DNA from: Frankiales bacterium
GTDB taxonomy: Bacteria > Actinomycetota > Actinomycetes > Mycobacteriales > SCTD01
Assembly (NCBI GenBank): GCA_025966005.1
Contig: JAOPVV010000331.1
Coordinates: forward strand, 1-39,452
Direction of reading: 5' to 3'
DNA length: 39,452 nt
In this document: one piece after another, positions 1 through 39,452 of the stretch
How positions within the stretch are numbered: the stretch's first letter is position 1
Layout: every line of letters begins with the position of its first letter
The notes under the pieces: model-generated
Database searches by the model: none
The model's input: only the letters and a program-made list of their open reading frames with translations
What the model was told of the DNA's origin: nothing
Translations under genes and position numbers: made by a program

Positions 1-1817
1 CCCCGCAGGTCGCGCCCGAGCTGCCGGTGGCCGCGCCGGCCGTCGTGGTCCGACCCACCGTCGTCCCGGCCACGCCCGCCGAGGTCGTCCGGCCCGGCAG
101 CGACTCGGTGCGCGTCGCGGCCAGCAAGGTCTACGAGCTGCTCGACGTCGTCGGCGAGGCCGACCTCGGCGCCCGTCGCATCGAGCAGACCACCGGCTCC
201 CTGCTGTCGCTGGCCGCCGAGCAGGCCCGCTGGACCGCCACGCTGCGCCAGGCCACCCTGCGCAGCTCGAGCACGCTGCCCCCGGACGTCGCCCTCGCGC
301 TGCACCGCCTGGTCGGCGTCGGCGACGAGCTGTCGGGCGCCGTCCGCGGCCTGCGCGAGCTGGTCGAGGGCCACCGTGGCGGCATGGCGCTGGTGCGTGA
401 CGGCGCGATGGGCCTGGCGATGGTCCCGGTCCGGCGGGTCTTCGCCGCGCTGCCGCGCATCGTCCGCGACGTCGCCCAGGCGAGCGGCAAGCTCGTCCGG
501 CTCGAGACCGCCGGCGAGGACGTCGAGATCGACAAGCAGGTTCTGGACGGCGTCGCCGACGCGCTCAAGCACCTGGTGGTCAACGCCGTCGACCACGGCT
601 GCGAGGACCCGGTCGCGCGGGCCCGGGTCGGCAAGCTCGACGAGGCGGTCGTGCGGGTCACCGCCCGCGGCGTCGCCGGCACGGTCGTGCTCGAGGTCTC
701 CGACGACGGCGCTGGCGTCGACGAGGCGCGGGTGCGTGCCAAGGCGGTCGAGCTCGGGCTGCTGGCCGCCGACTCGGTGCTGTCCGGCCCGCCGCTGCTC
801 GACCTGCTGTTCACCCCGGCCTTCTCGACCGCCGCCACCGTCACCGAGACCTCCGGTCGCGGGGTCGGGCTCGACGTCGTCCGCGACGCCGTCGAGGAGC
901 TCGGCGGCTCGGTCGAGGTGCGCAGCGAGGCGGGGCAGGGGACGTCGTTCGTCCTCACCCTCCCGGTCACCCTCGGTGTGCTGCGGTGCCTGCTGGCCCG
1001 GGTCGGCGACGAGCGGTACGCGGTGCCCGTCCCTGGCGTCGTCGAGTCGCTGTCGCTGCGCGACGCCGAGGTCCACACCATGGCCGGCGCGACCGTCGTC
1101 GTCCGGCACGGCGTCTCGCTCCCGCTGCTCGACCTCGGTGCCGCCCTGGGGCTGTCCCGCGCGCCCGGCGAGACGGCGAAGGCCGCGCTGGTCGTGCGGC
1201 ACGGCACCGGCAGCCAGGTCGCCTGGGCCGTCGACCGGCTCGAGGGCGAGAGCGAGCTGGTCGTCAAGGACCTCGACTCCTTCCTCGGTCGGGTGCCGGC
1301 GATCGCCGGCGCCACCATCGACGGCGACGGCAGCGTCGTCTGCCTGCTCGACCTGCGCGAGCTGGCCGAGCGGGTCATCGGCTCGAACCCCGGCGTCGCC
1401 GCCAGCGTCCGGCCGCGCACCGCCCGGGCCGCCGCCCCGGTCGCCCGCCGTCCGCGGGTGCTCGTCGTCGAGGACTCGGTCGGCGTGCGCGAGCTCGAGC
1501 GGGTCATTCTCGAGGGCGCCGGCTACCAGGTCGAGACCGCCGTCGACGGCCTGGACGGCGTGGCCCGGCTGCGCGACGACCCGGCCGACCTGGTGCTCTC
1601 CGACGTCGAGATGCCCGGCATGGACGGCTTCGACCTCACCCGCACGATCCGCCGGACCAAGGGCTGGGAGAACGTCCCGGTGATCATCATGACCTCGCGC
1701 GGAGAGGACCACGCGCGACAGCAGGGCCTGGACGCCGGCTGCTCGGCGTACCTGCTCAAGAACGAGTTCGACCAGGAAGAGCTCGTCCGCACCGTCCGTC
1801 GACTAGTGGGTAGATGA
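1..1817 (+). CDS. cheA: CheA-type hybrid histidine kinase (HATPase-CheW-REC), 5'-truncated by window
   Basis: Motifs HLVVNAVDHG (N box), DDGAGVD (G1), FSTAATVTETSGRGVGLDVV (F/G2), LPVTL, a CheW-like domain and a C-terminal receiver (VLVVEDS...SDVEMPGMDG). The frame is open back to the window start; stop TGA at 1815-1817. Confidence 0.92.
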   Translation, partial: PQVAPELPVAAPAVVVRPTVVPATPAEVVRPGSDSVRVAASKVYELLDVVGEADLGARRIEQTTGSLLSLAAEQARWTATLRQATLRSSSTLPPDVALALHRLVGVGDELSGAVRGLRELVEGHRGGMALVRDGAMGLAMVPVRRVFAALPRIVRDVAQASGKLVRLETAGEDVEIDKQVLDGVADALKHLVVNAVDHGCEDPVARARVGKLDEAVVRVTARGVAGTVVLEVSDDGAGVDEARVRAKAVELGLLAADSVLSGPPLLDLLFTPAFSTAATVTETSGRGVGLDVVRDAVEELGGSVEVRSEAGQGTSFVLTLPVTLGVLRCLLARVGDERYAVPVPGVVESLSLRDAEVHTMAGATVVVRHGVSLPLLDLGAALGLSRAPGETAKAALVVRHGTGSQVAWAVDRLEGESELVVKDLDSFLGRVPAIAGATIDGDGSVVCLLDLRELAERVIGSNPGVAASVRPRTARAAAPVARRPRVLVVEDSVGVRELERVILEGAGYQVETAVDGLDGVARLRDDPADLVLSDVEMPGMDGFDLTRTIRRTKGWENVPVIIMTSRGEDHARQQGLDAGCSAYLLKNEFDQEELVRTVRRLVGR

Positions 1818-1818
1818 C

Positions 1819-2799
1819 ATGGCCAAGATCGTGATCGCTGACGACAGCCCGACGCTGCGCAGGATCGTCACCAGCGTGCTCACCAGAGAGGGCCACGAGG
1901 TCCTCGCCGCCGAGGACGGGATCGGCGCCGTCCAGCTCGTCTTCCAGCACCAGCCGGACGCGGTGGTGCTCGACGTCCAGATGCCGCGGGTGTCCGGCTT
2001 CATCGCCGCCCGCGTGCTCAAGGACGACTGGCAGACCGCGGACGTCCCCGTCGTCATGCTCACCTCGCTCGACGCGGCCAGCGACCGCTACTGGGCCGGC
2101 CAGGCCGGCGTCGACCGCTACCTGACCAAGGACTTCGAGGCCGGTGAGCTCGCCGCCACGATCGACGAGGTGCTGCTCAGCGCCACCGCCGCCCGGGGCG
2201 GACGGCCGGCGCTCAAGGCCGACCCGCTCGAGCTGTCCGAGGAGGACGTCCTGTCGCGGGTCTGCGACCTGCTCGACCGCAAGCTGTTCGAGAGCTCGGT
2301 CGCGCAGGCCGTCACCGCCATCGCCGCGACCGCCAACGGGCTGGAGGCCTCCGTGGCAGCCCTGCTCGGCGTGCTGCAGCGCTTCGTCGGCTACGACCTG
2401 GCCGCCGTGCTGCTGGCCGAGGAGCGCCAGGCCTACGTCGCCGTCGGCCGGCCCACCGCGCAGGAGCACTACGAGGCGTTCCTCGGTGCCGCGGCCGACG
2501 CGGTGTCGTCGTACGGCGGGCAGCCGGTCGGCGCCGCCGAGCTGTCGACGCTCGTCGCGCACGCCGGCGGCACCGTCGTCACCGACGTCGAGGAGCTCCC
2601 GAGCCCCGAGCAGGCCGCGATGGCGACCTACCTGTCGATGCCGCTGCGCGGCCAAGGAGGCGCGGTGGTCGGCGTCCTGGCGCTGTCGAGCGCGGTGAAG
2701 AACGCCTTCGGCGAGACGGCCCTGTCGACGCTGAAGCTGATCGAGGGACCGGCCGCGATCGTCATCGACAACGCGCGGCTGTCGGGCGCCCGGGTCTGA
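1819..2799 (+). CDS. Response regulator, N-terminal REC plus C-terminal GAF-like domain
   Basis: KIVIADDS...LDVQMP...MLTS...YLTKDF receiver. The C-terminus YLSMPLRGQGGAVVGVLALSS...AAIVIDNARL is a typical GAF ending. Starts 1 nt after the cheA stop. Confidence 0.85.
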   Translation: MAKIVIADDSPTLRRIVTSVLTREGHEVLAAEDGIGAVQLVFQHQPDAVVLDVQMPRVSGFIAARVLKDDWQTADVPVVMLTSLDAASDRYWAGQAGVDRYLTKDFEAGELAATIDEVLLSATAARGGRPALKADPLELSEEDVLSRVCDLLDRKLFESSVAQAVTAIAATANGLEASVAALLGVLQRFVGYDLAAVLLAEERQAYVAVGRPTAQEHYEAFLGAAADAVSSYGGQPVGAAELSTLVAHAGGTVVTDVEELPSPEQAAMATYLSMPLRGQGGAVVGVLALSSAVKNAFGETALSTLKLIEGPAAIVIDNARLSGARV

Positions 2800-2926
2800 G
2801 ACCGGTCGCTCGCGGGGCCCGGCTCGGTAGGGTGGGGCCTCGACGCCGGCTCCCGCACCGTCGCGGCCGGCTGGACGCCGCGGGTCGCCGACCGGGCGCC
2901 CTCCGCCACGACCCAGGAGCTCATCC

Positions 2927-4654
2927 GTGCCTGCCCGTCGCACCCTCGCCCTCGCCGGAGGGGCGCTCGCCGCCGCCGTCGTCCTCGGCCTCGGAGCGAC
3001 CGCGGCCCTGGCCGGCGACGAGGTCCCCGACGGCACCCGCGTCGCCGGCGTCGACCTCGGCGGCCTCAGCCGCGCGCAGGCGGTCTGGAAGCTCGAGCAG
3101 GACCTCGACGTCTCCGCCCCCGTCCGGCTCGAGGCGGACGGCGAGCAGCTGGTCGTCGACCCGGACGACGCCGGGCTGTCGGTCGACGCCGCGGCCACCG
3201 TCGCCGATGCACTGTCGGTCGGTCCGATCGGTCGGCTGCGCTCACTGGTGGGGTCCGAGCGCGAGGTCGACGCCGTCACCGCGGTCGACGAGGCGGCCCT
3301 GTCGGTCTCGCTCACCGCGCTCAAGGAGGAGTTCGACCGGGAGGAGCGCGAGGGTGCGGTCCGCTTCACCGCCGAGCCCGTCCCCGTCCCGGCGCTGCCG
3401 GTCACCGGGCGCGAGCTCGAGGTCGAGGACGCCGTCGACGCGGTGCGCCAGGCCTGGCCGAGCACCTCGCCGATCGAGGTGCCGGTCGACGTCACCGAGG
3501 TCGAGACCACCGCCGAGGACGTCGAGCGGGCGCTGCGCGAGGTCGCCGTCCCCGCGCTGTCCGCGCCGGTCCTCGTCAGCGCTCCCGGCGGGACGGTCGA
3601 CGTCGAGCCGATCGACATCGCCAAGGCGCTGCGCATCGAGGCCGACGACGACGGCGAGCTCACGCCCCGCTTCGACGAGGCGGTGCTGCACGAGCGGCTG
3701 CGCGACCGGCTCGACGCCGTGGGGCAGCCGCCCGTCGACGCCACCTTCCGGATCGAGGACGGCAAGCCCGTGCTCGTCCCGTCGAAAGACGGCACGAGCA
3801 TCTCGCCGGCCGACCTCGCGTCCGCCGTCCTCGGAGCGATCACCGAGCCCGCACCACGCGCCGCCACCGCAGAGCTGTCACCCGCGACGGCCCGGATCAC
3901 CACCGCAAAGGCCAAGACCCTCGGCATCGTCGAGGAGATCGGCTCGTACACCAGCAACCACCCGTGCTGCCGGCCCCGGGTCGAGAACATCCACCGCATC
4001 GCCGACATCGTGAACGGCCAGATCGTCCTGCCCGGCGAGCAGTTCGACCTCAACGGCTTCGTCGGCCCGCGCGACAGGGCCCGGGGGTTCGTCGAGGCGC
4101 CGCAGATCCTCGAGGGCGAGTTCGTCGACCGGGTCGGCGGCGGTGTCTCGCAGTTCGCGACCGCGCTGTGGAACGCCGTGTTCTTCAGCGGTCTCAAGGA
4201 CATCACCCACTCGGCGCACAGCTACTACATCAGCCGCTACCCGCCCGGTCGCGAGGCGACGGTCAGCTTCCCCAAGCCCGACCTGATCTTCGAGAACGAC
4301 ACCCCGCACGGCGTCCTCATCACCACCGCCTACACCGGCACGTCGATCACGGTCACCTTCTGGGGCACCAAGCGGTACGACGAGGTGCGCGCGGAGACCG
4401 GCCCCCGGACGCGGCTGCGCGACTTCAGCACCCAGTACGTCCAGCGCGACGACTGCACGGCCACCCAGGGGGAGGAGGGCTTCGACATCGTCGTGACCCG
4501 CGTCTTCGTGGACGGCGGGCGCGTGGTGGAGCGCGAGCCGTTCCGGACCCGCTACAAGCCCGAGCCCCGCTTCATCTGCGGCCCGCCCCCGGCCAAGGCC
4601 CGCCCGGCCGCGCCGACCCCCGCTCCGGCCCCGTCGGCCCCACCCGCCGCCTGA
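2927..4654 (+). CDS. VanW/YoaR-family exported protein with peptidoglycan-binding (PG_binding_4-like) region
   Basis: AGGAG SD upstream of GTG. N-terminal signal/TM, GTRVAGVDLGGLSRAQA motif, and VanW core RVENI...PGEQFDLN...GGGVSQFATALWNAVFFSGL...HSYYISRYPPGREATV. Confidence 0.88.
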   Translation: MPARRTLALAGGALAAAVVLGLGATAALAGDEVPDGTRVAGVDLGGLSRAQAVWKLEQDLDVSAPVRLEADGEQLVVDPDDAGLSVDAAATVADALSVGPIGRLRSLVGSEREVDAVTAVDEAALSVSLTALKEEFDREEREGAVRFTAEPVPVPALPVTGRELEVEDAVDAVRQAWPSTSPIEVPVDVTEVETTAEDVERALREVAVPALSAPVLVSAPGGTVDVEPIDIAKALRIEADDDGELTPRFDEAVLHERLRDRLDAVGQPPVDATFRIEDGKPVLVPSKDGTSISPADLASAVLGAITEPAPRAATAELSPATARITTAKAKTLGIVEEIGSYTSNHPCCRPRVENIHRIADIVNGQIVLPGEQFDLNGFVGPRDRARGFVEAPQILEGEFVDRVGGGVSQFATALWNAVFFSGLKDITHSAHSYYISRYPPGREATVSFPKPDLIFENDTPHGVLITTAYTGTSITVTFWGTKRYDEVRAETGPRTRLRDFSTQYVQRDDCTATQGEEGFDIVVTRVFVDGGRVVEREPFRTRYKPEPRFICGPPPAKARPAAPTPAPAPSAPPAA

Positions 4655-4698
4655 CCTTGGGAGCTTCTCCGCACCAGGGTGCCGAGGAACCTGCGAAG
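4655..4698 (+). repeat. REP-like palindromic repeat, copy A (left end)
   Basis: CCTTGGGAGCTTCTCCGCACCAGGGTGCCGAGGAACCTGCGAAG. By hand alignment it is 36/45 identical to the reverse complement of 5728-5772, with an internal GCACC/GGTGC stem. Begins directly after the vanW-like stop codon. Confidence 0.8.
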
Positions 4699-4793
4699 GG
4701 TCGGACCTGCCCGCACGGACGGACGCGACCGCGCCGTCCACAGGAGGGCTGGACCATCGTCGGCTGACCGCGGAGCGGGGCGACCCTAGCGCC

Positions 4794-5723
4794 ATGACCG
4801 TCGCCCGCTCGGCCTCGCCGCTGCCCTGGGCGAACGTGCTCCGTCAGCAGGAGGGCGTCCTGGAACGGAGGCAGGCGCTCGCGGGCGGGCTCAGCCCTGA
4901 CGCCTGGCAGTGGCGGGTGGCCAGCGGCCGGTGGCGGCCCGTCCTGCCGGGGTGGTCGTGGGGCAGGACGTCGACCCGACGCCGGTCCAGTGCCGCTGGG
5001 CGGCCGCTGTCCACGCCGGAGCGGGAGCGGCCCTGTCCGGTGATGCTGCGCTGCTCGTCCACGGGCTGTCGCTGCCCGAGCCGCAGGTCTGCACGTCGCC
5101 GTGCCCGAGCACCGCCGGGTCGCTGCGCAGGTGCTCCCCGGCGGCGTGCGGATCCGCGTCCGCCGGGTGCGCGGGCTCGACCGGCTCGTCCACCCCGTCC
5201 TCCAGCCACCGGTGCTCCGCGTCGCCCCCGCTGTCCTGCACGCCGTGGCGTGGGCAGCCCACGACCGCGCGGGGGAGTGGCGGCTGACCGCTGCGGTGCA
5301 GCAACGGGCGGTGCGACCGGCCGACCTGCGGCGCGCGCTCGACGAGTCGTGCAGCCTGCCGCCGTCGAGACCGGTCCGGACCGTCCGGGACGACGTCGAG
5401 CTGGGGCCCACGCGGCCAGCGAGCTCGCGTTCCTGCGCTTCGTCCGGCGCCACGGCCTGCCCGCCCCCGACCGCCTTCAGCGACCCGTCCGTGCCGGCTC
5501 GCTGCGCTACCTCGACGCCTGGTGGCAGCACCAGCGGGTCGCCGTGGAGGTCGACGCAGCGCACCACCGGTCGGTGAGCGCCTGGGAGGCCGACGTCCTG
5601 CGCGGGAACGAGGTGCAGCTCGCCGGCCGGCACGACCGGGTGCTGCTGCTCCGCTTCACCACGGGCAACCTCCGACACGAGCCGGCCAGGGTGGCCGCGC
5701 AGCTCGCCGCCGCCCTCCGATGA
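4794..5723 (+). pseudogene. AbiEi-like wHTH plus DUF559/Vsr-like (PD-(D/E)xK) endonuclease gene with three single-base frameshifts
   Basis: N-terminus RQQEGVLERRQALAGGLS...GRWRPVLPG(V); ALSGDAALLVHG in a second frame; LHVAVP...LTAAVQQRAVRPADLRRAL in a third frame; then SELAFLRFVRRHGLPAP...YLDAWW...VAVEVDAAHH...LLRFT back in the first frame. Shifts at ~4950, ~5089 and ~5405. Confidence 0.75.
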
Positions 5724-5727
5724 ACGG

Positions 5728-5772
5728 CTTCGGCGGTTCGTCAGCACCCTGGCGCCGGAGATGTTCCGAAGG
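5728..5772 (-). repeat. REP-like palindromic repeat, copy B (right end, inverted relative to A)
   Basis: CTTCGGCGGTTCGTCAGCACCCTGGCGCCGGAGATGTTCCGAAGG, starting 4 nt after the nuclease-gene stop; matches copies A and C. Confidence 0.8.
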
Positions 5773-5783
5773 TGCCGGCGGGC

Positions 5784-7190
5784 TCAGGCCAGGGACCACT
5801 CCTGGCCGGCCTTGGTGTCCTTGACCGAGACGCCGAGGGCGGCCAGCTCGTCGCGCAGCCGGTCGGAGGCGGCGAAGTCCTTGCCGGTCCGGGCGGCCGC
5901 CCGCTCGTCGAGCAGCGACTGCGCGCCCCCGGGCAGGGCGGCGGCGACCACCGGCTGCCCGACCGTCCGCGCCAGGTCGAGGCCGAGCAGCGTGTCGGCC
6001 CAGGCGAACGTCTCGAACTTGGCACCCGGAGCGACCTCGTCGTCCTTCTCGAGCCGGCGCAGCACCTGCAGCGCCTTCGGGGTGTCGAGGTCGTCCTCGA
6101 ACGCGGCCAGCACCTCGTCCCGGTACGCCGGGGCGATCGCCTCCGACGGCGACTCGGCCCACGCTGCGACGGCCGTCCGCCAGCGGGTGATCAGGGCGTC
6201 GGCGGCCGCGATCGACTCCCACGACAGGTTGGCCTGCTGGCGGTAGCGCGACGACAGGAAGGCCAGCCGCAGCGCGAGCGGGTCGTGCCCGCGGGCGGTG
6301 ACGTCCTCGACGAGTACGACGTTGCCCGTCGACTTGGCCATCTTGCGGCCCTCGAACAGCAGGTGCTCGCCGTGCACCCAGTGCCCGACCACCTCGTGCC
6401 CGACAGCGCAGTTCGACTGCGCCCGCTCGTCCTCGTGGTGTGGGAAGCGCAGGTCGATGCCGCCGGTGTGCAGGTCGATGGTGTCGCCCAGCAGGTCCAG
6501 CGACATCGCCGAGCACTCGACGTGCCAGCCGGGGAAGCCGGCGCCCCAGGGGGAGTCCCAGGTCATCTCGCGGTGCGCGCCGGCCAGCTTCCACAGCGCC
6601 CAGTCGGCGTGGAAGCGCTTGCCGGTCGCGGCCGACTCCCCGGTCGCGCCGTGCCCGGCGCGCAGGTCCTCGAGCCGGTTGCCGGACAGCTGGCCGTACG
6701 CGTCGTAGGACTGCGCGGCGAAGTAGACGGTGCCGTCGTCGCCGACGTAGGCGTTGCCGCTGGCGACCAGCCGCTCGATCAGCGTGATCATCGACGGGAT
6801 CCACTCCGAGGCCCGCGGGTAGGCGTCGGCCGGCCGGACGTTGAGCGCCGCGAGGTCGCGGTGGAAGGCGTCCTCGTAGAAGCGGGCGATCGCGAACGGG
6901 CTCTTGTCCTCGAGCCGGGCCTGCGCGAGGAGCTTGTCCTCGCCGGTCGAGTCGATGGCGGTGTCGTCCTGCAGGTGCCCGACGTCGGTGATGTTCTGCA
7001 CCAGCTTGACCCGCAGCCCGCGCCGCTCGGCCGTCCGCCGGATGAGGTCGGTGAGCAGGAAGGTCCGCAGGTTCCCGACGTGGGCGTACCGGTAGACGGT
7101 CGGCCCGCAGGCGTAGACGGTCAGCAGCCCGGGGGTGGAGGCGGTGACCTCGCGGACGGTCTTGGTCTGGGTGTCGGTCAGGCGCAGCAC
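5784..7190 (-). CDS. cysS: Cysteine--tRNA ligase
   Basis: YACGPTVY..AHVGN (HIGH), NITDVGHL, DWALWK, GFPGWHVECSAM, GGIDLRFPHHE, KMAKS, and the anticodon domain SDRLRDELAALGV. The start is placed at GTG 7190 (MLRLTDT, typical CysRS N-terminus, TACCGT 8 nt upstream) rather than 7286. Confidence 0.93.
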   Translation of the reverse strand: MLRLTDTQTKTVREVTASTPGLLTVYACGPTVYRYAHVGNLRTFLLTDLIRRTAERRGLRVKLVQNITDVGHLQDDTAIDSTGEDKLLAQARLEDKSPFAIARFYEDAFHRDLAALNVRPADAYPRASEWIPSMITLIERLVASGNAYVGDDGTVYFAAQSYDAYGQLSGNRLEDLRAGHGATGESAATGKRFHADWALWKLAGAHREMTWDSPWGAGFPGWHVECSAMSLDLLGDTIDLHTGGIDLRFPHHEDERAQSNCAVGHEVVGHWVHGEHLLFEGRKMAKSTGNVVLVEDVTARGHDPLALRLAFLSSRYRQQANLSWESIAAADALITRWRTAVAAWAESPSEAIAPAYRDEVLAAFEDDLDTPKALQVLRRLEKDDEVAPGAKFETFAWADTLLGLDLARTVGQPVVAAALPGGAQSLLDERAAARTGKDFAASDRLRDELAALGVSVKDTKAGQEWSLA

Positions 7191-7390
7191 GGGACGAGAC
7201 GGTACGGCGACGACGGTCGGCGGGCTGGCCGGCCAGTCGGGACGGGGCTCGGAGTCCTGCGTGTCCGGTTCTGGACGAGCTGTCACGGGCCCGTCCCGCG
7301 GAGCGGGCGACCGCAGCCCGTGCCGGGCGTCAGGATGCGTGAGAGGTTCTCCCTGCGCTGCCCCTGCACCACGAACCCGAAGGAGTGCCG

Positions 7391-9142
7391 GTGTCGTCCG
7401 GTTCCCGTCTGAAGTCCCGTCCGCTGTCCGCCCTGCTCGCTGCAGCCGTCGTCGGGACGGGCGCCGTCGCGCTCGCCGCGCCGGCCGCCGCCGCGACGGG
7501 TGGCGTCCTCGTCTACGGCCTCACCGAGTCCGACCAGATCGTCCAGTTCCGCGCCGGCACGCCCGGCACGCTGATCTTCAACAGCCCCGTCGTGGGCATC
7601 GCCGCGAACGAGGAGCTCGTCGGCATCGACGTCCGCCCGGCGACCGGCGCCCTCTACGGCGTCGTCGACGGCCCGGTCTCCGACCGGGTCATCACCATCA
7701 ACCCGACGACCGGCGCGATCACCAGCACCGTCCAGCTCGCCACCGCCCTCACGGGCAAGACCTTCGGCGTGGACTTCAACCCGATGGCCGACCGGCTGCG
7801 CATCGTCGGCGACGACGACAGCAGCTACAACGTGACCGTCGACGGGGCCAACGGCGGCGCCGTGCTCGTCCAGGGCGCGATCAACCCGGCCGACGCCCAG
7901 GTCCGCGGCGTCGCGTACCTCAACAACGTCGCCGGCGCTGCGTCCACTCAGCTGCTGGACCTCGACACGACCGGCGCTGACCGGCTCGCGCAGCAGAACG
8001 TCGCCACCGGCGCCCTGACCTACCGCGGTCTCACCGGCACCGACGTCTCCGAGTCCGCTACGAGCACCGCGTCGGTCGGCTTCGACATCGAGGCCGTCAC
8101 CGGCACGGCGTACGCGCTGCTCGAGGGCGCGACCGGCCGCGAGGCGCTGTACACGGTCGACCTGACCACCGGTGCCGCCAGGCTGGTCGGCGCGTTCGAC
8201 GACAGCGCCGTGATCGAGGACATCGCCGTCGCGAGCCCCCGCTTCTCGGTCGCGGACGCCTCCGCCAACGAGGGCTCGAGCGCCAGCGTCGTCGTCACCC
8301 GCTCCGGTGACACCGCGGACACCGCCACGGTCCAGCTCGCGCTGACCACCGGCGGAGCCGCCGGGAGCGCCGCGCCGTCCGACTTCACCAGCGCCACCCC
8401 GACGGTGACCTTCGCTGCCGGCGCGACGACGGCCGCGGCCACCATCGCCCTCACGGCCGACACCGAGGTGGAGCCGAGCGAGACCTTCACGGTCACGATC
8501 TCCACGCCGGCCGGCCCCGGCGGGAACGCCGCCGTCGCTGACGCCACCGGCATCGTGACGATCCTCGACGGTCCGGGCACCGCGCCGGGCTGCTCGGTCG
8601 CCGCGTCCGTCGTCCTGCAGTCCGCCACGATCATCGCGACCGGCTCCGCCGGCGTGAGCGTCAAGGCCACCCCCGGCAAGGTCGTCGACCTGTTCGCCTA
8701 CACCCGTCCGTCCATCGCGTACCGCCTGGTCCGCAGCGGCACGACCGGTGCGGACGGCACGCTGGCCTTCGCGGCCCTCAAGCCGCCGGCCAACACCCGG
8801 CTGTACGCGCAGGAGCGCGGCTGCGCCATCGGCCAGTCCGTCGTCCTGAACGTCCGCACGGCGATCAGCCTGTTCGCCAAGCGCAACGCCACGCGCGACT
8901 ACACCTTCAGCGGTGACAGCCTCCCGGCCCGTCCGGGTGGCCTCATCGTCAGCCTGTACCGCGTCAACCCGAACGGCTCGCAGGTCCTGACCTCCCAGGT
9001 CCGCGCGTCCGCCACCACGGGTGACTGGGTCATCAACCGCAGGTTCACCGGCTCGGGCCGCTTCGGCTTCGTCGTCCGCACCGGCCAGGACCTGCAGAAC
9101 GCCCCGGGCGCCAGCAACGTGCGCCCGACGCTGATCTACTAG
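7391..9142 (+). CDS. Secreted protein: signal peptide, DUF4394-like domain, Calx-beta domain, unassigned C-terminal domain
   Basis: AAGGAG SD at 7380-7385 favours GTG 7391. Sec signal ends APAAA. LVGIDVRPATGALYG and FGVDFNPMADRLRIV are DUF4394-type motifs; DTEVEPSETFTVTIS is a Calx-beta motif. Confidence 0.8.
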   Translation: MSSGSRLKSRPLSALLAAAVVGTGAVALAAPAAAATGGVLVYGLTESDQIVQFRAGTPGTLIFNSPVVGIAANEELVGIDVRPATGALYGVVDGPVSDRVITINPTTGAITSTVQLATALTGKTFGVDFNPMADRLRIVGDDDSSYNVTVDGANGGAVLVQGAINPADAQVRGVAYLNNVAGAASTQLLDLDTTGADRLAQQNVATGALTYRGLTGTDVSESATSTASVGFDIEAVTGTAYALLEGATGREALYTVDLTTGAARLVGAFDDSAVIEDIAVASPRFSVADASANEGSSASVVVTRSGDTADTATVQLALTTGGAAGSAAPSDFTSATPTVTFAAGATTAAATIALTADTEVEPSETFTVTISTPAGPGGNAAVADATGIVTILDGPGTAPGCSVAASVVLQSATIIATGSAGVSVKATPGKVVDLFAYTRPSIAYRLVRSGTTGADGTLAFAALKPPANTRLYAQERGCAIGQSVVLNVRTAISLFAKRNATRDYTFSGDSLPARPGGLIVSLYRVNPNGSQVLTSQVRASATTGDWVINRRFTGSGRFGFVVRTGQDLQNAPGASNVRPTLIY

Positions 9143-9160
9143 CAGCACCGCACGTCCGCC

Positions 9161-9192
9161 AGGGACGGTCCCGCGCTCGCGGGACCGTCCTT
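9161..9192. terminator. GC-rich hairpin between convergent genes (probable bidirectional terminator)
   Basis: Perfect inverted repeat GGACGGTCCCGCG (9163-9175) / CGCGGGACCGTCC (9178-9190), about 20 nt after the 9142 stop and just past the 9205 stop. Confidence 0.7.
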
Positions 9193-9204
9193 CGGCGTTC
9201 CGGG

Positions 9205-10026
9205 CTAGTTGAGCTGGGCCCGCGCGAGCCGGGCCTCGCGGCGGGCCGCGGTGGCCGCCGTCTCGTCCGCGCCGTCGACGACCATCGCGTACGTCTCGAG
9301 CTCCTCGGCGCCGGCGAGGTGGTCGCCGAGCCGCACCAGCAGCTCGCCCCGCTCGCGCCGCAGCTCGACCGGGTGGCGCGGCAGCAGCAGCGACAGCTCG
9401 ACCGCCCACAACCGGGTCGCGGTCACCTCGAGGGCCGGCGCCTGCCGCGAGGTCAGCGCCCGGACGTTGGTGAGCAGTCGCAGCAGCACGTCGGCTGGAC
9501 GCAGCACCCGGACGTCGGACGGGTCCCAGCCGCCCGCCGCCAGCCGCTGCGCCACCGCGACGGGGGTGAGGACCCGGCCACCGGCGAACGGGTCGACGAG
9601 CACGTGCTCGTCCTCCGGGTCGCCGAGCCCGACCACGACGTGACCGGGCAGCGCCACGGCGTACGCGGGGACGTCGAGCCGCGCGGCGACCTCCATCCAG
9701 ACCACCGACAGCAGCAGCGGCAGCCCGCGGCCTCGGCGCAGGACCTCGTGCAGCAGGGACGAGCGGACGTCCTCGTAGTCCTCGGCGAAGCCCGCAAACC
9801 CGGCCTGCTCGCCCAGCACGACCCGCAGCCCCTCCGCCGCCACCGCCGCCGAGCTGCCGACGGGGACACGCAGGCGGGCCGACGCCGCGAGGGCGTCGAG
9901 GACGGCCAGCGACACGTCGACGTCGAGGTCGGGCTCGCACTCGCCGCCGACGAGCAGGCACGCCATCCCGAGGTCGACCGGCTCGCTGCGCACGACCTCC
10001 GCGAAGCGCCGCCGGGTAGGGGTCAT
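9205..10026 (-). CDS. SirB1/transglutaminase-like (Transglut_core2) protein with C-terminal TPR
   Basis: GFAGFAEDYEDVRSSLLHEVLRRGRGLPLLLSVVW, ALPGHVVV, LVDPFAGG, LLRLLTNVR, ELRRERG. Confidence 0.85.
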   Translation of the reverse strand: MTPTRRRFAEVVRSEPVDLGMACLLVGGECEPDLDVDVSLAVLDALAASARLRVPVGSSAAVAAEGLRVVLGEQAGFAGFAEDYEDVRSSLLHEVLRRGRGLPLLLSVVWMEVAARLDVPAYAVALPGHVVVGLGDPEDEHVLVDPFAGGRVLTPVAVAQRLAAGGWDPSDVRVLRPADVLLRLLTNVRALTSRQAPALEVTATRLWAVELSLLLPRHPVELRRERGELLVRLGDHLAGAEELETYAMVVDGADETAATAARREARLARAQLN

Positions 10027-10268
10027 CCCCGCCGCGCCGGGGCGGGTGGGACGCGCTTGCCGGCCACGACGTCGTCCGGCCGGACCAGGTGCTCGACACC
10101 GTGCCGGTCGCGCACGACGACGGCGTCCGTGTCCCAGCGGAGCAGCTCGCCGAGCAGGTCGCCGAGGCCGCCCTCGGCCAGTCGGCGGCGCACGACGACG
10201 CGGGCGCCGACGTCGCCGGGACCCAGTGATGAGGAGTACCTCACCCCGGGTTGGTCAGCGGCGGCCAC
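10023..10268 (-). CDS. Small protein resembling the SH3-like N-terminal domain of actinobacterial GNAT acetyltransferases
   Basis: DVGARVVVRRRL...GDLLGELLRWD...VVAGKRVPPAPARR. ATGA overlap with the downstream gene; TAGTCT-N7-GTG upstream. Confidence 0.7.
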   Translation of the reverse strand: MAAADQPGVRYSSSLGPGDVGARVVVRRRLAEGGLGDLLGELLRWDTDAVVVRDRHGVEHLVRPDDVVAGKRVPPAPARRG

Positions 10269-10312
10269 GTGGGCGAGACTAGGGGCTCTGCAACGAGGAG
10301 AGGAACGCCGAC

Positions 10313-10654
10313 GTGACCTACGTCATCGCTGAGCCCTGCGTGGATCTCAAGGACAAGGCCTGCATCGAGGAGTGCCCTGTCGACTGCATCTACGAGGGCA
10401 AGCGGTCGCTGTACATCCACCCCGACGAGTGCGTGGACTGCGGTGCGTGCGAGCCGGTCTGCCCTGTCGAGGCGATCTTCTACGAGGACGACACCCCCGC
10501 GCAGTGGAAGGACTTCTACCGCGCGAACGTCGACTTCTTCACCGAGACCACCAACATCGGCTCGCCCGGCGGCGCGTCGAAGGTCGGCCCCGTCGACCTC
10601 GACCACCCCGTCGTGATGGCCGTGCCGCTCGGCAAGAACACCGAAGGCCACTGA
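10313..10654 (+). CDS. fdxA: 7Fe ferredoxin
   Basis: MTYVIAEPCVDLKDKACIEECPVDCIY...ECVDCGACEPVCPVEAI; GAGGAG SD. Confidence 0.96.
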   Translation: MTYVIAEPCVDLKDKACIEECPVDCIYEGKRSLYIHPDECVDCGACEPVCPVEAIFYEDDTPAQWKDFYRANVDFFTETTNIGSPGGASKVGPVDLDHPVVMAVPLGKNTEGH

Positions 10655-11799
10655 GCACCAGCGCGGCCGCGATCTCCGCCTCGGCGCGCCCGGCCGCCCG
10701 TCCGGGGTGGGCAGCGCGGTCGCGCCTGCCCGCGTTCCCCTGGGACCGGCTCGCGCCGTACGGCGAGCAGGCCCGGGCGCACGCAGGCGGCATCGTCGAC
10801 CTCTCGATCGGCACGCCGGTCGACCCGACACCGGCCGTCGTCCAGGCTGCGCTGCAGGCCGGCGCCGACTCACCCGGCTACCCGCTGACGATCGGCACGC
10901 CCGCCCTGCGCGAGGCGCTCGGCGCGTGGGTGTCCCGGCTGGGTACCCCGGTGCCGGCGTCGCAGGTCGTGCCGAGCATCGGCAGCAAGGAGACGGTGTC
11001 GCTGCTGCCCTCCCTGCTCGGGCTCACGCCCGGCACCGAGGTGCTGCTGCCCGCCCTGGCCTACCCGACCTACGACGTCGGCGCCCGCCTGGCCGGCTGC
11101 GTCCCCGTCGCCACCGACGACCCGACGTCCCACGACCCGGCGAACGTGTCGATGGTCTGGGTCAACTCGCCCTCCAACCCGACCGGCGAGGTGCTGTCGG
11201 CAGAGCGGCTGCGAGGGATCGTCGGGTGGGCGCGCGAGCACGACGTGCTGGTCGCCAGCGACGAGTGCTACCTCGAGCTCGGGTGGGACGTCGAGCCGGT
11301 CTCGGTGCTGCACCCGTCGGTCAGCGGCGGGTCGACCGACGGCGTGCTGGCCGTGCACTCGCTGTCCAAGCGCAGCAACCTCGCCGGCTACCGCGCCGGC
11401 TTCGTCGCCGGTGACGCCGCTGCGGTGGCGGCGCTGGTCGAGGCGCGCAAGCACATCGGCCTGCTGGTGCCCGGTCCCGTGCAGGCCGCGATGGTGGCCG
11501 CGCTCGGCGACGACACCCACGTCGCCACCCAGAAGGCGGTGTACGCGGCGCGCCGGACGCTGCTGCTCGACGCCGTCCGGTCGGCCGGCTTCACCGTGTC
11601 GCACTCCGACGCCGGGCTGTACCTGTGGTGCACCCGCGGCGAGGGCTGCTGGGACACCGTCGCCGCGCTGGCGTCCGTCGGCGTGCTGGTCGCGCCGGGC
11701 GAGTTCTACGGCACGGCCGGCGCGCAGCACGTGCGCTTCGCGCTGACGGCGACCGACGAGCGCGTCGCCGCCGCCGCCGAGCGCCTCGCCGCCCTGTAG
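10651..11799 (+). CDS. dapC: N-succinyldiaminopimelate aminotransferase (class I PLP); start codon uncertain
   Basis: RLPAFPWDRL, IVDLSIGTPVDP, WVNSPSNPTG, SDECY, HSLSKRSNLAGYRAGF; follows fdxA as in other actinobacteria. The only near-canonical starts before the conserved N-terminus are CTG 10651 (CTGA overlap) and ATC 10672. Confidence 0.88.
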   Translation: MSTSAAAISASARPAARPGWAARSRLPAFPWDRLAPYGEQARAHAGGIVDLSIGTPVDPTPAVVQAALQAGADSPGYPLTIGTPALREALGAWVSRLGTPVPASQVVPSIGSKETVSLLPSLLGLTPGTEVLLPALAYPTYDVGARLAGCVPVATDDPTSHDPANVSMVWVNSPSNPTGEVLSAERLRGIVGWAREHDVLVASDECYLELGWDVEPVSVLHPSVSGGSTDGVLAVHSLSKRSNLAGYRAGFVAGDAAAVAALVEARKHIGLLVPGPVQAAMVAALGDDTHVATQKAVYAARRTLLLDAVRSAGFTVSHSDAGLYLWCTRGEGCWDTVAALASVGVLVAPGEFYGTAGAQHVRFALTATDERVAAAAERLAAL

Positions 11800-11869
11800 C
11801 CCCCGGGCGGCCGTGGCGTCCGGTGTCCACGTCGCCGGAGTGAGGTCGTCCGCCCCGCCGCTGCGCAGG

Positions 11870-11912
11870 CATCGAAGGATCTTCAGCACCCTGGTGCTGA
11901 GGAAGCTCCGAA
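11870..11912 (-). repeat. REP-like palindromic repeat, copy C (solo, dapC-dapD intergenic)
   Basis: CATCGAAGGATCTTCAGCACCCTGGTGCTGAGGAAGCTCCGAA. Perfect TCAGCACC/GGTGCTGA stem; 32/43 identical to copy B in the same orientation (hand alignment). Confidence 0.8.
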
Positions 11913-11954
11913 CCCCGGCGGCGCCGGCCGCTGGCGTGGGCGGCCTGGCCGAGA

Positions 11955-12008
11955 GCGACCGGGCCGACGGCGACCGGGCAGAAGGCGACGGGGTAGAGGC
12001 GACCGGTG
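11955..12008. repeat. Degenerate ~15-bp tandem repeat, ~3.7 units
   Basis: GCGACCGGGCCGACG / GCGACCGGGCAGAAG / GCGACGGGGTAGAG / GCGACCGGTG. Confidence 0.6.
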
Positions 12009-12100
12009 CTGTTCGCCGCCGCCCTGGCCTCTGGCGCCGTGCCACCCGCGCTCGTCGGCCGGCACCGGGGCGGGGCGGACGGCTCACTAGGCTGTCGTCC

Positions 12101-12922
12101 ATGACCTCGAGCGCCCTGCCCCCCGTCCTCGACGAGCTCTGGGAGCGCCGCGACGCGCTCAGCCCGGCGGACGAGGACGCGCGCAAGATCGTCGTCGCCG
12201 CTGTCGACCAGCTCGACGCCGGCGAGGCCCGGGTCGCGCAGGTGGTCGACGGCGAGGTCGTCGTCGACCAGCGGGCCAAGCGCGCCATCCTGCTCGCCTT
12301 CAAGGTCCTCGAGATGGAGGAGGGCAGCAACGGCGGCTTCTACGTCCACGACAAGGTGCCGCTCAAGGCCAGCTTCCCGGGCGTGCGGGTCGTCGCCGGC
12401 GCGATCGCCCGCTGGGGCAGCCACTTCGAGCCCGGCGTGATCCTCATGCCGAGCTACACCAACATCGGCGGGTACGTCGGCAGCGGCTCGATGGTCGACA
12501 CCTGGGCGACCGTCGGCTCCTGCGCGCAGATCGGCAGGAACGTCCACCTGTCCGGTGGCGTCGGCATCGGTGGCGTGCTCGAGCCGGCCCAGGCCGCCCC
12601 CGTCGTGGTCGAGGACGACGCGTTCATCGGCTCGCGCAGCATGGTCGTCGAGGGTGCCCGGGTCCGCACCGGCGCCAAGCTCGGCGCCGGCGCGATCCTC
12701 ACCGCCAGCACCCGCGTGTTCGAGGCCGAGACCGGCACGGAGCTTCCCCGCGGCGAGGCGCCCGAGCGGGCCGTCTGCGTCGGCTCGACCCGCGTCAAGT
12801 CCTTCCCGGGCGGCGAGTTCGGGATGCCGTGCCTGCTGGTGCTGCGCTACCTCGAGCCGGGCCAGGAGCACGACAAGCTCGTCCTCAACGACATCCTGCG
12901 CGAGGCCGGCGTCGCCCCGTGA
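12101..12922 (+). CDS. dapD: 2,3,4,5-tetrahydropyridine-2,6-dicarboxylate N-succinyltransferase
   Basis: HDKVPLK, LMPSYTNIGGYV, MVDTWATVGSCAQIG, GGVGIGGVLEP. ATG 12101 is preceded by TAGGCT-N7. Confidence 0.93.
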   Translation: MTSSALPPVLDELWERRDALSPADEDARKIVVAAVDQLDAGEARVAQVVDGEVVVDQRAKRAILLAFKVLEMEEGSNGGFYVHDKVPLKASFPGVRVVAGAIARWGSHFEPGVILMPSYTNIGGYVGSGSMVDTWATVGSCAQIGRNVHLSGGVGIGGVLEPAQAAPVVVEDDAFIGSRSMVVEGARVRTGAKLGAGAILTASTRVFEAETGTELPRGEAPERAVCVGSTRVKSFPGGEFGMPCLLVLRYLEPGQEHDKLVLNDILREAGVAP

Positions 12923-13326
12923 CCTCACCGGCCACGCTCCGCGACGTCTGCCTCGACGCCCTCGCCCCGGTCAAGGTCGGGGCGTTCTGGGGCGCCGTGC
13001 TCGGCCGCGAGCCGGCCGATGCGGGGGAGGGCGACGGCGCGACGCGCGACGTCGTCCTGCGCGAGAACCCGGCCAGCCCCGGCATGACGCTGTGGGTCAA
13101 CGGCGTGCCCGAGGCCAAGACCGAGAAGCTGCGGCTGCACCTCGACGTCGACCTGCGCGAGGGGCAGGGCGTCGCCGACCTGGTCGCGCTCGGTGCCACC
13201 GTCGTGCGCGAGCCCGGTGACGACACCCGCTGGTGGGTGCTCGCCGACCCCGAGGGCAACGAGTTCTGCGCCTTCCCGCCCCAGCCGGTCGCCACCAACG
13301 ACGAGGACGCCGAGGTCGCGGTGTGA
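12919..13326 (+). CDS. VOC/glyoxalase-like protein
   Basis: [37 protein letters not shown]; GTGA overlaps at both ends. Confidence 0.88.
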
Positions 13327-14378
13327 GCCTCGACCTCGCCCAGGACCCGGTCGACCTCACCGCCGCGCTCGTCGACGTCGAGAGCGTCAGCGGCAACGAG
13401 GCGCCGCTTGCCGACCTCGTCGAGGCGGCGCTCACGGCCCTGCCGCACCTGACGGTCGTCCGCGACGGCAACAACGTCGTCGCCCGCACCAGCCTGGGCC
13501 GCGAGCGCCGGGTGCTGCTCGCCGGCCACCTCGACACCGTGCCGGTCGCCGACAACCTGCCCAGCCGCCGCGACGGCGGGCTGCTCTACGGCTGCGGCAC
13601 CACCGACATGAAGGCCGGCGACGCGGTGCTGCTGCACCTGGCCGCCACGCTGGCCGAGCCGGCGTACGACCTGACCTTCGTGCTCTACGACAACGAGGAG
13701 GTCGAGGCCGCCAAGAACGGGCTCAAGCGCCTGGTCGAGACCCGCCGCGACCTGCTCGAGGCCGACCTCGCGGTGCTCATGGAGCCGACCAGCGGCCAGG
13801 TCGAGGCCGGCTGCCAGGGCACCCTGCGCGTCCAGGTGACGATCCCCGGACGTCGCGCCCACAGCGCCCGCGGCTGGCTCGGCGAGAACGCCATCCACGC
13901 CGCCGCACCGCTGCTGACGACGCTGGTCCGCTACGAGCCGCGCGACGTCGAGATCGACGGCTGCACGTACAGGGAGGGCCTCAACGCCGTCCGCATCGAC
14001 GGCGGCGTGGCCGGCAACGTCATCCCGGACGCCTGCACCGTCACGGTCAACTTCCGCTTCGCCCCCGACCGCTCGGTCGAGCAGGCCGAGCAGCACGTCC
14101 GCGAGGTCTTCGACGGGTACGCCGTGACCCTCACCGACGCCGCCCCCGGCGCGCTTCCCGGCCTGTCCGCCCCCGCGGCCGCGCACTTCGTCGAGGCCGT
14201 CGGCGGCACGCCGCTCGCCAAGTACGGCTGGACCGACGTCGCCCGCTTCGCCGCCCTCGGCATCCCGGCGGTCAACTACGGCCCCGGCGACCCGAACCTC
14301 GCGCACACCCGCGAGGAGCACATCGAGGTCGCCCGGATCCACGCGTGCACCGAGGCCCTGCGCTCGTACCTGTCTTGA
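13323..14378 (+). CDS. dapE: Succinyl-diaminopimelate desuccinylase
   Basis: [57 protein letters not shown]; GTG 13323 overlaps the upstream stop. Confidence 0.94.
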
Positions 14379-16876
14379 CCCTCACCGACCTCGTCCCCGA
14401 GCCCGCCGAGCCCGACGCCGTCTACGAGGCGTTCGTCGACTGGGCCTACGAGCAGCAGGGCCTGTCGCTCTACCCGGCGCAGGACGAGGCGCTGCTCGAG
14501 GTCGTGACCGGCAGCAACGTCGTGCTGTCGACGCCGACGGGCTCCGGCAAGTCGCTGGTCGCCGCGGGCGCCCAGTTCTCCGCGCTCGCGGTCGGGAAGC
14601 GGAGCTTCTACACCGCGCCGATCAAGGCGCTGGTGAGCGAGAAGTTCTTCGCCCTGTGCGCCACCTTCGGCGCCCACAACGTCGGGATGATGACCGGCGA
14701 CGCGACCGTCAACGGCGGCGCCCCGGTCATCTGCTGCACCGCCGAGATCCTGGCGAACCTGGCGCTTCGCGAGGGCGCGGACGCGGACGTCGGACTGGTC
14801 GTCATGGACGAGTTCCACTACTACGCCGACCCCGAGCGCGGCTGGGCCTGGCAGGTGCCGCTGCTGGAGCTGACGAAGACGCAGTTCGTGCTCATGTCGG
14901 CGACACTCGGCGACGTCAGCCGCTTCGAGACCGCGCTGACCCGCCGGACCGGACGCGACACCGCCGTCGTCACCAGCGTCGACCGTCCGGTGCCGCTGTC
15001 GTTCGAGTACGTCACGACACCGCTGCACGAGACGCTCGAGGAGCTGCTCAGCACCCACCGCGCGCCCGTCTACGTCGTCCACTTCACCCAGGCCGCCGCG
15101 GTCGAGCAGGCGCAGGCGCTGATGAGCGTCAACGTCTGCACCCGCGAGGAGAAGGACCAGATCGCCGAGCTGATCGGCGACTTCCGGTTCACCAAGGGCT
15201 TCGGCGGGACGCTCAGCCGGCTGGTGCGGCACGGCATCGGCGTCCACCACGCCGGGATGCTGCCGAAGTACCGCCGCCTCGTCGAGCTGCTCGCCCAGGC
15301 CGGGCTGCTCAAGGTCGTCTGCGGCACCGACACCCTCGGCGTGGGCATCAACGTGCCGATCCGCACGGTGCTGTTCACCGGGCTGACCAAGTACGACGGC
15401 GTGCGCACCCGCCACCTCAAGGCCCGCGAGTTCCACCAGATCGCCGGTCGCGCCGGACGGGCGGGCTACGACACCGCGGGCAGCGTCATCGTCCAGGCGC
15501 CCGAGCACGACGTCGAGAACGCCAAGCGGATCGCCAAGGCCGGCGACGACCCGAAGAAGCTCAAGCGGGTCGAGCGCAAGAAGGCCCCCGAGGGCTTCGT
15601 GTCGTGGGGGAAGCCGACGTTCGAGCGGCTGGTCGCGGCCGAGCCGGAGGTGCTGACCAGCTCGTTCAAGGTCACCCACTCGATGCTGCTGCAGGTCGTC
15701 CAGCGCGACGGCGACTTCTTCGCCCACATGCGCCGGCTGCTGCTCGACAACGACGAGCCGCGGGTCAACCAGCGCCGGCTCGTCCGCAAGGCCATCAACG
15801 TCTACCGGGCGCTGCTCAAGGCGGGCGTCATCGAACGGCTCGACGTGCCCGACGCGCACGGCCGGACCGTCCGGCTCACGGTCGACCTGCAGGCCGACTT
15901 CGCCCTCGACCAGCCGCTCTCGCCGTTCGCGGTCGCCGCGCTCGAGCTGCTCGACCGCGAGTCGCCGACGTACGCCCTGGACGTCCTGTCCGTCGTCGAG
16001 GCGACGCTGGACGACCCGCGCCAGGTGCTGTCGGCGCAGCGCAGCAAGGCCAAGGGCGAGGCCGTGGCGATCATGAAGCAGGAGGGCATCGAGTACGACG
16101 AGCGGATGGAGCGGCTCGAGGACGTCACCTGGCCGATGCCGCTCGCCGAGGAGCTGTTCGGGGCGTTCGAGGTCTACCGCGGCGGCCACCCGTGGGTCGC
16201 CGACGAGGAGCTGTCGCCGAAGTCGATCGCCCGTGACCTGTCCGAGCGCGCGATGACCTTCGTCGAGTACGTCGGCTTCTACCAGCTGGCCCGCTCCGAG
16301 GGCCTGGTGCTGCGCTACCTCGCCGACGCGTTCAAGGCGCTGCGCCGGACGGTGCCGGAGGCGTTCCGCACCGAGGAGGTCGAGGACCTCATCGCCTGGC
16401 TCGGCGAGCTCGTGCGGCAGGTCGACTCCTCGCTGCTCGAGGAGTGGGAGGCGCTGCGCTCCCCGACCGCCGAGGTGCCGGCCACGCAGCCGGTGGACGA
16501 GAAGCCGCCGTCGGTGTCGTCCAACGAGCGGGCGTTCCGCGTGATGGTCCGCAACGCGGTCTTCCGCCGGGTCGAGCTGATGGCGCTGCGCCGCTGGATC
16601 GACCTCGGCGAGCTCGACCCCGAGTTCGGGCAGGACGCGTGGGAGGAAGCGGTGAGGGCGTACTTCGAGGAGCACGACGAGCTGGAGACCGGTGCCGACG
16701 CCCGCGGGCCGGCGCTGTTCGCGGTGACCAAGGAGCCCGGGAAGTGGCTCGTGCGCCAGACGCTGGCCGACCCGCGCGGCGACCACGACTGGGTCCTCGA
16801 CGCGACCGTCGACCTCGCGGCCTCGGACGAGGCCGGCGGCGCCGTGCTGACGGTGGAGCACGTCGGGATGCTCTGA
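14375..16876 (+). CDS. Ski2-like DEAD/DEAH-box helicase with DUF3516-type C-terminus
   Basis: [50 protein letters not shown] 14375 overlaps the dapE TGA. Confidence 0.92.
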
Positions 16877-16991
16877 GCGGGGGTTCCCGTGTGCCGCCCG
16901 ACCGGGTGGGGCAGGATGGACGACTGGCGGCGCCTCCCGGCGTCCTGTGTACCAGGGCCCGCGACGCGGGTCCGTCCGAGGACGGGGACGC

Positions 16992-18284
16992 GTGGACGAG
17001 CAGGACGGCACCGGCGAGCTGGCGGCAGTGCTGCCCGAGCGACCCGCCGAGCGGCTGCTGCACTCCGACCCGCACGACTTCGCCGGTCTCTACATCCGGC
17101 ACCGCTCGTCGTTCACGCTGCACGCCCGGCGCTACCTGCGCGACCAGCGCGACGCCGACGAGGTCGTCCAGGAGGCGTTCCTGCGGCTGTTCCTCGCGCT
17201 GCCCGAGCTCGACACCGAACTGCAGGCGCTGGCGTACTGCCGCCCCACGATCACGAACCTCTGCATCGACCGGTTCCGCGCGCAGGCCCGCCGGCCGTAC
17301 CTGGTCGACCTCGACAGCGTCCCGGTCGACGTGCTGGTCGACGACGACCCCGGTGACCCCGTCGTCCGCGCCGAGGACGCCGCGCTCGTGCGCGCCGCGC
17401 TGTCGATGCTGTCGCCGCTGCACCGCGCCGCCCTGGTCAAGCGCGAGATCGAGGAGAAGCCGCTCCCGGTCATCGCCGCCGAGCTGGACATCCCCGAGGA
17501 GAGCGTCAAGCACCTGCTGTTCCGGGCCCGTCGGGCGCTGCGCAAGATCCTCGCCGAGAGCTCGCTGGCGCCCGGCGGCGACGGCCAGCTGAGCGCCGCC
17601 CTGGCCAAGGCCGTCTCGCGCGGCGGCATGGCGGTCGTCGCGGTGCTGCTGGCCGCGATCGGCCTCGGCACCGGACCCGACCTGCGTGCCATCCCGGTGC
17701 TCGGCCGGGACCTGCCGGACCTGCCGTCCGTCACCGAGATCGCCGCCAGCATCGGCAAGGCGTTCCGCGACGCCCCGGCCTCGGACGAGCCGTCCGACCC
17801 GTCCGGTGGCGAGGCCCCGCCGGCACCGGACGAGCCGGACGTCGACCCGGTCGAGCCTCTGGTCGTCCCTGTGCCCTCGTCGAGCCCCACTGCGCCGGCG
17901 TCCGCCCCGGCCACCGCGACGGTGGGCACGCTGCCCGTCGGGCCGATCCTGCCCGCCCCGCCGTCGCCGTCCACCGACCCCTCGCCGTCGGCCGATGAGC
18001 CGTCGCCGTCGGCGAGCGCCGCCCCCGAGGGCTCTCAGGAGCCGAGTCCGCGGGCGTCCGAGGCCACCCCGCAGAGCAGCCCGACCGCAGTCGGCCCGCT
18101 GGCGGACGGCGCCAAGCCGGCCTCCGCGGAGCCTTCGCCGTCCAGCTCGCCGGAGACCAGCGGTCGCAAGAGCGACCCGAGCTCCTGGGACGCCCTGCCG
18201 GACGGGCTCGGCTGGGCGATCGACCCCAGCAACCCGTCGGTCTACGTGCTCGTGCCCGTCGGCCCGGACGCTCAGCGGGGCTAA
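16992..18284 (+). CDS. ECF sigma-70 factor with C-terminal hydrophobic helix and Pro/Ser/Thr-rich extension
   Basis: sigma2 FAGLYIRHR...DADEVVQEAFLRLF; sigma4 LSPLHRAAL...IAAELDIPEESVKHLLFRARRALRK; then MAVVAVLLAAIGLG and a PST-rich tract. Start at 16992, or 16947. Confidence 0.85.
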   Translation: MDEQDGTGELAAVLPERPAERLLHSDPHDFAGLYIRHRSSFTLHARRYLRDQRDADEVVQEAFLRLFLALPELDTELQALAYCRPTITNLCIDRFRAQARRPYLVDLDSVPVDVLVDDDPGDPVVRAEDAALVRAALSMLSPLHRAALVKREIEEKPLPVIAAELDIPEESVKHLLFRARRALRKILAESSLAPGGDGQLSAALAKAVSRGGMAVVAVLLAAIGLGTGPDLRAIPVLGRDLPDLPSVTEIAASIGKAFRDAPASDEPSDPSGGEAPPAPDEPDVDPVEPLVVPVPSSSPTAPASAPATATVGTLPVGPILPAPPSPSTDPSPSADEPSPSASAAPEGSQEPSPRASEATPQSSPTAVGPLADGAKPASAEPSPSSSPETSGRKSDPSSWDALPDGLGWAIDPSNPSVYVLVPVGPDAQRG

Positions 18285-19384
18285 CCCGCTTCGCGTTCCT
18301 CGGCCTCCGGCTCGTGCGGCCGGACGACCTGCAGCATGGCCCGGCGCTGCCGGCTGTTGTCGTAGACCGGCACGGCGGCCAGCAGGCCCAGCAGGAAGGT
18401 GCCGACCGTCAGCACGAAGGCGACCAGCAGCAGTCCGGACGTGACGTCCAGCCGGGCCAGCAGGACCGCGAGCCAGCCCAGCGCGACGGTCGCGGCGTAC
18501 AGCAGGCACACCGCGACGGGCACCGGGATGCCGACCCAGACCAGCCGGTGGCTGGCGTGGTCGCGCCCGCCCTGCATCGGGCTGCGTCCGTGCGTCAGGC
18601 GCTGCCAGGTGACCAGCGTGGTGTCGAAGACCGGGACGCCCAGCACCAGCAGCGGGACGAACAGCGCGACGACGCTGGGGGTACCGCTCAGCGTGAGCTT
18701 GAGGCCGAGGACGGCCAGCAGGAAGCCCAGGAACAGCGATCCGGCGTCGCCCATGTAGATCTTGGCCGAGTGGAAGTTGTGGCGTAGGAACCCGGTCGCG
18801 CAGCCGGCGACCCCGGCGGCCAGGGCCGCGACGAGGAACTGCCCGTTGAGACCCGCGATGAGGCAGAACGCTCCGCCGGCCAGTGCGGCGACGCCGGCCG
18901 ATAGGCCGTCCATGTTGTCCAGCAGGTTGAACGCGTTGGTGATCCCGACGACCCACAGGATGGTGACGAGCACGTCGACGACGGGCCCTGCTTGCACGTC
19001 GGCGCCGCTGCCGGACGCGAACACGGCCACCCCGGCGCCGATCTCGACGACCAGCCGGAGGACCGGCGACAGCCCGCCCCGCAGGTCGTCGACGAGCCCC
19101 ATCACGGCCAGCACCAGCCCGATGCCGAGCAGGGTCCCGAGCTCGATGAGCACGCTGCTGGCTCGGTCGACCGCAGCGGCGGCGAGGCACATGGCGCTGA
19201 AACCGGCCACGATGGCCACGCCGCCCAGGTAGGGGACCGGGTTGGTCTGCGCCTTGCGGTGGTCCGGGACGTCCAGGACCTGCTTGGCCAGCGCCACCTT
19301 GAGCAGCAGCGGCGTCAGCACCCACGCGACGGCCAGGGAGCCGGCGAAGGCCGCGACGTAGGCCGGCCACTTGAGCTCCTCCAC
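18281..19384 (-). CDS. MraY/WecA/TagO-family polyprenyl-phosphate HexNAc-1-phosphate transferase
   Basis: PVPYLGG, GLVDD, NAFNLLDNMDGL, IYMGDAGS, GGRDHASHRL; multiple TM segments. Confidence 0.92.
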   Translation of the reverse strand: MEELKWPAYVAAFAGSLAVAWVLTPLLLKVALAKQVLDVPDHRKAQTNPVPYLGGVAIVAGFSAMCLAAAAVDRASSVLIELGTLLGIGLVLAVMGLVDDLRGGLSPVLRLVVEIGAGVAVFASGSGADVQAGPVVDVLVTILWVVGITNAFNLLDNMDGLSAGVAALAGGAFCLIAGLNGQFLVAALAAGVAGCATGFLRHNFHSAKIYMGDAGSLFLGFLLAVLGLKLTLSGTPSVVALFVPLLVLGVPVFDTTLVTWQRLTHGRSPMQGGRDHASHRLVWVGIPVPVAVCLLYAATVALGWLAVLLARLDVTSGLLLVAFVLTVGTFLLGLLAAVPVYDNSRQRRAMLQVVRPHEPEAEEREAG

Positions 19385-19419
19385 GCCGCGAGCCTAGTGG
19401 GCGGTTCGTCCCGTGCGGC

Positions 19420-19806
19420 TCAGCCGGCGCTCGTACCCTGCCGGCCGTAGCGGTCCTCGAGCCGTACGACGTCGGTGACCTCGGTGGTGCTCGCCTCGAG
19501 CATCACGGTGTCGACCAGGGCGGTCACGCGGTGCCGGGTGCCGGGGGTGAGGTGGATGCTCTCCCCGGGCTCGAGGTCGAACTCCTCGAGCTGCGACTCG
19601 TGCGGGCCGACCTCGACGCGCAGCCGCCCGGACTGCACGCAGATCGTCTCCTCCTTGCGCTCGTGGTACTGCAGCGACAGCGAGTGGCCCGCGGTGACGT
19701 GGATGGCCTTGCCGCAGAACTTGCCGTCGACCAGCGCGAACCACTCCTCGTGGCCCCACGGCTTGTCGACGCGCTTCACCGGGGACACCCAGTCCGACTT
19801 GCTCAT
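19420..19806 (-). CDS. Cupin, mannose-6-phosphate isomerase type II C-terminal-like
   Basis: RVDKPWG, LSLQYHERKEET, PGTRHR, DVVRLEDRYGR; ATGA overlap with the epimerase. Confidence 0.85.
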   Translation of the reverse strand: MSKSDWVSPVKRVDKPWGHEEWFALVDGKFCGKAIHVTAGHSLSLQYHERKEETICVQSGRLRVEVGPHESQLEEFDLEPGESIHLTPGTRHRVTALVDTVMLEASTTEVTDVVRLEDRYGRQGTSAG

Positions 19807-20762
19807 CGTCGCTGGTCCTCCACGACCATCTGCAGGATCTCGTCGAGGCCGACCTTCGGCTCGAAGCCCACGAGCTCGCGCGCGCGGGTGGTGTCGGGGA
19901 CGCGGCGCTGCATGTCCTCGAACCCCTCCTCGTAGGCCTCGTCGTAGGGGACGAAGCGCACCTTGCTGCTCGAGCCGACGAGGTCGACGATCCGGGTCGC
20001 GAGCTGCTCCATCGAGACCTCCTCGACCCCGCCGAGGTTGTACGCGCGGCCGCTGGCCTCGGGGTGGTCCATCAGCGCCAGCAGGCCCTGCACGACGTCG
20101 CCGACGAAGCAGAAGCAGCGGGTCTGCTGCCCGTCGCCGTAGACCGTGATCGCGTCGCCCTTGATCGCCTGGCCGACGAAGCGGGGGATGACCATGCCGT
20201 AGTGGCCGGTCTGCCGGGGCCCGACCGTGTTGAACAGCCGCACGATGACGGTGGGCAGGCCCTTCTGGCGCCAGTACGTGTAGGCGAGGATCTCCTCGAT
20301 CGCCTTGGCCTCGCTGTAGGACCAGCGGCTCTTGAGCGGCGAGCCGAGGATCCGGTCGTCCTCTTCGCCGAGCTTGTCGCTGGTGTTCTTGCCGTAGATC
20401 TCGCTGGTGCTGGTCACCAGCACCTTCGTGCCGTGCTTGTGGGCCTTCTCGAAGACGATCTCGCTGCCGCGGATGTTGGTCGCGAGGCTCTCGAGCGGCT
20501 TGTCGACGATGAGCTGCACCCCGACGGCGGCGGCGAGGTGGAAGCAGACGTCCACCCGGCTCATCACGTCGTCCATGAGGTCGGCGTTCAGGATGCTGCC
20601 GAGCACGAACTCGACGTCGTCGCGCTGGCGCAGGTGCTCGATGTTCTCGAGCCGACCGGTGCTGAGGTTGTCCAGCAGGATGATCGAGTCGCCGCGGGCG
20701 AGCAGGGCGTCGGCGAGGTGCGAGCCGATGAACCCGGCCCCGCCCGTGATCAGTGCGCGCAT
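19803..20762 (-). CDS. NAD-dependent nucleotide-sugar epimerase/dehydratase (extended SDR)
   Basis: ITGGAGFIGSH, STSEIYG, YSEAK (YxxxK), RLFNTVGPRQ, DMQRRVPD. Confidence 0.92.
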   Translation of the reverse strand: MRALITGGAGFIGSHLADALLARGDSIILLDNLSTGRLENIEHLRQRDDVEFVLGSILNADLMDDVMSRVDVCFHLAAAVGVQLIVDKPLESLATNIRGSEIVFEKAHKHGTKVLVTSTSEIYGKNTSDKLGEEDDRILGSPLKSRWSYSEAKAIEEILAYTYWRQKGLPTVIVRLFNTVGPRQTGHYGMVIPRFVGQAIKGDAITVYGDGQQTRCFCFVGDVVQGLLALMDHPEASGRAYNLGGVEEVSMEQLATRIVDLVGSSSKVRFVPYDEAYEEGFEDMQRRVPDTTRARELVGFEPKVGLDEILQMVVEDQRR

Positions 20763-20771
20763 CGGGTCAAC

Positions 20772-21851
20772 CTACCGGCGCGACGCCACCTCGGCGTACA
20801 GCGCGCGGTGCGCGTCGACCATCCCCTGGACGCCGAACCGCTGCTCCGCGGTCGCGCGCGCCTGCGGTCCGAGGTCCTGCGCCAGCACGCGTCGAAGCGC
20901 GGCGGCGAGCTCGGCCGGGTCGGTGCCGACCACCTCACCGGTGACGACCTCACGGGCGCTCCCGACGTCGGTGCTGACCGCCGGGGTCCCGCACATCGCC
21001 GCCTCGACCAGGCTCACCGGCATCCCCTCGTTGTCGCTGGTCAGCAGGGCGACATCGGCGGCGGCGTGGACGGTCTCGACGTCCCCGCGCCAGCCGAGGA
21101 AGCGGACGTTCGCCGGGGCGTCGGCCCTGCTCTGCTGGAGGAGCGGGCCCTCGCCGGCGACGAGGAACGTGACCTCCGGCAGGAGCCGGGCCACCGCGAG
21201 CAGCCGGTCCGGGCGCTTGATCGGGATGAGACGCCCGACGGTGGCCACGACAGGTCCGTCGAGGCCGAGGGCTGCCTTGGCGTCAGCTCGGCTCGGACTC
21301 GTGCCCACCGAGATGCCGGGCGGGATGACGATGTACTGCGCGGCCCGGCCGATGCCTGCCCCCAGCAGGTCGTCGCGCACCCGGTCGCCGACCGCGACGA
21401 TGCGGTCGGTGGTCCGGGCGAGCACGCGCTCGGTCGTGACGACGGCCCGCGTGACGGTGGGGGAGAAGTAGCCGTGCAGCAGGTGACCGTGGAAGGTGTG
21501 GACGACGCCCGGCACGCGGGCGGCCCGCGCGGCCAGGCGTCCGAGCGTCCCCGCCTTGGCGGTGTGGGTGTGGACGACGTCCGGACGGCGCCGGCGCAGC
21601 TCGCGGGTGAGGAACGCCAGGGCCCGCAGGTCGTCGCCGGGACGTGGGCTCCGGCCGAGCCCCGGCACCCGGGTGAACGGCGTCTGCGGGCTGCGCAGAG
21701 CCAGGTGGTCGGCTTCGCCGTGCTGCACCTCGCCGGTGAGCAGTGCCTGGTCGGGCAGGTGCTCGAGCAGCTCGACCACGATCGCCGCGGGTCCACCGAC
21801 GTTCATGCGCGCGATCACGTGCACGACGGACGGCTGGCCTCGTGGGCTCAC
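20772..21851 (-). CDS. GT4 family glycosyltransferase
   Basis: IARMNVGGPA, HTHTAKAG, HTFHGH, SDNEGMPVSLVEA (EX7E). Confidence 0.9.
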   Translation of the reverse strand: MSPRGQPSVVHVIARMNVGGPAAIVVELLEHLPDQALLTGEVQHGEADHLALRSPQTPFTRVPGLGRSPRPGDDLRALAFLTRELRRRRPDVVHTHTAKAGTLGRLAARAARVPGVVHTFHGHLLHGYFSPTVTRAVVTTERVLARTTDRIVAVGDRVRDDLLGAGIGRAAQYIVIPPGISVGTSPSRADAKAALGLDGPVVATVGRLIPIKRPDRLLAVARLLPEVTFLVAGEGPLLQQSRADAPANVRFLGWRGDVETVHAAADVALLTSDNEGMPVSLVEAAMCGTPAVSTDVGSAREVVTGEVVGTDPAELAAALRRVLAQDLGPQARATAEQRFGVQGMVDAHRALYAEVASRR

Positions 21852-23683
21852 GGAGCCAGGTCGACCAGGACGTCGGGTCCGGTGACGACAGCCCGGGCGC
21901 TCGCCGGCAGGCCGCGCAAGATCGCGCTGAGCTGCTCAGGGCTCATGGCGTCCAGCGACGAAGCCGGGGCTCCGTGGACGACCACGTAGCGGACCTGCAG
22001 CTCCCGAAGGCGCGACAGTGCTGCCTCGGACGGGAAGGTGTTGATGATCTGCACGTCTGCGACGTACCCGGGCCTGACGTACCCCGAGTAGCCGTTCACG
22101 CGCGGGTGCCAGTCCAGACTGGCGTACAGCTGCCGAGGCGACTCGACGTACGGGTAGTCAGGGCCGTTCGTCGAGGGGTCGACCATCGGCAGCTCGACCG
22201 CGGGGCCCGCCGGCCGCTCGGAGAGGGCTTCGTAGACCCCCAGGGTCGCTGGGTCTGCCGGGAGGGTCGCCCACGTGTTCGTCCTGGCGAGCTCGGCCAG
22301 GACCACGACCGACGCTGCGGCGACGGCGCTCCACTGCCAACGCGGGCGAAGGCGCTCGGTCAGGAGCTGGACACCGAGGCAGACGAGGAGCGCGCCCGCC
22401 ACGAGGCCTCCCACGGCCAGCCGCGCAGGCACGCGGACGCCGCTGAAGCCCGGCGCGAGCTCGTAGAGGACCCGGAAGGGCGCGATGTGCCCCATGAAGG
22501 TGGGCCCGAGGCTGCACAGCACGCAGACCAGACCGGCGGCGAGGACGAGGTGCATGCCCAGGCGCCGGTCACGTGGCTGCTCGAGGACGCCGCCCCGACT
22601 GGTCACTGCGCCGGGTGTGCGACGACGCAGGGCCGCGACGCCGACGACCGCGAAGCCGGCGGTCAGGAGGCCGGGGAAGAATCGGTACTCGTGCCCGCGG
22701 GCGGCGGCCCTGGTCGCCTGCTCGCCGTACAGCAGCGAGCCGGAGGCGGGCGTCAGGAGGTCAGCGACCTCGAGGCTGCTCCGGGGCTCCAGGCCCCGAG
22801 CGAACGCCGGGTCCGACTGCGTCGCGAGGTACGGCAGGACGAGCGGGAGGGTGCAGACCCCCGCGACGACACCGGCGACGACGATGGCCCGTAGCTGCCT
22901 GCTCCCCGTCGAGCCACGCCGGACGGCCACCCAGCCCACCGCCACCGTCGTGGCCATGGCGGCCCAGACCACGGCGTAGTAGGCAGCGGCCAGGACGATG
23001 AGGCAGGTCAGGACGCCGACGGCCACGGCATGGCGGAGGCGCCCGTGCACCAGCACCTTCAGCAGCAGCAGGAGTCCCAAGGGCAGCCCTGCGGCGGCGA
23101 GCAGCTGCACGTTGCCGAGGTGTGACATGAAGTAGGTCGTGAAGCCGAACCCGAGCGCTGAGACCACGGCCCCGCCGGTCGACCCCGTCAACCACCTGAC
23201 CAGGGAGTAACTGGCCAGGAGGTTCGACATGAAAAGCCCTACGACGGTCGCGTTGAGCGCCAGCGCCCAGTTCTCCGTGAGGGCGTACACCGGTGTGAAG
23301 ACGACGGCCAACGGCAGGAGCGAGTCCGAGTACGTGAGCGTGTCCGCAGCGGGCCAGAAGTTCGGGGCGTCGTAGTACGAGGTCGGGTCACTCGTGAACG
23401 CCTGACCGACCCAGGACAGCAGCCAGGCGATGAGGGTGGGATCTCCGAGGTTGTCCGGCACGGCAGTCCGCAGCTGCTCCACGGTCGGCCGCAGCATCAC
23501 GGCGGTCGCGAGCGCCAAGACTGCCGTCACGGCGATGCGCCGACGCCACGTCGCGAGCCCCCCCGGCGACGTGTGGTGGGCTCGGAGCTGCCGGAGCGCG
23601 CTCACCGTCGATGACGGGTGCTCGGGCCGGGCGGCCGCCTCGTCCGGTGTGGGGAGGGTCGTTGTACCGGGACGAGGTGCCAC
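21848..23683 (-). CDS. GT-C-type multi-TM membrane protein (YfhO-like putative polyprenol-P-sugar-dependent transferase)
   Basis: C-terminal part of the 1322-aa track ORF, with its own start GTG 23683 (TACGCT-N6). DNLGDP acidic loop after the first TM, many TMs, PGFSGVRVPAR and VNGYSGY motifs. Confidence 0.7.
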   Translation of the reverse strand: MAPRPGTTTLPTPDEAAARPEHPSSTVSALRQLRAHHTSPGGLATWRRRIAVTAVLALATAVMLRPTVEQLRTAVPDNLGDPTLIAWLLSWVGQAFTSDPTSYYDAPNFWPAADTLTYSDSLLPLAVVFTPVYALTENWALALNATVVGLFMSNLLASYSLVRWLTGSTGGAVVSALGFGFTTYFMSHLGNVQLLAAAGLPLGLLLLLKVLVHGRLRHAVAVGVLTCLIVLAAAYYAVVWAAMATTVAVGWVAVRRGSTGSRQLRAIVVAGVVAGVCTLPLVLPYLATQSDPAFARGLEPRSSLEVADLLTPASGSLLYGEQATRAAARGHEYRFFPGLLTAGFAVVGVAALRRRTPGAVTSRGGVLEQPRDRRLGMHLVLAAGLVCVLCSLGPTFMGHIAPFRVLYELAPGFSGVRVPARLAVGGLVAGALLVCLGVQLLTERLRPRWQWSAVAAASVVVLAELARTNTWATLPADPATLGVYEALSERPAGPAVELPMVDPSTNGPDYPYVESPRQLYASLDWHPRVNGYSGYVRPGYVADVQIINTFPSEAALSRLRELQVRYVVVHGAPASSLDAMSPEQLSAILRGLPASARAVVTGPDVLVDLAP

Positions 23684-23689
23684 ATCGCG

Positions 23690-23743
23690 AGCGTACGGGG
23701 GCCGGGCTCCGCAGCGCCGCGCGCTCCCGAGGGCCCGTACGCT
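23690..23743. promoter_or_regulatory. Divergent pair of leaderless-type -10 elements forming a 10-bp inverted repeat
   Basis: AGCGTACGGG (23690-23699) and CCCGTACGCT (23734-23743); each TACGCT lies 6 nt before a GTG start (23683 minus, 23750 plus). Confidence 0.6.
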
Positions 23744-23749
23744 GCCGCC

Positions 23750-24436
23750 GTGAAGCTGTCGATCCTCATGCCCGTGTTCAACGAGGGCGCCACGCTCGCT
23801 GCGGCCCTCAAGCAGGTTCTCGCGGTGGAGTACCCCTGTGACGTCGAGCTCGTCGTCGTGGACGACGGCAGTGGCGACGACTCGTGGCAGGTGCTGACGT
23901 CCTTCGACGACGAGCGGCTCGTGTGCCGCCAGCACCCGCTGAACCGCGGAAAGGGCGCGGCCATCCGCACCGCGAGCGTGGCCGCGACCGGCGACTACAT
24001 GATCATTTGCGACGCCGACCTCGAGTACTCGCCCGAGGAGATCCCGTCCCTGCTGGCGCCGGTGATCAAGGGCGACTCCGACGTCGTCTACGGCACGCGC
24101 ACCTTCGGCAGCCACAACGCCTACAGCTTCTGGTACGTCCTGGGGAACAAGGGCGTCACGCTCGCGGCCAACGTCCTCTACAACGCCTACATCTCCGATC
24201 TGGAGACCTGCTTCAAGCTCATGCCGCTCGCGCTCTACCGGGAGCTCGACGTGGTCTCCGCCGGCTTCGGCATGGAGGCCGAGGTCACGGCGAAGCTCCT
24301 CCGCCGCGGTCACCGCCCCTACGAGGTGCCCATCAGCTACAAGGCGCGCTCCCGCGAGGAGGGGAAGAAGCTGACGTGGAAGGACGGTGTCGAGGCCATC
24401 TGGATCCTCGCTCGTCTCAGGGCCGGCAAGGCCTGA
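23750..24436 (+). CDS. GT2 polyprenol-phosphate glycosyltransferase (DPM1/GtrB-like)
   Basis: LSILMPVFNE, VVDDGSGD, NRGKGAA, CDADLEY, DLETCFK, EVPISY, EEGKKLTWKDG. Confidence 0.92.
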   Translation: MKLSILMPVFNEGATLAAALKQVLAVEYPCDVELVVVDDGSGDDSWQVLTSFDDERLVCRQHPLNRGKGAAIRTASVAATGDYMIICDADLEYSPEEIPSLLAPVIKGDSDVVYGTRTFGSHNAYSFWYVLGNKGVTLAANVLYNAYISDLETCFKLMPLALYRELDVVSAGFGMEAEVTAKLLRRGHRPYEVPISYKARSREEGKKLTWKDGVEAIWILARLRAGKA

Positions 24437-25925
24437 CCTCGAGCGGGCTGCGCCGGAAGGAAGGGGACGCGCCAGCGCCACGACCGCCAGCGCCGCCGCG
24501 AGGGCCGTGCCCGTGATGCGTCCGGGGAGCGCCGTGCCACCACCACGGGTCGCCGCTGCGACAAGGACCTGGCCGTCTGCTCGGGCCATCACCGCACGCA
24601 CGTACCCGTAGTAGCGGTCGACGTCCTCCTGGATCGGCAGCGCTGTCAGCGCGGGACAGCCGTCGACCGGCTCGATCAGCTCCTGCACGGCTGACTCGGC
24701 GGACCAGGGGGAGCCGGCGCTGACCCATGCGACGCCCGCCACGGCCAGAACCACGAGCCCTCGCACGGGCGGGGGCAGTAGCCGGAGGTCCTGGCGGCCT
24801 CGGAGTGACGGCAGGGCCAGCAGGACGGCGAGGGCTGCTGCCGGCAGGACCGGTATCGCCAGGCGGGGTCCGAACGCAAGCCACCCGAACGGCGGGTACC
24901 AGGCTGCGAGCGCCGTGGTCGAGCCGATCGCAGCAGCGGCGACGAGCACGGCCCACAGCCCACCCGCCCGTTCCCGGGTCGTCTCCCGCAACCGCCCGCC
25001 GCCGACGGCGAGTCCGACCAGCAGCACGGCAGTCACCACGGGCCAGGAGAGGGCGACGCCGGCGGACGGGCTGAACCACTGGAAGAAGGCGAACGGCAGC
25101 AGGCTCTCCCGTTCGGTACCGAACTCGGGGACCAGGTAGCCCGCGTTCCGCACGGTGCCGAACCGCAGGACGTTGAAGGCCCCGGACAGCAGCAGCGCCG
25201 TCGCGGCCCCGGCGCCGACACGGACGACCACGGTCCGCTCCGGGAACGTGCGCCCGCGGCTCGCCGCGGCCAGACACAGGACGATGACTACCGGGAGCAG
25301 CGTCTCCTTCCCGAGGCAGGCCACGAGCACGACCGGTCCGATCCAGCGCAGCACCCCGAGGCGGGCGACGGTCACGGCGCCGACGAGCGCGGCGGCGGCC
25401 AGCATCTCGCCGAACCCCGCGGTCGACTGGTACGGCGCGGTGCTCACCAGGACCGCGAGGACGGCCACCGCCGCCCGGGCCCGCTGGTCGGGGCGGCGGA
25501 CTGCGTCGAAGGCGAGGACGGGGAGGGCCAGGCACAAGGCGAAGCACGCCAGGGACAGCGAGGCCAGCAGTACCACGACGTGGTCCACGGACAGGCCCGC
25601 CGCCGTGACCAGCGCCGCTGGCAGGTACTGCAGCAACGGGTACGGGCCGATGGCGCTGTACGTGTCGACCGTCGAGCAGGAGGACAGGACTCCCGAGGTC
25701 AGGCAGTCCAGGGCGACGCGGTGCCAGCGGCCAGGTTGTTCCTGTCGCCGGTGTTGATGTTGCCGACACGGAGCCCGAGGCTCAGGACGAGCAGGACGTA
25801 GACCGCCGCCAGGCACGGCGCGCCCAGAGCCGCCGCACGGGCGGCGGCCCCTCTCCCTGTGGCTCCGGCAGCGGGGGCAGCTGTGCAGCCCCTCGCTCGC
25901 TGGTCGTCCGGCCAGGCTTGCTCAT
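24417..25925 (-). pseudogene. GT-C-type multi-TM membrane protein, interrupted by frameshifts (decay or assembly error)
   Basis: ATG 25925 overlaps the upstream TGA. The frame changes at ~25820 and ~25720 before the main TM-rich body (GPYPLLQY...GKET...FGPRLAIP). There is no in-frame stop at the expected end; one more -1 shift would end it at 24417. Confidence 0.55.
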
Positions 25926-26935
25926 CGGGACCCTCCGCAGGGGCAGCGGTCAGCGACCGAGGCCAACCAGGCCAGCACCGCCTCGGAGTCGTCGGCGTCC
26001 ACGACCGCTCCGGCAGGCGGCGGTTGCGCAACGCCGGCGCGGCCGCGGAGGCGGGCCGCCGTCAACGCGGCGAACACGGCTGGCTCAGCGGCGACGTCGA
26101 GGAGCGGGTGCTTCTTCAACCCATGGGCCCCGGCCGGCGTCGTCACGACCGGAAGGCCGGCGAGCAGGGGTGACAGCACCTTGCGCTTGACGCCGGCGCC
26201 GTGCGCCACCGGCGCGAGGTGCACGTCGCCGACCTGGTACAGCTCCGACTCGTCGGCGACGTAGCCGGCGTTCCGGAACCGCCAGGGCAGCGCGGGGGCG
26301 TGCGGACCGTGCAGCACTATCGACCAGTCCACCCCCTGGAGGATGTCCTCGAGCAGCGGCAGGCACAGATCGACGAACCACGCGAGGCCGTCGCGGTTCG
26401 GGGCGTAGGACCAGTCACCCGCCATCAGCAGCCGTCCTGCAGGCGCCGTCGAGGGCTGCAGGACCGGCGCGTCGGGTCGGCCGGGCAGGACCAGTCGCCG
26501 CCGGCCGCGGACGGTGCCGCGATCCTCGGCCCGGTCGGCCGCGGAGATCCACGTGACCAGGTCGGGCCGGGGCATGGTGGCGAGCGTCGCGGCGTCGCGG
26601 AGCACACGCGCGGCGTAGAGGGGGTGCCCGGCGCGCAGCCCGGACCGGTCGACGAGCAGCCACGAGTCGACGGCGTCCAGCCAGACCGTGCCGCACCGGC
26701 GGCGCAGCGCCCGCACCGAGCCGGCAACCGCGTAGCTGACCACGACGCCGAGACAGGGCCGTACAGCCACCGTCCCGAGGCCGCGTGCGGTCGTCGTCTG
26801 CGCGGTGAATCCGGCCTCGTCCAGCACGGCGACGACGTCCCGCACGCGCAGGCTGGCTCCGGTCGTCCGGCCCGAATCGGCGGTCGGCGTGACGACAACG
26901 AGCGCGTCGTGCCGACCTGCTGACGGGTCAGCCAC
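25922..26935 (-). CDS. GT-B (GT4-like) glycosyltransferase
   Basis: GDWSYAPNRDGLAWF, APVAHGAGVKRKVL, GLPVVTTPAGAHG. Confidence 0.78.
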   Translation of the reverse strand: MADPSAGRHDALVVVTPTADSGRTTGASLRVRDVVAVLDEAGFTAQTTTARGLGTVAVRPCLGVVVSYAVAGSVRALRRRCGTVWLDAVDSWLLVDRSGLRAGHPLYAARVLRDAATLATMPRPDLVTWISAADRAEDRGTVRGRRRLVLPGRPDAPVLQPSTAPAGRLLMAGDWSYAPNRDGLAWFVDLCLPLLEDILQGVDWSIVLHGPHAPALPWRFRNAGYVADESELYQVGDVHLAPVAHGAGVKRKVLSPLLAGLPVVTTPAGAHGLKKHPLLDVAAEPAVFAALTAARLRGRAGVAQPPPAGAVVDADDSEAVLAWLASVADRCPCGGSR

Positions 26936-28826
26936 CTCGGCGCCAGGGCCAGCCGGTCCTACGGTCGAACATGCCGTCGGCCAGCGAGACCCCGTTTTCC
27001 GACGGAGGCAGGACGGACGCCCACGACGGGACGTCCGCCGCGCAGGACGCGTCAGTCAGGACGTGGACGCCGGTGCCCAGGCACCGGGCGCGGCGCAGAG
27101 ATTCCCCCAGTGCCGGCAGGAGCGCCTGCTCCACGACGACGTGGTCGACCAGGCGGGCCAGGTGGACGTCGTCGGGGCCGCCCTCCACGACCAGGGCGTC
27201 TCCGAGAACGGCGTGGGCCCGCGTACCGGGCCGACGCAGGAGCAGGACCACGGGCGCCGGACGCTCGAGCGTCCACCGGGCGGTGCGCGCGGCCGCAGCG
27301 ACGACATCGTGGAGCAGCGCAGGGTTCAGGTCGAGCCCGGCCAGCAGGGGCGCCTGCTCGGCCAGGGGGTCGTGCAGGGCAACGCGCTCGAGGCCGATGT
27401 CGGTCACGACGGGCTGGTAGAGCAGCCGCGCCTCGACCAGGGGGCGTGCACCAGCCGGGGCACTGACCACGAAGGCCGTTGCGGGTGCGAGTCGCTCGGC
27501 GGAGACGTCCCGAGGGTCGTTGACGCGGACCGCGCCGGGTCGCCGCGGGAGGTTGTGCACGGCCGCGGTGTTGGCGGCATCGACGACGAGCAGCGCGGGG
27601 GGGGCGCCCGGCGTCCGGGGCGTGCGTGCGACGAGGTCGTCCAGCGCGGTCCAGGCCAGCCGCGCCGACCGCTCCCAGGTGAACTGCCGAGCGCCCGCCC
27701 GGGCGGCGGACCGCAGGTGGGCGAGGTGGTTGTCGTCCTCGAGCAGCCGCCGCAGGGCAGCGGTGATGTCGGCGACGTCCTCGGGGTCGAAGAAGACGGC
27801 GTCGTCCTCCGACAGCTCGACGAGGCTGCTGCCCCGGGCCAGCACCGTCGGGCAGTCGCGGGCCATGGCCTCGAGTGGCGGCATGCCGAGCCCCTCCTGC
27901 GTCGAGGGGAAGACGAAGGCGAGGGCGCCGCCGTAGAGCTCGGCGAGCTGGTGCTCGCTCACCTCGCCGGTCAGGACCAGCTCGTCCGGCGTCACGCCGC
28001 CCTTTCGCGCGAGGCGCCGCAGCCGGCGGACGGTCCCGACGTTCAGGCGGCACGCGACCACGAGCGGCGTCCTGCGTCGCAGCGGCGGAGGCACGCCGCC
28101 CCACGCCTCGACGAGCCGGTCGAGGTTCTTGCGCGGGTGGTCCCCGCCGACGGCCAGCAGGTAGCGGTCGGGGACCGGTGCGGCGTCGACCGCGGTCGGT
28201 CGTTCCTCGAAGGAGGGGAAGGCTCCGCTCGGGTACGGCCCGCCCCAGACGGTGGCCGTCGGCGGGCAGGTGCCGTCCATGAGCTCGCGGGCTTGCTGGG
28301 CGCTGTAGTCGCTGATGGACAGCAGCAGGTCGCAGCGCCGCAGGTCCTCGAAGCGGCGCCAGTAGTCGTCGGCGCCGGGGCCGAGCAGGTACGTGCTGGG
28401 GTCGGCGGCCGGGATCAGGTCGAACAGCAGCGCGGCGGTGGGGGGACCGGCCGGGTTGCCGTCGACCGAGCTCACGTTCTCGACGTCGCCCTCGAAGACC
28501 GACCCGACGAGGACGGCGTCCGGGCGCAGGGAGCGGATCGCGGCGGTGCGGGCCGACTGCGCCGCCTCGCGGCGCTCCGGAGTGCGGCTCGGTCCGAAGG
28601 GCCAGGCGGCCTCGAAGACGTGGATGTCGCGCGCGGGCAGGAACCCCTCCAGGGCCGTCCTGGCCCGCAGCAGACGGTCCGGGTCGTCCCCGGCGTTGAG
28701 CAGGACGGCCAGCTGGTGGTCACCGGCCGTCTGCGCCAGCGCCCGGGACAGGCACAGCACGTACCGCCCGATGCCACGGCGCGAGCTGGACGACTGCACG
28801 CACTGCAGGTCGAGCAGGAGCTTCAC
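26928..28826 (-). CDS. GT4 glycosyltransferase, WbdA/MtfB-like N-terminal domain plus C-terminal extension
   Basis: MKLLLDLQCVQ...RGIGRY, FDLIP, GDHPRKN, FPSTQEGLGMPPLEAM, FTWERSA. Confidence 0.88.
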   Translation of the reverse strand: MKLLLDLQCVQSSSSRRGIGRYVLCLSRALAQTAGDHQLAVLLNAGDDPDRLLRARTALEGFLPARDIHVFEAAWPFGPSRTPERREAAQSARTAAIRSLRPDAVLVGSVFEGDVENVSSVDGNPAGPPTAALLFDLIPAADPSTYLLGPGADDYWRRFEDLRRCDLLLSISDYSAQQARELMDGTCPPTATVWGGPYPSGAFPSFEERPTAVDAAPVPDRYLLAVGGDHPRKNLDRLVEAWGGVPPPLRRRTPLVVACRLNVGTVRRLRRLARKGGVTPDELVLTGEVSEHQLAELYGGALAFVFPSTQEGLGMPPLEAMARDCPTVLARGSSLVELSEDDAVFFDPEDVADITAALRRLLEDDNHLAHLRSAARAGARQFTWERSARLAWTALDDLVARTPRTPGAPPALLVVDAANTAAVHNLPRRPGAVRVNDPRDVSAERLAPATAFVVSAPAGARPLVEARLLYQPVVTDIGLERVALHDPLAEQAPLLAGLDLNPALLHDVVAAAARTARWTLERPAPVVLLLRRPGTRAHAVLGDALVVEGGPDDVHLARLVDHVVVEQALLPALGESLRRARCLGTGVHVLTDASCAADVPSWASVLPPSENGVSLADGMFDRRTGWPWRRGG

Positions 28827-29095
28827 GCGGGCCCGTTCGGCAGGCCGAGCCGGGTCGCGACCGCAGCCAGCCGTCGCTCCTGCTGCCGAGTGCGAGGAGG
28901 GTCGAGCTCGGTGTCGAGGGCCGCGGCGCTGCCATCCTCACGGACCCCCGACTTCACGATGCCGACGGCGCGCCGCACCGCTGGACTGGCGTTCAGCGCC
29001 TGGTAGAACGCGCGGTACACGCGCGGGTAGGCGCGGATCTCCTGCTCGAACCGGGAGGCCACCCGCCACAGGGCGGTCTTCGCGCGACCGCTCAC
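28823..29095 (-). CDS. Hypothetical 90-aa basic amphipathic protein
   Basis: GTG 29095 overlaps the upstream TGA and its own TGA overlaps GTG 28826; it fills the gap between two GT4 genes exactly (MSGRAKTALWRVASRFEQEIRAYPRVYRAFYQ...). Confidence 0.72.
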   Translation of the reverse strand: MSGRAKTALWRVASRFEQEIRAYPRVYRAFYQALNASPAVRRAVGIVKSGVREDGSAAALDTELDPPRTRQQERRLAAVATRLGLPNGPA

Positions 29096-31887
29096 TGCCA
29101 CGACCAGCCGTCCTCTGGCGTCCACTGGGCCAGGGGCTCCTCCTCGTCGCCGAGGATGCGCATCAGCCGCGCGCCCACGTCGCGCCAGGTGCGCAGCCCG
29201 TCGCGCGAGGCCTGCGCCACCGGGGCACCGGTCAGGACCCGCTGCAGCACGTCCGCGAGCGGGTCCGCAGCGGAGAAGAAGGTGGCGTCGTCGCCCGCTA
29301 CCTCGCGCAGGACCGGGATGTCGTGCACCAGGACAGGACAGCCGCGCAGCGCTGCCTCCACCACGGGCAGACCGAAGCCCTCGCCCTCCGAGGCCACGAT
29401 CGCCGCGGTGCACGTGCGGTACAGCCGGTCGAGCTCGGCGTCGGAGGCGTTCTGCAGCCAGGTGAAGCGGGGCTGCGTCGCCTCGCACGCCTCCATCCGG
29501 CGGACGATGGATTCGACCATCCAGCCGCTGCGGCCGAGGACCGTCAGCTGTACCGGGACGCCGGCTGCCCAAAGTCGGTCGAAGGCGTCGAGGACGGCGC
29601 GGTGGCCCTTGCGCGGCTCCACCGTGCCGACCATGAGGAAGTGGGCGGGCTCGCGGTCGCCGACGACGACATCCGCGGCCTGGTCGAAGTCGCACCCCAG
29701 CGGGAGCCACGACACCGCGAAAGCGTCGGGGCGCCCCGGCGGCGCGGCCCGTACGTAGGTCGCTAGGGCCTGCGCCGTCGCGCGGCTGTTGACCAGGAGC
29801 ACGTCGGCGTGCGTGATGGCCTGCTGCAGCCAGGGGGTGAACGAGGAGGCGGCCGCCCCGGGAGGGAACCACTCCGGGTTCGTGTAGGGGATGAGGTCGA
29901 AGACGTTGACTGCGAGGCCGACGCCGCGGGCGCGGGCGGCCCGGAGCTGCTCGCCGCCGGTCGCCAGCTGGGAGTTGAGGTCGATGCACAACAGCCAGTC
30001 CGGGTCGGTCGTGCGCACCTCGGCGGCAGCGAGGACCTCGTCCGCCCGGATGTCGGGGTGGGCCGTCCCCTCCGTGGTCGTGCCGAGGGAGAAGGGCACG
30101 ACCGCCCCGCCGTCCTCACGCAGGAGATCGGTGAGAGCGTGGTGGAGCCGGGCGGCGGTGCGCTGGATGCCGGACAGGAAGGGGGTCGTGCGGTAGACGG
30201 TGACGTCGCTGGCCAGCAGCGGGCCGCGAAGACCGCGCGCAGCCCAACGCGGTCGCTGCTCCACGGGGGCGCCGTCGACGGTCGAACTCAGCCCGGCAGC
30301 GCCGGCGGCCCAGTGCCGTCCGACGTCGCTCGCGTAGGCCAGCTCGACGGCCTCGGCGACCGCTGCGGCGTCCTCGAGGTCGACGACGTGCACGGGCACG
30401 CTGCTCACGCCTCTGCGGAGCAGGGCTGTGCAGGTGTCGGCATCCGGGACGAGCACCCCGACCGCGGGCGCGAGCAGCGTGCCGACGTCGCACGAGATCG
30501 GGGGTGCCGCCCTGACGACGACGACGCCCGGCCGGTCGGCCAGCTCGTCGGCATCGGTGTGCGAGTCGCCGGCCGGAAGGACGTGGAGTACGCGGTCGAA
30601 GCGCGACCACGGCTCGTCCCAGTGGCCGGGCTCGACATCGGTGACGACGTACGACTCCGGCAGGGCGACGGCGCCGCCCACCCGCGCGACCCGGACGCCG
30701 ACCGGGGCGTGCACGGTCGGCTTCACCAAGCCCTCGAGCGCTGACCAGGTGAGAGCGGCCGTCCGCTCCCAGGTGAAGCGCCGCGCCGCGCGGTGCCCGG
30801 CCGCGACGAGCTCTGCCCGGACGGCGTCGTCGGTGAGCAGCTGCGTGAGGCAGTCGGTCAGCGCCGGGACGTCGGCGGGTGGCGCGTAGGCCCGCGGGTC
30901 GTCGAGCAGCTCGACCAGGCTGGTGGCCGCGGCCATCAGCACCGGGGTGCCGACCTGCATCGCCTCGAGCGGAGGCAGGCCGAGACCCTCCTCGAGCGAC
31001 GGGAACAGCAGGACGTCGGCGCGCTCGTAGGCCCAGGCGACCTCGCGGTCCCCCGCCTGCCCGGCGAACACGACGTCCTCGGCGGGCAGGCCCGCAGCCT
31101 GTGCCCGTTCCAGCAGTCGCAGCTTGTTCTCGTGGGGCCACTCGCCGACGATGACGAACGGCCGTCCCTGCCGGACTTGGGGGGACAGGCCGGCCCAGGC
31201 CAGGACGGCCGTGGCGACGTCCTTGCGGGGCTCGTCGCGCCCGACGGCCAGCGCGAAGCCGCCGGCGGGCGCCCAGGAGGGGCGGCTCACCGGTTGCGGC
31301 GGGGGCGCTGCTCCGTGGATCGTCGTGACGGGTGGGCAGCGCTCCACCAGGCGGCGGGCCTCGGCTGCGGAGTGGTCGCTGATGGACAGCAGCAGGTCGG
31401 TCCGGGCCAGCTGCTCGAGCGCTCGCAGGTACTCCTGTCGGGACAGCGGGTCGGCCTTGTGCCGGTCGAGGTCGCCGAGCGGGATCAGGTCGTAGAGCAC
31501 GGCCGCGGTGGGCACGTCGGAGCAGTGCTCGTTGACCGTCACAGGGGCGAGAGCCGGCAGCTCGAACACGCTGGACAGCAGCACCACGTCCGGCGCCAGC
31601 GCGGCGACCGCGGCCTCCCGGACGAGCTCGGCGTCCGGTCGACCCGCGCGCCGCCGGTCGACAGCGGGGGCCTCGAAGAGCACGACGTCGTTACGACCGA
31701 GGGTGCCCGCCAGCGCGTGCCGGATCTCCAGCACGCCCTCCGCAGATCGGGCGCCGTCGAGCAGGACGAGCAGCTCGTGGTCGCGGCGGCTGTCGGCCAG
31801 GGCGCGCACCAGCGACCGGGCGTAGTAGCCGATCCCGCGCTCGGCCGAGGGTCCCTGCAGTACCTGGAGGTCGACCAGCAGCCTCAT
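29092..31887 (-). CDS. Multi-domain GT4 glycosyltransferase (two catalytic modules, WbdA-like polymerase)
   Basis: MRLLVDLQVLQ...RGIGYY; first EX7E SLEEGLGLPPLEAM; second module SGIQR...VGTVEPRKGH...SEGEGFGLPVVEAA. Confidence 0.88.
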   Translation of the reverse strand: MRLLVDLQVLQGPSAERGIGYYARSLVRALADSRRDHELLVLLDGARSAEGVLEIRHALAGTLGRNDVVLFEAPAVDRRRAGRPDAELVREAAVAALAPDVVLLSSVFELPALAPVTVNEHCSDVPTAAVLYDLIPLGDLDRHKADPLSRQEYLRALEQLARTDLLLSISDHSAAEARRLVERCPPVTTIHGAAPPPQPVSRPSWAPAGGFALAVGRDEPRKDVATAVLAWAGLSPQVRQGRPFVIVGEWPHENKLRLLERAQAAGLPAEDVVFAGQAGDREVAWAYERADVLLFPSLEEGLGLPPLEAMQVGTPVLMAAATSLVELLDDPRAYAPPADVPALTDCLTQLLTDDAVRAELVAAGHRAARRFTWERTAALTWSALEGLVKPTVHAPVGVRVARVGGAVALPESYVVTDVEPGHWDEPWSRFDRVLHVLPAGDSHTDADELADRPGVVVVRAAPPISCDVGTLLAPAVGVLVPDADTCTALLRRGVSSVPVHVVDLEDAAAVAEAVELAYASDVGRHWAAGAAGLSSTVDGAPVEQRPRWAARGLRGPLLASDVTVYRTTPFLSGIQRTAARLHHALTDLLREDGGAVVPFSLGTTTEGTAHPDIRADEVLAAAEVRTTDPDWLLCIDLNSQLATGGEQLRAARARGVGLAVNVFDLIPYTNPEWFPPGAAASSFTPWLQQAITHADVLLVNSRATAQALATYVRAAPPGRPDAFAVSWLPLGCDFDQAADVVVGDREPAHFLMVGTVEPRKGHRAVLDAFDRLWAAGVPVQLTVLGRSGWMVESIVRRMEACEATQPRFTWLQNASDAELDRLYRTCTAAIVASEGEGFGLPVVEAALRGCPVLVHDIPVLREVAGDDATFFSAADPLADVLQRVLTGAPVAQASRDGLRTWRDVGARLMRILGDEEEPLAQWTPEDGWSWQ

Positions 31888-32993
31888 CGGCGACGCTCCA
31901 CCGCAGCAGCGAGCTTGGCCTGCAGGGCCCGTCGCCGCCGCAGGTCCGCCGGGGTGTCGACGTGCGCCGGGGGGGGCGGCGGAGGGCTCGGCTGGTTCAG
32001 CGCGCGTCGGGCGAGTGCGGTGTCGGCCGTGCTCCGCGCTCGGCGCAGGGGCTTGGTGAGGCGCCAGGACTTGCTCTCGAGCATCACCCGCTCGCGTGCG
32101 ACGGCCGCGTCCCGCTGAGACTTGACGAGCTCGACCTGGCGCTCCAGCGCCTCGACCTCACGGCCCAGTGCCTGCACTGCTCGGTTGGCGGTCTCGACAT
32201 CGCGACGCAGCACCTCTGCCTCGCGTCGGACTGCGGTCAGCTCCTCGGCCTGGGCCTGTGCTGCTGCCAAGCGCTCCTCCAGGACCCGAGCGTGCCGACC
32301 CGCGTCGACGACGTCGCGCCGCTGCCAGCCGTCGAGCATCACGTCCAGGACCCCGAACGGCTCGGCGACCGCGGCGGCGAGGTCGAGGTGCTCCGGGGAC
32401 ACGTACCAGCGGTTCAGTCCGTCGAAGGTCACGAAGCCGTACCCGGCGTCGAGCAGCAGCGGCTCCCAGCCGTCGTACGACGTCGTGCGCGAGCCGGGCA
32501 GGGTGGCTTCGACGCAGACCAGCCACGGCTTCCACCGGGTGAGGTCGAGACCGCGCAGCGCCTGCTCCTCGTGGCCCTCGACGTCGACGCTGAGGAAGTG
32601 CACCGCGGGCGGGTCGAGGTCGTCGAGCACGTCGGTGAGTCGAACGGCCGGTACGGAGATCGTCCGCTCGACGCCCTCGGACTCCTCGACGGAGCCGCGG
32701 CCCCGCGTGCCCACGTCGTTCCATGTCAGTACGCCCGGACTCGAGTGCGCCGCGGCAGCGATGACGACGTCACGCGGCCGGGCCTGACGCAGCCGCTCGG
32801 CGGCCTCCGGCTCCGGTTCGAGCAGCAGCCCGTGCCACCCTTCGGCGCTGAGAGCGGCGGTCAGGGAGTCGTCGAGCGGGTCCGAGGCCCCGACCTCCAC
32901 GTAGAACGGCTCGTCCACCCCGCGCAGCGCCCGCCAGGCGCGCACGTCCTCGCCGTTCTGCGCGTACGAGACCCGGCGCGGCGGCATCGTCAT
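31884..32993 (-). CDS. FkbM-family methyltransferase with coiled coil and C-terminal amphipathic helix (WbdD-like architecture)
   Basis: SYAQNGED, YVEVGASDP, FLSVDVEGHE, FDGLNRWY; heptad-like tract ARVLEERL...LVKSQRD; SKSWRLTKPLR. ATG 32993 overlaps the wzt stop. Confidence 0.87.
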   Translation of the reverse strand: MTMPPRRVSYAQNGEDVRAWRALRGVDEPFYVEVGASDPLDDSLTAALSAEGWHGLLLEPEPEAAERLRQARPRDVVIAAAAHSSPGVLTWNDVGTRGRGSVEESEGVERTISVPAVRLTDVLDDLDPPAVHFLSVDVEGHEEQALRGLDLTRWKPWLVCVEATLPGSRTTSYDGWEPLLLDAGYGFVTFDGLNRWYVSPEHLDLAAAVAEPFGVLDVMLDGWQRRDVVDAGRHARVLEERLAAAQAQAEELTAVRREAEVLRRDVETANRAVQALGREVEALERQVELVKSQRDAAVARERVMLESKSWRLTKPLRRARSTADTALARRALNQPSPPPPPPAHVDTPADLRRRRALQAKLAAAVERRR

Positions 32994-33742
32994 GCCGAGG
33001 CTCCGGGGGCGTGGACGCGGGCGGAGGCGTGGTAGGCCGCGGCGGCGCCGTCGATCGGCCCGTCGTAGACCGGGGCGCCGTGGTCGAGCACCAGGGCCCG
33101 CGTGCAGAAGCTCTCCGCCTGCGCCAGCGCGTGCGTGACCAGCACGATCGTGCGGCCCTCGTCCTGCAGCAGCCGCATCCGCTCGAGACACTTGGCCTGG
33201 AAGCTCTCGTCGCCGACCGCCAGCACCTCGTCGACGAGCAGGATCTCCGGTTCGACGTTGACGGCGATGGCGAAGCCGAGCCGGACCGACATCCCGGAGG
33301 AGTAGAACTTCACGGGGGTGTCGAGGAAGTCGGCGACCTCGGCGAACTCGACGATCCGTTCGAGCCGGCGGGTGACCTCGTCGCGCTTGATGCCGAGGAT
33401 CGCGCCGTTCATGAAGACGTTCTCGCGGCCGGTGAGGTCGGGGTGGAAGCCGGCGCCGAGCTCGAGCAGCGGCGCGATCCGGCCGCGGGCGAAGACCCGG
33501 CCGAACGACGGGGCGATCGTCCCGGCGAGCATCTTCAGCGTCGTCGACTTGCCCGAGCCGTTGTGGCCGAGCAGCGCGACGGACTCGCCGACGGCGATGT
33601 CGAGCGTCAGGTCGCGCACGGCGTCGAGCACGACCACAGGGCTGCGGTGCCCGGCGACGCCGAGCAGGCGGTCCTTGAGGCTCTTGGTCTGCGAGATGCG
33701 GAAGCTCTTGCTGACGTGCTCGAACCGGACGGCGACGGCCAC
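32990..33742 (-). CDS. wzt: Polysaccharide ABC exporter ATP-binding subunit (250 aa, no C-terminal CBM)
   Basis: GHNGSGKST, LELGAGFHPDLTGREN, YSSGM, LVDEVLAVGD, VTH; GTG 33742. Confidence 0.92.
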   Translation of the reverse strand: MAVAVRFEHVSKSFRISQTKSLKDRLLGVAGHRSPVVVLDAVRDLTLDIAVGESVALLGHNGSGKSTTLKMLAGTIAPSFGRVFARGRIAPLLELGAGFHPDLTGRENVFMNGAILGIKRDEVTRRLERIVEFAEVADFLDTPVKFYSSGMSVRLGFAIAVNVEPEILLVDEVLAVGDESFQAKCLERMRLLQDEGRTIVLVTHALAQAESFCTRALVLDHGAPVYDGPIDGAAAAYHASARVHAPGASA

Positions 33743-34677
33743 TACAGCTCCTGCCCGAAGTTGCCGGACAGCCGCACGAAGACCCGCATGCCCAGCCACA
33801 GCAGACCGCCGGCGAGGACAGTGAACACCGCCAGGCGCAGGTCGAGCTGGCCGGGGAACGCGAACGCCTCGGCGGCCTCTGTGTCGACCGCCGGCCAGAG
33901 CGCCTCGTGGAAGCCGAAGACCACGTTGGCCATGGGGTTGAGCATGTAGACCCGGGTGGCGAGCTCGCCGGCGACGCCGAACTCCTGGGCCCCGCGCACG
34001 ACCTGGCCATAGGAGTACAGGATCGGGGTGAGCCAGAAGCCGACCTGCAGGCCGATGTCGACCAGGAACCCGACGTCGCGCACGTAGACGTTGACCGCGG
34101 CGAAGAACAGACCGACGGCGAGCGCGAACAGCACCAGCAGCAGCAGTGCCGGCGGCAGCCACAGCAGCGAAGAGGCGCTCGGGACGTCCTGGAAGATCGC
34201 GTAGGCGACGGCGAGCACCGAGGCCTGCAGCGCGAAGTCGACCAGGGCCGATGCCAGCACGGACAGCGGCAGCAGCAGCCGGGGGAAGCTCGCCCGCGAC
34301 AACAGCGCCCCGTTGGCGACGACCGAGTTGATCGCACCCATGACGATCGTGGAGAACAGCCCCCACGCCAGCAGGCCGCAGTAGATGAAGATCATGAACT
34401 GCGGGGTGGCCCGGCCGGCGCCGAGGAAGACGCCGACGGCCAGACCGTAGATGAGCAGCATGACCAGCGGGCGGACCAGCGCCCACGCCCAGCCCAGGTT
34501 CGAGCCCTTGTAGCGCGACCGCAGCTCGCGGGCGGTGAAGGCCCGCAGCAGCTCGCGGGAGGCCCAGACATCGCGCAGGTCGGACGCGGTCCCGCGCCAG
34601 AACGTCGCCGGGGCGTTGACCAGCCGCAGACCGGCGTCGCCCTCGGCCGTCACGCTCTCAGCCTGCACGGTGAGCAC
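33742..34677 (-). CDS. wzm: Polysaccharide ABC exporter permease
   Basis: RELRSRYKGSNLGWAW, FPRLLLP, YVRDV, FWLTPILY, LNPM. Confidence 0.92.
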   Translation of the reverse strand: MLTVQAESVTAEGDAGLRLVNAPATFWRGTASDLRDVWASRELLRAFTARELRSRYKGSNLGWAWALVRPLVMLLIYGLAVGVFLGAGRATPQFMIFIYCGLLAWGLFSTIVMGAINSVVANGALLSRASFPRLLLPLSVLASALVDFALQASVLAVAYAIFQDVPSASSLLWLPPALLLLVLFALAVGLFFAAVNVYVRDVGFLVDIGLQVGFWLTPILYSYGQVVRGAQEFGVAGELATRVYMLNPMANVVFGFHEALWPAVDTEAAEAFAFPGQLDLRLAVFTVLAGGLLWLGMRVFVRLSGNFGQEL

Positions 34678-34701
34678 GCCTCATCGTACGAGCGCCCGCG
34701 C

Positions 34702-35667
34702 TCACCGACTGGCCGTCAGGTCGGCGTCGACCATGCGGCCCACGAGCTCCTCGAAGCCGACGGTCGGCACCCATCCCAGCTGGCTGCGGGCGCGCGAGCC
34801 GCAGGCGACCAGCTCGACGGCGTCGACCGGCCGCAGGAACGCCGGGTCGGTCCGCACCAGCGGCTCCCAGTCGGCGATGCCCGCGCGGGCAAAGGCGGCC
34901 GCCACGAAGTCGCGGACGGTGTGCGACTCGCCCGTCCCGATCACGTAGTCGTCCGAGCGGCGGTGCCGGGCGGCGCGCACGAGGGCGTCGGCGTACTCGG
35001 GCGCGTAGCCCCAGTCGCGGCGTGCGTCGAGGTTGCCCAGGACCAGCTCGCTGGCCCGACCCTCCGCGATGGCCGCCGCGGTCGATGTGATCTTGCGTGT
35101 GACGAACGTCGGCGGCCGGCGGGGCGACTCGTGGTTGTAGAGGACCGCGTTCGACGCGTGCAGCCCACGGGCGCGGAACACCTGCACCAGGTGGTGAGCG
35201 AAGGCCTTGCTGGCGCCGTAGGGGGATCGGGGGGTCAGCGGCGTCGACTCGTCCTGGGGCGCCGACGTCGCCCCGGCGAAGATCTCGGCGCTGGAGGCCT
35301 GGACCAGCGCGATCTGCTCGCCGCGGCGCTCCTGCTCCTGCCAGACCAGCTGGAGCAGGCGGGCCACGAAGGTGCCGTTGACCTCGGCCGTCAGGGCCGG
35401 CTGGTCCCAGGACAGCGCTACCGAGGACACCCCGGCGAGGTTGTAGACCTCGGACGGCGCGCTGGCACGCAGGACGGCGCGCAGCTGGTCGTCGTCGGTC
35501 AGCTCGGCCTCGTGCGGCACGACGGCGTCGCCCAGGGCGAGCAGGTGGTCCGGCAGCGGCTCGCCGGGACGGACCAGGCCGTGCACCTGCAGGCCCTCGG
35601 CCACGAGCTGTTCGGTGAGGTAGCCCCCGTCCTGACCGGTGATGCCGGTGACGAGCGCGGAGCGCAC
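34702..35667 (-). CDS. GDP-mannose 4,6-dehydratase paralog (possibly a GDP-4-keto-6-deoxymannose reductase)
   Basis: VTGITGQDG, QASSAEIF, SPYGASK, NHESPRR, RDWGYA; more divergent than the upstream copy. Confidence 0.8.
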   Translation of the reverse strand: MRSALVTGITGQDGGYLTEQLVAEGLQVHGLVRPGEPLPDHLLALGDAVVPHEAELTDDDQLRAVLRASAPSEVYNLAGVSSVALSWDQPALTAEVNGTFVARLLQLVWQEQERRGEQIALVQASSAEIFAGATSAPQDESTPLTPRSPYGASKAFAHHLVQVFRARGLHASNAVLYNHESPRRPPTFVTRKITSTAAAIAEGRASELVLGNLDARRDWGYAPEYADALVRAARHRRSDDYVIGTGESHTVRDFVAAAFARAGIADWEPLVRTDPAFLRPVDAVELVACGSRARSQLGWVPTVGFEELVGRMVDADLTASR

Positions 35668-35669
35668 GG

Positions 35670-36659
35670 TCAGGACCCGAGGAGCAGCTTCTGCTCCTGC
35701 AGGTCGCTCTCGACCATCATCGTGACGAGCGCCTCGAAGCCGACCTCCGGCGCCCAGCCGAGCTGCTCGCGGGCCTTGGTCGGGTCGCCGACGAGCAGGT
35801 CGACCTCGGCCGGACGGAAGAAGCGCGGGTCCTGGAAGACGTACCGGTCCCAGTCCGCGATGCCGACGTGCCGGAACGCGACGTCGAGCAGCTCGCGGAT
35901 CGAGTGCGTCTCACCGGTGGCCACGACGTAGTCGTCGGCCTCGTCCTGCTGGAGCATGAGCCACATCGCCTTGACGTAGTCGCCGGCGAAGCCCCAGTCG
36001 CGCTTGGCCTCGAGATTGCCCAGCGACACCGACTCCTGCAGGCCCAGCGAGATGCGGGCGACGGCCTGCGTGACCTTGCGGGTGACGAACTCCGGCCCGC
36101 GCCGGGGCGACTCGTGGTTGAACAGGATGCCGCTCGAGGCGTGCATGCCGTAGGACTCGCGGTAGTTGATCGTCATGTAGTGGCCGAAGACCTTGGCCAC
36201 GCCGTACGGCGAGCGGGGCCAGAGCAGGGTGTCCTCCCGCTGCGGGACCTGCTGCACCTTGCCGAACATCTCGCTGCTGCTCGCCTGGTAGAAGCGGACC
36301 CGGCTCAGGTCGTCGGCGGCGTGCAGGCGCAGCGCCTCGAGCATGTTGAGCACGCCCTTGCCGGTGACGTCGCTCGTCAGGTGGGCGTTCTCCCAGGAGT
36401 AGGCGACGAACGAGATCGCGCCGAGGTTGTAGACCTCGTCCGGCTGGGCGCTGGCGAACGCGCGCATCAGGCTCGACAGGTCGAGCAGGTCGCCGGTGAG
36501 GATCTTGACGTCGGGCAGCGTCTCCTGCAGCAGCGGCAGCTTCGGGTTGTTCTGGCCGCGGACCAGGCCGTAGACGTCGTAGCCCTTCTCCAGCAGCAAC
36601 TCCGACAGGTAGAGCCCGTCCTGCCCGGTCACGCCCGTGATCAGGGCCCTCTTCGTCAC
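35670..36659 (-). CDS. gmd: GDP-mannose 4,6-dehydratase
   Basis: ITGVTGQDG, QASSSEMFG, PRSPYGVAK, GILFNHESPRRG.EFVTRK, RDWGFAGDY, RPAEVDLL. Confidence 0.93.
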   Translation of the reverse strand: MTKRALITGVTGQDGLYLSELLLEKGYDVYGLVRGQNNPKLPLLQETLPDVKILTGDLLDLSSLMRAFASAQPDEVYNLGAISFVAYSWENAHLTSDVTGKGVLNMLEALRLHAADDLSRVRFYQASSSEMFGKVQQVPQREDTLLWPRSPYGVAKVFGHYMTINYRESYGMHASSGILFNHESPRRGPEFVTRKVTQAVARISLGLQESVSLGNLEAKRDWGFAGDYVKAMWLMLQQDEADDYVVATGETHSIRELLDVAFRHVGIADWDRYVFQDPRFFRPAEVDLLVGDPTKAREQLGWAPEVGFEALVTMMVESDLQEQKLLLGS

Positions 36660-36695
36660 GCGTGCCTCGTCCTTCGTCCGGTGGTGGTCAGGAGG

Positions 36696-38708
36696 CTAGG
36701 CGCCGGCGGCAGCCAGCTTGGCGATGCCGGCCGTCGCGATGGGTTGGGCCGGGTCGAGCGCGAGCGCGGCGTCGTACGCCTCGCGGGCTCCGGAGTCGTC
36801 CCCGAGGACGGCCCGGGCGTCACCCAGGGAGGCCAGCACCCGGGCCGACCGGGGCAGGCGCTCGCGGGCCGACTCGAGCAGGCGCAGCGCGTCGTCGGCG
36901 CCGCCGTGCCGCAGCTCGAACTGCGCGACGGGCTCCAGCGTCTCGTCGTTGTACGGGTCGAGCTCGGCAGCTCGGCGGTAGAAGTTCCGGGCCTGCTCGA
37001 GGTCGCCGCGCTCCTCCGCGAGCGCAGCCGCCGCCTTGATCGCGTTGACCTCGTACGGGTCGACCTCGACGGCACGCTCGTAGGACGCTGCCGCCAGCGC
37101 GGGCCGCCGGGGCTCCACCGTCTGGAACAGGTTGCCTTCCAGGATCGCGTAGTACGCCTGGCCCGGGACGAGGTCGCGGGCCTTCTCGTACTGCGCAAGC
37201 GCGGTCGTGCCGTCACCGGTGCCGAGCGCGTCGGCGGCCGCCTTGACCGCCCGGTTGGCCCGCAGCGGGTCGAAGGACTGGTAGGCGGCGAACAAGGCGA
37301 CGACGCCCACGACCGAGAGCACCACGGCATCGGCGCCCGACAGGGACCGCCGGCGGGGTGCTGCTACCGCAGCCCGCCGCTTGGCGCGCGCGTCGTTCGG
37401 GTGGACGGGGACCGGGACGAGCGCCCCGGGGAGGCGGAACTTGCGCAGGCCCGACGACCCGGAGGCAGCGATGACGCCGCCGGCAAGGGCGAAGTGCAGG
37501 ACGATCAGCGGCACCTGGTCGATGGAGACGAAGGACTGCACCTGGTAGGCGAGCCAGCCGCCGCCGACCGCAGCCAGGAGCATCCGGTCGTCGCCGCGCA
37601 GCCGGACCAGACCGCGGATGAGCGCGACGCCCGTGACGACGAGGAAGGCTGCGTAGGCCAGGCCCAACACCGACCCGCCCTGGGCGAGCATCTGCAGCGG
37701 CACGCTGTGGGCTGCGTCCGAGTAGCTGGGGCCGCCGAGGAAGTCCACCGACGCGGTCGACCGCTCGGAGCGCCAGAAGTTGCCGTACTGGTCCAGCCCG
37801 ACGCCGAGCAGCGGCTTGTCCGAGAACATCGCCAGCGCGGCGTCCCAGTAGTAGACCCGCGCCTTGGAGCCGTTGTCGCTGAAGATGCCCGCGGCCGGGC
37901 CCACCTTGGCGATCGCGCCGGCAAGCAGCCCGGCGACTGCCAGGACGATGCCGGTAGAGACAACCGTCAACCCCACCTTGAGGCGGGTGCCCGACTGGTT
38001 GAGCATCCAGGCCAGCCCGACCACGGAGAGGCCGCCGGCAGCGGCGATGGGGCCCTGGACGGAGCTGGAGAGCGCGGCCGTGATGAGGCACAGCAGCGCG
38101 GTCAGACCGCACGCCGCTCGCCACCCGGCGGCCCAGCCGCGCCAGAGCGCGCCGCCGGCCCCGACGGAGGCGGCGATGCCGAGGTAGCCGGACGCGAAGT
38201 TCGGGTTCCCGAGCGCCGCGATGACCGGGTTGAACGGGTTGTTCCACGGGATGGAGTCGTAGCCCGCCTTCTGCAGCAGGCCGTAGGTGGCGGTGAACAG
38301 CCCCGCGGCGACCACGCCGCCCACCAGCACCCGCGCCCCCGGCCGGTCGAAGACCCGTAGACCGACCACGAACAGGACGATCGCCCCGAGGTAGGCCAGC
38401 AGTCCGGAGTTGCGGCCGTACGCGCCCAGTACCGCGGTGTTCGTCACCGGGGCCGTGAGCGTCGCCACCACGAGAGCGACAGCCAGTGCCAGGGCGACGA
38501 CGCCGCCGGCCGACACCGGCAGGCTCAGTACCCGGTCGCGGAGCACCCGGACGGTCGTCGTGACCAGAAGCGCCACCGTCACCAGGAGCAGCGCCGTGAG
38601 CTTGACGACGTTCACCGGGTCGAACGTGCTGGGCGTGAACAGGACGCAGGTGAGGACGACGGCCGCGGCCACGAGGTAGCGGTCGACGTCGAGGGCGCGG
38701 GAGGACAC
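36696..38708 (-). CDS. O-antigen ligase/O-oligosaccharyltransferase family (Wzy_C) protein with C-terminal TPR repeats
   Basis: ~12 TMs, LGNPNF, ARVYYW...PLLGVG...AAHSVPLQ (conserved Arg/His), then TPR-like YEKARDLVP / YERAVEVDP / YRRAAELDP / YDAALALDP. TAGCCT-N6-GTG start. Confidence 0.88.
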   Translation of the reverse strand: MSSRALDVDRYLVAAAVVLTCVLFTPSTFDPVNVVKLTALLLVTVALLVTTTVRVLRDRVLSLPVSAGGVVALALAVALVVATLTAPVTNTAVLGAYGRNSGLLAYLGAIVLFVVGLRVFDRPGARVLVGGVVAAGLFTATYGLLQKAGYDSIPWNNPFNPVIAALGNPNFASGYLGIAASVGAGGALWRGWAAGWRAACGLTALLCLITAALSSSVQGPIAAAGGLSVVGLAWMLNQSGTRLKVGLTVVSTGIVLAVAGLLAGAIAKVGPAAGIFSDNGSKARVYYWDAALAMFSDKPLLGVGLDQYGNFWRSERSTASVDFLGGPSYSDAAHSVPLQMLAQGGSVLGLAYAAFLVVTGVALIRGLVRLRGDDRMLLAAVGGGWLAYQVQSFVSIDQVPLIVLHFALAGGVIAASGSSGLRKFRLPGALVPVPVHPNDARAKRRAAVAAPRRRSLSGADAVVLSVVGVVALFAAYQSFDPLRANRAVKAAADALGTGDGTTALAQYEKARDLVPGQAYYAILEGNLFQTVEPRRPALAAASYERAVEVDPYEVNAIKAAAALAEERGDLEQARNFYRRAAELDPYNDETLEPVAQFELRHGGADDALRLLESARERLPRSARVLASLGDARAVLGDDSGAREAYDAALALDPAQPIATAGIAKLAAAGA

Positions 38709-39106
38709 GCGGACAGGCTACGGACCCGGCCGCGACCCGGGGCGCGCAAGGGGGACGGCCAGATGGCGCAACCTCGTACCACCCTCAGGCCCGTCGCGTG
38801 ACCGCCGACACAACCGGTGCACTACGTTTCGCGAGCCACCTGAGGGGCTGCTGTGTCCGCTGATACGTCGGTTGCGTGGAGAAGTATCTACGCAGCGGAC
38901 GACCGACGGGTTTCAGCGTCGTCTTGTGGGGTGGTGGTGACCCCGGTCATCACCAGTTCGGCACGACTTCGACGCTTCCACGTCGAGGACACGCTGATCA
39001 GGTGCCCTCAGCAGGGCGAGCTCGAAGTGGGAGACCAGGGCCAACGGCCCCGGCTCCCGAACCGTCCCCAGAGATGCGGACGGTGACTGTCATGAAAGGA
39101 CAGTGC
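38709..39106 (+). promoter_or_regulatory. Divergent promoter region with long, hairpin-rich putative 5' leader
   Basis: 398-nt non-coding gap with candidate -10 TACGTT at 38823-38828; stems at 38898-38923, 38932-38955, 38969-38986 and ~39029-39058; SD AAAGGA at 39095-39100. Confidence 0.45.
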
Positions 39107-39452
39107 ATGTCTCGTAACACCCAGGCGCTCAAGCGCCTCGGCGTGCCGAGCCTGGCTGCCATCACCCTCGTCGGCGGGCTTCCGCTGTTCATGGGTACGG
39201 CACAGGCCGCGCACGTTGCTGCACCGCTGACCTCGGAGCTGGACAACAGCTCCGTCGCTGCCGGCGCCTGCGAGCCGTTCCTGGTCTCGCTTCCCCCGAC
39301 CGGTACCCAGACGACTGTCGGTGAGGACGTGAACGTCGTCCTGACGTCGACGGGCAACTCCGCAACCTTCAACGCCAGCTTCTGCACGCTGCCCCTCACG
39401 ACGGGCGGGGACACGTTCACGCCTGTCGCCGGTGTTGTGGTGCGCAACGGTG
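39107..39452 (+). CDS. Secreted Ser/Thr/Val-rich surface protein, 3'-truncated (not in ORF track)
   Basis: ATG 39107 after AAAGGA; MSRNTQALKRLGVPSLAAITLVGGLPLFMGTAQA|AHVAAPLTSELDNSSVAAGACEPFLVSLPPTGTQTTVGEDVNVVLTSTGNSATFNASFCTLP..., open to the window end; AQA signal peptidase site. Confidence 0.85.
   Translation, partial: MSRNTQALKRLGVPSLAAITLVGGLPLFMGTAQAAHVAAPLTSELDNSSVAAGACEPFLVSLPPTGTQTTVGEDVNVVLTSTGNSATFNASFCTLPLTTGGDTFTPVAGVVVRNG

Follow-up and report, generated by a model that had tools for sequence, protein, structure and literature searches.

What is a nuclease-like gene doing between two copies of the same palindrome, with no transposase beside it? This question is raised by a 1.1-kb unit that lies between the convergent vanW-like and cysS genes of a Frankiales bacterium. 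The window, i.e. the whole stretch of 39,452 nucleotides that was analysed, contains this unit and a further copy of the repeat. A preliminary description had proposed that a Vsr-like nuclease takes the place of a RAYT transposase as the owner of the repeat family. The best explanation, to which a probability of about 0.6 is assigned, is a decayed one-gene cassette (palindrome, TCCACAG, nuclease gene, palindrome), whose intact gene would, in related Actinomycetota, be the low-copy partner of dispersed palindromes of 40–56 nt. To our knowledge, the spread and uniformity of short palindromic repeats are understood only for REP/RAYT and, recently, for NTS/Ssn.

Anatomy of the unit

The features of the locus are compiled in Table 1.

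Table 1. Features of the vanW-cysS locus and of the solo repeat copy in the window.
Feature	Position	Strand	Basis
VanW-like gene, left host flank	2927..4654	+	Pfam VanW E 1.1e-39; PG_binding_4
Hairpin repeat copy A, degenerate type-1 palindrome	4649..4704 (4655-4700 in A/B comparison)	-	44.3 bits; 15/20 family pairs
TCCACAG motif, between upstream hairpin and start codon	4737..4743	+	read in sequence
Pseudogene, AbiEi-like winged-helix / Vsr(DUF559)-like nuclease	4794..5723	+	four profile matches in three frames; tblastn pieces
Hairpin repeat copy B, degenerate type-1 palindrome	5722..5777 (5727-5772 in A/B comparison)	+	43.6 bits; 14/20 family pairs
cysS, right host flank	5784..7286	-	Pfam tRNA-synt_1e E 7.9e-93; CysS_C
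Solo hairpin copy C	11864..11919 (11865-11912 in comparison)	+	48.0 bits

Copies A and B, imperfect palindromes of about 46 nt each, enclose a single gene. Copy A begins 1 nt past the vanW stop codon; copy B spans the stop codon of the pseudogene and ends 6 nt short of the cysS stop codon. The two had been described as imperfect inverted repeats bounding the unit, and this is confirmed by 36 identities in inverted versus 31 in direct alignment. The third, solo copy that had been placed about 6 kb away was also recovered (copy C); it is located between an aminotransferase gene (10372–11799) and a THDP-succinyltransferase-like gene, both assigned by means of Pfam. Copy C shares 35 identities with A when inverted versus 32 when direct, and 33 with B when direct versus 31 when inverted. 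The repeat family therefore possesses a true orientation besides its palindromy.

The core TCAGCACCCTGGTGCTGA is exact in C only and deviates by two mismatches in A and by three in B. With up to three mismatches allowed, six strand-matches were found in the window versus 0.06 expected; a fourth core site at 30936 lies inside a coding region and is a chance match. The exact core GCACCNNGGTGC gave 67 matches in the genome, nearly all of them chance matches in coding DNA, and a blastn-short search with A, B, and C against the genome yielded short chance seeds only. A covariance model was deduced from 33 family copies including A, B, and C, which match it by construction. In the window the next match after these three scores 16, and in the whole 3.44-Mb assembly (84% complete) only four strand-matches were found, which correspond to the sites A, B, and C. 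An Rfam scan of the window at gathering thresholds gave no match, and an Rfam search by E-value at five hairpin loci returned sub-threshold chance matches to miRNAs only.

The repeats had been introduced as hairpins. They are palindromic, but degenerate: A, B, and C keep 14–15 of the 20 family base pairs, whereas 30 copies from relatives keep 17–20 (mean 18.7), and their folding z-scores, between -0.2 and -2.0, are weak. These weak scores, and the fact that each hairpin adjoins a stop codon, would fit the notion that A and B resemble each other by chance or that vanW and cysS each have an ordinary terminator, the two being independent. Such a coincidence is hardly credible in view of 36 identities in 46 positions with an orientation that is consistent over three copies, scores of 43.6–48 bits versus 16 for the next window match (the three copies being part of the model), an own-flank score of 24 at this locus, where the median of the other loci is 12.5, and relatives whose empty site lacks any hairpin.

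In agreement with the preliminary description, no target-site duplication was found at the junctions examined; the "TGACC"/"GACC" present at either edge has too few letters to qualify. An insertion sequence or MITE was set aside, as there is no transposase gene and no such duplication at these junctions. Integron attC and Xer/dif sites were set aside on anatomical grounds, the cassette having no integrase gene and a full long palindrome on each side. One metatranscriptome contig covers 4600–4747 only, at a depth of about 3, which is no demonstration of transcription.

The cargo is, as had been stated, the sole gene between the repeats, but this nuclease gene is a pseudogene. It contains three frame changes (within 4946–4994, 5080–5110, and 5400–5409), and an Ala replaces the invariant Gly of the ExDG motif. 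The frameshifts recur in contigs of two further samples, and contigs of the runs X1–X3 show no indel differences. A tblastn search against plasmids gave no match. Of 30 homologous genes, 27 have the motif TCCACAG upstream in sense orientation, versus 0.013 expected per window; it is absent at three of these loci and was present at only 9 of 20 loci in the sample of the order described below. It probably serves as an operator or another cis element. The window is thus a decayed relic, with a dead gene and three degenerate hairpins.

The protein family

Intact orthologues comprise 306–315 residues and are modelled as an AbiEi-like winged-helix half followed by a Vsr/DUF559-like nuclease half; the predicted structure of an intact orthologue is confident (pLDDT 86.8). 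Residues 12–206 match AbiEi (PDB 6y8q; Z 8.7, 180 aligned residues, rmsd 4.7; Foldseek E 1e-3). Residues 210–313 match the DUF559 protein 3hrl (Z 7.4, 83 aligned residues, rmsd 3.9, 23% identity), I-Bth0305I (3r3p, Z 6.9), and Vsr (1cw0, Z 6.4), Z values of 6.4–7.4 being middling. In 45 sequences, D245, E256, D258, G259, H261, and H262 are invariant and form the motif D...ExDG..HH.

The AbiEi models of PADLOC recognise type 1 with E 2.6e-8 and type 2 with E 5.3e-8, a recognition limited to the AbiEi-like half. In Pfam, the DUF559 model (PF04480) stayed below its gathering score: the best result was E 0.059 and 13.7 bits versus a cut-off of 20.6 for the C-terminal piece from the window, and E 0.15, for one orthologue, among six intact orthologues. 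No Pfam AbiEi model matched the window pieces or the six orthologues above threshold, no GIY-YIG match occurred in the Pfam scans of these six, and Pfam plus NCBIfam gave nothing significant on window pieces or intact orthologues. A profile search against PDB sequences gave one match, which is due to chance (E 0.23). In Atlas neighbour clusters, PF04480 is assigned to 12–58% of the members. The AbiEi/DUF559-like label given previously is thus valid at the level of fold and of the PADLOC models, but not at the Pfam thresholds. Of the 201 genomes sampled in the order, 111 contain the family, with 0–2 gene copies per genome in this genus and up to 6 in the order.

The AbiEi-like N-terminal half (Z 8.7 for 6y8q, Foldseek E 1e-3, PADLOC E 2.6e-8) is what a toxin-antitoxin or abortive-infection module of the AbiE type would show, with the protein as AbiEi antitoxin. 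A module of this kind is very improbable: the cassette is a single ORF, AbiEii (PF08843) has no match in the source assembly (84% complete), and the C-terminal half adopts a nuclease fold and not that of a toxin-neutralising domain.

Insertion polymorphism at the vanW-cysS junction

The preliminary description had suggested a search for an empty site in relatives, and such sites were found. The two genes meet tail to tail in G018, G006, and G024 (the last from another genus), with a shared stretch of 12 nt and no hairpin; by this comparison of sequences, the 1.1-kb unit is an insertion between vanW and cysS. The Pro/Ala-rich tail of the VanW-like gene (approximately 4585–4651) is missing in the relatives with the empty site. 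The junction is occupied in the source genome (G000), G013, G019, and, with the gene inverted, G017. On cut contigs of G004, G011, G007, G014, G002, and G020, the gene adjoins cysS or vanW. One contig of run X3 joins position 4585 to 5783 with 23 other letters between them; this junction is weak because its shorter side spans only 24 nt. The presence/absence polymorphism seen among relatives is a feature of homing-endonuclease type. The vanW-cysS junction also varies for other reasons.

In G006, with its empty vanW-cysS junction, an intact gene is located on a different contig between two identical palindromes. In G012 and G002, this gene's site is occupied by a native, unrelated hairpin. The gene has become a pseudogene in G011 as well.

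Pairing of genes with dispersed palindromes

All homologues examined in detail lie between palindromes of their own. The upstream flank best resembled the downstream flank of the same gene (rank 1) at 17 of 24 loci; at the other seven it did not, in some cases due to window placement or shared host genes. In a second, independent set of loci, drawn from other genera and families within the order, rank 1 was reached at 17 of 20 loci and missed at 3, and the score was at least 22 at 15 loci and lower at 5. The genomes are related and these counts are therefore not independent. Each gene lineage is accompanied by a repeat type of its own, in different genera and at protein identities as low as 29–34%. 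The association of repeat and gene that had been anticipated for other loci and genomes was thus observed, related genes being bracketed by palindrome families of their own that are dispersed.

Counts of the type-1 core pattern (control counts in brackets) were 20 (1) in G006, 16 (0) in G014, 11 (0) in G012, and 9 (0) in G002; type-1 repeat sites number about 25 in G006, 20 in G002, and 17 in G019. All 18 solo copies of G006 contain the core with 36–38 nt of the bracketing palindrome, some with 1–3 substitutions in the arms. In G041, 18 copies were found, and 7, 10, 4, and 6 in G042–G045, with control counts of 0; in G041–G044, two of the copies bracket the gene. The source genome contains a type-2 family of 20 copies on 13 contigs, 4 of the copies bracketing an intact paralogue (contig C48). 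One set of type-2 control counts is inflated because tandem doublets fit the reversed pattern, and the type-2 matches were checked by eye. A lack of further genomic copies had been named as evidence against the proposed element. For type 1, it applies to the source genome alone, with its three copies, whereas the repeat is dispersed in relatives.

Gene and repeat do not always occur together. About 26 palindrome sites were counted in G003, whose assembly is 97% complete, and about 10 in G012, and the type-1 gene was found in neither; G008, G010, and G016 have 8–9 strand-matches each, with the type-1 gene absent. G017 has an intact gene but no model match, a count that leaves out its own variant palindrome.

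The stems of the family show compensatory changes. Of all cells, 91.8% are paired versus 77.0% in shuffles, and changes on both sides occur in 110 cells versus 39.2 in shuffles; neither value was reached by any of 500 shuffles. At the position orthologous to copy C, type-1 hairpins are present in G006, G012, and G014. Their outer arms differ, each fitting the family of its own genome (at both of the two orthologous sites examined), which requires an active homogenising process. The claim that no RAYT owns the repeat is in line with a search for PF01797, which was positive in 0 of 20 genomes of the genus and, as a control, in 6 of 14 named genomes.

The palindromes follow stop codons immediately, in many cases with converging genes on the two sides. 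At no fewer than 12 of the 18 solo sites in G006, an ORF that reads toward the hairpin ends within 66 nt, according to a crude call, and the type-2 copies of the source genome are often located between convergent ORFs. This placement agrees with the assumption that the palindromes are host terminators or REP-like elements which an unrelated route has spread, with no contribution from the gene; the latter would encode a DNA-binding regulator or nucleoid factor for which the palindromes serve as operators or insulators, or be a passenger landing between them. The persistence of repeats in G003 and G012 without the type-1 gene, the operator-like TCCACAG upstream of the gene, and the further variability of the vanW-cysS junction point in the same direction. 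Still, this assumption is unlikely. It does not account for nuclease-motif residues that are invariant in 45 sequences, for a separate repeat type bracketing each gene lineage down to 29–34% protein identity, or for genome-specific arms at orthologous sites, which require active homogenisation; moreover, no other candidate enzyme was seen, RAYT being found in 0 of 20 genomes.

Proposed mechanism and its implications

In the model of a cassette whose nuclease mobilises or maintains its repeats, which we infer from the comparison of genomes, the winged-helix half would read the conserved core, which is an inverted pair of TCC(A/C)CAGC in type-1 palindromes. It would also read the TCCACAG before its own start codon, with probable autoregulation as in AbiEi. 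The nuclease half would nick or cut at the palindrome. Repair from other copies could then keep all copies within a genome alike, and the gene could be copied into a cut solo palindrome, the palindromes acting as homology arms. As these arms are palindromic, both orientations of the inserted gene would be possible. If the two bracketing copies recombined with each other, the gene could be lost and a solo palindrome would stay behind. Hairpins after stop codons may double as host terminators. In the source genome, the type-1 nuclease is dead; its three palindromes would be eroding, and the intact paralogue would keep the 20-copy family. The nuclease-driven element proposed initially is favoured by the insertion, the pairing, and the failure to find a RAYT in the 20 genomes of the genus; against it stand the dead gene in this genome and the repeats of G003 and G012, where no type-1 gene was detected. 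A more specific claim is tentative and, in our judgement, slightly less probable than its opposite: that Actinomycetota harbour a third independent partnership of repeat and enzyme, in which a nuclease cuts its own palindromes and thereby drives gene conversion, so that they remain uniform in one genome and diverge from those of others, and homing into solo palindromes in either orientation.

Binding and cleavage would be shared by a domesticated system that serves the host and is not selfish, as for Ssn/NTS; at the repeats, it would cut DNA that is incoming or single-stranded, and thereby modulate recombination or gene transfer. The difference from the cassette model lies in who benefits. SsnA/NTS provides a published precedent (PMC11893778), the family is widespread (111 of the 201 genomes sampled in the order), and solo copies have long been retained at orthologous sites. 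A host-serving role is nevertheless quite improbable: presence/absence and pseudogenes among close relatives (G000, G011) fit a dispensable element, the cassette, with its one ORF, showed no connection to genes for competence or defence, and PADLOC recognises the AbiEi-like half only.

If the cassette model is true, the arrangement of a repeat plus a bracketed enzyme arose at least three times, with a PD-(D/E)xK partner in high-GC Gram-positives. It would then provide a function for a large set of hypothetical "AbiEi/DUF559" proteins and explain many intergenic hairpins otherwise taken as terminators. Each lineage offers a natural pair of protein and target, which makes sequence-specific nuclease recognition directly testable. 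The window would represent the natural case of what follows the death of the enzyme: a dead gene and few eroded repeats.

Comparison with known systems

REP/REPIN elements with RAYT genes have reportedly been described as REPtrons. In a REPtron, a low-copy RAYT gene lies between two short imperfect palindromes, and the same palindrome is scattered in intergenic DNA. The elements studied here are alike in that two palindrome copies bracket the gene and the palindrome is dispersed in intergenic DNA (in relatives, and for type 2 in the source genome), in a repeat sequence that is particular to each gene lineage, in the position of repeats at gene 3' ends, and in the apparent erosion of repeats, seen here in one genome, next to a dead gene. 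In contrast, the enzyme combines an AbiEi-like winged helix with a Vsr/DUF559-like PD-(D/E)xK fold and is not an HUH Y1 transposase; copy numbers are in the order of tens, not hundreds; the units are long, near-perfect palindromes that are mostly single; and the hosts are Actinomycetota.

AbiEi autoregulates its expression. The resemblance to it concerns the fold of the N-terminal residues 12–206 and the likely operator upstream of the gene, whereas an AbiEii partner is missing here and the C-terminus has a nuclease fold. With DUF559 proteins, Vsr, and I-Bth0305I, the family shares the C-terminal fold (residues 210–313) and the conserved D...ExDG..HH, but it falls short of the threshold of the Pfam DUF559 model (E 0.059–0.15). 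Free-standing homing endonuclease genes are similar in their presence/absence at a fixed chromosomal site; in the family studied here, full palindromes and not a split target site are found on the two sides of the gene. No literature linking DUF559/AbiEi/Vsr-like genes to dispersed palindromes was found, subscription journals and supplements lying outside the search.

The GIY-YIG enzyme SsnA is bordered by NTS/SRM hairpin repeats of its own, cuts ssDNA nearby, and lowers transformation, according to the main text of Chenal et al. 2025 (PMC11893778); this main text, supplements not included, contains no occurrence of DUF559 or Vsr. On the basis of the same text, both systems have a nuclease gene, not a transposase gene, with hairpin repeats of its own, also dispersed, on each side, and in both of them repeat and enzyme co-vary between lineages (PMC11893778). 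SsnA is a single-domain GIY-YIG protein, whereas a two-domain protein with wHTH and Vsr-like halves is found here, and activity was demonstrated for Ssn, while in our case it is deduced from comparison (PMC11893778). The geometry of the cassette matches that of REP/RAYT and NTS/Ssn, with a third class of enzyme.

The palindrome-bracketed unit and its dead gene

In the assembly G000 (3.44 Mb in 451 contigs, 74% G+C, 84% complete), a 1.1-kb unit lies between a VanW-like gene and cysS, with imperfect palindromes of about 46 nt at both ends (copies A and B). The preliminary description had proposed such a gene unit bounded by inverted palindromic repeats, together with a solo third copy (C), and both were confirmed. 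A and B agree at 36 positions when aligned as inverted copies and at 31 when aligned directly. C fits A better inverted (35 versus 32 direct) and B better direct (33 versus 31 inverted). The three are thus members of a single, truly oriented family. The 18-nt core named earlier is exact in C only; with up to three mismatches it gives six strand-matches in the window compared to 0.06 expected, and the match at 30936 is a chance hit in a coding region. A covariance model of the family yielded 48.0 bits for C, 44.3 for A and 43.6 for B, scores that are not independent because all three copies were among its members, and at most 16 bits for the rest of the window. In the whole G000 assembly, the model detected just A, B and C (4 strand-matches); further type-1 copies were not found there.

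Coordinates of the unit, its flanks and the third palindrome
Feature	Position	Strand	Remark
VanW-like gene	2927-4654	+	left flank of unit
Copy A	4655-4700		bounding palindrome
Profile match	4803-4994		pseudogene piece
Profile match	4946-5110		pseudogene piece
Profile match	5080-5409		pseudogene piece
Profile match	5400-5717		pseudogene piece
Copy B	5727-5772		bounding palindrome
cysS	5784-7286	-	right flank of unit
Copy C	11865-11912		third copy

The bracketed gene (type-1 gene) is a pseudogene. A long ORF is present at 4794-5723, but its openness is a chance of composition: homology to relatives is split over three frames, and the ExDG motif has Ala at the position of its invariant Gly. Three soil runs belonging to one study (X1, which may be the source sample, and X2 and X3, which are other samples) provided contigs that span 4500-5823 and differ by 0-2 substitutions but by no indel, so an artefact of a single assembly does not account for the frameshifts. 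The type-1 gene of the relative G011 is likewise frameshifted. The nuclease gene described as sole cargo is thus indeed the one gene in the cassette, but a pseudogene.

Insertion at a variable junction

Twelve loci with both gene ends (vanW and cysS) on the same contig were compared. In three of them (G018, G006 and G024, the latter from another genus) vanW and cysS overlap tail to tail by 12 nt without a hairpin, and this is the empty site that had been sought in relatives. Four contain the type-1 gene (G000, G013, G019 and G017, inverted relative to its flanks in G017). The remaining five hold other content: tandem hairpins of a different type without a gene (G010, L008), two metabolic genes that by eye are FAD-oxidase-like and ThDP-enzyme-like (G012, L024, contig C106), a different ORF (G009, L014), a 383-nt remnant (G015, L011), and a 73-nt spacer with an unrelated hairpin (G021, an unpublished genome). 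A different ORF is also found at the junction of G001 (L031). On cut contigs, the type-1 gene adjoins cysS in G004, G011, G007, G014 and G020, and vanW in G002. G006 has the empty site, yet an intact type-1 gene flanked by two identical palindromes is found on a different contig, at a place where G012 and G002 hold a different, native hairpin. An X3 contig joins 4585 to 5783, its shorter side being just 24 nt; it seems to come from a relative in this soil whose site is empty. Comparison of these sites shows that the 1.1-kb unit is an insertion and the site polymorphic; the junction is a generally variable spot.

Outside the hairpins of occupied sites (L043, L046, L044 and L042; window 4585-4651), C-rich simple tracts lie to the left and G-rich ones to the right, for example (GCCC)n/(GGGGC)n in G004 and (CCCGCCG)n in G017. 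The C-rich tract of G000 codes for the Pro/Ala tail of VanW. A metatranscriptome contig of run X7 spans 4600-4747 (vanW 3' end, hairpin A and spacer to TCCACAG) and differs from the window by C>G at 4669; with a depth of about 3 it is too thin to interpret.

Fold of the encoded protein

Neither six intact orthologues of 306-315 aa nor the pseudogene pieces gave a significant match in Pfam or NCBIfam; the best sub-significant ones were MTES_1575 (E 0.011) and DUF559 (E 0.059-0.15). A structure model from a 45-sequence alignment was confident (pLDDT 86.8, pTM 0.83). In this predicted model, the fold of residues 12-206 is similar to that of the AbiEi antitoxin 6y8q (Z 8.7 over 180 aligned residues; Foldseek E 1e-3). 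For residues 210-313, similarity with middling Z values was seen to the DUF559 protein 3hrl (7.4, 23% identity), to I-Bth0305I, a homing endonuclease, in its catalytic domain (6.9), and to Vsr (6.4). PADLOC AbiEi models match the N-terminal half (E 2.6e-8), and the closest Atlas clusters are actinobacterial AbiEi_4/DUF559 clusters. D245, E256, D258, G259, H261 and H262 are invariant in the alignment. The earlier assignment as a winged-helix plus PD-(D/E)xK-type (AbiEi-DUF559) protein thus holds at the level of fold and PADLOC models, but not of significant Pfam or NCBIfam matches. With a single ORF in the cassette, and no AbiEii detected in the 84% complete G000 assembly, the unit does not represent an AbiE pair.

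Each gene with its own palindromes

At all loci read, one palindrome lies upstream and one downstream of the gene; the pair is alike and differs between genomes. The similarity of a gene's own two flanks ranked first in 17 of 24 loci; of the seven others, three are due to shared host genes and three to compared segments that cut off the downstream hairpin. For an independent sample, 20 genomes of other genera and families of the order each contributed their best match, picked blind to hairpins. Here, own-flank similarity ranked first in 17/20 and scored at least 22 in 15/20. The association of repeats and gene family is found at other loci and in other genomes. The motif TCCACAG precedes 27 of 30 genes in sense orientation, compared to 0.013 expected per stretch searched. 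In distant relatives two copies about 30 nt apart are frequent, and in the order sample the motif is present in 9/20.

Most of the 120 homologues listed from a large protein collection are on contigs of about 1-2 kb. This would fit assembly breaks at flanking repeats, but contigs in that collection are generally short.

Dispersed repeat families

Counts of the type-1 core pattern (control in brackets) were 20 (1) in G006, 16 (0) in G014, 11 (0) in G012, 9 (0) in G002, 7 (3) in G019 and 6 (0) in G011. In G006, each of the 18 solo copies has the core and matches the bracketing palindrome over 36-38 nt, with 1-3 arm substitutions in some of them. A crude ORF call places the end of an ORF reading toward the hairpin within 66 nt of at least 12. 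The covariance model gave strand-matches, about twice the number of sites, as follows: G006 50, G003 49, G002 40, G019 33, G014 and G004 32 each, G012 and G011 20 each, G007 19, G013 17, G016 9, G008 and G010 8 each, and G000 4. None occurred in G005, G015, G017, G018, G001 and G009. The type-1 gene is present in 10 of 20 genus genomes (5 intact, 2 frameshifted, 3 cut by contig ends). Model matches occur in nine of these ten and are missing from five of the ten others, counts that are not independent among such kin. The exception with a gene is G017, whose variant palindrome was missed by the model. Conversely, the gene was not found in G012 despite about 10 palindrome copies, nor in G003 (97% complete), where a perfect 56-nt palindrome (CAAGATCTTCGGAACATCCACAGG..CCTGTGGATGTTCCGAAGATCTTG) with TCCACAG in its arms is present about 26 times. 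One G003 pair, 1.9 kb apart, brackets a host gene that is MoeB/ThiF-like by eye (L204-L206, L203). A RAYT had been named as rival owner of such repeats; PF01797 was found in none of the 20 genus genomes.

The distant MAG G041 contains 18 copies of its bracketing palindrome (control 0). In the Terrabacter group, the palindrome that belongs to three of four genomes was counted in all four, giving 7, 10, 4 and 6 copies (0 in the control); its stem shows compensatory changes. The flanking repeats of Terrabacter locus L074 are different, so that the 6 copies counted in its genome, G045, do not represent the repeat that brackets it.

G000 has a second, intact paralogue (type 2; C48:3754-4569). A 47-nt unit (GCGTCCTGC...GCAGGACGC) brackets it in 2+2 copies (L038, C48:3500-4800) and occurs 20 times on 13 contigs. 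Type-2-related counts were 40, 31 and 19 in G010, G003 and G014, which have the type-2 gene, and 17 and 15 in G012 and G008, where none was found. The ORF end beside the C48 paralogue may resemble the C-terminus of an IS5-like transposase.

Stem selection and concerted evolution

Covariation was tested on 33 type-1 copies with 500 shuffles. Paired cells made up 91.8% versus 77.0% after shuffling, and 110 cells versus 39.2 were changed on both sides; no shuffle reached either value, and slid controls paired at 38-49%. The inner core TC-CCCAGCA...TGCTGGG-GA is almost the same in all copies; the outer stem shows compensated variation. At both orthologous sites compared (the aminotransferase 3' end, where copy C lies, and a second site at which G000 is without a hairpin), the outer arms of G006, G012 and G014 differ mutually and match their own genome's family. 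These genome-specific arms point to ongoing conversion or replacement within genomes. On such comparisons, the type-1 stems are judged to be under selection and the copies to evolve in concert. The three copies of G000 keep 14-15 of 20 pairs compared to 17-20 (mean 18.7) elsewhere, which is consistent with erosion after death of the nuclease.

At the copy C site, G006 (L114, C1:869794-870992) carries extra DNA coding for a membrane protein, MFS-like by eye. An extra 1.2-1.5 kb is present there in G006 and, by spacing, in G012, G014, G015, G016 and G018; G000 is without it and has kept the hairpin.

Comparison with known systems

The descriptive claims are strong. It is moderately probable (about 0.6, from sequence comparison) that the nuclease would bind or cut its palindromes, that this action would drive conversion among them, and that its gene would home into them. 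REP/RAYT systems have the same geometry of a gene with its own palindromic repeats. No publication linking genes of the AbiEi/DUF559 type with dispersed palindromes turned up in literature searches. The geometry is also that of the NTS/SRM repeats and their GIY-YIG nuclease SsnA. For these, PMC11893778 reports flanking by repeats, co-variation, and demonstrated ssDNA cleavage near the repeat; DUF559 and Vsr do not appear in its main text. The unit in the window is a decayed copy of a system of this known kind, in a variant that appears not to have been described.
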